The notes under the pieces are model-generated. The model saw only the letters and a program-made list of their open reading frames with translations, was not told the DNA's origin and made no database searches. Of a DNA stretch of 64,000 bases, positions 1-64,000 are shown in pieces. Location of the stretch: assembly GCA_965223295.1 (NCBI GenBank), contig CBDCWC010000002.1, positions 288,001 through 352,000 on the forward strand, read 5' to 3'. Position 1 is the first letter of the stretch, and every line of letters begins with the position of its first letter. A program made the translations under genes and the position numbers. Source of the DNA: Nitrospirales bacterium. Lineage in GTDB: Bacteria; Nitrospirota; Nitrospiria; Nitrospirales; UBA8639.

Positions 1-375
1 CTCTCGTATAGGATAAGCCAGGAAAAGACCATAGGAAAAATGAACAATGCGGTCAAAATTGTTTCGTTGCCAACCAAATAGTTCATTCAGAGTATGTCCG
101 GTGATTGATGTCCACCAAGAGTCATACGGAACTTCGGCATATGTGTAATGAGCGCCGATCACATGAAGACATCCAAAGAGATAGAGCAATGTGTAAGAAA
201 CTTTGGAGAAAGGAAATCGTGTATAGGTGAGGGCAAGAATAGGGACGATAAGAAATACGAGAACATTTTCAAGAAGCCAGTCACTGCGATACAGAGGCTC
301 GATGGCGAGAACCATCCATTCCGCCAGAAACAGCGCTGCGAGGATAGACACGTAACATTTATGAGAAGAAGTCAT
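1..375 (-). CDS. DUF2238/YjdF-family inner membrane protein (3' end outside window)
   Basis: Hand translation of the minus strand from ATG at 375 stays open to position 1: MTSSHKCYVSILAALFLAEWMVLAIEPLYRSDWLLENVLV...LHVIGAHYTYAEVP...RNNFDRIVHF. The DWLLEN, GAHYTYAEVP and RNxxDRxxHF motifs are typical of the family. Missing from the ORF track. Confidence 0.85.
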   Translation of the reverse strand, partial: MTSSHKCYVSILAALFLAEWMVLAIEPLYRSDWLLENVLVFLIVPILALTYTRFPFSKVSYTLLYLFGCLHVIGAHYTYAEVPYDSWWTSITGHTLNELFGWQRNNFDRIVHFSYGLFLAYPIRE

Positions 376-685
376 AGCGATCCAATGAATTTTCAAGATT
401 CCTATATATCAGAAGGGTACTTGATCGAATGAGGTTCCACGCAAGATGTCTCGCAGCAAAATGTTGATGAGATTGACACTCTAAGCAATTCTTGTATGTT
501 AGAGATAGGTACGGTAACAAAACTATAGAATACAGACGATAAGTTCGAAATCTTGTTTTGTGCCAGTCCGTTCATAATGGCAAAGGCAGAATGTATGTTT
601 AAAGCTAAATCCAGTTTGGTCCTGCTTCAACACTTTTACGGGCCTATGTGTTCAAGGCGATGTTTCGCACAGCTGGGGGGGTGTG

Positions 686-1324
686 ATGTTTTCTGTGTTT
701 GATATAGGAGGCTTGCAGGTGCCCTATGTGGCCGGAGTCTTCCGAGATCGAAAGGTGTCTAAGGTGTCAAAGACATCAGCTGGCAAACCAGTTGGTCATG
801 AGACTCAGTTATCCAAACAGACATTGAGCAAAGGTTCTTCGTCTTTCCCAGCCGATCTCTATGAACAGGTACAGAACTTGTCGCAGACTAGTCCCTCGAC
901 TCTAGTGGCTCGAGACATCATGAGTTCACCGGTTACGTGCCTACCTTTAACTGCTTCGCTGGCTCAGGCTTGGGAGCTAGTGCTGAACACGCGGTTTCGG
1001 CATATTCCTATTCATTCTCAGGCTGAAATGCTTGTTGGTATTTTGTCTGACCGGGATCTTTCTCGCGGTACAGTTGAATCAGCTTTTGCTGGTATCAAAG
1101 GATCGGCTTATCTCGATAGGGTCACGATTGAACCCTATGTCAGTCATCCCGTGCTGGTGGCTGCTCCAGATACGACGTTACTGGCTCTTGCCCGCGTCTT
1201 ATTGGAGGAACGAATTGGTGCCCTTCCAGTTGTTTCACAAGAGAAAGAATTATTGGGCATGATTACTCGTAGCGATCTGTTGCGGGTGATCGTCTCGCAT
1301 CCACATTTTGAACAATGGGGGTAA
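686..1324 (+). CDS. CBS-domain pair protein with N-terminal extension
   Basis: ARDIMSSPV..RFRHIPI..LVGILSDRDL and RIGALPVV..LLGMITRSDLL. Confidence 0.85.
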   Translation: MFSVFDIGGLQVPYVAGVFRDRKVSKVSKTSAGKPVGHETQLSKQTLSKGSSSFPADLYEQVQNLSQTSPSTLVARDIMSSPVTCLPLTASLAQAWELVLNTRFRHIPIHSQAEMLVGILSDRDLSRGTVESAFAGIKGSAYLDRVTIEPYVSHPVLVAAPDTTLLALARVLLEERIGALPVVSQEKELLGMITRSDLLRVIVSHPHFEQWG

Positions 1325-1555
1325 TAGGGACTGTAATCACTTTGGCATTGGAACATTAGATCCAAGAGGCACCTAAACCTGTAACTCAGATAGTGCGTGT
1401 CTTGTTTTTGAAAGCGGTTGTACCGTGCGGCCTCGATACGAGGCCCAAATTTATTTTCCATTGACATGAACTCTCTCTAAACGGGTGAGGAAACTTTGTA
1501 ATAGTTTGGTTGAAAGAGAGAAGAAAAACAAAATCTGGGATGTGCAAAGGAGGGA

Positions 1556-1897
1556 ATGATGCTTGCACAGGGGGAGAAGCTATTAATTGTCCATCGCCGG
1601 TTGTTTGAAAAAGACAGCGGACGGTTTTTTGTGGGAGATGTGCAGGCTTATGAAGATGGTATCGTAAAGGTCAAGGGGTATACATTTGTGAGGGATATGT
1701 GGACGGGAGCGGTCAACAAGAAATCTGATATTCGTACTAAGATGGTGTCCCTTGTTTCTGACACCTTCATTGTGTATCTCTTACCGGAAACTGTCCATCT
1801 GGATTCGGTTGAAATCAGCGGTGAGGTACTAACAGATGACCGAGGATTTACGATGGATGTCTCAGAATCAGTGTCCAAAGAAGGCTCGGTCCACTGA
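1556..1897 (+). CDS. hypothetical protein
   Basis: 113-aa ORF with GGAGGG RBS and protein-like composition. Confidence 0.7.
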   Translation: MMLAQGEKLLIVHRRLFEKDSGRFFVGDVQAYEDGIVKVKGYTFVRDMWTGAVNKKSDIRTKMVSLVSDTFIVYLLPETVHLDSVEISGEVLTDDRGFTMDVSESVSKEGSVH

Positions 1898-2021
1898 TGG
1901 GGGAATGTTGAAAACAGATGCTCCACCCATCAAGGTGGGACAGGCATAATCTATTAATGGGTGATCCCTCATTCGGCTTTTTTTAAATATCTAATAATCT
2001 TGCTTGGGAGATGTGTTCTTT

Positions 2022-2465
2022 TCACCCTCCGTAGACGTTGATTAAATGGTGATCAATGAACTGATTCATGAGGTCGGTACGGGAAATCATGCCTATAAGT
2101 CGGTCATCACGGACAACAGGGATGCGAATAATCTGATGTTCGATCATTTGCTGAATGGCCATCTCAGCTGTGGCCGTTTCCTCTACCGTAATAGGTTGCG
2201 GAGTCATAATGTCTCCGGCACTTAATGTCTGCAAGTCTTTTCCGGCCGCTAGAGTTTTCAATACATCAAACTCTGAGACGATTCCGACAAGGTAATTGCC
2301 TGGTTCGATCACTGGTACGCCGCTAAATGTCCCAGAATGGATCAGGATTGCGATTTCTCGTGCACAATATTGTCGTGTGACCGCGACAATGCGAGTTTGC
2401 ATCAGATCTCTGACTTTCATGTGAAGATTGAGTGTTGGCATCATCTTTCCTTTTCCATCATTCAA
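2022..2465 (-). CDS. CBS-domain protein
   Basis: KVRDLM..FSGVPVI..LVGIVSEFDVL; AGDIMT..IIRIPVV..LIGMISRTDL. Start may be a downstream Met. Confidence 0.9.
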   Translation of the reverse strand: MNDGKGKMMPTLNLHMKVRDLMQTRIVAVTRQYCAREIAILIHSGTFSGVPVIEPGNYLVGIVSEFDVLKTLAAGKDLQTLSAGDIMTPQPITVEETATAEMAIQQMIEHQIIRIPVVRDDRLIGMISRTDLMNQFIDHHLINVYGG

Positions 2466-2548
2466 TGGTGTGAGTTAGCTGAGCGTTCGCTTTTTGTTAA
2501 AAGACTCTATACATTGTGGATTTGCTGTGAGGGGATATTAGCAAAACC

Positions 2549-2564
2549 AGCAAAAGGAATACCA
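2549..2564 (-). promoter_or_regulatory. putative sigma54 (-24/-12) promoter of the CBS gene
   Basis: Minus strand TGGTATTCCTTTTGCT = GG-N10-GC. Confidence 0.55.
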
Positions 2565-2604
2565 AGCGAGAATCCTCCGCCATTGATGCAGGGGGTTCAT
2601 GTAT

Positions 2605-2759
2605 GCGGCAGTTCAAGAAAGTCCGCTCGCCTGCGCGAAGCCGTTTTCGTGAAACTAGGTTCAGTCAGACCGCAGCTCATTTGGGGTTTGGAGCGTCGTG
2701 GCCTGACGTGAACCCCACAAGTGACGCGAACGCGGCTGGCGGCGTTTTTCAATAGACCT
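2605..2759 (+). mobile_element. degenerate MITE family A copy with internal insertion
   Basis: GGCAGTTCAAGAAAGTCCG...GCTGGCGGCGTTTTTCAATAGACC, homologous to the other family A cores. Confidence 0.6.
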
Positions 2760-2862
2760 ACCTGTACACCTTAGTGGAATCTCACATTCGAGGAACCGAT
2801 GCTGTGATATGGCGAGAATGGTAGCCCAAGAGGAGTATCGGTATTGGTGGGAAGTGAGAGGT

Positions 2863-3375
2863 TTAGGGAACTTGAATCGATTCGAGATAGGATAGTAACT
2901 GCCAAATTCGGCCTCGTACTTGGTCAGCCCATTGTGTTTCAATCGAAACCTCATCGTCAGGTATTTGAAACCACACTCCAAAGACCGGCATCTCACGTGT
3001 GCCATGACTCTCTAATGGCTCGCGGCCATCAATCATGCGATACGCTTGCCAAAAAGGAAACGTACCTCCATTGCGTTTTTGCAATGTTGTTAGGTTTGCG
3101 GGCTTGGGAACAAGATGCTTGGCTTTTGGTCCGTTCCCCATAGCTTGTGGGCCATGACAGGGTGTGCAAAACTTTTGGAATAAATAGCGGCCGCCTTTGA
3201 TGACCTCTTGTTGTTGCCCGCAGACTGTGTTGACGAACACTCCTAGGGTGAGAATGAGGACAATTACGGCTAGTTTCAAAGATCGTACAAAGCTGTTTGT
3301 TCTATTTGGGAATGATTGAAATGGAAAGGCAGGATATGAGTAACTATCTAATTTTCTAGAGTTCAGTTGAATCAT
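2863..3375 (-). CDS. monoheme cytochrome c
   Basis: Hydrophobic signal region, CTPCH, PKPANLT and HGTREMPVFG (Met ligand). Start uncertain. Confidence 0.85.
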   Translation of the reverse strand: MIQLNSRKLDSYSYPAFPFQSFPNRTNSFVRSLKLAVIVLILTLGVFVNTVCGQQQEVIKGGRYLFQKFCTPCHGPQAMGNGPKAKHLVPKPANLTTLQKRNGGTFPFWQAYRMIDGREPLESHGTREMPVFGVWFQIPDDEVSIETQWADQVRGRIWQLLSYLESIQVP

Positions 3376-3504
3376 ATTATGATCATATCAGTCATGTGGT
3401 TTTTTGAGAAGAGCTGAGAGGAACTTGATCATTAGAAAGGAACGAATTTTTGTTATTATGCAAACAATGGTAGTTGATGGGGTTTTCGTCTAAGTGAGTG
3501 TGGC

Positions 3505-4746
3505 ATGGTGAACATTCTAGTCGTCAATTGTGGAAGTTCATCCCTCAAGTTTTCGGTGTATGCGATGGAGGGCTTTTCTCAGGATCGGGAACTGAGGAAA
3601 GACCAGAGGTTGCTCCATGGAGCAATAACTGGGATTGGGGGCGAGGCTCAATGCCTCCTTACTAACCATCAGAGCGAGGCTCACCTTTTATCATGGCATA
3701 TTTCCGATATCCAGTCCGCCATTGCATGGATGTCTGAAATGTTACAAGATCCTCAACGGTCTCCGGTAACCTGGAAGGACATTGAAGCGGTTGGCCACCG
3801 AGTTGTGCATGGAGGTGATACCTTCACCGAAGCTGTGCATATCGATGACAATGTGATCAGCCAGATAGAAGCACTGAATGACTTGGCTCCGTTGCATAAT
3901 CCGGTCTGTCTGGCAGGCATTCGTTCGTTGCAACAGTTGATGGGTAAAAAGGTGCCAATGGTGGCGGTATTTGATACGGCGTTTCATTCCACATTGCCTG
4001 AGTATGCTCGAACCTACGCGCTACCGTTGGAACTAGCGACAAGGACAGGTATTCGACGATATGGCTTTCATGGTATTGCTCATGCGTCGTTGGCACTGGG
4101 TTACGCCCAATTCACAGGGAAATCATCTCAAGAATCGCGTCTGATCACTCTGCAATTGGGCCATGGCTGTTCGATGGCGGCTATTGATCGAGGAAAGTCT
4201 ATTGAGACCTCCATGGGCTTGACTCCTCTGGAAGGCTTAGTCATGGGAACACGGTCGGGAAATATCGATCCTGCTGTGGTTTTTTATCTGATGAAACACC
4301 ATGGGATGAACCTCGCAGAAGTTGAGCAACTTCTGAATGCACAATCTGGGCTACTAGGGATTTCTGGACGATCTTCAGATATGCAAGTGTTGCTGAAGGC
4401 GGCACGTGAAGACCAAGACAAACGGGCGCAATTGGCGATCGACATGTTTTGTTATCGCATACAGCAATTTCTTGGAGCCTATATGGCTGTCTTGCAAGGA
4501 GTAGACGCCATCGTATTTGGGGGAGGGATTGGAGAGCATTCATCGCAGGTACGAGAAAAAGTTTGCAGTGGAATGAAATGGTGTGGACTGCAATTAGATC
4601 CTACTCGAAATGAACAGGCTGTCAATGTGCGGTCAGGTGATGCGGCTAAGATAAGCTGCGATGATTCGACCATTGCAGTCTATGTTGTCGCGACGGATGA
4701 AGAAACACTGATTGCTCAGGAGACCTATCGTTCTCTTAAGCAATAG
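3505..4746 (+). CDS. ackA: acetate kinase
   Basis: ILVVNCGSSSLKF, GHRVVHGG, APLHN, VFDTAFH, RRYGFHG, TPLEGLVMGTRSG, TDEE. Confidence 0.97.
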   Translation: MVNILVVNCGSSSLKFSVYAMEGFSQDRELRKDQRLLHGAITGIGGEAQCLLTNHQSEAHLLSWHISDIQSAIAWMSEMLQDPQRSPVTWKDIEAVGHRVVHGGDTFTEAVHIDDNVISQIEALNDLAPLHNPVCLAGIRSLQQLMGKKVPMVAVFDTAFHSTLPEYARTYALPLELATRTGIRRYGFHGIAHASLALGYAQFTGKSSQESRLITLQLGHGCSMAAIDRGKSIETSMGLTPLEGLVMGTRSGNIDPAVVFYLMKHHGMNLAEVEQLLNAQSGLLGISGRSSDMQVLLKAAREDQDKRAQLAIDMFCYRIQQFLGAYMAVLQGVDAIVFGGGIGEHSSQVREKVCSGMKWCGLQLDPTRNEQAVNVRSGDAAKISCDDSTIAVYVVATDEETLIAQETYRSLKQ

Positions 4747-4814
4747 AATGGATGGGAGCAGTGTTTCCTTCTATTACCTTGAACCTTCATACTTTTCCTT
4801 CTTCTAGATAGGAG

Positions 4815-7187
4815 ATGAATATGACATCGAGTATTTCAGAGCAAGAACTTGTCGATATCGATGCCTACTGGCGGGCGGCCAATTATTTGTCTGTTGGTCA
4901 GATCTATCTACTCGATAATCCGTTACTAAGGAAACCGCTCAGACTCGAGCATGTGAAACGACGTTTATTGGGGCATTGGGGTACAACGCCAGGGCTAAAT
5001 TTTATTTATGTTCATTTGAATCGTCTTATTAAAAAGTATGATCTGAGCATGTTGTATATTGCGGGTCCTGGCCATGGTGGGCCAGGATTAGTTGCGAACA
5101 CCTATCTCGAGGGAACCTATACGGAAGTGTATCCCAATATTTCACAAGATGTAGAGGGCTTGCGAAAACTGTTTAAGCAGTTTTCATTTCCGGGAGGTGT
5201 TCCGAGTCATGTGGCGCCTGAAACTCCGGGGTCGATTCATGAAGGCGGGGAGCTTGGCTATGCGTTATCTCATGCCTTTGGTGCGGTATTCGATAATCCC
5301 GATTTAATTGTGGCGTGTGTAGTAGGTGATGGCGAAGCGGAAACCGGGCCACTAGCCACGGCCTGGCATTCTAATAAATTCCTGAATCCCATAAGTGATG
5401 GAGCGGTTCTACCTATTCTCCATCTTAATGGGTACAAGATTGCTAATCCAACCTTGTTGGCACGTATTAGCCATGAGGAATTGAACAACTTGTTTTTGGG
5501 ATACGGCTATCAACCTCATTTTGTGGAAGGGGCAGATCCAAAAGCCATGCATCGACTCATGGCTCAAACACTAGAGGATGTGGTGAATGAAATTCAGGCT
5601 ATTCAACAACAAGCCCGAAACGTGGGAGATGTCACACGGCCTCGTTGGCCAATGATCATTTTGCGAACGCCGAAGGGTTGGACAGGTCCACAAGAAGTGG
5701 ATGGCAAAAAGACTGAGGATTCATGGCGATCCCACCAAGTCCCATTTTCGGATATGGCGACCAACAAGAAGCATCTCAAGCTATTGGAAGATTGGTTGAA
5801 GAGTTATCACCCTGAAGAGCTGTTCGATAAAGAGGGACAACTCCTTCCACGGTTGGCTGCATTGGCTCCAAAAGGCATTAGACGGATGGGAGCCAATCCT
5901 CATACGAACGGTGGCCTGCTTCTGAAAGAGTTGAAGATGCCGGCCTTTCAAGATTATGCCGTGGATGTCCCTAAACCAGGCACCGTCATGGCTGAGGCTA
6001 CGCGGGTGATGGGGCAGTTTCTTCGAGATGTGATGAAGTGCAATTTGGCAAACCGGAACTTTCTGGTATTTGGGCCAGATGAGACAGCTTCGAATCGGTT
6101 GAATGCCCTATTTGAAGTTACGAAGCGACGGTGGATAGCGAAAACTATTCCGGAGGATGATCATCTCTCAACCGACGGGCGTGTATTGGAAATGCTCAGT
6201 GAACATACTTGCCAAGGATGGTTAGAAGGCTATCTTCTGACCGGGCGTCATGGATTTTTCTCCTGCTACGAGGCCTTTATCCATCTTATTGATTCCATGT
6301 TCAATCAACATGCGAAATGGTTGAAGGTCACACGTGAAGATATTCCCTGGCGTCGGCCTATTGCGTCCTTGAACTATTTGTTGACATCCCATGTCTGGCG
6401 GCAAGATCACAATGGTTTTTCTCATCAAGACCCTGGCTTTATCGATCATGTGGTGAACAAGAAAGCCGAAGTGATTCGTGTGTATTTGCCGCCTGATGCG
6501 AATAGCTTGTTATTCACGGTCGATAAATGTCTACGTAGTCGAAACCTGGTGAATGTGATCGTCGCGGGTAAACAGCCGGGTTTGCAGTATCTCAGTATGG
6601 ATGCGGCTATTAAACATTGCACGGCTGGCATTGGCATCTGGGAATGGGCGAGTAACGACAAAGGGGAAGAGCCGGATGTGGTGATGGCCTGTGCTGGCGA
6701 TGTGCCGACATTGGAAACCTTGGCGGCCGTTGATCTGTTACGGAAACAAGTGCCTGACTTGAAAGTCCGTGTAGTGAATGTGGTGAACTTGATGAAACTG
6801 CAACCGCAGAACGCGCATCCCCATGGTCTGTCGGATCAAGAGTTTGACACGTTGTTCACGACTGACAAGCCGATTATCTTTGCGTTTCATGGATATCCCT
6901 GGTTGATTCATCGTCTGACCTACCGTCGAACAAACCATAAAAATCTTCATGTCCGGGGATATAAAGAAGAAGGGTCGACAACGACGCCATTTGACATGGT
7001 CGTCCTCAATGATCTTGATCGTTTTCATCTTGTGGCTGATGTCATTGATCGTGTTCCTCAACTAGGCTATCTGGCTGCGTATGCCAAACAGGCCATCCGT
7101 GACAAACGCATTGACCATAAAACGTATATCTCGACATATGGGGATGATATGCCTGAAATCCGTGATTGGAAGTGGTCTCACAAGTGA
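4815..7187 (+). CDS. xfp: xylulose-5-P/fructose-6-P phosphoketolase
   Basis: [53 protein letters not shown]. Confidence 0.97.
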
Positions 7188-7210
7188 AGAATTGGGATTC
7201 GAGCGATACC

Positions 7211-7401
7211 GGGTCGGTTGAAAAAAGCCGCCAGCGGCGTTCTCACCATTTTTCCGTGCTCACGTAGCACCAGTACGCTCCGCGCGTAACAATGGCTGCG
7301 GCCTTGCTGGACGGACTTTTTTGAACTGACCCGACGCTGTTGATCGCTAAGGGCTTCCTGGTGAAATATGGCTTTTGATGTCTTCATTGTTCAACACTCC
7401 T
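7211..7401 (-). mobile_element. MITE family A, long form
   Basis: Imperfect TIRs GGGTCGGTTGAA / TTCAACACTCCT; flanked by ATACC at 7206-7210 and 7402-7406 (5-bp TSD). Confidence 0.8.
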
Positions 7402-7411
7402 ATACCATACG

Positions 7412-8206
7412 ATGATCAAAGTAGGTATGATATTCTGCTCGCCGCATGCAACTATGACAAACGTAATATGCCATAATAGCTCTGTCTTCTTCCTTGTGTG
7501 TTTTTTTACTTGGATCTTACCGGGAATGGTAGATGAAGGATGGTCAGGCATGGATCAGGATTATTCACGACAGGTTGAACGGGATAGAATGGTCGATGAT
7601 CAAATTGTCGGAGAGGGAATTGTTGATCCAGCCGTGATTGCGGCAATGCGGAGGGTTCCTCGACATCGGTTTATTCCTGACTCTGGATCCGAAGAGGCTT
7701 ACGGAAATTTTCCACTTCCTATTGGATATGAACAAACCATCTCTCAGCCATTTATTGTCGCGTTTATGACGGAAGCTTTGAAGTTACAACCCGGGGAGAA
7801 AGTTTTGGAAATCGGAACCGGCTCTGGGTATCAGGCTGCGATCCTGGCCGAGCTCGGAGTAGAAGTGTTGACGATTGAAATAGTGGGCCCCCTGGCCGCG
7901 CGTGCTGCCGAGAGACTCGCACAATTGGGCTACGACAATGTGAGAGTACGAACTGGAGATGGCTATCAAGGTTGGCCAGAGGAAAGCCCGTTTGATGTGG
8001 TAATCTTGACCGCATCGCCAGATCATATACCCGAGCCACTCTTGGCGCAGTTGGCAATTGGGGGGCGCCTCATTGCTCCTGTTGGGGCGCATTCTCAACA
8101 TTTGGTTCTGATTCAACGAACCAAAGAGGGTTATGAGTCAAAAGATTTATTGCCTGTGCGTTTTGTCCCGATGACTGGACAGGCTGAGCAAAGCCCCCCG
8201 AAATAA
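7412..8206 (+). CDS. pcm: protein-L-isoaspartate O-methyltransferase
   Basis: VPRHRF, QTISQP, VLEIGTGSGYQAA, GDGYQGW, VRFVPM. Start uncertain. Confidence 0.95.
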   Translation: MIKVGMIFCSPHATMTNVICHNSSVFFLVCFFTWILPGMVDEGWSGMDQDYSRQVERDRMVDDQIVGEGIVDPAVIAAMRRVPRHRFIPDSGSEEAYGNFPLPIGYEQTISQPFIVAFMTEALKLQPGEKVLEIGTGSGYQAAILAELGVEVLTIEIVGPLAARAAERLAQLGYDNVRVRTGDGYQGWPEESPFDVVILTASPDHIPEPLLAQLAIGGRLIAPVGAHSQHLVLIQRTKEGYESKDLLPVRFVPMTGQAEQSPPK

Positions 8207-8379
8207 TAGGGGTAAAGAAATGTTGTGTTTGACTAATAAAAAGCTTCTTATGATGCGCGACGATCTCCTCCAGAATGCGCCTCTCTAACCTGTAGAAAAA
8301 ATCCACAGATTTTTTAAGGCGTAACCTGCATGCGTGCCTAAAAGGGGCAATTTTTTGCCAATTTGGGCTGTTTCCATCG

Positions 8380-8395
8380 AGGTCTGGATTTTGCT
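8380..8395 (+). promoter_or_regulatory. possible sigma54 promoter
   Basis: AGGTCTGGATTTTGCT = GG-N10-GC upstream of the response regulator/activator pair; weak -24 element. Confidence 0.4.
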
Positions 8396-8492
8396 TCCAC
8401 TCTCAGACTAAGTATGACCAGTTCTGTTTCAGCTGATCTGGCTGAAGGGAGCCTGCATCCCAACAATTTGATGCTAATAGAAGAGAACGGGG

Positions 8493-8918
8493 ATGGAAGA
8501 GATCCCGATTCACCCCAACCCGGACACGGTGAAAGCTTGTACCATACTTGTGGTGGATGAAGATGAGGCCATGCGAGCGTTGTTGGTTGATGCTCTGCAG
8601 GAGAATGGTTGCCGGGTCATGGAGTCTCTTGACGGAAAGGGGGCCTTAGAAATTCTTCAGAAGGTCATGCCAAATGTGATTGTGACGGACTTGAAGATTC
8701 CCGATGGAGGGTATTTATATTTGCGACTACTAAAATCCGCGGCGCCACAAAGTGCTGTTGTCGTGATGACCGCTCATGGCGACAGCCAATCAAAGACCAA
8801 AGCGCTTGAATGCGGTGCCCAAGCCTACTTTGAAAAGCCCTTACATTTAAAGCATTTAAAAGACTGGATTTCGGATAGCTGTATGGAAAATCCATGCAGA
8901 CATACGAGAGATTCCTAA
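8493..8918 (+). CDS. single-domain response regulator (REC)
   Basis: ILVVDED, VIVTDLKIP, VMTAHG, YFEKP. Confidence 0.88.
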   Translation: MEEIPIHPNPDTVKACTILVVDEDEAMRALLVDALQENGCRVMESLDGKGALEILQKVMPNVIVTDLKIPDGGYLYLRLLKSAAPQSAVVVMTAHGDSQSKTKALECGAQAYFEKPLHLKHLKDWISDSCMENPCRHTRDS

Positions 8919-8955
8919 GCCATTTGCGAAAAGCTGAAAGGAGCAGATCAGTACG

Positions 8956-10356
8956 ATGGCCGGATCGTATATACCAACAGGAGCAAATAGTCCTGATGAT
9001 ATTCAGCAACACCTTGAAGGCTTGAAGTTCCTAGCCGAACATGTGAATGAGCCTATTGCCATTCTTGATGCTGATTTGAAGGTCGTTTATGCTAATCCGT
9101 CAGCTGATCAGTTGATCAAAGACTGCCCTTCTATCCCCCCTCACGTTTCCGCTTCGTCGGAGGCTGTGAATGAACATCCCAACTTTTGTACGCCTTGTCA
9201 TGTCATGAGCCTGTTTCGGCCGCATGAGAAAGTTGAACATTCATTTTCGATCGAAAGCACATGGGTTTGTCCTTTACCTCGAGTGGTGCCCATTTACAGT
9301 AAATCTGGGAGTGCACGTTTTGCCGTCCTCATGGCGGCGCATTCTGATCGAGGAGTGTGTGAGGAGGTGCCGTTGATCCATGGACAGGCTCCTGCGTATT
9401 CCGAAGAGCCATTGATTGATGAAATGTCCGAGCACGCGATTATTGGTGAAAGTAAGCCTATGCAACAATTGTTGCGTATGATTCACTTAATAGCGGCTAG
9501 TGAAGCCACGGTATTGATCCAGGGTGAGAGCGGGACCGGGAAAGAATTAGTCGCCAAAACGATTCATGCCTTGAGTCATCGTCGGCAGAGGCCCTTTGTC
9601 GTGGTGGAATGTAGCTCGTTGCCCGAAACGTTGCTGGAAAGCGAATTATTTGGTCATGTGCGGGGAGCCTTTACCGGAGCTGTGGCTGAACGGAAGGGTC
9701 TGTTTGAAGAAGCCGAAGGCGGTACGATTTTTTTAGATGAAATAGCTGATACCACTCCAGCCTTTCAAGCGCGATTGCTTCGAGTGCTCCAGGAGGGAGA
9801 GATTAAGCCAGTTGGGAGTAATCAATCTATCAAAGTGAATGTCCGTATCCTCTCAGCGGGCAATACGCCTCTTGAAGAGTTGGTAAAAGTCAAGAAGTTC
9901 CGTGCTGATTTGTATTACCGGTTGGCGGTATTGCCACTCACTGTTCCTTCCTTACGTGACCGCAAGGAAGATATTCCATTATTAGTGCAGCATTTCTTAC
10001 GAAAGTCGACACAAAAACACGATCGTGCTCCGATGATGGTAAGCCGCGAGGCGCAGTTGGTCTTAATTCAACATCAGTGGCCGGGCAATGTTCGTGAGTT
10101 AGAAAATATTATTGAACGTGGAGTAGTGACGTGTCATGCTCAAACTCTAGAACCCAAAGATTTGTTAATTGAGCATACAGGAGAGCCAGGAAGGAAGGAT
10201 TTGAATAGCATTGGGAAAGTTGCACGCCAGGAAGCTGAGCGAAAACAAATTCTGCAAGCCCTTCATGATACCAAAGGAGATAAAACGCGTGCTGCCAGAC
10301 TTTTGAACATTAGTCGATCAAGTCTCTACAACAAGTTGAGAGATTGTAATATTTAG
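8956..10356 (+). CDS. sigma54-dependent Fis-family activator with PAS-like, Cys-rich N-terminus
   Basis: GESGTGKE, ESELFGH, GAFTGA, FLDEI, WPGNVREL, C-terminal HTH. Confidence 0.95.
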   Translation: MAGSYIPTGANSPDDIQQHLEGLKFLAEHVNEPIAILDADLKVVYANPSADQLIKDCPSIPPHVSASSEAVNEHPNFCTPCHVMSLFRPHEKVEHSFSIESTWVCPLPRVVPIYSKSGSARFAVLMAAHSDRGVCEEVPLIHGQAPAYSEEPLIDEMSEHAIIGESKPMQQLLRMIHLIAASEATVLIQGESGTGKELVAKTIHALSHRRQRPFVVVECSSLPETLLESELFGHVRGAFTGAVAERKGLFEEAEGGTIFLDEIADTTPAFQARLLRVLQEGEIKPVGSNQSIKVNVRILSAGNTPLEELVKVKKFRADLYYRLAVLPLTVPSLRDRKEDIPLLVQHFLRKSTQKHDRAPMMVSREAQLVLIQHQWPGNVRELENIIERGVVTCHAQTLEPKDLLIEHTGEPGRKDLNSIGKVARQEAERKQILQALHDTKGDKTRAARLLNISRSSLYNKLRDCNI

Positions 10357-10475
10357 TAAGTAGAACATTCCTGCCCTAAGTTGCTACACTTCTTGTTTCT
10401 TACATGCTCCCCTCCTTTAAGCGTGTCCCTTGCTGAAAAATATGAACAACTGCTGTGTTTATCGATTTAGATCCA

Positions 10476-10688
10476 GGGTCTGTTGAAGAATGAAGATATC
10501 AAGGAGCAGATTTCTCCAGGATACCGTTAACGAGAGAGGCCTCGTGTCGGTTCAAAAAAGTCGGTCCAGTCCTGCCCTGAGCTCGTCGAAGGGAAGGCCC
10601 CAGCTCTTTTTGCTTGCGGAGCATACTGGCACGACGTGAGCACGGGAAAATGGCGAGAACGCCGCTGGCGGCTTTTTTCAGCAGACCC
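10476..10688 (+). mobile_element. MITE family A, long form, with nested REP-like insert
   Basis: TIRs GGGTCTGTTGAA / TTCAGCAGACCC; arm and core align with the copy at 7211-7401; no TSD visible. Confidence 0.78.
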
Positions 10689-10973
10689 AAATTGAGAATT
10701 TTACTATTCCCGCACGCTCCTCATATCTGTCTTATTTTTTTTCTTATCATGCAATATTTTGTGTCCAAAAAATTATGCACATAAATCATTGATTACTAGC
10801 ATTTTATTATACAAATGACAATTTAAATGCCACGGTGTTGTGGAATATTGCCACATAATTTGACTCTCTATTTTCACAAGCTTGGTTTTTTTTGATCTTG
10901 ATTGCGTTGTGGCGTAGTGCTGCTTTCTGTTACAGATATAGCGCTTGTGGTTTTTTATAGGGTACTTGTACCA

Positions 10974-10990
10974 TGGCAATCACATTGATT
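10974..10990 (+). promoter_or_regulatory. possible variant sigma54 promoter of oxidase paralog 1
   Basis: TGGCAATCACATTGATT = GG-N10-GA (non-canonical -12). Confidence 0.4.
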
Positions 10991-11194
10991 GAAGTGTAAT
11001 CGATGGGGTTTTGGTATGCCCAAACTTCTCTACCGCTAGAAGAGCGAGAAAGTTTGGTGTTGTCACCATATTCTTAGAGAATTGAACGACTGAAAATAAT
11101 TTAGAAAAGCAACAGAAAATTTGGACTATAAATTTAATTTAGCGTTTGATTTTTTATTCACCAAACAACGTCTTAGGTAAAGGAGGCCGGAGTT

Positions 11195-14100
11195 ATGTAT
11201 CAGGGCAATCGGACGTTATTGACTATTTCCGCGTTCTTGGCACTGTTTGGGGGAGCAACCTTCGAGGGAACTTCGTCCATAGCAAGCGCTGAGGATGCTC
11301 CGACTGAGCATGTTCATTCTGTTGGGATGACATCACAATCGCCTGGCTGGGCTGAAAAGCTGAAGGGGCAAACGATTATCGAAAATTCCATGGAGGGGCG
11401 TGCCGAGCGTGCGGCTTTAGTGGAACAACAACATCAACGGATGATGCAGCAAATGCAGAAAGACATGGACCACAACGGCGACAATACCGGCGCCTTTAAT
11501 TCCATGTCGATGATTCATCAATATGGTGGTGGCCCAGGAAATGGTTTACTGGCCACGAATTCAGGTGCTGAACCGGTGTCCGGGAAAGGCGGGTTATGTC
11601 CGAAGACCGCTCCCGTTCGTGACTACGACATTTCAGCGATCAATGCAGAAATTACCTTAAATCAATGGCTGGACTACTATCCTGGCTACATGTACACCTT
11701 GACCGAAAATGTTGAGAAGGTGCGTGAAGAAGAAGCCAAGAATGCCGCGGCTCGTGAAGCGGAAGGCCATCATGATCCAGGTGGTGTGAAAAATGGCATC
11801 CAAGATCAATGGATTCAACCATTGGTGATTCGAGGCAACCAAGGAGATTGTGTCAAGATTACGCTTCGTAACCAATTAGAGTTCGGTGAAGAAGTCAGCT
11901 TGCACATTAATGGCTCGGATATGGTGATGAGTGAAACGGGAAAGCCAGCTCTCACCACCAATGCTGATTCTGTTGCTGAAGAAGGTGAAGCCATCAATAT
12001 GGAGTGGTACATTCATCCTGAAACCCAAGAGGGTGGCCGCCAGTTTCATACCTTCAGCAATGATCGAGAACTCACCGTCATGGGCTTGTTTGGCGTGTTT
12101 GTTGTTGAACCTCGAAACTCCGAATATTATGAGCCGTTAGGGACCGGCCCAGCAACGAAAGCCAGCAGTGGTTGGCAAGTCATGATTGATAATGGGGACG
12201 GTCCAGACTTTCGGGAATTCGTGCTGATCTATCATGAGGTGGGTGATGAGGCATTTCGTCCCGTCAATAAGCATGGGGATTTCTTGCCGCAACGTGATCC
12301 ATTAACGGATGCCTATCGACCAGGCGCGCGCGCGCTCAATTATCGTAGTGAGCCGTTCGGCATCAACAATATGCATGTGCAGCATGAATATTTTGGATTC
12401 GAAGATGAATCCATGGCGTATAGTTCCTATACGTTTGGTGATGCGGCTCCGACTATTCCCAGAAGTTATCTAGGGGATCCCGCCAAATTCCGCATTGTGC
12501 ATGGCGGATCGGAAGTCTTTCATTCACATCATCCACATGGTGGTTCGATTCGTTGGCAACGCAGTCCACGAGCTACGCAAATGCCTGTGTGGAATACGGG
12601 CCAAAGTGGTCCGGTTAAATACCCTGTCGTCCGTACGAAGTCGGATCGGGTTGACGTAGAAGTGATTGGGCCGGCTGAGGCCTTAGATTTGGAAACCGAA
12701 TGTGGGTCGGGTCTATGCCAATGGTTAGCGGGAGACTTTCTTTTCCATTGTCATGTGGCGCATCACTATGTAGCTGGAATGTGGGGGTATTGGCGGGTGT
12801 ATAACACCATGCAAATTCCTGGCATGCAAAACGATGTGATGGCGCCGATGCGTGAATTGCCTGATCGTATTGGTCGGATTCACAAACCAGTTTCATCGGA
12901 TCAATTAGTGGGTCAAACGGTGAATTGGTTTGGCAAGCAATTTAAGATTACTGGAGGTGGGAAGAGTAACTGGAAATCCAATCCTGCAGTGGTGAATATC
13001 AAAGATTGGGTAGAAATGCAGTTGTCCAATCAAGGCAAGCCCGGTAACGTTGATGATGAAAAAGGACAGCTTGTGGCCTATGATGCCACGGTCATGGATT
13101 GGATCTGGGACGGCAATAAGGCCATGAGTGAGAAGGAAGCCACATTGGGTGAAAATCCCAAATACCAACCAGAATGGCAGGGGTATAAGCCTGGCGAACG
13201 ACACCCCATTATGTTTGAACCAACCACGGGGAAAGTGGCCTGGCCATGGTTGACCCCGCATTTTGGCAAACGCGTGCCGTTTTCCAATGATCATAATGGT
13301 GCGCCATGGCTCGAAATGATTCGATTAAATGAGGATGGCACGCGGTCTGTGGAACCAGCGAAGCCTGGTGAGAACGGTCCATGGAGCTTGTGTCCCGATC
13401 GTGCAGGATCACAAGATTACAATGTGCATTTCATTAAGTTGCCGATTGAATTGTCAGCAGCCGAAGGAGATGAGCCGGCTATTGTCGATCCGAATGGGCT
13501 CCTCTACGTGGTGCATGAAGAAGAAGCTGATGTACGAGCCAACAATGATAAAAAATTCCCGTTAGTCGTGCGAGCCAATGTGTATGATTGTATTGATTGG
13601 ACATTAACCAGTGAATGGTTGGATGATGATATCACCAACTTCCAATCGTCCAAGATTAATACCCATTTCCATTTCTTTCAGTTTGATAATCAAGCCTCGG
13701 ATGGGGTGATTTCAGGGTTTTCGTATGAGCAATCCATGCGACCGTTCACGCAGTTTGATAAGCCGACGAAAAAAGGGTTGCCCATTCCAATGAATGCCAA
13801 AGTCACGAAGGCTGCGAAGAAAGGTGACAAAACCCTTCAGGTGACGAATGCCAAACAATATCATGTCGGCATTCCTATCTTGATTGGTGCTGATAATGTA
13901 AAAGGCCAAGAAGTTCAGCGTATTGTGAAAATTGATGGTAATACGTTGACGTTTGCGCATGCGTTAAGAAATGCGCATCCAGTTGATGATATCGTCACCG
14001 TTGAATATGTGCGGCAACGATTCTGGGTGGATGCAGACGTTGGCAGTGTGTTCTGGCATGACCATGCCTTTGGGGGGACGACCTGGCCACATGGGGCAGT

Positions 14101-16075
14101 TGGCACCATGATTGCCGAGCCGTTCAACTCCACCTGGCATGATCCTGTTACCGGAGAACGGATTCGAACGGGTCCCGTTGCCGATATTCATGCGGTGGAG
14201 CGGGTTGGCCATGATGTGGCTGGCAGCTTCCGCGAGTTGATGGTGCATATCATGGATACGGTACCGCATACGGTCAACGTCGTGACGGCCGGGAATCCTC
14301 CTGGGCAACCGATTGACGTGGCCCTTGAAGCTGGTCGGACGGTGTCATTTATTATGCCGCCAAACGACAAGATTAAGATGACGCCGATGCCATTCCTCAA
14401 TGGAGGCACCCATACAACAGGTGGGGCGTTGAATTTCAGGGCCGAGCCGTTCGCACAACGATTGGCGAACAATCCTGATCCATCTAAAATTTTCAGCAGT
14501 AAGGCTCATGGTGATCCGAGTACGGCCATGATTCGGGCCTACTTAGGCGATGCCATTGTGTTCCGGCTGTTGGATGTGACTATGAATGAAAGCAATGTGT
14601 TCACGTTATCAGGCCACACGTTCTGGTCTGAACGCTATGCTGAAGAAGCCAATCGAAAACATTCCCTGCATATTGGAATTGCCGAACGCTATGATTTGGT
14701 GGTTCCAGAAGCTGGTGGTCCACGGCATCTCGCTGGGGACTATATGTTCTTTAATGGTCGCAGCTCCAAGTTTTCGGAAGGTGCCTGGGGTATCATTCGG
14801 GTCTTAGATAAACCGGTCAAGGATCTGCAGCCGTTGCCAAACAAGGCCTATGGCGCGGAGGGTATGCCAAAACCTCTGCCAGTGTGTCCAAAAGACGCTC
14901 CAGTAAAAACGTTTAATGTTGTCGCAATGGATCATCCAGGGATGAGCTTTAATTCCAATGCCGAAGAATCCATTGAAGTTGACTTTGAACGGAAAATTGA
15001 ATTGCGGAATCCCGAGGCTAAGATCTATGTCCTCGAGGATGAAGTGAAAAAAGTATCCGGTGATGCGCAACCCATGCCGTTAACAATACGGGCCAACGTG
15101 GGTGATTGTCTGAAAGTCAAATTAACGAACAAGTTGAAAGAAGGTCGTGCATCGTTCTCGGCTTTTGGATTGGCCTTCGATCCAAAAGATTCCCAAGGTG
15201 TCAATCTTGGAAATAACGCAGGCGACCAAACCGTGGGACAGGGAGAATCCCGCACCTATACGTACTATGCGGATCCCTTTAATGGCGAAACGCAAACGTT
15301 GGTGTGGGATTGGGGCAATGTGTCTACGAATCCTCGGAATGGATTGTTCGGAGGGATCATTATTGGGCCCGAAGGCTCCACCTATCGTGATCCTAAAACT
15401 GGTGAAGATGTGTCCCTGAAAAATAGCTGGAATGCTGATGTGATTGTTGATCGCACCATTCAAGGGAATGAGGGTCGGGTCAACTATCGGGATGTCGCCT
15501 TGTACTTCCAGGACGAAGACAACATCATTGGAACCAGCTTCATGCCCTACGTGCAAAATGTGGCAGGGTTAACCGGGGTGAACTACCGAGCCGAACCCTA
15601 CTTGCACCGGGAAGAAACGGGGTGTTCGTTGGGTCGGATGTTCCAACCGTGTGAGGTGGATAATCCGCAGGATCCCGTCACCCCAACCATTGAAGCGCAT
15701 GCCGGTGACAAAGTGCGGATTCATGTCTTTGGGGCCAGCAGTGAGCAAAATGGGATGTTCACCATTGAAAAACATGAATGGCCAATTGAGCCTTTCTTAC
15801 CCGGTGCGGACATGATTAGCACCGTGGAGTTCTCGGGTTCAGAAGGTCTGGATGTGTTTCTCCCTTCAGCTGGCGGCAAATGGTCGTTGGCCGGAGATTA
15901 TGTGTGGAGTAATGGTCGGTTACCCTATTCTCAATCGGGACAATGGGGGTATCTCCGAGTATTGCCAAGCGCGGATCAACGCATTCTTCCATTGGAAGGA
16001 TCAACATCTTCCAATAAACAGGCGAAACATGATGATCTGGGTGTCCCTAAGATCATTCCTACCGTTGCGAAGTAA
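11195..16075 (+). CDS. large exported multicopper oxidase, MnxG-like (paralog 1)
   Basis: Signal peptide; HSHHPH and HCHVAHHYVAGM (T1) precede THFH and WHDH, the permuted motif order known for MnxG; AAGGAGG RBS. Confidence 0.88.
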   Translation: MYQGNRTLLTISAFLALFGGATFEGTSSIASAEDAPTEHVHSVGMTSQSPGWAEKLKGQTIIENSMEGRAERAALVEQQHQRMMQQMQKDMDHNGDNTGAFNSMSMIHQYGGGPGNGLLATNSGAEPVSGKGGLCPKTAPVRDYDISAINAEITLNQWLDYYPGYMYTLTENVEKVREEEAKNAAAREAEGHHDPGGVKNGIQDQWIQPLVIRGNQGDCVKITLRNQLEFGEEVSLHINGSDMVMSETGKPALTTNADSVAEEGEAINMEWYIHPETQEGGRQFHTFSNDRELTVMGLFGVFVVEPRNSEYYEPLGTGPATKASSGWQVMIDNGDGPDFREFVLIYHEVGDEAFRPVNKHGDFLPQRDPLTDAYRPGARALNYRSEPFGINNMHVQHEYFGFEDESMAYSSYTFGDAAPTIPRSYLGDPAKFRIVHGGSEVFHSHHPHGGSIRWQRSPRATQMPVWNTGQSGPVKYPVVRTKSDRVDVEVIGPAEALDLETECGSGLCQWLAGDFLFHCHVAHHYVAGMWGYWRVYNTMQIPGMQNDVMAPMRELPDRIGRIHKPVSSDQLVGQTVNWFGKQFKITGGGKSNWKSNPAVVNIKDWVEMQLSNQGKPGNVDDEKGQLVAYDATVMDWIWDGNKAMSEKEATLGENPKYQPEWQGYKPGERHPIMFEPTTGKVAWPWLTPHFGKRVPFSNDHNGAPWLEMIRLNEDGTRSVEPAKPGENGPWSLCPDRAGSQDYNVHFIKLPIELSAAEGDEPAIVDPNGLLYVVHEEEADVRANNDKKFPLVVRANVYDCIDWTLTSEWLDDDITNFQSSKINTHFHFFQFDNQASDGVISGFSYEQSMRPFTQFDKPTKKGLPIPMNAKVTKAAKKGDKTLQVTNAKQYHVGIPILIGADNVKGQEVQRIVKIDGNTLTFAHALRNAHPVDDIVTVEYVRQRFWVDADVGSVFWHDHAFGGTTWPHGAVGTMIAEPFNSTWHDPVTGERIRTGPVADIHAVERVGHDVAGSFRELMVHIMDTVPHTVNVVTAGNPPGQPIDVALEAGRTVSFIMPPNDKIKMTPMPFLNGGTHTTGGALNFRAEPFAQRLANNPDPSKIFSSKAHGDPSTAMIRAYLGDAIVFRLLDVTMNESNVFTLSGHTFWSERYAEEANRKHSLHIGIAERYDLVVPEAGGPRHLAGDYMFFNGRSSKFSEGAWGIIRVLDKPVKDLQPLPNKAYGAEGMPKPLPVCPKDAPVKTFNVVAMDHPGMSFNSNAEESIEVDFERKIELRNPEAKIYVLEDEVKKVSGDAQPMPLTIRANVGDCLKVKLTNKLKEGRASFSAFGLAFDPKDSQGVNLGNNAGDQTVGQGESRTYTYYADPFNGETQTLVWDWGNVSTNPRNGLFGGIIIGPEGSTYRDPKTGEDVSLKNSWNADVIVDRTIQGNEGRVNYRDVALYFQDEDNIIGTSFMPYVQNVAGLTGVNYRAEPYLHREETGCSLGRMFQPCEVDNPQDPVTPTIEAHAGDKVRIHVFGASSEQNGMFTIEKHEWPIEPFLPGADMISTVEFSGSEGLDVFLPSAGGKWSLAGDYVWSNGRLPYSQSGQWGYLRVLPSADQRILPLEGSTSSNKQAKHDDLGVPKIIPTVAK

Positions 16076-16101
16076 CCCGCAACGGGTAGATAGATGAGTG
16101 T

Positions 16102-16143
16102 AAGGCGGGGAAGTATAAAGGCTTCCCCGCCTTCTTTTTTTTT
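16102..16143 (+). terminator. intrinsic terminator
   Basis: AAGGCGGGGAAG / CTTCCCCGCCTT stem followed by a T run. Confidence 0.9.
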
Positions 16144-16271
16144 GAGTAAAGCTGTCCCTCTTAAATGGGTTAAACGAAATTCTTCCTTTCTCATCCATTC
16201 CTCAAGCGTAAGACGACAAGGCTCGGTTAGTAGGTCTCCTTCAAGTTAGTCATTCCAAAAATTCCAAAACA

Positions 16272-16462
16272 GGGGCTGTTGAAAAAAGCCACCAGCGGCG
16301 TTCTCGCCCTTTTTCCGTGCTTACGTCGTGCCGGTACGTTCCGCGCGCAAACATGGCTGTGGCCTTGCTGGATGCACTTTTTTGAACCGCCCCGAAGCTG
16401 TTGGTATCCGACGTGATCATGAGCAAATTTGCCTCTCGTGTTTCATATTATTCAACAATCCC
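16272..16462 (-). mobile_element. MITE family A, long form
   Basis: TIRs GGGGCTGTTGAA / TTCAACAATCCC; flanks AAACA / ATACA (one mismatch). Confidence 0.78.
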
Positions 16463-16467
16463 ATACA

Positions 16468-16511
16468 GGGTTTGTTTAAAAAAGCCGCTGGTGGCTTTTT
16501 TCAACAGCCCC
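16468..16511. repeat. minimal TIR-only derivative of MITE family A
   Basis: GGGTTTGTTTAAAAAAGCC-GCTGGT-GGCTTTTTTCAACAGCCCC hairpin. Confidence 0.65.
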
Positions 16512-16757
16512 ATGTTAGGCCTATTAAAAGTCTTAAAAAGGCTATACCCAAATCTCCACACTTATATCAATTTTGTGTGCAAAGATTTAGACATATAACA
16601 TATTGAATAATTACATTTATCTCCTGCCAGGTAATCTAGCCGTCCAGAAACCGAGAAAAAAGGGCCTTATCTAGACATTCTTTTTATTCTGTCTAGTTTT
16701 CCTCAAATGTGCATGGATACTGCCTACTGCTGTTGTTTGCAATACATACGACAACTT

Positions 16758-16773
16758 TGGCATTCATGTTGCG
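16758..16773 (+). promoter_or_regulatory. sigma54 promoter of oxidase paralog 2
   Basis: TGGCATTCATGTTGCG, near-consensus TGGCA-N6-TTGC. Confidence 0.75.
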
Positions 16774-16997
16774 TTTCTTTTTATTGCCGACATTGGGTGG
16801 GGTGTGATGGACCGGCCTCCGGAATGCCCAGCCTCCTGACCTAAAACGAGGATATCCAGTGTCGGCATTAATTTTTGAATGAGTAATTTTTCCAATTTAG
16901 GAAAAAATATAGAAACGCATGACACACAAAATAACAGTGGTTAGTTTGAGTTTTGATTTTTTATTCACCAAACGCCTTAAATAAAGGAGGCCGGATC

Positions 16998-19900
16998 ATG
17001 TATCACGGCAAGCGGGCTGTATTTACAGTTTCGGCATTTTTGGCACTGGTGGGAGGGGCGACCCTATGGGGGGCTCCATCCTTCGTGAGTGCTGAAGATG
17101 CAAGTTCTCAACATGTTCATCCCGTGGGGATGACATCTCAATCAGCAGAGTGGGCAGAAAAGCTCAAAGGGCAAACCGTCGTGGAAAACTCTGTCGAAGG
17201 ACGAGCGGAGCGGGCTGCCAAAGTTGAGCTTCAGCATCAACGTCTTATGGACCAAATGCAAAAAGAAATGGACCACAAGGGGGCAGATACCGGCACCTTT
17301 AATGGGATGTCCATGATGCATCAGTATGGTGGAGGAAAAGGGAATGGGTTGCTGATGTCTGATCCGGATGTTCAGCCTGTGTCAAATAAGGGTGGACGAT
17401 GTCCCGCAGGAGCGCCGGTCAAAGAGTATGATGTTTCCGCTATTAATGTGGAAATTACTCTGAATGCGTGGTTGGACTATTATCCGGGGTATATGTATGT
17501 CTTGACCGAAAATCTGGACAAGGTTCGTGCCGAAGAGGCAAAGAATGCTGCAGCTCGAGAGACGCCAGGTCACAGTGATCCCGGTGGAATTATTGCGGGG
17601 GTGCAGAATCAGTGGATTCAACCCTTGGTCATTCGTGGCAATCAAGGGGATTGTGTCAAAATTGCTTTGCGTAACCAGTTAGAATTTGGCGAAGAAGTCA
17701 GTCTGCACATTCACGGTTCGGATATGGTGATGAGCGATACGGGGAAACCTGCTCTTACGACCAACCCGGCTTCGGTAGCTGGAGAAGGCCAAACCGTTAA
17801 TATGGAATGGTACATTCATCCTGATACGCAAGAAGGTGGTCGCCAATTCCATACCAATGGGAGCAATGATCGTGAGCTCACGGTTATGGGCCTTGCTGGT
17901 GCATTCATCGTCGAACCTCGGGGTTCCAAGTATTGGGAGCCGTTGGGGACCGGTCCGGCCACAGTGGCCAAGAGTGGCTGGCAGGTGATGATCGAAAATG
18001 GGACGGGACCGGCCTTTCGAGAATTCGTCGTCATTTACCATGAGATCGGCGATGAAGCCTTCCGGCCTGTCAATAAGCATGGGGACTTCCTTCCACAGCG
18101 AGATCCGTTGACGGATGCCTATAGACCTGGCGCCCGGGCGCTAAATTACCGAAGCGAACCGTTTGGCATCAACAACATGCATATTCAACATGAGTACTTT
18201 GGGTTTGAAGACGAGTCCATGGCGTATAGCAGTTATACCTTTGCTGATGCCTCTCCGACGATTCCCCGGAGCTATTTAGGCGACCCAGCAAAGTTCCGTA
18301 TTATTCACGGTGGTTCAGAAGTGTTTCATTCCCATCATCCACATGGAGGATCGATACGCTGGCAGCGCAGCCCCAGGGCCACGCAAATGCCGGTTTGGAG
18401 TACCGGACAAAACGGACCACAAAAATATCCGGTCATCCGGACAAAATCTGATCGGGTTGATGTGGAACTCATCGGTCCAGCAGAAGCGTTGGATATGGAA
18501 ACCGAATGTGGTTCAGGTTTGTGCCAATGGTTGGCTGGAGACTTTTTATATCACTGCCATGTTGCACATCACTATGTGGCGGGCATGTGGGGATACTGGC
18601 GAGTGTACAACACCCTCCAAGTGCCTGGTTTCCAAAATGACGTGATGCCGCCAGTTCGTGAGCTTCCTGATCGAATTGGTCGGATTACCAAGCCAGTGAC
18701 TTCGGACAAATTGGTTGGGAAGACTGTCAATTGGTTTGGAGATCTCTTTAAGATTGTGGCTAGTGGGAAAAGCGACTGGAAGAGTGATCCACCGGTCGTC
18801 ACAATCAAAGATTGGGTAGAAATGCAGTTAGCGAACCAAGGAAAACCTGGAAACACGGATGATGAAAAAGGCCAGCTTGTCGCCTATGACGCCACCGTGA
18901 TGGATTGGGTGTGGGATGGTAATACAGCCATGAGTGAAAAAGAGGCCACTCTGGGGAAAAACCCTAAATACCAACCAGAATGGCAGGGGTATAAACCAGG
19001 AGAACGGCGACCTATTTGGTTTGAGCCAAAAACCGGAAAGGTTGCTTGGCCATGGCTGACTCCGCATTTTGGAAAACGGGTACCCTTCTCTAAGGATCAT
19101 AATGGAGCGCCATGGCTTGAACCCATCAAGCATGCTGAGGATGGAACGCCTAGCGTCTATCCTGCGCAGCCCGGAGAAAACGGACGGTGGAGTCTCTGTC
19201 CAGAGCGGGCTGGTCGTCAAGAATATAATGTTCACTTCATCGAAACCGAGATCACGTTAGCGGATGCTCAGGGGAGTGAACCGGCGATCGTAGATAAGCA
19301 TGGGTTGATCTATGTCGTTCATGAAGAGGAAGAGGCCGTGCGAGCCAATAACGACCTGAAGTATCCTCTGATTTTGCGAGCCAATATTTATGATTGCGTG
19401 GATTGGCTCCTCACAAGTGAATGGACGGACGATGATCTCACGAACTTCCAATCATCGAAAATTAATACCCATTTTCACTTCATTCAGTTTGATAACCAAG
19501 CCTCGGATGGTGTGATTTCGGGTTTTTCGTATGAACAGTCCATGCGACCGTTCCATCAGTTTAAGAAAGAAAAGAAAAAAGGATTGCCGGTCCCGATGAA
19601 CGCCAAGCTGACCAAGGCGGCCAAGGCCGGTGATAAGACTATCCATATTAGTAATGCCAAACAGTATCATGTTGGGATCCCCATCATGGTCGGCGTGGAT
19701 CAGGTAGGTAAATGGGAAATCGTTCGAATTGCTAAAATCGACGGGAAGACCCTGACCTTTACTCATCCGTTGAAACACGACCATGCCGTTGGTGAGATCG
19801 CGACAGTGGAATACGTCTGGCAGCGGTTCTGGGCTGATGCGGATGTCGGCACCACCTTCTGGCACGATCATGCTTTCGGTGGAACCACTTGGCCTCATGG

Positions 19901-21887
19901 GGCGGTGGGAACGATTATCATTGAGCCCTTCGGATCAACATGGCATAACGCAAAAACCGGGGAACGTATTCGCACCGGTCCAATTGCTGATATTCACAAT
20001 ACTGAGCGGATTGGTCATGATGTTGGCGGCAGCTTCCGTGAATATATGCTGCACATTCAAGATACGGTTCCGCATACGGTCAATGTCGTGACTGCCGGGA
20101 ATCCTCCTGGGCAGCCGGTAGAAGTAGCGTTGGAGGCTGGAAGAACGGTGGCCTTCATTATGCCTGCGACTGAATTGATCAAAATGACGCCTATGCCATT
20201 CCTCAATGGAGGAACGCACACGACAGGAGGGACGTTTAACTGGAGGGCTGAGCCGTTTGCCCAACGGTTGGCGAACAATCCGGATACCTCGCAACTCTTT
20301 AGCAGTGCGGCGCATGGTGATCCATTTACGCCGATGCTTCGTGCATATGTGGGAGATACGATGGTGCTTCGGATGTTGGATGTGACCATGAATGAAAGTA
20401 ATGTTATGACGCTCGCAGGGCATACGTTCTTGTCAGAGCGGTATGCTGAAGATGCCAATCGGAAAAACTCGTTGCATATTGGTATCGCAGAGCGGTATGA
20501 CTTGGTTCTGCCAGATGCCGGCGGACCACGGCGGCAATCTGGAGACTACATGCTCTTCAACGGAAGATTTTCAAAATTTTCTGAAGGGTCGTGGGGAATT
20601 ATTCGAGTGCTCGACAAGCCTGTTGACGATCTCCAACCCTTGCCAAATCAGGCAACGGGTAGTGAGGGGATTCCCGAGGCACTGCCTGTGTGCCCGGATG
20701 ATGCTCCAGTGAAAAAATTCAATGTGGTCGCCATTGACTATCCGCAAATGGACTTTAATCCGAATGTGCCCGAAGCCATTGAAGTGGACTTTGAGCGAAA
20801 GATTGAGGTCAAAAATCCTGACGCCAAGATTTATGTCTTGGAAGAAGATTTGACGCGGGTAGCCGGTGAGCAACCGATGCCGCTGACGCTGCGGGTTAAC
20901 GTGGGCGATTGTATGAAAGTGAAGCTCACGAATAAGATGAAGGAAAGTCGGGCATCGTTCTCTGCCATGGGTATGGCCTTTGATCCAAAGGATTCTTTGG
21001 GGGTGAACCTCGGAAACAATCCTGGAGATCAAACTGTGGCCCCAGGCGAGAGTCGGACCTACACCTACTATGCCGATCCCTTCAACGGGGAAATGCAAAT
21101 GGTGGTGTGGGATTTCGGAAATGTCGCGATGAACGTCAGAAATGGGTTGTTCGGAGGAGTGATCATTGGTCCGGAAGGGTCACAGTATCGAGATCCTAAA
21201 ACCGGAGCGGACATTTCTCTGAAAAATAGCTGGGTCGCTGACGTGATCGTGGACCGGACGATCCCGGGCCAAGAAAATCGCGCCAATTACCGTGATGCGG
21301 CCTTGTATTTCCAAGACGAGGACAACATCATGGGGACCGCCTTCATGCCCTATGTGCAGAATGTGGCAGGTCTCACGGGCGTGAACTATCGGACGGAACC
21401 TTATCCGTACCGAGAAGAAGCCGGATGTTCGTTGGGCCGGATGTTCCAGCCTTGTGAGGTAGATAATCCAAAAGATCCAGTCACGCCCACCATTATGGCC
21501 CATTCAGGTGATGCGGTCCGGATCCATGTCTTTGGCGCGGCGAGTGAACAGAATGGGATGTTCACCATTGAAGACCATGAATGGCCGATTGAGCCATTTA
21601 TGGAAGGCGCTGACATGATTAGCACGGTAGAATTTGCCAGTTCTGAAGGGTTAGATGTGTTCCTGTCCTCAGCTGGTGGTCGTAATGCCAATAGTGGTGA
21701 TTATGTTTGGTCCAATGGGCGGCTGAATTATGCCCAGTCAGGCCAATGGGGTTACTTCCGAGTATTGCCTCCAAATGATCAAAGGATTCAATCACTCCGA
21801 GGAACCGCATCGGCCGGAAGTAAATCAGCTGAATTGGATCAGGATCAAGCTGAGCCCATTAAGCCTACCCCCACGTCTTTTAAATAA
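16998..21887 (+). CDS. large exported multicopper oxidase, MnxG-like (paralog 2)
   Basis: Collinear with paralog 1 with the same Cu motifs. Start moved to ATG 16998 (AAGGAGG RBS; matches the paralog 1 start). Confidence 0.88.
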   Translation: MYHGKRAVFTVSAFLALVGGATLWGAPSFVSAEDASSQHVHPVGMTSQSAEWAEKLKGQTVVENSVEGRAERAAKVELQHQRLMDQMQKEMDHKGADTGTFNGMSMMHQYGGGKGNGLLMSDPDVQPVSNKGGRCPAGAPVKEYDVSAINVEITLNAWLDYYPGYMYVLTENLDKVRAEEAKNAAARETPGHSDPGGIIAGVQNQWIQPLVIRGNQGDCVKIALRNQLEFGEEVSLHIHGSDMVMSDTGKPALTTNPASVAGEGQTVNMEWYIHPDTQEGGRQFHTNGSNDRELTVMGLAGAFIVEPRGSKYWEPLGTGPATVAKSGWQVMIENGTGPAFREFVVIYHEIGDEAFRPVNKHGDFLPQRDPLTDAYRPGARALNYRSEPFGINNMHIQHEYFGFEDESMAYSSYTFADASPTIPRSYLGDPAKFRIIHGGSEVFHSHHPHGGSIRWQRSPRATQMPVWSTGQNGPQKYPVIRTKSDRVDVELIGPAEALDMETECGSGLCQWLAGDFLYHCHVAHHYVAGMWGYWRVYNTLQVPGFQNDVMPPVRELPDRIGRITKPVTSDKLVGKTVNWFGDLFKIVASGKSDWKSDPPVVTIKDWVEMQLANQGKPGNTDDEKGQLVAYDATVMDWVWDGNTAMSEKEATLGKNPKYQPEWQGYKPGERRPIWFEPKTGKVAWPWLTPHFGKRVPFSKDHNGAPWLEPIKHAEDGTPSVYPAQPGENGRWSLCPERAGRQEYNVHFIETEITLADAQGSEPAIVDKHGLIYVVHEEEEAVRANNDLKYPLILRANIYDCVDWLLTSEWTDDDLTNFQSSKINTHFHFIQFDNQASDGVISGFSYEQSMRPFHQFKKEKKKGLPVPMNAKLTKAAKAGDKTIHISNAKQYHVGIPIMVGVDQVGKWEIVRIAKIDGKTLTFTHPLKHDHAVGEIATVEYVWQRFWADADVGTTFWHDHAFGGTTWPHGAVGTIIIEPFGSTWHNAKTGERIRTGPIADIHNTERIGHDVGGSFREYMLHIQDTVPHTVNVVTAGNPPGQPVEVALEAGRTVAFIMPATELIKMTPMPFLNGGTHTTGGTFNWRAEPFAQRLANNPDTSQLFSSAAHGDPFTPMLRAYVGDTMVLRMLDVTMNESNVMTLAGHTFLSERYAEDANRKNSLHIGIAERYDLVLPDAGGPRRQSGDYMLFNGRFSKFSEGSWGIIRVLDKPVDDLQPLPNQATGSEGIPEALPVCPDDAPVKKFNVVAIDYPQMDFNPNVPEAIEVDFERKIEVKNPDAKIYVLEEDLTRVAGEQPMPLTLRVNVGDCMKVKLTNKMKESRASFSAMGMAFDPKDSLGVNLGNNPGDQTVAPGESRTYTYYADPFNGEMQMVVWDFGNVAMNVRNGLFGGVIIGPEGSQYRDPKTGADISLKNSWVADVIVDRTIPGQENRANYRDAALYFQDEDNIMGTAFMPYVQNVAGLTGVNYRTEPYPYREEAGCSLGRMFQPCEVDNPKDPVTPTIMAHSGDAVRIHVFGAASEQNGMFTIEDHEWPIEPFMEGADMISTVEFASSEGLDVFLSSAGGRNANSGDYVWSNGRLNYAQSGQWGYFRVLPPNDQRIQSLRGTASAGSKSAELDQDQAEPIKPTPTSFK

Positions 21888-21921
21888 CCGAAAGCGGTTA
21901 GAGAAACGCGGGGAGGTTCTG

Positions 21922-21958
21922 AACGGGGGAGTCCTCAATGGGCTCCCCCGTTTTTTTT
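21922..21958 (+). terminator. intrinsic terminator
   Basis: AACGGGGGAGTCC / GGGCTCCCCCGTT stem followed by a T run. Confidence 0.9.
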
Positions 21959-21976
21959 GATGACGATGGAATAATT

Positions 21977-22179
21977 GAGAGTATTGAATAATACAAAACT
22001 AATACAAAACATAAAAGGCAAATTTGCTCATGATCACGTCGGGTAGCAAAAGTTTCGGAGGCGGTTCAAAAAAGTTCATCCGGCAAGGCCGCAGCCATTT
22101 TTGCGCGTAGAGCGTACTGGTCCTACGTGAGCACGGAACAATGGCGAGAACGCCGCTGGTGACTTTTTTCAACAGCCCC
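21977..22179 (+). mobile_element. MITE family A, long form
   Basis: TIRs GAGAGTATTGAA / TTCAACAGCCCC; perfect TAATT TSD at 21972-21976 and 22180-22184; internal 11-bp tandem duplication TAATACAAAAC. Confidence 0.85.
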
Positions 22180-22273
22180 TAATTTTACTTTGGGCAATTC
22201 AGGAGAGGATTTGTGTATAATCAACTGAGATGAGATTGCGCAATGCCCATTGTCTCCGAAAAGTGGGACAGGT

Positions 22274-23134
22274 ATGAGTGGAACGATGATGACTTCTTTA
22301 GGAACGATGATGACTTCTTTACTGAAAACACATTTATGTATGCCTTTCATGTTGAGCTGTTGTTTGGCTTTGGGAGCAGGAATGATTGGCTGTCAGAATG
22401 TCGAAGCTAATTATCAGGAGGGTGTTACAGCGCTGGAAGCCGGCGAATATGAAAAGGCCTTGAAGCAATTTCGTTCGGCTGCCGAGGCTGGGCATGCGGG
22501 AGCTCAGGCTGCTCTTGGAGAACTCTATGTGAGTGGAAAGGGAACTGATCGTAATGCGTTGGAAGCCGCGAAGTGGTACCGACTGGCTGCTGAGCAGGGT
22601 CATGTGGATGCACAAGTGACGTTGGGATGGATGTTCAATGCAGGCACTGGGGTTCCTCAGGACTTTACCGAAGCCATTAAGTGGTTTCAATTAGCTGCAG
22701 AGCAAGGACATCCAGGTGCGCAAAACAATTTGGGGGTTCTATATCGTCAAGGGCGAGGAGACCAAAATGATGTGAAAAAGGCTGTGGGCTGGTTCCAAAA
22801 AGCCGCAAACCAGGAGATGGCTCCAGCCCAATATGCACTCGGGCAAATGTATTTGAATGGTGAAGGTGTTGAGCAAAGTGTGGTGAAGGCTGTTAAGTGG
22901 TATACGCGAGCAGCGGCACAGGGTCTTTTAGAGGCTCAGGCTGACTTAGGGTATTTATATGCTTCACGGGAAGATAAAGTCCCACAAGATTTTCTCATTG
23001 CCTATAAATGGCTAACATTGGCGGCCCAAAAAGGGGACAGGATCGCTAAAAAAGATCTGGAAAAGTTGGAGCTCACGATGACCCCTGACCAAATCAAGAA
23101 AGCGAAAGAGCTTGTTAGGAAAGAGGCTGGCTGA
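22274..23134 (+). CDS. Sel1-like repeat protein, probable lipoprotein
   Basis: Multiple AxxWYxxAAEQG..AQxxLG repeats; hydrophobic segment ending GMIGC. Start uncertain. Confidence 0.9.
   Translation: MSGTMMTSLGTMMTSLLKTHLCMPFMLSCCLALGAGMIGCQNVEANYQEGVTALEAGEYEKALKQFRSAAEAGHAGAQAALGELYVSGKGTDRNALEAAKWYRLAAEQGHVDAQVTLGWMFNAGTGVPQDFTEAIKWFQLAAEQGHPGAQNNLGVLYRQGRGDQNDVKKAVGWFQKAANQEMAPAQYALGQMYLNGEGVEQSVVKAVKWYTRAAAQGLLEAQADLGYLYASREDKVPQDFLIAYKWLTLAAQKGDRIAKKDLEKLELTMTPDQIKKAKELVRKEAG
22280..22321 (+). repeat. exact 21-bp tandem duplication
   Basis: GGAACGATGATGACTTCTTTA x2. Confidence 0.95.
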
Positions 23135-23204
23135 TGAAGACGATGTTTTTATCATATAAAGTGGATAACCCCCTAGATAAGGTCATTGATATGTGGAGGA
23201 ACTC

Positions 23205-24125
23205 ATGAATTGGAAATTATCTGTTATAGGAGTCATTGGGATAGGGTTCGGACTATTCCTAGAGGCACCAGTTTGGTCCTACGAGGAAATCAAAGTTACA
23301 AATGGAGGAACAATCCAGGGTGCGGTGACCATCGAAGGGGGGAAGCCGAGGCCCATGGCCTTCAATTTGGTGACGATTCCAGACCCGGTGTTTTGTGGAA
23401 CCATTTCTACAGGGACAGGATGGCGTCTTGTGGATGATTTTATCATTGGGCCCAAGGGAGAATTAAAGGATGTCGTGGTCATGCTCAAGGGCGTGACCAA
23501 AGGCAAACCATTTTCATTGCCGAAGGTCAGGATTGAGTCAATCGATTGTGAGTTTCTTCCATTTGTGAACGTCATTAAGGATCGCGATGAAATTGAAGTT
23601 GTGAACATGGATCCAGTCGAACATGATATTCAAGGTTATGAAACGGCCAGAAAGCGTGGTGCCCGAGTTCTGTTTAATCGACCGTTACCCATGAATCCTT
23701 TTCTTGAGTATGCGGGGATGTTTGGGAAGAAATATATGGCGGGCGAACCCATGGTAGAACAAATTCACTTACGAAAAGGGCGGAATGTATTTGTGATGCA
23801 ATGTGGATTTCATCCCTATATGTTTTCCTGGGGATTAGTTGCCGAGAATCCGTATTTTTCTATCACCAAAGAAGATGGCAAGTTTATGATTAAGGATATA
23901 CCTCCAGGAGAATATGTATTGGCGGCCTGGCATCCAGGGGTCAATAAGTTTATAGAACAAACGGTGAACGTCAAAGCCAAGGGTATGACTTCGGCACAAT
24001 TTACCTTTCAGTCGCCGCAGGGTCGGCGGAGTGCTCATGAAATAGAAGACAACCCTCGGTTTGGGTTAGAGTTATTGGAAGAGGGACAGGAAATTGTTCC
24101 ATCGAAACGTCGGCAAATTCCGTAG
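23205..24125 (+). CDS. exported carboxypeptidase-regulatory-like domain protein with cupredoxin-type ligand loop
   Basis: Signal peptide, GTIQGAV, NMDPVEH, QCGFHPYM, GKFMIKDIPPGEY..AWH. Confidence 0.8.
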   Translation: MNWKLSVIGVIGIGFGLFLEAPVWSYEEIKVTNGGTIQGAVTIEGGKPRPMAFNLVTIPDPVFCGTISTGTGWRLVDDFIIGPKGELKDVVVMLKGVTKGKPFSLPKVRIESIDCEFLPFVNVIKDRDEIEVVNMDPVEHDIQGYETARKRGARVLFNRPLPMNPFLEYAGMFGKKYMAGEPMVEQIHLRKGRNVFVMQCGFHPYMFSWGLVAENPYFSITKEDGKFMIKDIPPGEYVLAAWHPGVNKFIEQTVNVKAKGMTSAQFTFQSPQGRRSAHEIEDNPRFGLELLEEGQEIVPSKRRQIP

Positions 24126-24256
24126 GGCGCTGTGGCGTGTGAGGGGGCTTGAGCACTATGGACAAAACTGAGGAACGAACCCAATATTCCTGAAGATCAT
24201 TCTGACCGGTTCGAAGTCTTTCCACGAGTTCTATAATGGCGAAAGGAGGGGCAGTT

Positions 24257-24877
24257 ATGAACACGAAATGTCGTGTGGTCGGATTACTCGTGAGTTTCGT
24301 TTTTGTATTTGGGTCTATGGGAGCAGCCTTCGCTGCTGATGAGGAGACGGTTGAAGTCAGCTTTTCACCTGAAGTTGTGGCTAATTATATTCATGCCGTT
24401 ATTGCAGCGGATCGCGGGTTGTATACCACTCATGTGGTGGACCGATTGCAGGAAGAGCGCGTAGTGGTGGCCGTTGAAGCGTGGAAGCAACGAAAGGCCC
24501 TTCCGCTCCCTGCACAAATGTTGCTCATGGCGGGACGTGTTGTCGAAATGGGTGGGTCTGGTCTTCTCTATCGCCTGGCAAGTCTCTGGCCTATTTATGA
24601 GGAAAATGGCCCAAGTAACGTCTTTGAAGAAGCAGGGTTGAAAGTGGTGGCTGAGGATCCTGATGAGGTTTATAGCGGCATTATCACGAGAGGGGACAAA
24701 CGATTTTTTAAGGCCATCTATGCAGATCGAGCGGTCTCTAAGGCCTGTGTAAATTGCCACAATGGACATATTTTGAGCGGCAAGCGAGACTTTAAGTTGG
24801 GGGATGTCATGGGGGGGATTATCATCTCGTTCCCTTTACCCATGGAAAAAAATGAATCCCCTGATTCGGCTGGTTAA
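24257..24877 (+). CDS. DUF3365/Tll0287-like heme c protein
   Basis: Signal peptide; ACVNCHN..FKLGDVMGGIII; AGGAGG RBS. Confidence 0.85.
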   Translation: MNTKCRVVGLLVSFVFVFGSMGAAFAADEETVEVSFSPEVVANYIHAVIAADRGLYTTHVVDRLQEERVVVAVEAWKQRKALPLPAQMLLMAGRVVEMGGSGLLYRLASLWPIYEENGPSNVFEEAGLKVVAEDPDEVYSGIITRGDKRFFKAIYADRAVSKACVNCHNGHILSGKRDFKLGDVMGGIIISFPLPMEKNESPDSAG

Positions 24878-24912
24878 TCTTAGGGGGCGTTGTTCTATTC
24901 GGTTAACTTTCA

Positions 24913-24993
24913 GGGTCTGTTGAAAAAGGCCGTTGACCGCCAAGGTTTTCCTGTGACATGTGGCCCTCGGTATCTTCATGTTTCAACGCTCCT
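24913..24993 (-). mobile_element. internally deleted MITE family A copy
   Basis: GGGTCTGTTGAAAAAG...TATCTTCATGTTTCAACGCTCCT; both ends match the long form but the core is absent. Confidence 0.6.
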
Positions 24994-25006
24994 CATGTAG
25001 AACTAT

Positions 25007-28000
25007 TCAAGAGAGAAGCTGTTTCGTGATAGCTCCCTGATCGTAAAATTGGCGAGGTTCAATCATTAACGCGTTTTTGTGACTTTCAGACACATTCCAT
25101 ATTGGTTGAAATCGTTGCACCAAAAGGCTAATGGAATGTGTGTCTCGTTGCAAAATGCCTCCGATAATTAATAAACAATTATCGGAAAAAATCTCATTTT
25201 GTTGTTTATTGGCAAACACATGATGTGGAATGGCCAAATCCAGAAAACCAAACTCATCTTCTAATGTGCCGAATGTCATGCCCTTGGCTGTTTGTGGCCG
25301 CTGTCTGACCAGTAGTAATCCACAGACTGTAATCATTTGTCCATTTTCTGTTTGACGGGCCATTTGGGTTGATAGATAGGGCAAGATTAGAGCCTTTCTG
25401 AGTCCTTCCATCGGATGTCCATGGAGTGAAAGATGGAATGTGTTGTAATCTTCTGTGATCGTTTCGTGTTGACTGAGTTTGTGGAAAACAGGACGATCAA
25501 TACGACTCAATGGGAGAGGTGAAAATATATTGGGTTGTTGCGATTGATAGTTCAGTTGATATTCTAGGATTTGCCATAGACTATGGCGTTGATCGAGCCC
25601 GAAACATGAAAATACATTTCCCATTGCTAAACGATGGATGATATTGTTGCGTAATGTGACTCGGCGAAGAAAATCGTGCAAGTCATGAAATGGTCTTTGA
25701 TTGATGAGCTGTTGCGCTTGCCGTTTCTCTAATCCTTTGACCACGCGCCATCCCAAACGTACGGCGTTGTTTTCTAGGGTACAGTCCCACTGTGATTGAT
25801 TAGGGTGAACGGGTAAAATTTGTACGCCATGGCGTTTAGCATCGTCAATGAGCGTGTGGACAGCATAGAATCCCAGAGGCTGGGAGTTAATGAGCGCGCA
25901 CAAAAAGATAGCTGGATAATGACATTTCACATATGCCGAGGCGTAGGCTAACAGCGCAAAACTTGCTGAGTGGCTTTCAGGAAATCCATATTGCGCAAAG
26001 CCTTTGATCTGTTGAAAGACACGTTCAGCAAAGGTTTGGGGAAGTCCGTTTCGTTGTAAGCCAGCCATTAAACGTGCGCCAGTTTTTTCAATAGAGCCTT
26101 CCGAACGCCATGCCGCAATCGCGCGGCGCAACTCATCAGCTTCTCCCGGTGTAAAGTCTGCCAGCTCAATAGCCATTTTCATGACTTGTTCTTGAAACAG
26201 CGGAATGCCGAGGGTTTTGCCTAAAATAGTCCTGAGCTTTGGATGAGGATAGTCGACTTCCTCTATCTTGCGGCGTCGTTTCAAATACGGGTGAACCATT
26301 TTTCCTTGGATTGGGCCTGGACGAACGATAGCAATTTGAATGACGAGGTCATAAAAATTTTTTGGCAAGAGCCGGCCCAGCATTGAGATTTGGGCGCGGC
26401 TTTCAATTTGAAAGGTTCCAACGGTGTCAGCATGTTGAATCATGCGAAATGTCTTCGGGTCATTGGCAGGAATTTCGTGGAGCTGCATGCCAATCGCATC
26501 CAGACTCTTTCGAAGGGTAGAAAGCATTCCCAGGGAAAGGATATCGATTTTCAAAAGCCCCAGATAGTCCAAGTCATACTTATCCCATTGAATGATCGTT
26601 CGTCCTTCCATGCGAGCGGGTTCAACAGGCACGATGTCAATGATTGGATCAGCCGATAGGGTAAAGCCTCCACTATGAATAGAAAGATGACGAGGAAATC
26701 CTTTCATCTCTTCGGTGAGTTCTTCGACCTGTTGTTGGCAATGTGGAATGTTCGTCTTGGCTGCTAACGAATCAAAGTTCTTCTCTATGTTTTTTGCTGA
26801 TTGATTGCCAATGTTCAAGCCTAGGCTTTTACTGACTTCACGAAAGGCCTGACGACGACGATAGGTCACAACCGCGCTGATCATGGCGGCACGATCTCGG
26901 CCATACTTGTCATAGATATAATGGATTACTTCTTCCCGCCGTTCATGTTCAAAGTCCACATCGATATCAGGCGGCTCTCCACGTTCGGCCGAAATAAAAC
27001 GTTCAAATAGAAGATTCATCTGAACAGGATCAATGGCCGTAATGCCTAGGCAATAACACATCACACTGTTTGCAGCGGAGCCTCGCCCTTGGCAGAGGAT
27101 CTTTTGCTTTCTCGCAAATTGTACGATGTCATAAATTGTTAAAAAGTAATCGGCAAAGCCTAAGTTTTTTGTGAGCATGAGTTCATGCCGAATTTGCCGT
27201 GCGACCTCTTTTGGAATCTTTCCATGATAGCGTATACGGGCTCCTTGCCATGTTTCATGTTCTAAATAGCTTTGTGCGGTATGATTTTGTGGAATCCATT
27301 CTGAAGGGTAGCGATAGCGCAGCTCACTGGGACAAAAGGTACAACGTTCAGCAATCTCTAGAGTATTAGAAAGAGCTTCTGGTATATCAGCAAACAATTG
27401 CTGCATCAGTTGAGGTGACTTGAGGTAGTGCTCGTTGTTAGAGAACAATCTGAATCCACTAGATTGCACAGATTGCCCATGTCGAATGGCCGTGAGAACA
27501 TCATGCAACTTTTGGCGTTCAGACACGTGATAATGCACGTCATTAGAGGCCGCAATTTTGCTGCCCCACCTCTGAGCGAGTTTCCGTGCCGTGTTGAGAC
27601 GTTGTTGGTCATGGCCGTCTTTGAAACGAGATACAGGAATGTACAAACGATCGTCAAAGAGTGTTTTGAGGAGAGGAAACGGGGCCTGTTCATGGGGTAG
27701 GGCAAGCAGGCCGTCATGGCCAGGTCGTGTCATAAAGTGTTGCAATTCGTCAATCGTAAGCGAGGCTTTTCCTTTAGGCTTATCTTGATGGCTGGTCGTA
27801 ATCATTCGGCATAAAAGGCTATAGGCTTGGCGATCTTGTGCGAGGAGTGTAAGGCGGGGATGTTGGGAAAGTGCTAGCGAGGTACCAACAATTAACTTAA
27901 GTGCTGGATAGTGTTTGGCAGCCCAATAGGCTTTGGGAATCGCATAGACACCATCATGATCCGTAATGGCGATAGCTGATAGTCCAAGTTCGGCGGCGCG

Positions 28001-28078
28001 GTGAATCAGTTCTTCAGGGTGAGAGGCTCCAGTCAAAAATGAAAAATTGGTCTTGCATTGCAATTCGGCATACATCAA
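25007..28078 (-). CDS. dnaE2: error-prone DNA polymerase DnaE2 (ImuC)
   Basis: YAELQCKTNFSFL, QGRGSAANS, EPPDIDVDFEHERREE, PRHLSIHSGG, YGFPESH; downstream of imuB. Confidence 0.95.
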   Translation of the reverse strand: MMYAELQCKTNFSFLTGASHPEELIHRAAELGLSAIAITDHDGVYAIPKAYWAAKHYPALKLIVGTSLALSQHPRLTLLAQDRQAYSLLCRMITTSHQDKPKGKASLTIDELQHFMTRPGHDGLLALPHEQAPFPLLKTLFDDRLYIPVSRFKDGHDQQRLNTARKLAQRWGSKIAASNDVHYHVSERQKLHDVLTAIRHGQSVQSSGFRLFSNNEHYLKSPQLMQQLFADIPEALSNTLEIAERCTFCPSELRYRYPSEWIPQNHTAQSYLEHETWQGARIRYHGKIPKEVARQIRHELMLTKNLGFADYFLTIYDIVQFARKQKILCQGRGSAANSVMCYCLGITAIDPVQMNLLFERFISAERGEPPDIDVDFEHERREEVIHYIYDKYGRDRAAMISAVVTYRRRQAFREVSKSLGLNIGNQSAKNIEKNFDSLAAKTNIPHCQQQVEELTEEMKGFPRHLSIHSGGFTLSADPIIDIVPVEPARMEGRTIIQWDKYDLDYLGLLKIDILSLGMLSTLRKSLDAIGMQLHEIPANDPKTFRMIQHADTVGTFQIESRAQISMLGRLLPKNFYDLVIQIAIVRPGPIQGKMVHPYLKRRRKIEEVDYPHPKLRTILGKTLGIPLFQEQVMKMAIELADFTPGEADELRRAIAAWRSEGSIEKTGARLMAGLQRNGLPQTFAERVFQQIKGFAQYGFPESHSASFALLAYASAYVKCHYPAIFLCALINSQPLGFYAVHTLIDDAKRHGVQILPVHPNQSQWDCTLENNAVRLGWRVVKGLEKRQAQQLINQRPFHDLHDFLRRVTLRNNIIHRLAMGNVFSCFGLDQRHSLWQILEYQLNYQSQQPNIFSPLPLSRIDRPVFHKLSQHETITEDYNTFHLSLHGHPMEGLRKALILPYLSTQMARQTENGQMITVCGLLLVRQRPQTAKGMTFGTLEDEFGFLDLAIPHHVFANKQQNEIFSDNCLLIIGGILQRDTHSISLLVQRFQPIWNVSESHKNALMIEPRQFYDQGAITKQLLS

Positions 28079-28092
28079 TTCCAGATACCTTG

Positions 28093-29358
28093 TTAATCAA
28101 AATATCCATGAAGATAATAATCATTCGAACCGGGAATCTGAAAAATCCATAATCGTTCCCCAGTATGCGTGTGTATCGTGTAATAGTTTCTGTCAAAGGA
28201 GTGATCCCACCATTCTCCGCAGAGGTGCTCGGGCCCATCGGTCTCGATGATGTTCCATTGTGTTGTTCTACAGACGATAGATGAATAGCTCTTCTTTATG
28301 TGTTCGGGGTGCCTGAGGAGCCGGAGAGGGCGTTTCGGAAACGGAAGGCTCACGGTTGATGGGAGCTCCATAGTTTTTTGCCATGCCCGTTCTGGACAAT
28401 AATGTTCAATCGGAGAGGCCAGAAAAGATGTCCCCTTTCCCACTCGTTCTGTAATTCGTGCAATGAGTGATGTCCAGGCCTCGTGCTCGTCTTCTTGGCG
28501 ACTGAACAGGTTCGTCTGTGACCCATGCCATGGTGAGGTTTCTAGGGCTTGTAGCGAGAGAAAGATCACAGGTGACTTTAAGGGTTCTGTGTTGAGTGTT
28601 CGATGCAACCGCTCGCGCATGATAGCCAGAATGGTTTGAGGATTCGATTGAGGTAATGGGAAATCAATAATCCATCTGCGCATCGGTTCTCGAATTGTCG
28701 AATACGGTTCTTGTTTGATCACAAATTCTAGTGTTCCCATTCGTTCAGCTCGTCCGCGTAGCCGGACCGTCAATCGATTAAGCAACCTCTTAAGCATAAA
28801 CAAGAGCGGTTCTAGGTTTTGAATCGCGTAGCTTTCATCAATATCAATGGCTTCCACAATGTGCTCTTGTTTCGTAAAGAGCGGCCAAAGAAGGGACGTC
28901 GCATCGTTGGCGCGTTGAGCAATGAATAAGCCGAGTGTGCCAAATCTGGAGCCCCAAGTTGATGCTGGAAATTTGAGGAAATCTTCAATCGTACAAATTC
29001 CGAGTTGCTTGAGCGCAACGAGCATGTTGTCTGCGGTAGTACCTGAATAAAATGGGTCCCAATAATCCGTGATGGCATCAATTGGCAGCCTCAACTTTGT
29101 TGTACATTGATAGCGAGCGAGAGCCAAAGCTGTTGGGAGATCTTCACCGATAGCAAGGCTGGCTTGGACTTCAAAGGATGCCAGCATCTCTTGCAAGCCA
29201 GCTAGTACGACCTCCTCTGTATAAAGATGGCGAGATTTACCAATTCCTAAAAAAACCGCTTCATGACTCACAGCAATTTGTGGTGTCCAGTGTAGGCAGG
29301 CTTCAGCAAGAGCTGAAAGGGGAGACGGTGAGTCAAAGAGTAAGCACAGGACTTTCAT
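28093..29358 (-). CDS. imuB: ImuB, inactive Y-family polymerase homologue
   Basis: C-terminal RPLRLL, GPEHLCGEWW, RNYY, LHGYFD; operon position. Confidence 0.88.
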   Translation of the reverse strand: MKVLCLLFDSPSPLSALAEACLHWTPQIAVSHEAVFLGIGKSRHLYTEEVVLAGLQEMLASFEVQASLAIGEDLPTALALARYQCTTKLRLPIDAITDYWDPFYSGTTADNMLVALKQLGICTIEDFLKFPASTWGSRFGTLGLFIAQRANDATSLLWPLFTKQEHIVEAIDIDESYAIQNLEPLLFMLKRLLNRLTVRLRGRAERMGTLEFVIKQEPYSTIREPMRRWIIDFPLPQSNPQTILAIMRERLHRTLNTEPLKSPVIFLSLQALETSPWHGSQTNLFSRQEDEHEAWTSLIARITERVGKGTSFLASPIEHYCPERAWQKTMELPSTVSLPFPKRPLRLLRHPEHIKKSYSSIVCRTTQWNIIETDGPEHLCGEWWDHSFDRNYYTIHTHTGERLWIFQIPGSNDYYLHGYFD

Positions 29359-29360
29359 GG

Positions 29361-29551
29361 TGGACTATTGAATAATGAAGATATCAATGGACATATATGC
29401 CCATCGTGATGTTAGGTACGAAGAGCTTTGGGGCAGTTCAAAAAAGTCCATCCAGCAAGGCCGCAGCCATTTTTGCGCGCGGAGCGTACTAATACTACGT
29501 GAGCACGGGAAAATGGCGAGAAAGCCGCTGGGGGTTTTTTTCAACAGCCCC
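29361..29551 (+). mobile_element. MITE family A, long form, at the imuA/imuB junction
   Basis: TIRs (T)GGACTATTGAA / TTCAACAGCCCC; CATGGT repeated at 29356-29361 and 29551-29556 (ends ambiguous by 1 bp). Confidence 0.85.
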
Positions 29552-30071
29552 ATGGTTGTTTGGTCACCATGACAGTGAGATCACCTGTGATGCCTTTCTG
29601 ATGAACATGAAGTTGCATGCGAATTGGCCATGCAGATTGTAGATAGTCTGAAAGAAGAATTAACACACAATTGGCTCTTTCTGTTGTTAGCTGCAAGCGT
29701 CGTAACATGGTCAAATTAAATGGTGCCGTATCGACAATCACGACCTGAAATAATTGACTGCGTAGGAGTTGGAGTGTCACCCACGGGACGTCTTTCCCAG
29801 CTTCATTAAACAGGAGCCGATCCAGGGCGACGTGTCGTTGAAGGACGGCGCAGGGATAGAGCGAGAGCACCGATTCTACCCAGGCCGCCTGTAAGTGAGG
29901 GTTTTCAGCAAGAAACTGCATCACAAGTTCAGTTTTCCCTTTTCCCGCAATTTCGGTCATGATTCCTCGTAGTATCCCAGATGGTATGAGTGAGCATTGG
30001 AATGTTTCCCTAGTTGGTGACTCATGAATTGCTCGAATCTGAGCGCGCAGCTGTTCTAATGATGACGACAT
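29541..30071 (-). CDS. imuA: ImuA, RecA-like accessory protein
   Basis: GILRGIMTEIAGKGKTE, LYPCAV, QVVIVD, LRRLQL. True start ATG 30071; the 37 upstream residues in the ORF track are MITE sequence. Confidence 0.85.
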   Translation of the reverse strand: MSSSLEQLRAQIRAIHESPTRETFQCSLIPSGILRGIMTEIAGKGKTELVMQFLAENPHLQAAWVESVLSLYPCAVLQRHVALDRLLFNEAGKDVPWVTLQLLRSQLFQVVIVDTAPFNLTMLRRLQLTTERANCVLILLSDYLQSAWPIRMQLHVHQKGITGDLTVMVTKQPWGC

Positions 30072-30212
30072 GGGCACCTCTAAAAACTGATGATTTTTTC
30101 TGAGAGGAAGGAAGCGGTGCGCGGAAAACCGCAGTGTATGGGCCAATACATGAGGATTTGAGCACGCCGCTGACGCCGCCATCGGGAAAAAGGATAGTTT
30201 TTAGAGGTGCCC
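30072..30212 (+). mobile_element. MITE family B at the lexA/imuA junction
   Basis: Perfect 17-bp TIR GGGCACCTCTAAAAACT; ACAT TSD at 30068-30071 and 30213-30216. Confidence 0.9.
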
Positions 30213-30218
30213 ACATGT

Positions 30219-30809
30219 TTATGGTAATGAGCGAAGCACACCGACTAAGACCCCTTCAATTCTAAATAAGTGAGGTGGCTTTACCGTTATGGCATCATAC
30301 TGAGCATTTGCCGGACGCAATTCGATTGCTTGACGTTTCTTGTAAAACTTTTTGAGTGTTGCTTCACCATCAATCGATGCAACAACGGTCTGCCCGTTAT
30401 GAGCTGTGAATTGCTTGCGGATGATCACATAATCACCATCAACAATCGCATCGTCGATCATTGAATTCCCTCGTACTTGAAGCACATAGTGATCAAACCC
30501 AGTCTTGAGGAAATTCGCTGGGACTTCTGTCAATTCGCCATGCATAACATGTTCGATGGGTTTGCCTGCCGCCACTTTGCCCAAAAGAGGAAGGCGATTG
30601 GCTGTTTGGGTGACAGCCACGCTCCTTTGTCGAGCCTGGGTTGTGAGATGCCCCTGTTCTTTGAGCCGTCGGACATAGGCTGACACGGTTCCTCGTGATT
30701 TGAATGAAAAATGATTGGCAATATCTTGATTGGATGGCGCATAGCTATGCCGATGTGTAAATTCCCGGATAAAGTCTATGACCTGTTTCTGTTTTGGGGT
30801 TAAAGCCAT
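30219..30809 (-). CDS. lexA: LexA repressor
   Basis: LTPKQ..wHTH; VAAG cleavage site; GNSM (Ser); TLKK (Lys). Confidence 0.95.
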   Translation of the reverse strand: MALTPKQKQVIDFIREFTHRHSYAPSNQDIANHFSFKSRGTVSAYVRRLKEQGHLTTQARQRSVAVTQTANRLPLLGKVAAGKPIEHVMHGELTEVPANFLKTGFDHYVLQVRGNSMIDDAIVDGDYVIIRKQFTAHNGQTVVASIDGEATLKKFYKKRQAIELRPANAQYDAITVKPPHLFRIEGVLVGVLRSLP

Positions 30810-30814
30810 AAAAA

Positions 30815-30844
30815 ATCATAATCGCTCAGATATCGCTCAGTCAA
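30815..30844 (-). promoter_or_regulatory. lexA promoter with direct-repeat operator
   Basis: TTGACT-N18-TATGAT; CTGAGCGAT repeated at an 11-bp period across the spacer. Confidence 0.7.
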
Positions 30845-30977
30845 GAGAACAGTTTTTTATGGCTTCAAACCCAAGAATTCAATCATCTTTTCGTTTGTAT
30901 TCTTCTGGCTTATGAGGGTATCGTAGCGACAGATGTGGTGAATTTTTTAACTATCAATGACATAAGGAGAGAGTCTT

Positions 30978-31424
30978 ATGAGAATGGTTATTCCTATGAT
31001 TATTTTGGTTCTTTTCCCTGTTTTGGTCTTTGCGCAAACCAATCCGGGGATGCCTCCCAATATGCCGATGGATAGGGAAAAGATGCAGAGGATGCAGGAG
31101 ATGCAGAAAAATATGCAAAATATGGATATGGGAAAATTGCAAGAAGCTATGGCGTGTATGAAAACGATTGATCGGTCGGCGTTAAAAGGATTAGACGAAG
31201 AAGGAAAGAAAATACAAGCCGAGCTGAAAGAGTTGTGCAGAAGTGGAAATCGTGATGAGGCACAGGAAAAGGCTATGGAGTACGGAAAAGACATGATGAG
31301 CAGGCCAGAAATCAAGAAAATGCGTGAATGCAGCAAGAAGGCTGAGGGCATGATGCCTAAAATGGGTTTTGAAGATTTGATGGAAGAGGGAAAAGATCGT
31401 CATGTCTGTGATGATTTTCCTTGA
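30978..31424 (+). CDS. secreted Met-rich helical hypothetical protein
   Basis: AAGGAG RBS; signal peptide (VFA-Q); four Cys. Confidence 0.75.
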   Translation: MRMVIPMIILVLFPVLVFAQTNPGMPPNMPMDREKMQRMQEMQKNMQNMDMGKLQEAMACMKTIDRSALKGLDEEGKKIQAELKELCRSGNRDEAQEKAMEYGKDMMSRPEIKKMRECSKKAEGMMPKMGFEDLMEEGKDRHVCDDFP

Positions 31425-31436
31425 ATCACTTGAGGG

Positions 31437-31524
31437 TATATTCCCCGCTGCTTGCGGCGTCATAAACTACTCGCATGAGCGAGTACATTCATAATACCCC
31501 GTCCGTTTGCGGCGGGGATCATTT
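31437..31524. repeat. REP-like paired palindrome element
   Basis: TCCCCGCTGCTTGCGGCG ... TACTCGC-ATGA-GCGAGTA ... CCCCGTCCGTTTGCGGCGGGGA. Confidence 0.6.
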
Positions 31525-31556
31525 ATTAGCGCCGTAAGAACGTATGAGAGAACAAG

Positions 31557-32069
31557 TTGTTTTTAAGACATTTAGGAAAATGTGTTTCCTTTTTATGCAT
31601 TTCCCTTTCTCTAGAGCATGTGAAAGTAGATGAAGGGGGAGAATGGAAAGGCATATTGTTGGTGAGACATTGGTGCCAATTTTTTACGTGTGCCATTATG
31701 CTCTGTTGGTCTATGGCGGCATGGGCGGAAATCGATCGAACTCTTCTGGTTGGAGATTGGTGTTTGGTGGATCAATCGATGCTGGGATATCGCTTTGAGT
31801 CCTCACCACCCAAAGTGATACGTGACAATTTGAAGACGAAAGTCGGACAACGTTATCAATTTATCGATAACCATACGGTGGACATACAGATGAATGATAA
31901 GACGAGTGCCAGGTTCACGTACAAAATTTCTGGCAAGAAACAAAACCGGATTCGCATTAAAAAGTGGGAGAGCTTTGCCGTGACTTCTTTGACAGACTCT
32001 GAAATGGTTGCGAAGGCCCTCGGTACAGTGAACCATCGTTTTATACATGGAACATGTGCAGAGCCGTGA
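31557..32069 (+). CDS. secreted hypothetical protein, lipocalin-like
   Basis: AAWA signal end followed by LLVGDW (lipocalin GxW); beta-rich. Start probably downstream. Confidence 0.6.
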   Translation: MFLRHLGKCVSFLCISLSLEHVKVDEGGEWKGILLVRHWCQFFTCAIMLCWSMAAWAEIDRTLLVGDWCLVDQSMLGYRFESSPPKVIRDNLKTKVGQRYQFIDNHTVDIQMNDKTSARFTYKISGKKQNRIRIKKWESFAVTSLTDSEMVAKALGTVNHRFIHGTCAEP

Positions 32070-32072
32070 GGT

Positions 32073-32525
32073 TTGAGTAGGGGGAATGAGCGTAAGTTAT
32101 TGAGTAATGAAATGAGGTGGAACATGATAGTACGGATCATCATGTTGGGTTTGGTTTTCCTGCCTAGCGGTCCCTTGTTCGTAAGTGCGGGAAAATGGAG
32201 TGGCTATATCACCGTATCCACAAAGGATGATGTGGTGCTGAGTTATCGACAGCGACTGCAAAAAGACGGGTGGTTTGTGGAATGGCGAGCGGAAAATAAA
32301 GGTGCTGATTGGGTAGAACCATTCACAAAATCTCGGATGTATCATTGTGCAGATGGAACCAAAAACAAGGAAAAAGAGAAAACGCTGGGTCCCTATCCTC
32401 CTGGTGATGTGCGAAGGGGAGGGATCAGGGATAGAGGAATTTGTCCAGGGAGTGAAATCCAGAACGTTGAAGTAGACATTGAGTTGCGTCCAGTTTCTGA
32501 CGCGATTCGAAGGATGTGGCAATAA
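32073..32525 (+). CDS. secreted hypothetical protein
   Basis: Signal peptide from MIVRII; two Cys. Start probably ~32124. Confidence 0.65.
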   Translation: MSRGNERKLLSNEMRWNMIVRIIMLGLVFLPSGPLFVSAGKWSGYITVSTKDDVVLSYRQRLQKDGWFVEWRAENKGADWVEPFTKSRMYHCADGTKNKEKEKTLGPYPPGDVRRGGIRDRGICPGSEIQNVEVDIELRPVSDAIRRMWQ

Positions 32526-32587
32526 CGTATGGAGGCAAGGGTTATCCTCAGATAACAAAACGATCAGACAGAAAGACGGAGGACTCT

Positions 32588-33889
32588 ATGAATGTGTATA
32601 AGTTGTGTAGGTTGTTCTTGGTTGTGGTCGTACTCGTACTCGTTAGTCCAATGGCTTCCGGCTATGCCCAAGGGCCTGGAGGAACATCCAACGAGGAACA
32701 GATGCAGCAGATGTTGGATATGATAAAAGGAATGAGCAAGGGGGCGGGACAGGGGAAAGGCATGGATGAGAGGACCCAAAAACAGCTAGAAAATATGTTT
32801 AAGGGGATGGGTCAGAAGATGGACAAACGTCAGGTCGCTCAGACCAAAAAGGAACAGGAACAGTTTGAGACGGAGACCGTTGGTCATGGGACCGCCATCG
32901 TGGAGGTGGAAGGGAAACGCTATGACCTGACGGTCACCACATGTGAACTCTGGGGGGGCGACTCTCGCGAGTTTAAGATCGAAGCGCGACAACCTCCTGC
33001 TAAGGGTGCCTGGAAACTTTCGATGAGGGCAGGCAAAAGTTCCAGGGTTGGACTGACATTTCAAGTTGGACGTAAGAAGGGCTATTGGCGGGAAGGAACG
33101 GGATCAGTAGACAAATCCTCCTCTTTGACCGTGAAGGACAATGGGCTTCAATGGACAGGCCTGGTTGACGAAAAAGACAACGTTCCAATAACGATCCAGG
33201 TCACTTGTGGTGCGGAGATGGTCAATTACTCCAAGCCAGCCAATCCGGGACAAAACACTTCTCCTCATGTCTTGACCTTGTCGTTGGGTAAGGAAATCTA
33301 TACCTTCCAGATAGGCTATTGCTCCACAGAAGCCTACCGAACTGGAAACTTAATGGTGGAATTTGATGTTACCGCCATGGGCACGTTTCGAGGAAGTCCA
33401 GCTATTCTTTTCCTGTCGAAAAGCCATCCGGTTGGGAGTCAGGGGAGAGATTTTGAAGAACTGGAATTATTGCTCGGGGAATTGACTGCAGAACAACGAA
33501 CGCTTCCCCCATTGAAAGTCAAACAAGAGCTTGACGAAAAGGTGAATGCCTTTTCCAGAGAAGCGAACGCGGCCATTCAAAAAAAGTATGATAAAGAGCG
33601 GGCCGTCATTCAGGAGAAATACGGTAAAGATGTGCCTCCAGACAAAGCCGTAGAGGCAACGGAGGCCTACCTAAAGATGGGGGATGCACAAGGCAAAGAG
33701 ATGGACAAGGTTCGAGAGCAAGTCAAGGCCATGCGATTTCCTGAAGCTAAAAATAATGGGACATTTACGATCAATGGAAAAGAGGTGCTGTATAAGGGGC
33801 CAAGACTTCGAATCCTCCATGGCAAAGATGTCCCCCAGTTCAAGAATTTAGAAGGTATTCCAGAAGTGCTGCTCACTTGTGAGACATAA
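32588..33889 (+). CDS. secreted hypothetical protein with duplicated beta domain
   Basis: GGAGG RBS, signal peptide, Met/Gln-rich helix, two similar Cys-bounded domains. Confidence 0.72.
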   Translation: MNVYKLCRLFLVVVVLVLVSPMASGYAQGPGGTSNEEQMQQMLDMIKGMSKGAGQGKGMDERTQKQLENMFKGMGQKMDKRQVAQTKKEQEQFETETVGHGTAIVEVEGKRYDLTVTTCELWGGDSREFKIEARQPPAKGAWKLSMRAGKSSRVGLTFQVGRKKGYWREGTGSVDKSSSLTVKDNGLQWTGLVDEKDNVPITIQVTCGAEMVNYSKPANPGQNTSPHVLTLSLGKEIYTFQIGYCSTEAYRTGNLMVEFDVTAMGTFRGSPAILFLSKSHPVGSQGRDFEELELLLGELTAEQRTLPPLKVKQELDEKVNAFSREANAAIQKKYDKERAVIQEKYGKDVPPDKAVEATEAYLKMGDAQGKEMDKVREQVKAMRFPEAKNNGTFTINGKEVLYKGPRLRILHGKDVPQFKNLEGIPEVLLTCET

Positions 33890-33956
33890 CCTTGGTCTGT
33901 TGGTAGTCCTGATTGTAGTTTTGGAATAGTTGGATATTCTGGAAAAATATTCTTTG

Positions 33957-36620
33957 ATGGGTGATGATTTCAATCGAGTGAAGTATCTCCTGCTATTCTT
34001 GCTGGGAGTTTTCTGGATTGTGATGCCAATGTCTTCTGCTGCAGAAGAGTGGCCGATCAAAGAGTTTAAGGTTATTCGCAATAACCCATCTCCAACGACC
34101 TGGGCTGATGTTCAAACTGCAAAACTCCGTGTGAAATTAGGCACGTCTCCTCAAAAGTATGCCGATGCCGTAGAAGCCCGATACAACTATGAACAAAGTA
34201 ATTTTAGTAAAAAAGTGTCCTTGGCCACGGCGCAAGAAATTGAAAAATGGTTGCACGCGGTGGCGCAAGCCTATGAGGATATGGGCTTTCTGAACCCTCA
34301 CTATGGCAATACCAGTATGGTTTCTGGCCAAAAGAAATTCTTAGTATACGTGTATCCTTTTTACGATGCGTATGCGGCATACAATGGGATTTGTGCATCT
34401 AATCCCAAGACGCACATTCGAATAGATTCTGTTCGCAGTATTAAACCCGATGGTTCCCTGACCGCCAAAGCTTATCAAGATATTGCGCATGAACTCTTCC
34501 ACGCCGTTCAACATCGGTATGATCTATTTTCGAAAAGTTGTAATGTCGGTGAGTGGATAACTGAAGGGACTGCCGAAGCCGTTGGCATAGAAATGGCCAG
34601 AAAGTTATATCCGAAAAAAGCCCCGTACACCATCTGTCAAATAGGAAAGCGTTTTTACAACCAAAGACTTTACACGAATGCTGGCTCAAGTGTTGGTGCA
34701 AGTCCTCCCTGCCAAGAAGCCAAACTTGACTATCAAGCACTGTCATTTTGGCAATTTTTAGGAGAATATGCCCACAGGAAGTTTATGGGAGACTATGCCG
34801 AGAAGGGGTATCTTGCGACGGAAGAATTTGTCCCACCAGACTTTCGTTATCTCCATAACTTTTTTAGTAGAACCCACAGCATGGGAAGCCCTGCGAAGGA
34901 ATATGTCTGGCTGAATAAGGTTCTCCGGCAAAATAATCGGTACGGGAAACATCAATTTGGCATCATACTTCATACAGCCTACTCCCGATTTGTGGGAACC
35001 TTTGCATCATATTGGAAAGAAAAGCGAATGAGTCGATATCCTGGTGCTGTGGGAGGGGCCAGCCAGGCAGCTCAAGAAGAGAAATGGATGAAATGGATTT
35101 TTGGAGCCTGTGCACCGGTGATTGTCAATAAAGGAGCTTCCATTCCACCAGTGACATTGGCGATCGGACCAGTTGCGGCTCAATGTCTTAAGATGACCTT
35201 TAATGGCTTTGAGAAAGATGAACGAGTTGGGTTAACGTTTTTCGCATCGGGAGACAACCAGAGTATCGATCAGGAATCACTCGCGATTAGTACAGATGGA
35301 GGGAAGAAAATTATTCGCCGACATCCTGCTGAACAAGTGGCGGACAGAATTGGGAAATTCCCCAAAATTGCTGCCACGACAGACCCTCAATATTTCATTG
35401 TTTCAAATGTGGCCAAAAAGGCTGCGACCACGAAGGCCATTGAACCTGTTTTGACGATTGTTCAGGAAAGTATTTCCACCAACTTAGCTAAAGAAAAAAA
35501 AGATCCAGAGGATCCAGACCCATCTGAAAAGCAAGAGCGTGAACATGCCAGAAAGTCACGGAGCTGGAAAGGCCAGGCTTGGCAGGATGATCGGAGGACA
35601 TGCAAAAGGCCATTTGAGGCTGCCCCGTGTGGCCGAACCACTAACCTTCACTTGAGTCTCGTGCCTGACACGGCCCACCTTCTTGATACGCTGAAAGAAC
35701 CCTCTATGACCTGGGAACGGAAGTTTCGCATGTTTGACGATGTAGTTCAAGATGGAGGCGAATCCTTTGTTTCAGATTATTTGGATGACCTGTATGAGAT
35801 CCAACAGCAAGATGGATGGGAGGTAAATATCATCATTTCCCAAATCCAACCTGGATTTACAGGAACCATTTCGAATGCCCATATCCAGGTGGCCAAAGCT
35901 GTTCCTCAGCGTGGTAGCTATAAGGCCTTAGGGCCTTGGGCTGGATCTTGTACAAAGGGCTATCGCCCGGCTACCGGGCAAGTCATGATTGAGGAGTTTT
36001 CAAAATATGTGTTGAAAGGAACTTTTTCTGCACAATTGGTCGATAGCAAGATGTTTGAGCCCTGTCAAACAGCTCCTATTGTTCAGTCTGATGGGGGACC
36101 ATTCAGCATTACCGAGATAGGTGGACATCTGAACATCGATATACCGCCACCCTCAGACGAAGCGATCATCGATCGGACTATCGAGGATACGAACGAGCTC
36201 TTGCCGGACTTGATTACTGATGATCTGCGGGAACATATTAAGGAGAAAGCCAAACAAGAACGGGAAAAGCAGAGACAAGAGAAACAGGAAAACTCGTCTA
36301 CGAAAAACGGGACAGGTTCGATGCCATCATGTGATTGCCAATGTCATATGGAGAAGACCTATTGTGAGGCGGATCCGACATCACGTTGCTGCCAAACTTG
36401 CGAACCTGTTTTTTTAATGTGTAATGGCAATAAGAAAGGGCATTCGGATCCTGTAACAGCCGATGACGTTCGGGAGATGCGGAAACAGTATGAAGCCTAT
36501 CTGGATGCTCATGGAATGGCGGGAATGGCCGATATCAAACAGCAAATGATGCAAGCATTCGATGAGATCCCAACAGCCGAAGAGAAGCGCATGTTCATCA
36601 AAGTTCTCCCCGAGAAATGA
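33957..36620 (+). CDS. secreted zinc metallopeptidase-like protein
   Basis: Signal peptide; AHELFHAVQ followed by WITEGTAE (gluzincin-type); Cys-rich C-terminus. Confidence 0.72.
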   Translation: MGDDFNRVKYLLLFLLGVFWIVMPMSSAAEEWPIKEFKVIRNNPSPTTWADVQTAKLRVKLGTSPQKYADAVEARYNYEQSNFSKKVSLATAQEIEKWLHAVAQAYEDMGFLNPHYGNTSMVSGQKKFLVYVYPFYDAYAAYNGICASNPKTHIRIDSVRSIKPDGSLTAKAYQDIAHELFHAVQHRYDLFSKSCNVGEWITEGTAEAVGIEMARKLYPKKAPYTICQIGKRFYNQRLYTNAGSSVGASPPCQEAKLDYQALSFWQFLGEYAHRKFMGDYAEKGYLATEEFVPPDFRYLHNFFSRTHSMGSPAKEYVWLNKVLRQNNRYGKHQFGIILHTAYSRFVGTFASYWKEKRMSRYPGAVGGASQAAQEEKWMKWIFGACAPVIVNKGASIPPVTLAIGPVAAQCLKMTFNGFEKDERVGLTFFASGDNQSIDQESLAISTDGGKKIIRRHPAEQVADRIGKFPKIAATTDPQYFIVSNVAKKAATTKAIEPVLTIVQESISTNLAKEKKDPEDPDPSEKQEREHARKSRSWKGQAWQDDRRTCKRPFEAAPCGRTTNLHLSLVPDTAHLLDTLKEPSMTWERKFRMFDDVVQDGGESFVSDYLDDLYEIQQQDGWEVNIIISQIQPGFTGTISNAHIQVAKAVPQRGSYKALGPWAGSCTKGYRPATGQVMIEEFSKYVLKGTFSAQLVDSKMFEPCQTAPIVQSDGGPFSITEIGGHLNIDIPPPSDEAIIDRTIEDTNELLPDLITDDLREHIKEKAKQEREKQRQEKQENSSTKNGTGSMPSCDCQCHMEKTYCEADPTSRCCQTCEPVFLMCNGNKKGHSDPVTADDVREMRKQYEAYLDAHGMAGMADIKQQMMQAFDEIPTAEEKRMFIKVLPEK

Positions 36621-36638
36621 CACATGCTACAAATAATA

Positions 36639-36655
36639 AGGGGTCAGACACGAAT
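36639..36655 (+). repeat. 17-bp dispersed repeat, copy 1
   Basis: AGGGGTCAGACACGAAT, identical to 38333-38349. Confidence 0.8.
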
Positions 36656-36780
36656 TAATGGACTCCAATTTTGTCCCTAACTGTATAACGGGAACAACGT
36701 AGTCTCTAAGGTGCGAGAGGACATGGATCCTTAAGCGTTTCATTTGCTTGCTCTCATAGGTATCCATAGCTTTTGAAAAT

Positions 36781-37095
36781 TCAATTGGTACGAGTTTTGG
36801 TGCATCCCTTCGTGATCTGTGAGAGTTTGTCCATAAATGCATCGTGGTTCTCTCCGAGTTGGGAAACAACTTTTCTATCTCCTTGCATGAGCGCCAACGC
36901 CATAGCTTGTTCTTTGGGCGACATGATCTCATTGGCAGTTGCTTGCCCACATTCGCAATTCTCTGGCGTATCCTTTTTCTCTGCAATACAAAAGTTTTGT
37001 AATGAGTCATGCTGAGATATGTTCGAACCCAGGGCATATGTTCCGAGGCTGAGATTGCCTACAAATATAGCACACCAAATACAAAGTAATTTCAT
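36781..37095 (-). CDS. small secreted Cys-containing hypothetical protein
   Basis: AAGGAG RBS; signal peptide; C..CEC..C. Confidence 0.7.
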   Translation of the reverse strand: MKLLCIWCAIFVGNLSLGTYALGSNISQHDSLQNFCIAEKKDTPENCECGQATANEIMSPKEQAMALALMQGDRKVVSQLGENHDAFMDKLSQITKGCTKTRTN

Positions 37096-37396
37096 GATGA
37101 CTCCTTTCTTCTAAGGGTGATTTGCTACATTAGTCATTTTCCGTTTTCTTTTTAGAAAGAATTTCTCGTTTCCTCACCTCCTTCTTATTCGGATTCTCCA
37201 AACCTAAGGGTTTTGGGGTGATCTGAGTGAGCATATTTGTATCTTTTTAGATATTGACTCGTATCTAAAAGGATAACATTTCTATCATTTGCTGTTGAAT
37301 CAGCCTATGTATTCCAGACCTCATGCATGGTAAACGTTCCAAGAAAATAGAAAGTGTTTCAGTAAATTCTCTGGATATGAAGAAGGAGGTTAGCTT

Positions 37397-37412
37397 TGGT
37401 ATAGACCTTGCT
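37397..37412 (+). promoter_or_regulatory. putative sigma54 promoter
   Basis: TGGTATAGACCTTGCT = GG-N10-GC. Confidence 0.6.
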
Positions 37413-37468
37413 TTAATTTCTATTATTAGATCCCTTGACAGTTTCTTGCTTTCGAAAACACATCAAAT

Positions 37469-38314
37469 ATGAAAACCCATACTTTCTTACATCGAGAGGG
37501 AAAGCATCGTCTCTTCCCTGCTTCTTCGCAATCGTCCTCTCTTCTTATTGTTGATGATGAGCCAGATGTTGTGCTCACGTTGCAGGATCTGTTTAAAGGG
37601 GAAGGCTATCAAGTTGATGTTGCCACGAATGGAGCCGATGCTTTAGGGCTGGTCAAAACATGTGTATATGACGCAGTGATATTAGATATTCGGCTTCCTG
37701 ATGTTGATGGCTTGTTTGTTCTTGAAAAGATGACAAAAGTGGTTCCCGGGCTTCCTATTATTATCTTGACAGCCTGTACGACCCTAGATTCTGTGGTTGG
37801 ACCACTTGAAGAACAGGGTGCTTTTGACTATTTGCACAAACCGATTAACCGTCAGGCGATTAGGACGGCAGTTCGCCATGCTCTGAAGGCTCAGAGACTA
37901 GCAAAGAAAATCGAACAGGCTCATCATGCTTTGCAGGAAAGCGAAGAGCGATTTCAGGCGGTTTTTCATGCGGCGATTGATGCGATTGTGCTAGCCAATC
38001 ATCAGGGGCTCATTATGTCTTGGAATCCTTCAGCGGAAGAGATGTTTGGCTATAAAGCCGAAGAAATTTTTGGAAAATCTCTGACGCTTATCATGCCACT
38101 CCGGTATCGGAAGGCTCATGAGGAAGGGATGAAAAGAATTCAGGCAACGGGTGACCCCCGGGTCTTACGAAAAACCCTTACCCTTCATGGATTACGAAAA
38201 AACGGAGAGGAATTTCCCATTGAACTGTCCTTGAATTCTTGGATCAATGGCCCGCATCCCTGCTATTCAGGATTTATCCGTGACATTTCCAAGCGTGAAA
38301 GTCAACCGATGTAA
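37469..38314 (+). CDS. REC-PAS response regulator without output domain
   Basis: LIVDDE, VILDIRLP, YLHKP; PAS WNPSAEEMFGY..RKNGEEFPIELS..IRDIS. Confidence 0.88.
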   Translation: MKTHTFLHREGKHRLFPASSQSSSLLIVDDEPDVVLTLQDLFKGEGYQVDVATNGADALGLVKTCVYDAVILDIRLPDVDGLFVLEKMTKVVPGLPIIILTACTTLDSVVGPLEEQGAFDYLHKPINRQAIRTAVRHALKAQRLAKKIEQAHHALQESEERFQAVFHAAIDAIVLANHQGLIMSWNPSAEEMFGYKAEEIFGKSLTLIMPLRYRKAHEEGMKRIQATGDPRVLRKTLTLHGLRKNGEEFPIELSLNSWINGPHPCYSGFIRDISKRESQPM

Positions 38315-38332
38315 TATGCAGATGATAATACT

Positions 38333-38349
38333 AGGGGTCAGACACGAAT
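38333..38349 (+). repeat. 17-bp dispersed repeat, copy 2
   Basis: AGGGGTCAGACACGAAT. Confidence 0.8.
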
Positions 38350-38438
38350 AAACTCTTTCTTCCCTTTATTTTCTATGTGAGCCGTTACATTATTTTATGT
38401 GACGCTCAGTTAGAAGGGTGTCAGAAGTGGGTATCTCA

Positions 38439-39245
38439 TTACTGAATCGTTTTCGATTCTTTGACATCCAGCCAGTCGCGGAGCCAGTCGCCGAGAAGAT
38501 TAGCGGCCAGCACGACTGCCATCAGTGTCAGACCAGGAATCAAAACCAGGTGTGGTGCCACCAGCATATAGCGGGTGCCATCGCGGATCATGCTTCCCCA
38601 TGATGCTTCAGGTGGTTGAACACCTAACCCTAAAAAAGACAAGCCTGCTTCGGCAATGATGGCGCTGGCAACACCAAAGCTGGCTTCGATGAGGAGGGGG
38701 GCTGTGATTAAGGGAAAGAGATGGTGCCACATGATACGCCAAGAGGAAGCTCCTAACGCTTGCGCGGCGATTACGTGATCAGCATGTTTGAGGGCCAACA
38801 CCTGTCCGCGCGCAAGTCGTGCATAACCTACCCATCCAACGATGACCAATGCAAAAATCACATTCTCGATCCCGGGTCCAAGGGCTCCTGCCAAAGCAAT
38901 GGCTAGTAGTAAACCAGGGAAGGCTAACATGATATCCACAATTCGGACGAAGATCTGATCCACCCATCCACTGAAGTACCCGCTTGCGATCCCTAAAGTC
39001 GAACCAATCATGAGACCTAATGCCACAACGCTAATAGCCACGAAGAATGAAGTGCGAGCTCCGTTCATGAGACGATCAGCTATGGAGCGTCCCAGTTCAT
39101 CAAAACCTAACCAATGGAATAGGTCAGGTCCTACAAGGATATGAGTCAGGTCAATCCTGTTGGGTGTGAGAGGGAGGAGAGGCTGCAGGACAGCAACGAG
39201 ACCCCATATGCTGATAATACTCAGTGGTAGCCACAAACGTATCAT
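38439..39245 (-). CDS. peptide/nickel ABC transporter permease (DppC-like)
   Basis: HWLGFDELGR, AAQALGAS, EAGLSFLGLG, SWG; ATGA overlap with the upstream permease. Confidence 0.92.
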   Translation of the reverse strand: MIRLWLPLSIISIWGLVAVLQPLLPLTPNRIDLTHILVGPDLFHWLGFDELGRSIADRLMNGARTSFFVAISVVALGLMIGSTLGIASGYFSGWVDQIFVRIVDIMLAFPGLLLAIALAGALGPGIENVIFALVIVGWVGYARLARGQVLALKHADHVIAAQALGASSWRIMWHHLFPLITAPLLIEASFGVASAIIAEAGLSFLGLGVQPPEASWGSMIRDGTRYMLVAPHLVLIPGLTLMAVVLAANLLGDWLRDWLDVKESKTIQ

Positions 39246-40171
39246 GAATGGCGTTGCCAATTGATGCGCGGGTCGAGCCAGGCATATAGCAGATCAGTTG
39301 TGAGGTTGACCAGCACGTAGGTGAGGCTGATACAGAGCACGGCGGCTTGAACAACGGGGTAATCGCGTTGTTGAATGGCTTCAATCACAAGGAGCCCCAA
39401 TCCAGGCCATGCAAAAACCGTTTCCGTAATTACGGCGCCGCCCAGTAAGCCTCCCAGTTGAAGACCGAGTAGAGTGAGGATTGGTAAGAATGCGTTAGGC
39501 AAGGCATGGGTAAACACCGCTTGTAGGGATGAAAGGCCCTTAGCCCGAGCAGTCCGGAGAAAATCTTCTCCTAAAATTTCTAAAAGCGTACTTCGTAGCA
39601 TGCGTGCTAAAATCGCGGCCATGGCAGTGCCTAGAGTTAGTGCTGGTAAGAACACGGCATTCCATCCTTCCTGTCCGCTGACGGGAAACCATCCCAGCCA
39701 AAGACTGCCGACCAGAATCAAGAGCGGTCCCATCCAGAAATTTGGAATAGACATTCCTAATAGGGCAAATCCCATAGCCCCATGGTCATAAATTGAATGC
39801 TGGCGAATGGCTGCTAAGAGGCCAAGCGGGAAAGCCATAATCCCCGCGACGACTAAGGCCGCCACGCTGAGATGGAGTGTTGCAGGGATACGTTCGAGAA
39901 GCAGTTCGAAGATGGGACGGCCGGAGAATAATGAATGGCCAAAATCAGCTTGGGCTAGTCCCGTAAGATAATTCCACCATTGTTCGTAGAGGGGGAGATG
40001 GAGCCCTAATTTTTGACGGAGGGCTTCACGGTCTACGGCCAAAGCTGCCTCACCCAACATGACATCAACTGGGTCACCCGGGATCAGGTGAATCAAAAAA
40101 AAGACAAGACTCAACACTCCGAGCAAACCCACCAACGCACTGCTGATTCTTGTCAGAATGAAATGAGACAT
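39242..40171 (-). CDS. peptide/nickel ABC transporter permease (DppB-like)
   Basis: PGDPV, RTARAKGL, ETVFAWPGLG, RDYPVVQ, LDPRI. Confidence 0.93.
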   Translation of the reverse strand: MSHFILTRISSALVGLLGVLSLVFFLIHLIPGDPVDVMLGEAALAVDREALRQKLGLHLPLYEQWWNYLTGLAQADFGHSLFSGRPIFELLLERIPATLHLSVAALVVAGIMAFPLGLLAAIRQHSIYDHGAMGFALLGMSIPNFWMGPLLILVGSLWLGWFPVSGQEGWNAVFLPALTLGTAMAAILARMLRSTLLEILGEDFLRTARAKGLSSLQAVFTHALPNAFLPILTLLGLQLGGLLGGAVITETVFAWPGLGLLVIEAIQQRDYPVVQAAVLCISLTYVLVNLTTDLLYAWLDPRINWQRHS

Positions 40172-40232
40172 CGTGTGATGGAGGATCGGCCGACGTTGTT
40201 GTTGCGCAATAGGGAAGAATGGTCAGTCATTA

Positions 40233-41753
40233 TTATGAGACGTTGTCCATAACTATCTGAGCTGAGAGTCTTGCTTCAGATGCCCATTTGATATCTAACA
40301 GGCCGTCGTAATTACCATCAAATTGGAGGGAATAGCCCTCAAGCGCATTACTTGACACCACATAATGATCTTCATACCAGAGCGGGACATAGGGCAAGGT
40401 CTCCAAGAGACGGGCTTGCAGAGCTTGGTAGAGTTCTCGCTGCTGGCTGGGTTCAGTCGCATGTTCGGCTGTTGTGATCAAATGATCGGTTTGTGAATCG
40501 GCATAATGCCCTCGGTTTGCCCCTTGTGGAGGAGTGGCCTGGCTATGGAAAACATGCCGGAAAATATCAGGAGTTTTCAGACCGACCCATGCCAGACTGT
40601 ACATTTGAAAGCGTCCAGTTTTGATATCACCATAAAATGTGCCCCAGTCATGACTGTGAATCGACACGTCAATGCCAACTTGCCGGAGCTGATCTTGAAG
40701 GATCGTGGCTAAACGTAATCGAAAAGGGTCCGTTGAAGTTTTATAGATGAGTGTGGGGCGTTGCTTACCTTTGAATCCAGCTTTCCGTAACAGCATTTTG
40801 GCTTGAGCTGGATCGTACGAGTACCCTTTTAAAGTAGAACTGCCGAGCCAATGATCGGGTGCAAACAGTGCCTGAGCTGGCCGGGCTCGCCTTCTTAGTA
40901 CCAACTGGAGAATGGCTTCACGATTGATGGCATGGGCAATGGCTTTCCGTACCAATAGGTTCCCCACAATTGGATCCTGATGATTAAACCCAAGATACGC
41001 AAACTTTTCTCCCTGGCGCTGGGCAAGTCTTAGGGAAGGTTGCTCTGCAAGATAGCTGACCAACTCAGGGGGGAGATCATTCTGGAGCAGATGAATTTCT
41101 CCAGCCAGCAGTTTCAGGGCTCGTACGGTTGGGTCGGGTACGCGCAAAAATTCAATATGTTGGTTATCGGTTCGGCGTCGGAGTGTGACCCGAGTGTCAT
41201 CTGGTCTTGCCTCTAAAAGAAATGGTCCACTTCCGACGGGTTCATCGTGAAAAGAATGCTTTGAAGCAATAAGGTTTGCCGGCAAAATGCCGATAATAAC
41301 ATAGCCAGGAAATAATGAATCTGGATGCCTCAAGTGAAAGTCCACAGTCGACTCTGAGGGGGTATCAATTTGGCGAATCGTGTAGAGAAGCCCTTGATGC
41401 GGAGAGGGGGTCTCTGAATCGATTAACGACATATAGGTTGCCTGGACGTCTCGAGCCGATAATCGTGTGCCATCAGGGAATGTGGGCCGGGGTTCGCGGA
41501 GAGTGAATCGATAATGTGTTGGCGTAAGAACTTCCCATGTTGCAAGGGAAGGAATGGGGCGAGCATTCTCCGTAAAATCGACTAGGCGTGAATAGAGGAG
41601 CCGATTGATTCGGCCTGATGTCGCATCGGTGGCATAGCGAGGATCGAAATTTGTGGGGGAGTTGGCAAGGCCGAAGCGAATGGTGAGATCAGGGTTGGCT
41701 TCCGTGCAGCTCAAGGCAAAGGAAAGGAAGATCAAGAAAAGCCAGAAATGCAT
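40233..41753 (-). CDS. family 5 ABC substrate-binding lipoprotein (DppA-like)
   Basis: ALSC lipobox; PVGSGPF; VRKAIAHAINRE; PYVPLW. Confidence 0.92.
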   Translation of the reverse strand: MHFWLFLIFLSFALSCTEANPDLTIRFGLANSPTNFDPRYATDATSGRINRLLYSRLVDFTENARPIPSLATWEVLTPTHYRFTLREPRPTFPDGTRLSARDVQATYMSLIDSETPSPHQGLLYTIRQIDTPSESTVDFHLRHPDSLFPGYVIIGILPANLIASKHSFHDEPVGSGPFLLEARPDDTRVTLRRRTDNQHIEFLRVPDPTVRALKLLAGEIHLLQNDLPPELVSYLAEQPSLRLAQRQGEKFAYLGFNHQDPIVGNLLVRKAIAHAINREAILQLVLRRRARPAQALFAPDHWLGSSTLKGYSYDPAQAKMLLRKAGFKGKQRPTLIYKTSTDPFRLRLATILQDQLRQVGIDVSIHSHDWGTFYGDIKTGRFQMYSLAWVGLKTPDIFRHVFHSQATPPQGANRGHYADSQTDHLITTAEHATEPSQQRELYQALQARLLETLPYVPLWYEDHYVVSSNALEGYSLQFDGNYDGLLDIKWASEARLSAQIVMDNVS

Positions 41754-41924
41754 CACGGTATCTCAGTCTTTGGGTAAGGGCTTGCTGTGAGAAAGCAAAT
41801 TCTTAATGGACTTGGAACTATTTCTGTAATTTTACAAGTATAGCCGATGTCAGGGAAGAGAAAAACGTGTATTGGAGGAATTCCCTATCATCAGGCTGCA
41901 TAGCATGAATAAAGGAGAGCAGGA

Positions 41925-43349
41925 ATGAGCCGTACGATTACCCTCCCTAACTATGGAAATGCCACTGATGAAATCATGGCCAAGAAAAATGATGAAACCC
42001 CTGTTCAGGAGGCCGCAGCTCCCAAGCCTCTTCGCAGAGTGACCAGCCTACCTGCTCCTACCTCGATAGCTGAGACCGGATTGCCGGAAGAACTACTCGT
42101 GCAATTGTTAGTACGGACGTTGTTTACGCAGGGAGAGCTCACCGAGAAGACTGCAGGTGAGATTATGAAACTCCCCCTTGGTGTGATGAAGGAACTATTT
42201 GCGCTGGTTCAGCGAGAAAAATACTGCGAGATCAAAGGCCATGGGGAATCGTTAGGTGTCTTGCTTCGCTATGTACTGACTGAATCTGGTCGTGAGCGAG
42301 CCAAGGGCTATATGGAGTTGTGTCGGTATGTGGGGCCAGCACCCGTGACTTTAGACGAGTATGTGACGATGATCAAAAATCAGCCGGTTCATGACCTCAC
42401 GATTGATCGACAAACCGTGACCTCCACGACCGAGCATTTGGTGCTCACGCCTGGAACGGTTGACCAAATTGGTGAGGCGGTCAACTCGGGTTGGGCGATA
42501 TTTTTGTATGGGCCTCCTGGAAATGGGAAAACAGTGTTGGCTGAAGCCATTGGGAAAATGTTGGAATCGGTTGGAGGTGGAGAAGTCTATATTCCTTACG
42601 CCATAGAAATTGATGGGCAAATTATTCAAATATATGACCCGATTACGCATGTGAAGGTGGATACGCCTCAAGAAGAGTCCCGTTCTTTGATTGAAGCTAA
42701 AAAGGAATACGATACTCGTTGGGTACTCTGTAAACGTCCCATTGAGTTTGCTGGTGGTGAGTTAACCATGGCCACTCTTGATTTATCCTTTAACCCTTCC
42801 GCAAAGTATTACAAGGCGCCGCCACACATCAAGGCGAATGGAGGGGTATTTCTTATTGATGACTTTGGCCGCCAGTTAGTCCGTCCCAGAGATCTGCTAA
42901 ATCGCTGGATTGTCCCTTTGGAAAAACGAGTCGACTACTTGACCTTGCATACAGGAAAGGTTTTTCAGATTCCTTTTGAAACCATTGTCTTGTTTGCTAC
43001 AAATTTAGAGCCGGCCAAGCTGGCGGATGAAGCCTTTCTTCGCCGTATTCGGAACAAGGTATACATAGCCGATCCGACTCCGGAACGTTTTAAGCAGATC
43101 TTTGAAGAAGTGTGCAAGAGAAAAGGGGTGCCTTTCGAAGAAAGTGCTGTTGACTATCTCCTTAAAGACATTTACGAAAAATATCAACTGAACATGCGGA
43201 GTTGTCACCCTCGGGATATTTTGGAGCAAATCATTAGTATCGCGAAATTTAATAGTGTGCCACCGAGTTTATCTAAGAAGTTCATTGACCGAGCCTGCCA
43301 CACGTATTTCTTTGTGGAGGCAGCCGAGTACGAACAAAGTTCAAACTAG
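41925..43349 (+). CDS. AAA+ ATPase with N-terminal winged-helix-like region
   Basis: GPPGNGKT, FLIDDFG, FATN, FLRR. Confidence 0.85.
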   Translation: MSRTITLPNYGNATDEIMAKKNDETPVQEAAAPKPLRRVTSLPAPTSIAETGLPEELLVQLLVRTLFTQGELTEKTAGEIMKLPLGVMKELFALVQREKYCEIKGHGESLGVLLRYVLTESGRERAKGYMELCRYVGPAPVTLDEYVTMIKNQPVHDLTIDRQTVTSTTEHLVLTPGTVDQIGEAVNSGWAIFLYGPPGNGKTVLAEAIGKMLESVGGGEVYIPYAIEIDGQIIQIYDPITHVKVDTPQEESRSLIEAKKEYDTRWVLCKRPIEFAGGELTMATLDLSFNPSAKYYKAPPHIKANGGVFLIDDFGRQLVRPRDLLNRWIVPLEKRVDYLTLHTGKVFQIPFETIVLFATNLEPAKLADEAFLRRIRNKVYIADPTPERFKQIFEEVCKRKGVPFEESAVDYLLKDIYEKYQLNMRSCHPRDILEQIISIAKFNSVPPSLSKKFIDRACHTYFFVEAAEYEQSSN

Positions 43350-43669
43350 AGACGTTTCCCTCTTCTCATTCTTTTCTCACGCCATAGTCCTCTTTCCAAG
43401 GACAGAAGGAGGAGCTTCCTCCTCGTCTGTCCTTATCGGTTCAATACCACCACACCTCTGTCTGAGGAATCTAGAATGCAGGATTGGCCGATCCTTTTTT
43501 TCGCCTCGTGGCCTGATCTATGGTAGTCTTTTTTTGCGATTAGCAACTAGAGTAATCGTTGTTGTACCCGAATAAGAAAACGCGTTTCCTGTACTGATGA
43601 AATTTTTTTAAAAAAATTTCAGTAGGTGCCCGCATATTTTCTGATCCGTATTCTTATGGAGAACTTGTT

Positions 43670-44362
43670 ATGACTGCAACTGTCCTAGTTGTTGATGATG
43701 AAAAAGATCTAGTGGAGCTGGTCCGTTATCATTTGGAAAAGGAAGGTCTGGTATGCCTGGAAGCCAGAGATGGAGAGACTGCACTCCAATTGGCCAGAGA
43801 ACGGATGCCCGACCTGGTTGTCCTCGATCTCATGTTGCCAGGTGTAGATGGTTTGGAGGTGTGTCGCAAACTTCGAAAAGATCACAAGACTGCTTCAATC
43901 GCTATTATTATGCTGACAGCAAAAGCAGAAGAAGTTGATCGCATTGTTGGCTTGGAAATGGGTGCGGATGACTACATGGTGAAACCGTTTAGTCCACGTG
44001 AGCTTGTGGCTCGTGTGAAGGCTGTGTTGCGACGAGGACAAACGCAAGACCTTACGACTCACAAACGAATAGGGACGCTTGTGGTTGATGAGGGAAAGCA
44101 TCAGGTGTCTGTGGAAGGGAGAGTGGTGGAACTGACGGTCAAAGAATTTGATCTCTTGTGTGGCTTGATAAAGGCTAACGGACGTGTGCTGAATCGCGAT
44201 CAGATCATGGAAGCGGTCTGGGGCTACTCGAATGCCGTCGATATTGAATCTCGTACGGTAGATGTGCATGTTCGTCGACTCAGGGAAAAATTAGGCGATG
44301 AGCAGAAGCGCATCGTGACCGTAAAGGGCGTCGGATATCGTTTTGATGCGGAGATGGATTGA
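43670..44362 (+). CDS. phoB: phosphate regulon response regulator (OmpR family)
   Basis: REC plus RTVDVHVRRLR; adjacent to pst operon. Confidence 0.88.
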   Translation: MTATVLVVDDEKDLVELVRYHLEKEGLVCLEARDGETALQLARERMPDLVVLDLMLPGVDGLEVCRKLRKDHKTASIAIIMLTAKAEEVDRIVGLEMGADDYMVKPFSPRELVARVKAVLRRGQTQDLTTHKRIGTLVVDEGKHQVSVEGRVVELTVKEFDLLCGLIKANGRVLNRDQIMEAVWGYSNAVDIESRTVDVHVRRLREKLGDEQKRIVTVKGVGYRFDAEMD

Positions 44363-44394
44363 TGTGTGCTTATTCATGAATGGAGAGACAATGA

Positions 44395-45753
44395 ATGAGT
44401 AATGCTCCTTTCGTTCGTGGGGGCTGGATGCTCGCCTCCATGGTTGTGGTTGGAGGAGGTGTTGCTTGGGGATGGGCTTGGTGGTTCATTGGTTTACTTG
44501 GGTTTGGGCTGCTCAGTGCTGCGTATATGACCGCGAGAAATGCTTGGAATCAGAGTCGTGATAATGATGAAAAGATTCGCACAAGTGTGAATGAGTTGCA
44601 GCAGGTCGTACATGGTCCAGATGTTCGTTCTTCTCTTCCTGTCTCGCCTGAGGCTGTCGGTGCTGCACTTAAACAAGCTGTCGCTCAAGCCAAATCCCGT
44701 ATGGCCAATCTTGAAGATGAGCGCGCGAAGATTGTGGCGATTATGGAGAATTTGGTGGAAGGCGTTTTGGCTTTTGATCCTCAAGGGCAGGTCTTGTTCA
44801 GTAATCCCAGCGCATGTCGGATTCTTGGATTAGATGGACAGCAATTAATGGGACGGTCAGTGTGGGAAGTTGTTCGTCATGCCGAATTAGCAGAACTCGT
44901 CGAGCGCAGCCGAAAGCTTGATCTTCATGACAGTCACCGTGTGGAGATGAATCTTCATGCCCCCACGCCTATGGCGGTAGAAGTCTATGGATTGCCGTTT
45001 CCCCTGGTTCATGAGAAAAATGGAAGTGTACTCGTATTACATGATGTTACGGAATTACGACGTTTAGAACAGGTCCGCGCGGAATTCATTGATAATGTGT
45101 CGCATGAGTTGCGAACACCGCTGGCCGCGATCATCGGTTATTTGGAAACGTTGATAGATGAACCCACTCTGGATACGCCCAATAATCGCAAATTTGTCCA
45201 TGTGGCACACCAACATGCCGAGCGGCTCAGTCGACTTGTGGATGACTTGCGAAGCCTCTCAGAAATCGAATCAGGAAAAGTGGTCTTGCGATGCGAAGCT
45301 GTTGGATTACAGGACATTGTGAATGAAGTAGTTGAAATGTTTCAACCTCAAGTCCAGAAGAAGCAGATTCATCTGGACAACCAGATTGATGATGGGGCAC
45401 GAGTGTGGGTTGACCGTGACCGTATCATCCAAATCCTTTTGAATCTTGTCGACAATGCCATTAAATATTCATCAGAGAGAGGGAGTATTGTTTTTCAGAT
45501 GCAGCGATTGGACAAGTCTCTAGTTCTACACGTGAAAGATACAGGACAGGGGATTCCTTCGACTGACTTGGTGAGGATCACCGAACGTTTTTACCGCGTG
45601 GATCGGGCTCGCTCACGGGAAGAGGGAGGAACTGGTTTGGGTTTATCTATCGTCAAACATCTGGTGAATCTACTGAACGGGCAACTTCGTATTCACAGTG
45701 CATTAGGGAAAGGTACGACAGTAGAAGTGGAGTTGCCAATCTCTACCAAATAA
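44395..45753 (+). CDS. phoR: phosphate regulon sensor kinase
   Basis: TM, PAS, NVSHELRTPL, ERFYRVDRARSR, GGTGLGL. Confidence 0.9.
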   Translation: MSNAPFVRGGWMLASMVVVGGGVAWGWAWWFIGLLGFGLLSAAYMTARNAWNQSRDNDEKIRTSVNELQQVVHGPDVRSSLPVSPEAVGAALKQAVAQAKSRMANLEDERAKIVAIMENLVEGVLAFDPQGQVLFSNPSACRILGLDGQQLMGRSVWEVVRHAELAELVERSRKLDLHDSHRVEMNLHAPTPMAVEVYGLPFPLVHEKNGSVLVLHDVTELRRLEQVRAEFIDNVSHELRTPLAAIIGYLETLIDEPTLDTPNNRKFVHVAHQHAERLSRLVDDLRSLSEIESGKVVLRCEAVGLQDIVNEVVEMFQPQVQKKQIHLDNQIDDGARVWVDRDRIIQILLNLVDNAIKYSSERGSIVFQMQRLDKSLVLHVKDTGQGIPSTDLVRITERFYRVDRARSREEGGTGLGLSIVKHLVNLLNGQLRIHSALGKGTTVEVELPISTK

Positions 45754-45762
45754 TTTTCTATA

Positions 45763-45943
45763 GGGCACCTCTAAAAACTGTCCTTTTCCCGATGGCGGCG
45801 TTAGCAGCGTGCTTACAGCCTTCGGCGCGCACAGACTTGGTGCTCTTCGCATCGTTCGCCCTCATGTATTGGCCCATACACTCCGGTTTTCCGCGCGCCG
45901 CTTCCTTGCCCTCAGAAAAAATCATCAGTTTTTAGAGGTGCCC
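45763..45943 (-). mobile_element. MITE family B, copy 2
   Basis: Same TIR as copy 1; TATA TSD at 45759-45762 and 45944-45947; reverse orientation with ~40 bp extra. Confidence 0.9.
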
Positions 45944-46188
45944 TATAGTGTTTACGAAGCTTTTCCTCTAGTTCCTCATTTCCGATGTGTTCTATCGGGA
46001 ATCCATCTCAGAGGCAGGATGATCCTCATGAAACGTGACTGAAAAGTTTTGTTGGATGAGTGCTGCACTTCTCTAAGTTTTCTACTTATTTTCTACTTTG
46101 TTTTCCGCAAAAACGTTACACAGTTGTAACCTGATCCCAACGTGCTAGCAACATGTTCTGATTAGGATAGGGTAACCGAGTTGATCTT

Positions 46189-46473
46189 GTGATGAATAAC
46201 GAACAACCTTGGAGGTGGAAAATGATGTCAATGAGGAGAAGGGGGACTGGTAAATGGTTTGTTGATGAGTATGAGAAGCAAAACGTTTTGAATTACATTG
46301 AAAGTGAAGAAACTGTCACATTGGAAATGATTGTCCAACGATTTCCATGGCTTCAATGGGGCGATTTGTTTTCGATAGTGGGAGGATTTCGGCGAGATGG
46401 TTTGATTGCTGTACATCAAGTTGGCTCTCGTTTGGAAATACGAATGATAAAACAACTCACCCATATGGTCTAG
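46189..46473 (+). CDS. small hypothetical protein, winged-helix-like
   Basis: VLNYI..VTLEMIV..WGDLFSIV..RRDGLIAV pattern. Start uncertain. Confidence 0.55.
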   Translation: MMNNEQPWRWKMMSMRRRGTGKWFVDEYEKQNVLNYIESEETVTLEMIVQRFPWLQWGDLFSIVGGFRRDGLIAVHQVGSRLEIRMIKQLTHMV

Positions 46474-46502
46474 GTTTAATAGAGTTTTTGAATTTGGTGG
46501 CA

Positions 46503-46557
46503 TGTAACACGTTTGTAACATGGCTGTCACATTGGGGAAATCTTACAAAGATACAAT
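46503..46557 (+). promoter_or_regulatory. Pho box array and -10 of pstS
   Basis: TGTAACA-N4-TGTAACA-N4-TGTCACA (11-bp period); TACAAT at 46552-46557. Confidence 0.8.
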
Positions 46558-46593
46558 ACTTCACTTGATTGTAATAGAAGAGAGGAAAGCTTC

Positions 46594-47607
46594 ATGAAAG
46601 GCACAATAAAAAGAACTGCTAAGAGAATTGGGACCGTGGTTATTGGGTTATTATTGGGGTGGTCTGGGGTCGGTGGATTTGATTCGTCGACGGCTTGGGC
46701 GAAGGAGTCGATGGAGGATCTAGCATGGACAACTTACAGCAAAGTGAGTGGCATTTCAGGCAATATCAATAGCATTGGCTCCGACACGCTGAATAACTTG
46801 ATGACCTTATGGGCGGAAGGATTTCGAAAGCAATATCCCAATGTCAAGGTTCAGATAGAGGGGAAGGGGTCGAGTACTGCGCCTCCAGCCTTGATTGAAG
46901 GCACAGCTCAATTGGGTCCGATGTCGCGAAAGATGAAAGGAAAAGAGATTGATAAGTTCGAGGCGAAATTCGGATATAAGCCAACGCCAGTTCCCGTTGC
47001 AATTGATGCCCTAGCGGTCTATGTCAATAAAGATAATCCAATCAAGGGGATGTCAATGGAAGAGGTTGACGCGGTCTTTTCCAAGACGAGAAGACGTGGG
47101 CATAGGGTCAACATTGCACAATGGGGAAATGCCGGGCTGACTGGGCCATGGGAAAAAACACGGGTCAGCATCTATGGTCGGAATTCAGCTTCAGGCACCT
47201 ATGGATTTTTCAAGAAAAAGGTTCTGAACAATGGAGATTATAAGGATGAGGTGAAAGAACAGCCTGGCTCTGCTTCCGTTGTGCAAGGTGTGACAGAAGA
47301 TCGAGGGGGCATTGGCTATAGCGGTATTGGATATAAAACCTCAGGAGTACGGGCCATTCCTTTATCGGCTAAAAGAGGAAAACCATTTTATGAACCGACC
47401 TTTGAAAATGCGGGTACAGGAAAATATCCCTTGGCTCGTTTTCTCTATGTGTACGTGAATAAGGCACCTGGAAAACCCTTGTCTCCACTAGTCAAAGAAT
47501 TCTTAACCTTTGTCTATAGCAAAGAGGGACAACAGGTTGTCATTAAGGATGGATATTTCCCTTTACCTCAGAATCTTATCACTAAAAAACTTGGGGATCT
47601 TCAATAG
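46594..47607 (+). CDS. pstS: phosphate ABC transporter substrate-binding protein
   Basis: [28 protein letters not shown]. Confidence 0.95.
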
Positions 47608-47720
47608 AAAGGTTCTCGTGCCTTATGACGAAGATTAAGAATAGCGATAATGTCATTTTTCAATGTCCGCAGTCACATTGCTGAGGGCATTGATGCCTTG
47701 AATAACCCCATACTCATCCT

Positions 47721-50027
47721 ATGAATAGCGCACAATCCAGGGTTGGTCCAGCTCCCTCCCTCCCTCGGACTTCTTTTTTTTCGAGAATCGGAGTTCGGAC
47801 TATCAGACGATGGACGGATAAGCTGGCCACGGCCATTGTGACCTTTGGGGGATTAGCGACCATTCTGAGTATTCTTGGTATTTTTCTTTATCTTTTTATA
47901 GAAGTTGTTCCGTTATTTTATTCGGCTTCAGCAACAGAAGGATCAAGCATTTCTGTGAAGGCTCAGAGTTCTGCAGGTGAATTGCCGAGTCAGGTTGGTG
48001 TGGGTGTTGATGAGTACATGAAAGTTGCCTATGTCATTCACGGGGGGCATATTGCGGTGTTCCATGTAGAATCGGGAAAGCCGATCCCTGTTGATAAGTC
48101 TTTGAATCTAGAAGAGGAGTTTATTACGGCTGTTGGCCGGTCAGGCACTCAAGGCAATAGCTATGGTCTTGGAACAGCAGATGGTCGAGTGATTCCCTTG
48201 GCAATCGATTTTCGGGTGAACTTTCTTGATGGAGTCCGGAGTATTCAACCGGAAGTGTCAATCGGCGATCCATTAGTGATTTTTGAGACATCGAAGCCCA
48301 TTGAGCGATTAGCTTATCGTGAAACGAATGATGGTGGCTCAGTTTCTGCTGCCGTGAGTGAGACAGGGAAGATCCAGATTTTGAAAATGGTTGAAGAAGA
48401 AGGAGGCCTATTTTCTTCTGAAGTAGAACAAACTCTGAGTCGAGGACAACTCCCATTGGAAGCCACGAGCGTGCCCACGGCCCTACTCTTGGACGGGGAA
48501 GGTGAAACGTTGGTTGTGGGAACAACACAAGGCCAACTCTTGTATTGGAACATTACAGCAGCGGAGGCTCCCAGGCTGATGGGGACTTATCAAGCTGCCG
48601 CATTTTCAGAAGAGAGTATCACGGCACTGTCATATCTAATCGGCGATCGAACCATTGTCGTAGGAACGAGTACAGGAAACGTGTCAGTTTGGATGCCCTT
48701 TGTTGACCCAGATAAAGGTGGAGATCCTCGGTTAACAGAAGTTCGGACATTTTCTCAACATCAAAAAGCTGTCACTACAATATCTCCATCGCAGCGGGAT
48801 AAGGGATTTTTGACCGCCGATGCCAGTGGAGAAGTGTTTCTTCATCATTCCACTTCTGGGCAAACATTAGCGAAGATTTCTGGTCAGGGAAGCCCAGTTC
48901 AGTCTGTCATGTTTTCCCCAAAAGGTGATGGCGTGATTTTGGCGGATCGCTCTGGAAAGGTCATGACCTATGAGATCGAGAACGAACATCCTGAAACAAC
49001 AATGGCGTCAATTTTTAGGCCTGTTCTTTATGAAGGGTATGACCAACCTCATCATATTTGGCAATCCTCCAGTGGATCTGATGACTTTGAACCCAAATTC
49101 GGCTTATGGCCACTTATTTGGGGAACGTTAAAGGGAACGTTTTATGCCATGTTATTGGCAACGCCACTAGCCATATTCGGGGCTATCTATACGGCGATGT
49201 TTATGCATCCGGACCTTCGGTCAGTGGTCAAGCCAGTGGTGGAAATTATGGAGGCGTTGCCGACTGTTGTGTTGGGTTTCTTAGCCGGTCTCTGGTTAGC
49301 CCCCTTACTTGAGAAAATTTTTCCAGCGGTTGTAGGGATGTTTTTCATGATTCCACTAGCGTTGGTCTCGATGTGTTTGCTCTGGCAGGTCCTACCTGCT
49401 TGGGTGAGACGTGGGGCTGGATCGACAACAGAATTTTTGGCTTTTGTGGTTGTCTTGCTAGGATCCCTGTATCTCTGTATTTCTTTCAATACACACATTG
49501 AATCGTGGTTGTTTCATGGAGACTATAAGGAATGGCTATCCTCCACATTTGGTGTAGGGTATGACCAACGTAATGCCATGGTTATTGCCTTTGCCATGGG
49601 CATGGCGGTCATCCCCACGATTTTTAGTATTTCCGAAGACTCGATTAATAATGTCCCACGGCAGTTAATTGCTGGTTCACTGGCGTTGGGTGCGACGCCT
49701 TGGCAAACTTTGACCAAGTTAGTCATCGTGTCCGCCAGTCCAGGGTTATTTTCAGCATTGATGATCGGTCTGGGCCGGGTCGTTGGAGAGACGATGATTG
49801 TGCTTATGGCTACGGGAAATACGCCAGTGATGGATATGAATCTCTTTAATGGGTTTCGTACCTTGTCTGCGAACATTGCCGTGGAAATGCCTGAAGCTCC
49901 AGAAGGGGGAACATTGTTTCGGTTGCTCTTTTTGGCAGGGCTGATTTTGTTTGCTTTTACCTCTGTGGTGAATACGATTGCTGAAATTATTCGTCAAAGA
50001 CTTCGTGCGAAGTATAGTCAGTTCTAA
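47721..50027 (+). CDS. pstC: phosphate ABC permease PstC, long form with beta-propeller-like insert
   Basis: LPTVVLG, GRVVGETM, RTLSANIAVE; large soluble beta-rich region. Confidence 0.92.
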   Translation: MNSAQSRVGPAPSLPRTSFFSRIGVRTIRRWTDKLATAIVTFGGLATILSILGIFLYLFIEVVPLFYSASATEGSSISVKAQSSAGELPSQVGVGVDEYMKVAYVIHGGHIAVFHVESGKPIPVDKSLNLEEEFITAVGRSGTQGNSYGLGTADGRVIPLAIDFRVNFLDGVRSIQPEVSIGDPLVIFETSKPIERLAYRETNDGGSVSAAVSETGKIQILKMVEEEGGLFSSEVEQTLSRGQLPLEATSVPTALLLDGEGETLVVGTTQGQLLYWNITAAEAPRLMGTYQAAAFSEESITALSYLIGDRTIVVGTSTGNVSVWMPFVDPDKGGDPRLTEVRTFSQHQKAVTTISPSQRDKGFLTADASGEVFLHHSTSGQTLAKISGQGSPVQSVMFSPKGDGVILADRSGKVMTYEIENEHPETTMASIFRPVLYEGYDQPHHIWQSSSGSDDFEPKFGLWPLIWGTLKGTFYAMLLATPLAIFGAIYTAMFMHPDLRSVVKPVVEIMEALPTVVLGFLAGLWLAPLLEKIFPAVVGMFFMIPLALVSMCLLWQVLPAWVRRGAGSTTEFLAFVVVLLGSLYLCISFNTHIESWLFHGDYKEWLSSTFGVGYDQRNAMVIAFAMGMAVIPTIFSISEDSINNVPRQLIAGSLALGATPWQTLTKLVIVSASPGLFSALMIGLGRVVGETMIVLMATGNTPVMDMNLFNGFRTLSANIAVEMPEAPEGGTLFRLLFLAGLILFAFTSVVNTIAEIIRQRLRAKYSQF

Positions 50028-50034
50028 TGTACCA

Positions 50035-51666
50035 ATGAAAACATTTCTTCAAAAATTCTGGAACTCGGGGACGCTGTTCATTTGGATATGTGGGGGAGCC
50101 GTGGCGACCTCCGTATTAATGGTCAGCGGGGTGCTCTTGCTCATTATGGTGAATGGGTTAGGGTATTTTTGGCCATCCAATCTCGTAGAGTTCGAACTCT
50201 CTGACGGCAAGAAAATTTTGGGCGAGGTCAAACATCGGGAAGTGATTCCCAGTTCTGTATCGGAGCGACTTCCCGAAGGAAAGAGTCGGCTCAATTTGAA
50301 AATCGGCAATCGTGATCTGTATGGATTGGATTTTCGGTGGATTGATGAAGATCAAATTGTTCGTAACCACATGCCATTAGCGGCTACAGTCTTCGAGCGC
50401 CGAGAATGGGGGAATTTCTATGGTTATGTCGAGGAAATCAGGCAAGGGGAATCCGTGCTGGTTTCTGGCGAAGAAAGTTGGAAATTGCTTAATCCTCTCA
50501 TAGAAAAGGCCAATGCGCTGCACGAAGAGATTGCCTCTATTGAAAAAGATGAAATTGGTGATATTAATCATGAGATTGAGCAGGCACGTTTGCGTATCAA
50601 AGGATTGGAGCTACAAGGAAAGAGTGGGTCTTCAGAAATTTCCGACCTGACCGCAGATGTGAGAAACCTTGAATCCCAATATGAACAACATGTTCAGGGT
50701 TTGGACGTGCTCCGAGAACAACTACGGGAGTACGCTATTGTGTTGCGAGATACGAATGGCGAGATAAAGGAACTGCCGATTGGGCAAATTATAGCCGCTC
50801 TTCGGCCAAATGAGATGAGTGTGTTCGAGAAAGCTCTCACGTACGTAAAAAACTTTTGGAATGTATTGACTGAGGAGCCTCGTGAAGCCAATACCGAAGG
50901 TGGAATTTTCCCCGCTATTTTTGGAACCGTTATGATGGTATTGATCATGAGTGTGGCTGTTGTGCCTTTTGGTGTGTTAGCCGCGTTCTACCTTCGTGAA
51001 TATGCTAAGCAAGGCCCTCTGACTCGTGCCGTGCGGATTGCGGTCAATAACCTTGCTGGCGTGCCCTCAATCGTGTTTGGAGTGTTTGGCCTCGGCTTCT
51101 TTGTCTATGCGGTAGGAGGTACGATTGATACGTTCTTTTATCCTGAAGCCTTTCCGAATCCAACCTTTGGGACAGGCGGGATTTTATGGGCTTCTCTGAC
51201 CTTAGCCTTGATGACTGTCCCGGTTGTGATTGTGTCGACGGAAGAAGGATTGTCGGCGGTCCCCAAAGAATACCGGGAAGGGTCAGTTGCACTTGGTGCC
51301 ACAAAAATAGAAACGATGATTCGAGTCATTTTGCCTACGGCACTTCCAGGAATTCTTACTGGCCTGATCTTGGCAATCTCCAGAGCCACCGGGGAAGTGG
51401 CACCACTCATGTTAACCGGAGTGGTGAAGCTTGCGCCGTCTTTACCAGTCGATGGTCTGTTCCCTTTTGTCCATCTTGACCGAAAATTTATGCATTTGGG
51501 TTTTCATATTTATGATGTAGGATTTCAGTCGCCGAATGTCGAAGCAGCAAAGCCTATGGTGTATGTCACGACGCTGGTGCTGGTTTTGGTTGTGGTCATG
51601 TTGAATATTACCGCTATTGCTGTGAGAAATCATATGCGGAAGAAGCTGCGTGGGGCTTCTGTTTAG
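50035..51666 (+). CDS. pstA: phosphate ABC permease PstA, long form
   Basis: NNLAGVPSIVFG, ALGATK, GEVAPL; start set at ATG 50035. Confidence 0.93.
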   Translation: MKTFLQKFWNSGTLFIWICGGAVATSVLMVSGVLLLIMVNGLGYFWPSNLVEFELSDGKKILGEVKHREVIPSSVSERLPEGKSRLNLKIGNRDLYGLDFRWIDEDQIVRNHMPLAATVFERREWGNFYGYVEEIRQGESVLVSGEESWKLLNPLIEKANALHEEIASIEKDEIGDINHEIEQARLRIKGLELQGKSGSSEISDLTADVRNLESQYEQHVQGLDVLREQLREYAIVLRDTNGEIKELPIGQIIAALRPNEMSVFEKALTYVKNFWNVLTEEPREANTEGGIFPAIFGTVMMVLIMSVAVVPFGVLAAFYLREYAKQGPLTRAVRIAVNNLAGVPSIVFGVFGLGFFVYAVGGTIDTFFYPEAFPNPTFGTGGILWASLTLALMTVPVVIVSTEEGLSAVPKEYREGSVALGATKIETMIRVILPTALPGILTGLILAISRATGEVAPLMLTGVVKLAPSLPVDGLFPFVHLDRKFMHLGFHIYDVGFQSPNVEAAKPMVYVTTLVLVLVVVMLNITAIAVRNHMRKKLRGASV

Positions 51667-51730
51667 GGACTTTTCTGCCTGATACTTCTATGTCATCTAT
51701 TCGTTTCATTCCACGGGGGAAATCGATACA

Positions 51731-52609
51731 ATGGGGAACGTTATCCAAAAAACTCATAAGTCCCTGAAGGTCGAGATTGTGGGGAAGCAACCCAGGTCTG
51801 CGCCATTAGTAGAACAAGAGTCAATAACTATGGATAGAGCCGAAGAACAGCCGATGCAACCAAAGTTTTTGGTGCAAGATATGAACTTTTTTTATGGCGA
51901 CCATCAAGCCTTGTTCAAAATTAATTTGAATATTCCTGTTCATCAGGTGACGGCGTTTATTGGGCCGTCTGGTTGTGGAAAATCGACTTTGCTGCGCTGC
52001 CTTAATCGTTTGAATGATCTCGTAGATGGGAGTCGCGTGGTCGGTAATATTCTTTTGGATGGTCAAGATATCTATGACCCTTCTGTGGACGTCACCGATT
52101 TGCGAACCCAAGTTGGCATGGTGTTTCAAAAAGTGAATCCATTTCCGAAATCCATCTGGCAAAACGTGACGTATGGTCCACAATTGCGTGGCATCAAACG
52201 TAAATCCGATCTTGATGATATTGTGGAGAACAGCCTTAAGGGCGCTGGTTTATGGGATGAAGTCAAAGATCGGTTGCACCAAACAGCGTTAGGGTTATCT
52301 GGAGGCCAGCAGCAACGTTTATGTATTGCCCGTGCCCTTGCCGTTAATCCGGATGTCCTGTTGATGGATGAACCCTGCTCGGCTCTGGATCCCATTTCCA
52401 CTGCCAAAGTTGAAGAATTGTTACATTCCCTCAAAGAACAGCTGACGGTTGTGATTGTTACACATAATATGCAACAAGCAGCTCGAGTTTCTGACTTGAC
52501 GGGATTTTTTCTCATGGGTGAATTGGTTGAGATAGCTGAAACCAAAAAGATCTTTACGAAACCAACTGATCATCGAACCGAAGATTATGTCACCGGGCGA
52601 TTTGGATAA
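51731..52609 (+). CDS. pstB: phosphate ABC transporter ATPase
   Basis: [38 protein letters not shown]. Confidence 0.97.
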
Positions 52610-52648
52610 ATTTCATGATGACCGTTGAGTATAGAGGGAACACAGACT

Positions 52649-53308
52649 ATGGTACGTCACTTTGATGAAGAGCTCTCGAGTCTCAAGCAGAAAATTTTAC
52701 GAATGGGCTCTTTAGTGGAAGATCAAATTCGGCAGGCGTTGAATGCTTTAGTTCGGCGTGATGATACCTTGGCAGAAGAAGTGATATCCAATGATCATCA
52801 AGTGAATGCGATGGATGTGGACGTCGATGAGGTTTGCCTAGAAATGCTGGCCTTACAGTCTCCTGCCGCAAGAGATCTTCGTTTTATTACGACGGCAATG
52901 AAAATTTCGACTGAATTAGAACGAATGAGTGACTTGGCGGAAAATATTTGTGAACGTGCGATCGAGCTGCACCAAGAGCCTCAGTTGAAACCTTATATTG
53001 ATATTCCATTAATGGCGGATCATGCCATAAAAATGGTGGGAGAAGCCTTGGATGCGTTTGTCCGTGGTGATTCAGGATTAGCGAGAAAAGTTCTCGATGA
53101 GGATGATTATATCGATGAACTCAATGAGCAAATTTTCCGGGAACTCTTATCGTTCATGATGGAAAATCCTCAAACGATTTCCCGTGCGATCCGTCTGTCT
53201 TTTATCTCGAAATATATTGAGCGCATTGCCGATCACGCCACCAACGTTGCCGAACTGGTCGTCTATATGGTGGAAGGCAAGATCATTCGACATATGACCT
53301 CTCCCTAA
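52649..53308 (+). CDS. phoU: phosphate signalling protein PhoU
   Basis: PAARDLR, ELERMSD, IERIADHATNVAE. Confidence 0.96.
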   Translation: MVRHFDEELSSLKQKILRMGSLVEDQIRQALNALVRRDDTLAEEVISNDHQVNAMDVDVDEVCLEMLALQSPAARDLRFITTAMKISTELERMSDLAENICERAIELHQEPQLKPYIDIPLMADHAIKMVGEALDAFVRGDSGLARKVLDEDDYIDELNEQIFRELLSFMMENPQTISRAIRLSFISKYIERIADHATNVAELVVYMVEGKIIRHMTSP

Positions 53309-53401
53309 GTCTTTCTTCTCTCCGAATTCGTTCCTTTTCCTAGCATCCAATCCAGGATAAGATAGAATGGATAGATAAACTCTTTCGATGAGTTATTGTC
53401 A

Positions 53402-54799
53402 ATGAAGCAACCCAATTCTCAGAAAATTTCCCAAAGTCGTGGTATCTCTGCCAGCGTGACACCGGATACGGCCATGAATATGTTGTCACAACAGGAAGTC
53501 GAGAAACTGCGTGAGACGAGTGAAGGCGGCCTTCATGAACTGTTTAGAAATAGTGCGTTGGCGGTTCTTACAAGTGGGAATGATACGGACGATACCAAGG
53601 CTTTTTTCTCTCGCTACGTTGATTTTGATATCGGTTTAGTCCAGCGGGATCGAGGCGTCAAGATTGAACTTACCAATGCGCCGGCCAGGGCGTTTGTGGA
53701 TGGAAAGTTGATTCAAGGGATTAAAGAGCATCTCTTTTCCGTCTTGCGTGACATTATTTATGTCCATAACGAAATTCAACACGATGAAAAATTTGATTTA
53801 ACGACCTCGTCTGGAATCACCAATGCCGTCTTTCATATTTTACGCAATGCTGACGTGATTCATTCTGTTGAGGATCCTCATCTTGTCGTATGCTGGGGAG
53901 GTCATTCAATTGGTGAGCGTGAATACCGGTATACGAAAGAAGTGGGACATCAACTAGGCTTGCGCGGCATGGATATTTGTACGGGCTGTGGGCCAGGGGC
54001 GATGAAGGGACCTATGAAGGGAGCGGCTCTAGCTCATGCCAAACAACGGATCAAAGACGGGCGGTATTTAGGGTTAACAGAGCCTGGCATTATTACCGCA
54101 GAAGCCCCGAATCCCATTGTGAATGAACTGGTTATCATGCCAGATATTGAGAAACGCCTCGAGGCGTTTCTTAGGGTTGGACATGGTTTCTTAGTATTTC
54201 CGGGAGGAGCTGGGACGTTGGAAGAAGTTCTTTATCTCTTAGGTATACTCCTTCACCCAGATAATGAAGAAATTCCTTTTCCCCTCATTTTTACAGGCCC
54301 AAAGGGGAGCGAAGACTATTTCGAGACGATTGATATGTTTGTGAAACAGACACTTGGGATCCAGGCTGCACAACGCTATCAAATTGTTATCGATGATCCT
54401 CAACGTGGTGCTAATGAGATGATGTCCGGCATTCAGCAAGTGCGGGAATTTCGTAGAAAAACCCACGACGCATTCTATTTCAATTGGCATCTAACGATTG
54501 ATCTTGAGTTTCAACAGCCATTTAGACCAACACATGAGTCAATGGAAAAGTTAGACTTACATCTTGACCAACCCATCCATATGTTGGCGGCCAATCTACG
54601 CCGAGCTTTTTCAGGTATAGTGGCCGGCCATGTCAAAACTCACGCGCTCAATGCCATTGAGCAACATGGGCCGTTCAATATTCATGGCGATCCGTCGATT
54701 ATGAAATTAATGGATGACCTTCTCCAATCTTTTGTGACTCAAGGTCGGATGAAAATTGACCAACACAACTTCCAGCCCTGCTACGAAATCATTGCCTAG
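53402..54799 (+). CDS. ppnN: pyrimidine/purine nucleotide 5'-monophosphate nucleosidase (LOG family)
   Basis: VCWGGHSI, CTGCGPGAMKGPMKGA, PDIEKRLEAF, PGGAGT, ANLRRAFSGIVAG. Confidence 0.9.
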   Translation: MKQPNSQKISQSRGISASVTPDTAMNMLSQQEVEKLRETSEGGLHELFRNSALAVLTSGNDTDDTKAFFSRYVDFDIGLVQRDRGVKIELTNAPARAFVDGKLIQGIKEHLFSVLRDIIYVHNEIQHDEKFDLTTSSGITNAVFHILRNADVIHSVEDPHLVVCWGGHSIGEREYRYTKEVGHQLGLRGMDICTGCGPGAMKGPMKGAALAHAKQRIKDGRYLGLTEPGIITAEAPNPIVNELVIMPDIEKRLEAFLRVGHGFLVFPGGAGTLEEVLYLLGILLHPDNEEIPFPLIFTGPKGSEDYFETIDMFVKQTLGIQAAQRYQIVIDDPQRGANEMMSGIQQVREFRRKTHDAFYFNWHLTIDLEFQQPFRPTHESMEKLDLHLDQPIHMLAANLRRAFSGIVAGHVKTHALNAIEQHGPFNIHGDPSIMKLMDDLLQSFVTQGRMKIDQHNFQPCYEIIA

Positions 54800-54989
54800 A
54801 AGTTGAAAATTAACAATCGAGTCGTGAGAAGGACTCTGTTACGCAGTTTTCTTTGGATGTTCTAGAAAGCTTCTCAGAAACTTCTTGAAAAAGTTGCTTA
54901 TTTGAGATTCAGCGAAATTGTTAGTTGAGTAGAGACTTTTTTTAACCAACAGAAGAGTGATTTATCTGTCCACCGAGGATTACGAATGC

Positions 54990-56747
54990 ATGCCGAGCCA
55001 TTCTGATCTACGCCAGCTGCTCCGTCAGCTGGATGGACAGGGATATAAAGCCTATAAAAGTCTCGAAGGTTCGTATAACTTTGGGACATATACGCTCTAC
55101 ATTGATCATGTTCAGGGAGATCCGTTCGCTGAACCTTCAAAGGTTCGTGTTCGGATTGCTCATGATGTTTCAGGGTTTCCTGAAGATCTGTGGGCTAACA
55201 AAATTCGAGCTGTGGCTTTTCGGGATTATGTGGCCAGAGCGATACGCGCAGCTATCGCGGAGGTTGTGCGGGGCAACCGAGGAATTGGCAAAAGTGGGAT
55301 GGTTACTATTGATGCTGGAGGTCAGGAGGTCTTGGAACGAACGGCAGTGGTTTTGGGTGACAATTGGGTAGAAGCCCGCATGGAAATTGGGCTTCCTGCA
55401 CGAGGGCGGACGATTCTTGGTGAGCAGGCTGAAGCCATGTTGTCTGAGGAAATTCCGACCATTATTGATAGGGCATTACGATGGAAAGCAATTCCTGAGG
55501 CTCTGTGTCGGGACTTTGTCAATCAGGCAGAAAATTTCCATGCGATTCAATCGCAGTTAGCTTCCAAGAGACTCGTGGCGTTTGTGGCTGACGGGGCCAT
55601 GTTGCCTCGTGCTAGTGGCGCCTGGGATCTTCCGCTTGAGGCTGCTCAAGTGGCTAAATGGCATGCACCCGATTCGCTTTCTGTCTCTTTCCAGGTCCCT
55701 CATCCCGTCAATGGAGTAGCAAATTGCTCTACAAGGGTGAGGGGGCTGGGTGTTCCACAGGGTGTAACGCTGATTGTAGGGGGCGGCTATCATGGAAAAT
55801 CGACGTTACTGCAAGCCTTACAACGAGGGGTCTATCCGCATATCCCTTCTGACGGTAGGGAATTGGTGGTCATGGCTCCCAATGCAGTAAAAATTCGTGC
55901 GGAAGATGGACGGCGGGTAGAACAAGTCGATATCAGTGGTTTTATTCAACATCTTCCCAGGAAAGGGTCAACCACCACTTTTTCCACAAATGATGCGAGT
56001 GGGAGCACAAGCCAAGCCGCTAGCATTCTTGAAGCGTTGGAAGCGGGTGCTCAAGTTCTCTTGTTGGATGAAGATACCAGTGCCACGAACTTTATGGTTC
56101 GAGATGCGCGAATGCAAGCCTTGGTTCAGCGAAAGGATGAACCCATTACTCCCTTTCTTGATCGTGTGCGAGAATTGTATGAAACCTTTGGGGTGTCTAC
56201 GGTTCTGGTGATGGGTGGATGCGGTGATTATTTCGATGTGGCTGATCAGGTCATCAAGATGAATGAATTTTCTCCCGTGGATGTGACGAAAGAAGCCCGG
56301 AGTGTGGCTGTACAATATCCTTCAACACGGACACGGGAAGTGGGCGATTCGTTTTCCGCTAGTAAACCGCGAGTGCCTCAGCGCGAATCCATCAGTGCGG
56401 TCAAGGGCCGGCATCAAGCAAAAATCGTTGCATGGTCTCTCCATGAACTGGGTTTTGGGCAAGAGAATATAGATTTGATTGGTGTAGAACAGATTGTCGA
56501 TGTGAGTCAAACTCGCGCCATAGGGCAAGCCTTGCAGTTGGCGGCAAAGCGAATAATAAATGGAGTCAAGACCATTAAGGAAGTTCTTGAAGATGTTGAG
56601 AAGTTGTTCGATCAACAAGGGCTTGATGTTCTTTCACCATTTGCGATTGCCGAGCATCATCCGGGAAACTTCGCACGGCCAAGACGATTTGAAATGGCGG
56701 CAGCGTTAAATCGTCTTCGTACCGTTCACATGCAACAGAAGGATTAA
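54990..56747 (+). CDS. ABC-class ATPase of unknown function (COG3044-like)
   Basis: HVQGDPFAEPS, GGGYHGKST, KIRAEDGR, ASGSTSQAA, DEDTSATN, NRLR. Confidence 0.88.
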   Translation: MPSHSDLRQLLRQLDGQGYKAYKSLEGSYNFGTYTLYIDHVQGDPFAEPSKVRVRIAHDVSGFPEDLWANKIRAVAFRDYVARAIRAAIAEVVRGNRGIGKSGMVTIDAGGQEVLERTAVVLGDNWVEARMEIGLPARGRTILGEQAEAMLSEEIPTIIDRALRWKAIPEALCRDFVNQAENFHAIQSQLASKRLVAFVADGAMLPRASGAWDLPLEAAQVAKWHAPDSLSVSFQVPHPVNGVANCSTRVRGLGVPQGVTLIVGGGYHGKSTLLQALQRGVYPHIPSDGRELVVMAPNAVKIRAEDGRRVEQVDISGFIQHLPRKGSTTTFSTNDASGSTSQAASILEALEAGAQVLLLDEDTSATNFMVRDARMQALVQRKDEPITPFLDRVRELYETFGVSTVLVMGGCGDYFDVADQVIKMNEFSPVDVTKEARSVAVQYPSTRTREVGDSFSASKPRVPQRESISAVKGRHQAKIVAWSLHELGFGQENIDLIGVEQIVDVSQTRAIGQALQLAAKRIINGVKTIKEVLEDVEKLFDQQGLDVLSPFAIAEHHPGNFARPRRFEMAAALNRLRTVHMQQKD

Positions 56748-56780
56748 CTGTTCCTGTCAGGATATTCAAGCACACCATAC

Positions 56781-58064
56781 CTATAAGGTGACCCAGTCTT
56801 CCAGGAGGGCATCCATTTGAAATTCGATTTCCTCGGGAGGCAAGATTTTGACGATCTCAGGGCCCTGGCTTTCCGTTCCTAAGACAGAAAAATTAAAAGG
56901 TATAGGTTCTGAAAATGGTTGATGTGCTGAATTCTGAATCAACAATATGGTGGGATGAAGCAGATTTTCTTTGGAGTTTGCCGTGACGATGCCTCGCTCG
57001 CCAGTGCTGAGTTCGACAAAACTATAGGTCGGATAAATACCAATGAGATTAATAAAGTTGGTTGTTAACTCCGCATCAATGAGACCTTTCTTGGCCTGTT
57101 GATATAAGTTCTGAAGTGCGCTGCGGACGGTTTGTGGTTTTCCGTTTTTCTGACCGCTTAGCAGTTCATCATATTCATCGACCAAGCGTAGGATTCGGCT
57201 GGCCGGCTGAATAGTGGACGGATCAATATCTGTCGGGTAGCCGGATCCATCCAAAGCAACATGATGTTCGCGAATTAATTGCTGGACGCTTTCCGATAGC
57301 ATAGATTCTTGTATGAGTAAGTCCAGCCCACGTTGCGGATGAGTGTGGTAAAGCGCTAATTCTGATTCAGATAGTTGTTGAAAAGGTTTCTGGATCGTTT
57401 GAGGCATGTTCACGAGTCCCGCATCATGGAAGAGTCCAGCGGTTGCCAGATCTTGGCATGCGGATTCTTCTAACCCCACCGCTCGTCCTAACAACACGGA
57501 TAGGGTGCTGACCGCTAATGCATGATCATACAAGGCTGGGGAAAACTCCCTTGTGCGGATGAGGGAAATCGCAGCTTCTTCATGGTCAAGTGTGTTGGCC
57601 ATGATGGAGTGAGTGATGTCATTCACTTTCTCAACCGCGACTCCTCCCGTTTTCGAAAGAGTTTCAAGAATATCCTGAACGCCTTCCAACATGTGCTGGT
57701 GATTTTCTTTAATTTTGTGGAGTTCTCCTCCGAGAGATTTCCCTTGCACGGCATGAGGGAGATTCTCTATTCGTTCGATTTCAGTCTGTAGGGAATTTTC
57801 TGGTAGTTCTTGATGTGACTCAAGAGTAGAAGATTCAAGTACTTCGGGTTGAGGTTCAGTTTCTGAACCTGTGATCTCATCTAACCCCCGGTCCGTATCA
57901 ATGGTGATTTCTTTGATTCCGCATTGATGCAATTTGGTCAGGTCTGAAGATGATCGAATGAGAAACCGGTGCCGAAGGAACGGAGTGTCTAACCAGGAAC
58001 AGTCAATCCCACAGAGATACATGCCCACTTTGGCTGATGAAATTGGAATGGTTTTCTTTGCCAT
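56781..58064 (-). CDS. DUF3391 + HD-GYP phosphodiesterase
   Basis: KVGMY..SWLDTPF; LFHDAG; HH..DGSGYP. Confidence 0.9.
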   Translation of the reverse strand: MAKKTIPISSAKVGMYLCGIDCSWLDTPFLRHRFLIRSSSDLTKLHQCGIKEITIDTDRGLDEITGSETEPQPEVLESSTLESHQELPENSLQTEIERIENLPHAVQGKSLGGELHKIKENHQHMLEGVQDILETLSKTGGVAVEKVNDITHSIMANTLDHEEAAISLIRTREFSPALYDHALAVSTLSVLLGRAVGLEESACQDLATAGLFHDAGLVNMPQTIQKPFQQLSESELALYHTHPQRGLDLLIQESMLSESVQQLIREHHVALDGSGYPTDIDPSTIQPASRILRLVDEYDELLSGQKNGKPQTVRSALQNLYQQAKKGLIDAELTTNFINLIGIYPTYSFVELSTGERGIVTANSKENLLHPTILLIQNSAHQPFSEPIPFNFSVLGTESQGPEIVKILPPEEIEFQMDALLEDWVTL

Positions 58065-58394
58065 ATTGGTCGAATCCTACTAGTTTGTAGAATGATAGGG
58101 CGTGTTTTCTGAATGTTCTTGCACCCTATTTCCATTATCGGATTGAGCTTTGGGGTTCTTTATTAAGGATGTGCAGTCAAGGCAAAAGATTGAGTGAGTA
58201 GGATTGTCAAACCTGTTTGGTATTTTTATGGAGTGAGGGCCATGCGGAAAAATTTTTCTTGAGAAAGGAGCCTGTTCACCGTGGACTTACAATAAGGCAT
58301 CGCAAACAAAGGAAAATCGCTCAGAGCCTCCTAAGACTTAAGTTCACTATTTCGGCAGCCGAAAGGGAACTAAAAGTCATTATGGAGGACTGCG

Positions 58395-59195
58395 ATGGTT
58401 GGACTTCCGGCATGGTTCTGCAAACCGTTCCTTCGGGCTTCAGTTCGTTCAACAGCGTCTTCCCCATCTAGCTGGATCGTCCCTGTTCATTTTTTCGTGC
58501 TGTCTTTTGTCTTTTCGGGCTTCTTCGGCGTGGTTTCCATCGGGATGCCCTTGAAAGTTGAGGCGGCTCCTGAAGTTTCTTCACCGTTAAAGCATGTTCG
58601 AACGGTGATTCCTATTCTCGGAACGACCATGAACGAACAAGCTGAACCAGTTGGGATTGTTGCCGAAATTGAACTAGAATTTCTTGAGCGTCGAGACCAT
58701 GACGGTTTGGATGTGCAATTTCAGACGACGCCTGGAAATTTTTCTCCTTACGCTCAACAGTCGGTCATTCAAGCGTTGCATCGGGTGGTAGAAGCGGCCG
58801 CCTTGAATCCGGATTCTTGGACCATTCGTTTCCGGTTGCCGTATCCAGGTGTGACATTATATGGTGAAAGCTTATCCGCTATGGCGGCACTGAATATTGT
58901 GGCTCTTGCCAAGAATGAGCCGGTGGACGAAGAGACTGTGTTGACAGGGACTGTGACAGCTGATGGACATGTCGGGACCGTAGGCGGAGTTCCATTGAAA
59001 ATTTTAGCTGCGCATGAACAACATTATCGCAAAGTCTTGATTCCTGAAGAACCTGATGTTGCTGATGATGATTGGGAAACCCCTTTCCTGATGGAAGTCC
59101 GGCCTGTTGGCTCCATTAGCAAAGCGTATTTGGCTTTGACCAATCGACCGCTTCGGAAATCCAAACAATCCTTGACGGCAGGGTTAACTCCTTAA
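58395..59195 (+). CDS. stand-alone Lon-C (S16) Ser-Lys protease with N-terminal hydrophobic segment
   Basis: YGESLS, TGTVTADG, VGGVPLK. Confidence 0.8.
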   Translation: MVGLPAWFCKPFLRASVRSTASSPSSWIVPVHFFVLSFVFSGFFGVVSIGMPLKVEAAPEVSSPLKHVRTVIPILGTTMNEQAEPVGIVAEIELEFLERRDHDGLDVQFQTTPGNFSPYAQQSVIQALHRVVEAAALNPDSWTIRFRLPYPGVTLYGESLSAMAALNIVALAKNEPVDEETVLTGTVTADGHVGTVGGVPLKILAAHEQHYRKVLIPEEPDVADDDWETPFLMEVRPVGSISKAYLALTNRPLRKSKQSLTAGLTP

Positions 59196-59303
59196 GACCA
59201 CCCCTTTCTTTCAAGCAACCATTTCAGACATCATTGTTTTTTTGATGAATGTTCAGAGGTCGATGGCTTGAGTTGCAGTATCGTCTCTAGGAAATAACAA
59301 TTG

Positions 59304-59942
59304 ATGAAGTCTGAACGTCGGCTCTGTTTAGCCGTTGATATTGATAATGTCCTAGCAAGAGCTGAACCGGAAGTGCAGCGTCTGTTCCAGGAATTGACCG
59401 GAACCATCTGGCCATTTGGGACGTATGGCAGCGCCGGAGGTTTGGATGCCAGTGAAATAGAGCAGACGCTTCTTGAGGAAATTTTTGACCGTTTTCATGA
59501 AACATCCATTCCTGGGTTACCGCTATTCCCAGGCGCAAGGCAGGTATTGCATGCAGTTCAGCCTGATTGTCGAATCATTATCGTCACGGCCAGGCGCCCC
59601 TATTCCCGTCCGCAAACCTTACAATGGCTGATGGACCATCATATCCCTTTCGAGGCTCTCTACCATACCGAGGAAAAAACGAAGATTCCTGAAACCATTA
59701 CTCACGCCATTGATGATCATCCGCATCATCTCGAATGCTATCAAGAGCTCGGGGCGAAGGTGTTTGTGATGGATCATCCCTGGAATCGTCACGTGACCGA
59801 TCCCCATATAGTTCGCGTGACAGGTTGGGATGCCTTCCAGCAGTGGTGGCATGTTCGGCATATAAAAAATTCCTGGCCAGATCGTGTACCAGAAGCTCCT
59901 ATGCCTCATCAATTGTGGAAACGATTGCCGGTTCCAGCCTAA
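59304..59942 (+). CDS. HAD phosphatase, 5'(3')-deoxyribonucleotidase-like
   Basis: VDIDNVL, TAR, K, IDD, PWN. Confidence 0.85.
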   Translation: MKSERRLCLAVDIDNVLARAEPEVQRLFQELTGTIWPFGTYGSAGGLDASEIEQTLLEEIFDRFHETSIPGLPLFPGARQVLHAVQPDCRIIIVTARRPYSRPQTLQWLMDHHIPFEALYHTEEKTKIPETITHAIDDHPHHLECYQELGAKVFVMDHPWNRHVTDPHIVRVTGWDAFQQWWHVRHIKNSWPDRVPEAPMPHQLWKRLPVPA

Positions 59943-60096
59943 TGGTGCTGAATTTCTAATTTTCTGTCAGAAGTATTTCCTGCCAGCCAAGCAAGATTTT
60001 TTTAATTGAGACGATAAGGATCTCAAAGTAGAGCTTCCATTCTGCGTATCATTTGAAAGAATCATAAGGAAATATCGCCATTCTGTTGAGAATGTC

Positions 60097-60582
60097 ATGG
60101 TTTACCCTCCTATTCAAACCATATTGTTAGCTGAAGATAGTCCGAATGATTGTGAGGTCATACGGGAAGCCTGGGCAGAGTCTCCGGTCGGGGATCGACT
60201 GCGGGTAGTGAATACAGGAGCAGAACTGCTGGATTATTTAGGCCGACAAGGAGCCTTTGCTTCTCCAGAAGCTTCGCCTCGTCCTAGCGTAATTTTACTG
60301 GATTTAAATATGCCTCTTATGTCAGGTGCTGAAGTCTTGAAAGAAATGAAACAAGACACAAGTCTGGCCTCCATTCCTGTTGTGGTGTTGACCACATCGA
60401 AAGCGCCACGGGACATTGTTCAAACTGCTGGGTTAGGCGTCAATGGGTATATACAGAAACCCAATACCTATGGAGGCTATTTGACAATCTTCACCAATCT
60501 TCGAAAGCACTGGGGTGAAATTCTTGATCGTCCGTTTTCCAATGGAGGGTCCGATTGGAGTGGCAATCTAGCCTGGTGCTAG
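60097..60582 (+). CDS. single-domain response regulator (Rcp1-like)
   Basis: LLAEDSPND, ILLDLNMP, LTTS, YIQKP. Confidence 0.9.
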   Translation: MVYPPIQTILLAEDSPNDCEVIREAWAESPVGDRLRVVNTGAELLDYLGRQGAFASPEASPRPSVILLDLNMPLMSGAEVLKEMKQDTSLASIPVVVLTTSKAPRDIVQTAGLGVNGYIQKPNTYGGYLTIFTNLRKHWGEILDRPFSNGGSDWSGNLAWC

Positions 60583-60880
60583 ATTTCTTGATAGCGATTT
60601 ATCACGGCTGGTCCTTTTTCTTGACCGACATAAATCAAAATTTGAGTCCCATCGAATATGTGATGATTTAAGACACAATCGATCCCCAGATCAACCGACC
60701 TCCCAGAGCGTTGGCGAGGGTTTTTACTTATTGCTTTGAAAGTAAGTATTTTCATCCCTACCTAAAGTTCTCTCACCACGAACCGACATGATTCTATATA
60801 GACTGATGGGAGGGTGAAGAATTACGCACCGTTTGTGCTCACTGGGAGTGGAAGCGGGTCACCTGAAACGATTAGAAACC

Positions 60881-61927
60881 ATGAGGAAAATGAGAATGGT
60901 TATGAAAACACATTTTTTCTTAACGAGCACGGTGGTGGTGTTGGGAGTATCATTGTTCAGTACAAGTTATGCAGCCAATACTTCCGAATATTTGCATTTG
61001 ATCCGACATCGTGATTCCAGCGGCAATTTGCTGGTGGCACCGGCTCAACACCAGGCCAAACCATCAGTCATGCAAAAAACCGTGATGCCGGCACAGCCAA
61101 AGACCTTTGAGCGACGGAGCACCGATTGGGGAATGAGTCTTCAAGAAGTAAAAGAAAATGAACCCGTGCAGCCATCATGGGAATTGATGTCACCCGTGTT
61201 GGCCAATAGTGAACAGCGTGTTGGGTATCACACCAAGATTGAAGACATTCCTGCTGCCCTGACCTACTCCTTCTATGAAAACCATCTTGGTCAAGCCAAA
61301 TATGTTTTTGAGCCCGAGCATGAGGATGCGGCTGAATTTGTTGGGGATTTTCATGCTGTGAAAGATTGGATTACTCAAAGTTATGGCTCACCGACTCACG
61401 TTGAAGAGATTTGGTTGGACGATCTCTATCAATATGATGAAAGTCTGTGGGGTCAAGCCGTGCTGCGTGGGCATTTGGTGATGGTTGCTGAGTGGGAAAA
61501 ACCAGGAACCGATATTGTGCTCGTCTTAGATGGGGGAGATGATACCGTTGGATTAGTTGCAGATTTTGCGAGCACCACCGTTGTGCGCCCTGTCGTCTAT
61601 GATACATCGAGTCAGGAAGACAATATTGATGAAGCGGTCATGATGGAAGAAGGTACGATGGAAGAAGTCGTTCCCTCAGAGCCCATGCCTAAGCCAATGG
61701 TCGAAGATGCAGCAGCAGTTCCGAACATGGCGTCGGAACATGAGTTAACCGACACTCACACCGAACCGAGCCTGGATTCTCCAGCCTATGAAGATGAAAT
61801 ACGAGAATTAGAGGAAATAGAGTCCATGCTGATGGAGACCTCAGAAGGTCCATCCGTCGAAGATTCACTGCATGACCCGGTTCCATCGGTAGACTCTGAA
61901 GAGCATTCTCAAGCGCCTGCGATGTAA
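60881..61927 (+). CDS. secreted hypothetical protein with acidic low-complexity tail
   Basis: Signal peptide (SYA-A); FERRSTDWGMS domain start; E/D/P-rich C-terminus. Start uncertain. Confidence 0.7.
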   Translation: MRKMRMVMKTHFFLTSTVVVLGVSLFSTSYAANTSEYLHLIRHRDSSGNLLVAPAQHQAKPSVMQKTVMPAQPKTFERRSTDWGMSLQEVKENEPVQPSWELMSPVLANSEQRVGYHTKIEDIPAALTYSFYENHLGQAKYVFEPEHEDAAEFVGDFHAVKDWITQSYGSPTHVEEIWLDDLYQYDESLWGQAVLRGHLVMVAEWEKPGTDIVLVLDGGDDTVGLVADFASTTVVRPVVYDTSSQEDNIDEAVMMEEGTMEEVVPSEPMPKPMVEDAAAVPNMASEHELTDTHTEPSLDSPAYEDEIRELEEIESMLMETSEGPSVEDSLHDPVPSVDSEEHSQAPAM

Positions 61928-62158
61928 AGCAGATTAAGATCCTCACTATTAGAGTTAGAGATACGGCGGCTTTTCGAAAAATTTTCAAAGATTTCTGATT
62001 GCTATCTTCTTGAAAGGGGAGAAGTGACCTTCTTCCTTCATCATGCCCTTTCGATCCTCAGCAGTCTTCTCGCTTCCAGCGAATTTCTTCTTCCAAAGTA
62101 GAGCGGGTAATCAACCAATCAGGAAACACCTGGTGTGTTTCCGGTCTGTTGCTTCTCT

Positions 62159-62773
62159 TTACCAGTACCAATAAGGATCATGCCAGTAAAAACGGCCTCG
62201 TGGACCCCAGAAAGGATAGGCATAGGGATAAGGGCCCCAATACGGGTACGGATAGCTATAGCGGGGGTAGTTTGTCGAATGATCAGGCCAAATTTTGAGT
62301 TCTTGGATGATCAGGGTTGGGTAGGTGTAGTCTGTTTCATCAAGATCTTGCGTGACAGATCCTGACAACTCTCCAACGAGAGTGACGCGGGTGCCGGCAG
62401 GAACCGTAGCAGGATCCAAAAATTTCTTTTGATAGGCAATATACCGGCCTTGAGAATGGGTCAGATCGGTGGAGGGTTCGCGTTCTTGGACGAGAGGGAG
62501 TTGCAGGATGATCAACTCGGTAGAGTCCTGGAGTCGTTTTGCCGAAAGGATTTGGCCTCCCAAAATCACCATTTTTCCTTTATGGTCATCTGGAAAATTC
62601 TTAATTTCAGCAAAAGACAAGGAGTCATTGAGCTGATTGGCCAAATCGGGAGAAAGCGTGGCCTTGTAAGGCTTTACACACCCTGCTAAAAGGGCTAGAG
62701 CACTGAGTCCTACCACGAATCCAAAGAGGGAGGACAATACTGGGCGCCATCGGCTTGTGGTTGAATAGTTCAT
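62159..62773 (-). CDS. Slp-family outer membrane lipoprotein
   Basis: LAGC lipobox; GGQI, SQGRYIA, FLDP, YTYP; Y/P/W-rich tail. Confidence 0.9.
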   Translation of the reverse strand: MNYSTTSRWRPVLSSLFGFVVGLSALALLAGCVKPYKATLSPDLANQLNDSLSFAEIKNFPDDHKGKMVILGGQILSAKRLQDSTELIILQLPLVQEREPSTDLTHSQGRYIAYQKKFLDPATVPAGTRVTLVGELSGSVTQDLDETDYTYPTLIIQELKIWPDHSTNYPRYSYPYPYWGPYPYAYPFWGPRGRFYWHDPYWYW

Positions 62774-62807
62774 CTGTCAGGCCTCAAGGAGGGTAGAATG
62801 ATCATGG

Positions 62808-63134
62808 TTAGGGCTTTTTCTTGGGAGTCGCAAAGTTGATTTCAGTGGCGACCCAATCTCGATCTTGAGGAAGCCCATTCTTTGTGACTTCCGCAACAAG
62901 GCGATCCCCAATTTTCGGACGAGCATCCTTGCTGTGAATGCCGTTGTGTTGAAACACCGTTTCGGGTCGAAACGCCAGAGAAACTTTTTGGCCCTTCGTG
63001 GTTGTCACGACCACATGATCTGTTTCCATGGAGATCACGGTTCCCATGACATGCGCAGCATCTCCGTGCCCCCAGGCAAAAGCGGGAAGTATGAGGATTG
63101 AAGCAAGAATCAACAGGCGAAAAGGCAACTTCAT
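62808..63134 (-). CDS. small periplasmic OB-fold-like protein, possibly metal-binding
   Basis: AGGAG RBS; signal peptide followed by HGDAAHVMG. Confidence 0.7.
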   Translation of the reverse strand: MKLPFRLLILASILILPAFAWGHGDAAHVMGTVISMETDHVVVTTTKGQKVSLAFRPETVFQHNGIHSKDARPKIGDRLVAEVTKNGLPQDRDWVATEINFATPKKKP

Positions 63135-63159
63135 TGAAATACTCCTTTTTGTAATCACA

Positions 63160-63768
63160 TTAATGATGATGGGGAGCGGCAGGTTCGACGTCTTCCCCAG
63201 ATAAAAATTTATCGAGCATATCTTGTTGTTCATATTCGGCACGAGTCATCGGATTGTCTCGTTTCATTTCAGCGATCTCTTCCGGGGTAATATCTGGAAG
63301 ATGCCGAATAAACCACACCAGTTTCCAGCTTTCTTGATCGTCTTCAGGTGGTCCTTTGCCCCAGGCAGGCATCCCGGTAAAGCGGACGCCGTAATGTATC
63401 ACGTAGAAAATTTCTCCATCGGCCATTGATTGAATGACGGGATCCCGGAGATCTGGAACTGGAGGGTAAAAGTTTGGTCCCATTGATGTTTTTCCGCTTC
63501 CATCATTTGCGTGGCAGGTTGCACAATGATCAGCAAAATGATGTCGAGCGTCCGCAAGAACTTCTGGAGTAGGAATGACAGGGTTTGACATCTTGAGAAA
63601 GCGACTGGGAGTTGCCAGGTGACGGACAAATCTTGCCATTTTGACTTCCCATTCGGGAGGAGTTCCTTTTGCGGAAAATGTGCCAGGCAGGAACCACAAG
63701 GCAGCTAAGATTCCTGCAATAAGGAAAACCAAACCAATGAAAAATAGCCGTTTAATTCGTCTTAACAT
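63160..63768 (-). CDS. membrane-anchored monoheme cytochrome c
   Basis: TM; CATCH; GVRFTGMPAW; TTG start with AGGAG RBS. Confidence 0.9.
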   Translation of the reverse strand: MLRRIKRLFFIGLVFLIAGILAALWFLPGTFSAKGTPPEWEVKMARFVRHLATPSRFLKMSNPVIPTPEVLADARHHFADHCATCHANDGSGKTSMGPNFYPPVPDLRDPVIQSMADGEIFYVIHYGVRFTGMPAWGKGPPEDDQESWKLVWFIRHLPDITPEEIAEMKRDNPMTRAEYEQQDMLDKFLSGEDVEPAAPHHH

Positions 63769-64000
63769 TACACTCCTGTATGCTTTAGTGTACCTGGTCC
63801 GAGAATTTCGTTACAAGCAGCCATGAGTACGAGACAATACATGGGTACAAACCAGATGGAATAGCTCGGCTATTGTACCATAGCGAGATGGCTGATCTTG
63901 GGAAGTCTTGATATCCCTTTCCTCTCATATATGGCGCATACATCGTGAATGAAATTTCGACAACATGGGTACAAGGGCTGAAAAACCCGAAATGTTACTC

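Follow-up and report, generated by a model that had tools for sequence, protein, structure and literature searches.

In the 64,000-nt stretch of Nitrospirales DNA that we analysed (the window), a MITE lies between lexA and imuA and is flanked by two copies of the imuA start codon. We conclude that this non-autonomous IS5-family element probably transposed recently, and in the lineage of this genome (G000) only, into a lexA–imuA spacer of 2 nt, and that it probably persists there because it is non-disruptive and not because it seeks start codons. The MITE is a bacterial element of known type with IS5-type ends, and it does not represent a novel kind of system.

A 141-bp MITE separates lexA from imuA and leaves both genes whole

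The element belongs to a repeat family that we call family B. It is 141 bp long, non-coding and located at 30072..30212. Its left terminal inverted repeat (TIR, 30072..30088) and its right TIR (30196..30212) are 17 bp each, and when read directly, GGGCACCTCTAAAAACT and its complement form perfect inverted ends (17/17). Outside the TIRs are two copies of a 4-bp target-site duplication (TSD), ACAT, which is ATGT on the coding strand. The first copy (30068..30071) holds the functional imuA ATG (30071-30069), and the second copy (30213..30216) holds a duplicated ATG (30216-30214) located 2 nt past the lexA stop codon. On the minus strand, AC, ATG and T come after the lexA TAA (30221-30219) and lead into the end repeat, and the distal end of the MITE reads ...AGAGGTG-CCC-ATG into imuA (ATG-TCG...), with GAGGTG at 30080-30075. 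We found no mismatch in the 2x17 TIR bases or in the 2x4 TSD bases. Because a staggered 4-bp cut on ATGT copied the imuA start codon, lexA and imuA both stayed whole. The original prediction had described the TIR, the TSD, an empty site reading lexA-TAA-AC-ATG and a GAGGTG placed 3 nt before the ATG, and every detail of this anatomy was correct; the span it gave, 30062-30221, contains the element together with flanking bases and the lexA stop. An Rfam covariance-model scan of 28000-32000 at E ≤ 1 returned two chance matches to microRNA models and nothing relevant.

The MITE lies in a lexA-imuA-imuB-dnaE2 operon that carries a second repeat element

The genes on both sides of the MITE are in the canonical lexA-imuA-imuB-dnaE2 order on the minus strand, and all four ORFs are intact. 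LexA (30219..30809, 196 aa) and the error-prone DNA polymerase DnaE2 (25007..28078, 1023 aa) both scored above curated cut-offs (TIGR00498, 173.5 bits against 110.95; NF004225, 1198 bits against 939). The imuA-like gene (29541..30071, 176 aa) reached 51.5 bits against NF033429, which is under the cut-off of 150, and the match covers profile positions 33-179 of 181. The imuB-like gene (28093..29358, 421 aa) was assigned from gene order and a weak Y-family polymerase match, a hit to the Pol IV model at E 0.0075 only. A Pfam search gave no match for ImuA or ImuB. That imuA truly begins at the ATG at 30071 is shown by two of the seven proteins found; both are 172-aa homologues with 62-65% identity, and they align across the N-terminal 37 residues. 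The only sigma-70-like promoter match for the operon is upstream of lexA (30815..30844, minus strand, 10/12 hexamer matches), and it is overlapped by a direct repeat of CTGAGCGAT. Since contig C2 of this genome carries another lexA at a separate locus, the lexA of the operon looks like a dedicated repressor of the imuA-imuB-dnaE2 cassette.

This type of ImuA was present in 3 of 401 sampled genomes of the order (G000, G035 and G072), all of which belong to one genus, and in G035 the cassette is in a different neighbourhood from that in G000. A scan of metagenome contigs for ImuA yielded 132 pattern matches, and none was confirmed. We also considered relaxed selection on imuA in G000 and rejected it, as the G000 branch is richer in synonymous and non-synonymous changes alike (18 and 12, respectively, compared with 11 and 3, and 9 and 8, on the other branches). 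With both classes of change raised, the branch appears to be longer or recombinant rather than clearly decaying.

The imuA–imuB junction is occupied as well. A repeat of about 190 bp that belongs to a different family, family A (29361..29551), splits the ATGA overlap of imuA and imuB and is associated with a 5-bp duplication. BLAST with 29300-29620, which spans the element, gave a list of 276 HSPs, and 230 HSPs were obtained for the element itself, 57 of them full-length. In G072 the junction is free of any insert, and imuA and imuB share an ATGA overlap. In G000 and G035, family A is found at this position, and the 5-bp duplication holds part or all of the imuB ATG. As a result of this insertion, the last three codons and the stop of imuA come from the element, which encodes the residues WGC and carries the TGA, and such a tail is found only in genomes with family A. 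The comparison with G072 bears out the earlier claim that two consecutive junctions of this operon were each hit at an initiation codon.

Family B is an IS5-type MITE family with a defined target motif

We searched the genome for the family-B TIR allowing up to three mismatches and obtained 103 matches, which formed 42 inverted pairs 100-300 bp apart and left 19 matches unpaired. This number of pairs greatly exceeds what chance would give. Most of the paired copies are 136-145 bp long (36/42). Identical 4-bp flanks were found at 28 of the 42 copies, and most of the others have near-identical flanks. The target consensus is C|WWWW|G, and the 28 sites with identical flanks gave a symmetrised logo of W-C|W-W-W-W|G-W, with C at -1 in 71%, G at +4 in 71%, and neither G nor C at the outer TSD positions. 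There was no autonomous family-B copy in G000, where the unpaired TIR matches are fragments or copies interrupted by family A. Among the 61 relatives' genomes sampled, G000 included, 12 contain family-B DNA, and G072 is rich in it (at least 40 matches). Family B has the features by which a MITE is recognised: a conserved TIR, a 4-bp TSD, small size, multiple copies, no transposase, and an autonomous partner that shares its ends.

Candidates for that partner were found in other genomes. In G072 and G016, which are of the same genus, elements of 1,255/1,256 bp have ends that agree with those of the MITE at 16/17 nt, and they encode an intact 348-aa transposase (NF033581, 282 bits in G072 against a cut-off of 140). 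The G016 element has a 4-bp TSD, ATAT. A spirochaete MAG (L085) contains a 1,200-bp element with 17/17 ends and the TSD TTAA, which has two ORFs (DUF772 and DDE_Tnp_1) that scored 131.7 and 138 bits against NF033581 for the two halves. The MITE and the parent IS share only the terminal 16-22 nt, and the 100-nt core is unrelated. The nearest genes annotated on plasmids are labelled 'IS5 family transposase', with an identity of about 60%. The exact 17-mer is also widespread: the collection of species-representative genomes contains it in at least 122 stretches from many phyla, and its distance to a contig end is often about 100-140 nt, a position also usual for insertion sequences. From the shared ends and the equal TSD length, we infer that family B is mobilised by a parent transposase of IS5 type. 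A profile search of G000 for the NF033581 transposase gave a best score of 44.9 bits, under the cut-off of 140, and the copies in this genome look orphaned, with no resident cognate transposase. We also examined high-scoring IS5 copies in G035 (304.5 bits) as a possible parent and rejected them; because these ends are absent within four mismatches at the two loci checked, they appear to be a different IS5 member.

A literature search, with ISfinder and subscription journals outside its scope, did not find the end sequence of the MITE in relevant papers, and a search for 'MITE' with 'Nitrospira' returned nothing about such elements. Family B is apparently an undescribed IS5-type MITE family of Nitrospirales, for which a target motif and a parent IS are now defined.

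The MITE is predicted to lower or condition imuA translation

The original prediction suggested that the TIR may donate an RBS to imuA. The spacing makes this plausible, with GAGGTG 3 nt from the ATG, or 5 nt when counted from GAGG. The 16S tail is canonical (...GGATCACCTCCTTTCT). Among genes with unambiguous starts, 20 of 162 have GAGG within 22 nt upstream; in these 20 the spacing ranges from 1 to 18 nt, and in 15 of them it is 4-9 nt. Given that SD use looks low in this genome, the donated SD-like GAGGTG may matter little either way. However, the GAGGTG is predicted to be fully base-paired in a hairpin. The transcript of the MITE folds with an MFE of -61.3 kcal/mol (z -5.95), and none of 200 shuffles was as stable. 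The predicted hairpin has a 23-bp terminal stem. In this structure every SD base has an unpaired probability of 0.00, and the values for the AUG are 0.01-0.07. We considered whether ribosomes terminating on lexA could be sufficient to unmask the SD and rejected this: with 9, 12 or 15 nt past the lexA stop held open during folding, the SD was still paired and the imuA AUG was partly freed.

The duplicated ATG opens a decoy ORF of 64 codons (30022..30216, minus strand), which is presumably translated. This ORF traverses the entire MITE, crosses the imuA start in a different frame and terminates 47 nt into that gene. On the operon strand we found neither promoter-like nor terminator-like sites within the MITE. 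For this reason, transcription from the lexA promoter probably still extends across the element into imuA. A search of RNA runs found none that contains this stretch, and the one metatranscriptome listed had next to none of its sequence words. The genome also has an RNase III gene.

These features suggest how the insertion could alter expression of imuA. A 145-nt spacer that forms a long hairpin would take the place of the tight TAA-AC-ATG stop/start coupling. The ATG copy next to lexA would keep that old context and open the 64-codon out-of-frame decoy ORF. The true imuA ATG would be preceded, at a distance of 3 nt, by a GAGGTG that belongs to the TIR and is sequestered in its stem. Ribosomes on the decoy ORF could occlude the imuA site and could also unmask it transiently. 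With the GAGGTG held in the stem, a hairpin in the spacer and a decoy ORF, the folding model makes it more likely that imuA translation is lowered, or is conditional on ribosomes or RNase III opening the stem, than that it is enhanced.

The insertion is probably recent, and relatives have an empty junction or a stub

We compared the lexA–imuA junction in relatives. Contigs of the public runs X3 and X5, with a sequence identity to G000 of about 89-94%, lack precisely the 145 nt of 30068-30212 and have a clean empty site, TAA-AC-ATG, which is the empty site that had been predicted from the window. The full element was found only in G000 and in the near-identical contigs of the public runs X1 and X2, which may represent the sample that G000 came from. 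In G035 and G072 there is no MITE at the junction, and GGGCACCTCTAAAA is found directly before the imuA ATG as an end remnant of 14-15 nt. LexA reads into this stub in both genomes, which makes it 200 aa long compared with 196 by adding four residues, and the LexA stop is the TAA of the stub, located 2 nt before the imuA ATG. Another X5 contig has a 16-nt stub in place of 30072-30220, in sequence about 85% identical.

Over its 141 positions, the copy in G000 has 4 differences from the family consensus (2.8%), which ties it for the lowest value of 36 copies, and the divergence among G000, G035 and G072 at 4-fold sites is 0.295-0.325. We rejected divergence from the consensus as a clock for older copies because of subfamilies: a 10.6%-diverged family-B copy of G000 is absent from G072, where the flanks are 94-95% identical, which indicates that subfamilies exist. 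By these comparisons the MITE at lexA–imuA appears to be young and specific to the G000 lineage.

The history that we favour, and consider likely, is that the empty site is ancestral, that the gain in G000 is recent and that the stub goes back to an earlier insertion event of its own. The older element would most simply have struck ATAA, where lexA stops, and then been mostly removed by one internal deletion, with the old lexA stop lost (TAA to TCA or TTA), and its TIR stub would now form the last four LexA codons and the stop. Both tetramers at the junction rank no higher than the 93rd-94th percentile as targets. The junction as a whole holds 6.8e-6 of the tolerated target weight, which gives a P of 0.0003-0.002 for a double hit with 40-300 insertions. 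Because two independent hits are a priori unlikely, the junction is either a hot spot beyond the 10-bp motif, or both states have one origin.

If both states have one origin, a single ancient insertion at ATGT would have occurred before the three species split, and the element would have been kept in G000, precisely excised in the empty lineage and imprecisely deleted in G035 and G072. The low probability of two independent hits speaks for this history. It would also be helped by the 5-nt direct repeats, ACATG, that flank the MITE here, as palindromic elements with short flanking direct repeats are known to excise precisely by slippage, and by the mosaic structure of the cassette. Unique sites in imuB-dnaE2 are most numerous in G072 (311, compared with 197 and 207), and in imuA they are most numerous in G000 (36, compared with 18 and 12; chi-square P 5.6e-6); such mosaicism reconciles family A, which is common to G000 and G035, with the stub, which is common to G035 and G072. 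Nevertheless, we consider a single insertion unlikely. A copy without any TIR or TSD mismatch, and only 2.8% from the consensus, is at odds with about 0.3 changes per 4-fold site among the three genomes. In addition, the left flank of the remnant is 6 nt shorter than that of G000, and as a consequence the single-insertion route needs two deletions and at least two substitutions. By our estimate this is more costly than an insertion at ATAA, which would need one deletion and one or two substitutions.

Family-B copies avoid genes and show no excess at start codons

The original prediction offered start-codon target bias, survival bias and domesticated attenuation of the SOS cassette as possible reasons for the position of the MITE, and it called for a genome-wide census of copies at start codons. 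We built a null model in which the 42 copies, with one TSD each, were removed in silico and the positions of the genome were weighted by a target PWM that had been trained on the same family-B sites. Coding sequence holds 72.9% of the motif-weighted target, compared with 1 of the 42 family-B copies. We conclude that family-B copies show a strong survival, or intergenic, bias, in agreement with the second of these possibilities.

Genes for the null model were called with a simple codon-usage script that is crude and misplaced the imuA start itself, and the following numbers should be read with this in mind. A start codon is found 0-4 nt outward of an element end at 5.4% (predicted starts) to 8.1% (any candidate start) of tolerated positions, from which 2.2-3.3 start-adjacent copies are expected of 41. 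Most of this null weight is at offset 2, the NNATG form, which has 4.4-6.4% of the tolerated weight. The script counted one or two start-adjacent copies (P(≥k) 0.86-0.90). By eye we counted three, which are imuA at offset 0, C3:958279 at offset 1 and C3:1025546 at offset 4, the last of which splits a TAATG overlap. A fourth candidate is doubtful, as its ORF has 74 codons and is inside another repeat. For family A, 6-7 of 220 ends are start-adjacent compared with 3.2-5.4 expected (P 0.11-0.29). The census therefore revealed no excess over the motif-weighted null for either family.

These counts bear directly on the possibility that the transposase prefers initiation regions, in which case the two consecutive start hits would reflect target choice. 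It is true that two elements of different families stand at consecutive starts of one operon, that 3 of the 42 copies by eye are 0-4 nt from the start of a long ORF, and that the consensus C|WWWW|G makes ATG-like strings by itself. Yet neither family exceeds its expectation, the motif score of the imuA site is no higher than the 92.6th percentile, and about 9-11 of the 42 copies are instead within 12 nt of the stop codon of an ORF of 100 codons or more. We regard start-codon targeting as highly improbable, and the target bias that had been proposed was not borne out. It is also very unlikely, in our judgement, that the MITE has been domesticated, with selection maintaining its hairpin as a gate that reduces expression of the mutagenic polymerase genes relative to LexA or makes it conditional. 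Such a role would fit the strong predicted hairpin that masks the SD and the AUG, the presence of the decoy ORF, the traces of the family at the same junction in three lineages, and the improbability of this junction as a chance double target, and there is a precedent in Correia elements, which RNase III cuts at the TIRs with altered transcript levels (excerpt of PMC10969869). Against it, the full element is restricted to G000 and the near-identical X1 and X2, and closer relatives have a clean empty site. Distant relatives deleted all but 14-15 nt and restored the 2-nt stop/start spacing, which points to selection for a tight junction and not for a hairpin. Further, the copy is among the youngest of its family, we found no signal of orientation or conservation, and the other two start-adjacent copies are likewise absent at the orthologous sites of four relatives (G035, G072, G016 and G015). 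Attenuation by a domesticated element thus found no support.

A bolder version of the regulatory idea, which we rate as quite unlikely, is that the MITE acts as a translational gate. The decoy ORF would capture ribosomes leaving lexA, and their passage, or RNase III, would unmask the SD; the junction would be a recurrent landing site, struck two or more times within 6 nt among the members of a single small clade, and the stub of the sister genomes would have been exapted as the LexA C-terminus and stop. If this were true, a transposon would set the amount of error-prone polymerase per LexA. We prefer the reading given at the outset, of a recent, non-disruptive insertion in the G000 lineage.

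Discussion

The lexA–imuA junction provides a natural series of one operon junction that is empty, freshly occupied, or decayed, with a stub that now provides a stop codon. The series illustrates that a MITE can occupy a start codon without harm, since that codon is copied in the target duplication, and that MITE ends can turn into coding sequence. The states of the junction also form a pair with which uncoupling of the repressor gene from the mutagenic polymerase genes by a MITE hairpin could be tested.

The operon resembles known lexA-imuA-imuB-dnaE2 SOS cassettes in gene order and in having a dedicated second lexA, and it differs from them in that ImuA and ImuB are very divergent and under family cut-offs. 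ImuA, ImuB and DnaE2 act jointly in translesion synthesis, as described in an excerpt of PMC11002988. Among mobile elements, the IS5 family is like the MITE in having the same or 16/17 ends and a 4-bp AT-rich TSD. The E. coli IS5 has insertion hot spots that are tied to DNA structure, according to the text excerpted from PMC5493358. The MITE is unlike an IS5 element in that the two share the terminal 16-22 nt only and that G000 is without such a transposase above the cut-off.

Correia elements (CREE) are similarly short TIR-bounded repeats that are transcribed together with genes and form hairpins, and here a 23-bp stem occurs together with an RNase III gene. Correia elements have a TA duplication and TIRs of about 26 bp, in contrast to the 4-bp TSD and 17-bp TIRs of the MITE, which has no sequence relation to them and is not of Correia type. 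In Neisseria, Correia elements form long hairpins that RNase III cleaves at the TIRs, and they alter downstream expression (PMC10969869, in part). Neisseria REP2 and Borrelia IR repeats provide a promoter, an RBS and an ATG directly upstream of host ORFs, as stated in a part of PMC3184786. The MITE is like REP2 in that a repeat gives initiation signals directly upstream of a host ORF. Unlike REP2, it gives an SD-like hexamer only, its ATG is that of the host in duplicated form, and it has no promoter-like site; REP2 is also without TIRs, and the MITE is not of REP2 type. Repeats that influence initiation or transcript processing are already known from REP2 and Correia elements, and the MITE at the lexA–imuA junction can be placed beside them as an element with IS5-type ends.

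Family-B insertions at start codons

The 141-bp family-B MITE between lexA and imuA (window 30072-30212) has a counterpart at another stop/start junction of the same genome (G000). Two genes of 375 and 387 codons, read in the same direction, meet there in a TAATG stop/start overlap, which this copy (G000:C3:1025546-1025686) interrupts. The upstream gene now ends at a TAG whose last letter is the first G of the terminal inverted repeat (TIR). The orthologous site is empty in the same-genus relative G072, where the flanks are 94-95% identical.

In relatives, public gene calls for ImuA (P0003, P0004, P0005 and P0007) begin at an internal methionine, Met38, and yield proteins of 136-139 aa; the ImuA on record for G000 is the 176-aa form. 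Gene callers probably take the upstream imuA ATG only when the Shine-Dalgarno-like GAGGTG carried by the TIR is present.

The imuA/imuB junction

At the next junction, the family-A element occupies window 29361-29551 as a 190-bp form, within which a 122-bp form (29430-29551) is nested, and it supplies the last three imuA codons and the stop. Its target duplication is 5 bp, provided that the terminal G is counted as part of the element. With the boundaries set in this analysis, 18 of 57 full-length copies have identical flanks of at least 5 nt. The repeat is very abundant throughout G000: a BLAST query of window 29300-29620, which includes the element, returned 276 HSPs in 3.78 Mb, and the element alone (29362-29551) returned 230, of which the 57 are full-length. 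In some relatives' contigs from two public runs (X3 and X5), the 288 nt around the junction (window 29314-29601) are swapped for 93 other letters. This replacement is a third state of the imuA/imuB junction.

Position and promoter of the cassette

The cassette is collinear between G072 and G000. In a second same-genus relative, G035, both flanks of the G000 cassette (compare loci L006 of G035 and L008 of G000) are directly joined, with the cassette in the adjacent position; the lexA-imuA-imuB-dnaE2 block has thus moved or been re-inserted locally. Upstream of lexA, a tandem direct repeat of CTGAGCGAT overlaps a promoter-like site (TTGACT-18-TATGAT, window 30815-30844, minus strand). This repeat is a candidate LexA operator whose direct-repeat arrangement is unusual.

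Family-B ends and IS5 transposases

A genome search of G000, which holds 42 family-B copies, with the IS5 transposase model NF033581 found no transposase above the cut-off. G035 has at least five intact IS5-model genes, of a different type, and only two family-B copies. Among the matches listed for the exact 17-mer, MITE-sized pairs bounded by identical 17-mer ends occur in unrelated phyla (L026, L053, L068 and L099): Faecousia MAGs carry a pair of 162 bp, a Flavobacteriales MAG one of 286 bp and a Sulfurimonas MAG one of 267 bp. It follows that a single IS5 lineage has repeatedly given rise to MITEs across bacteria.
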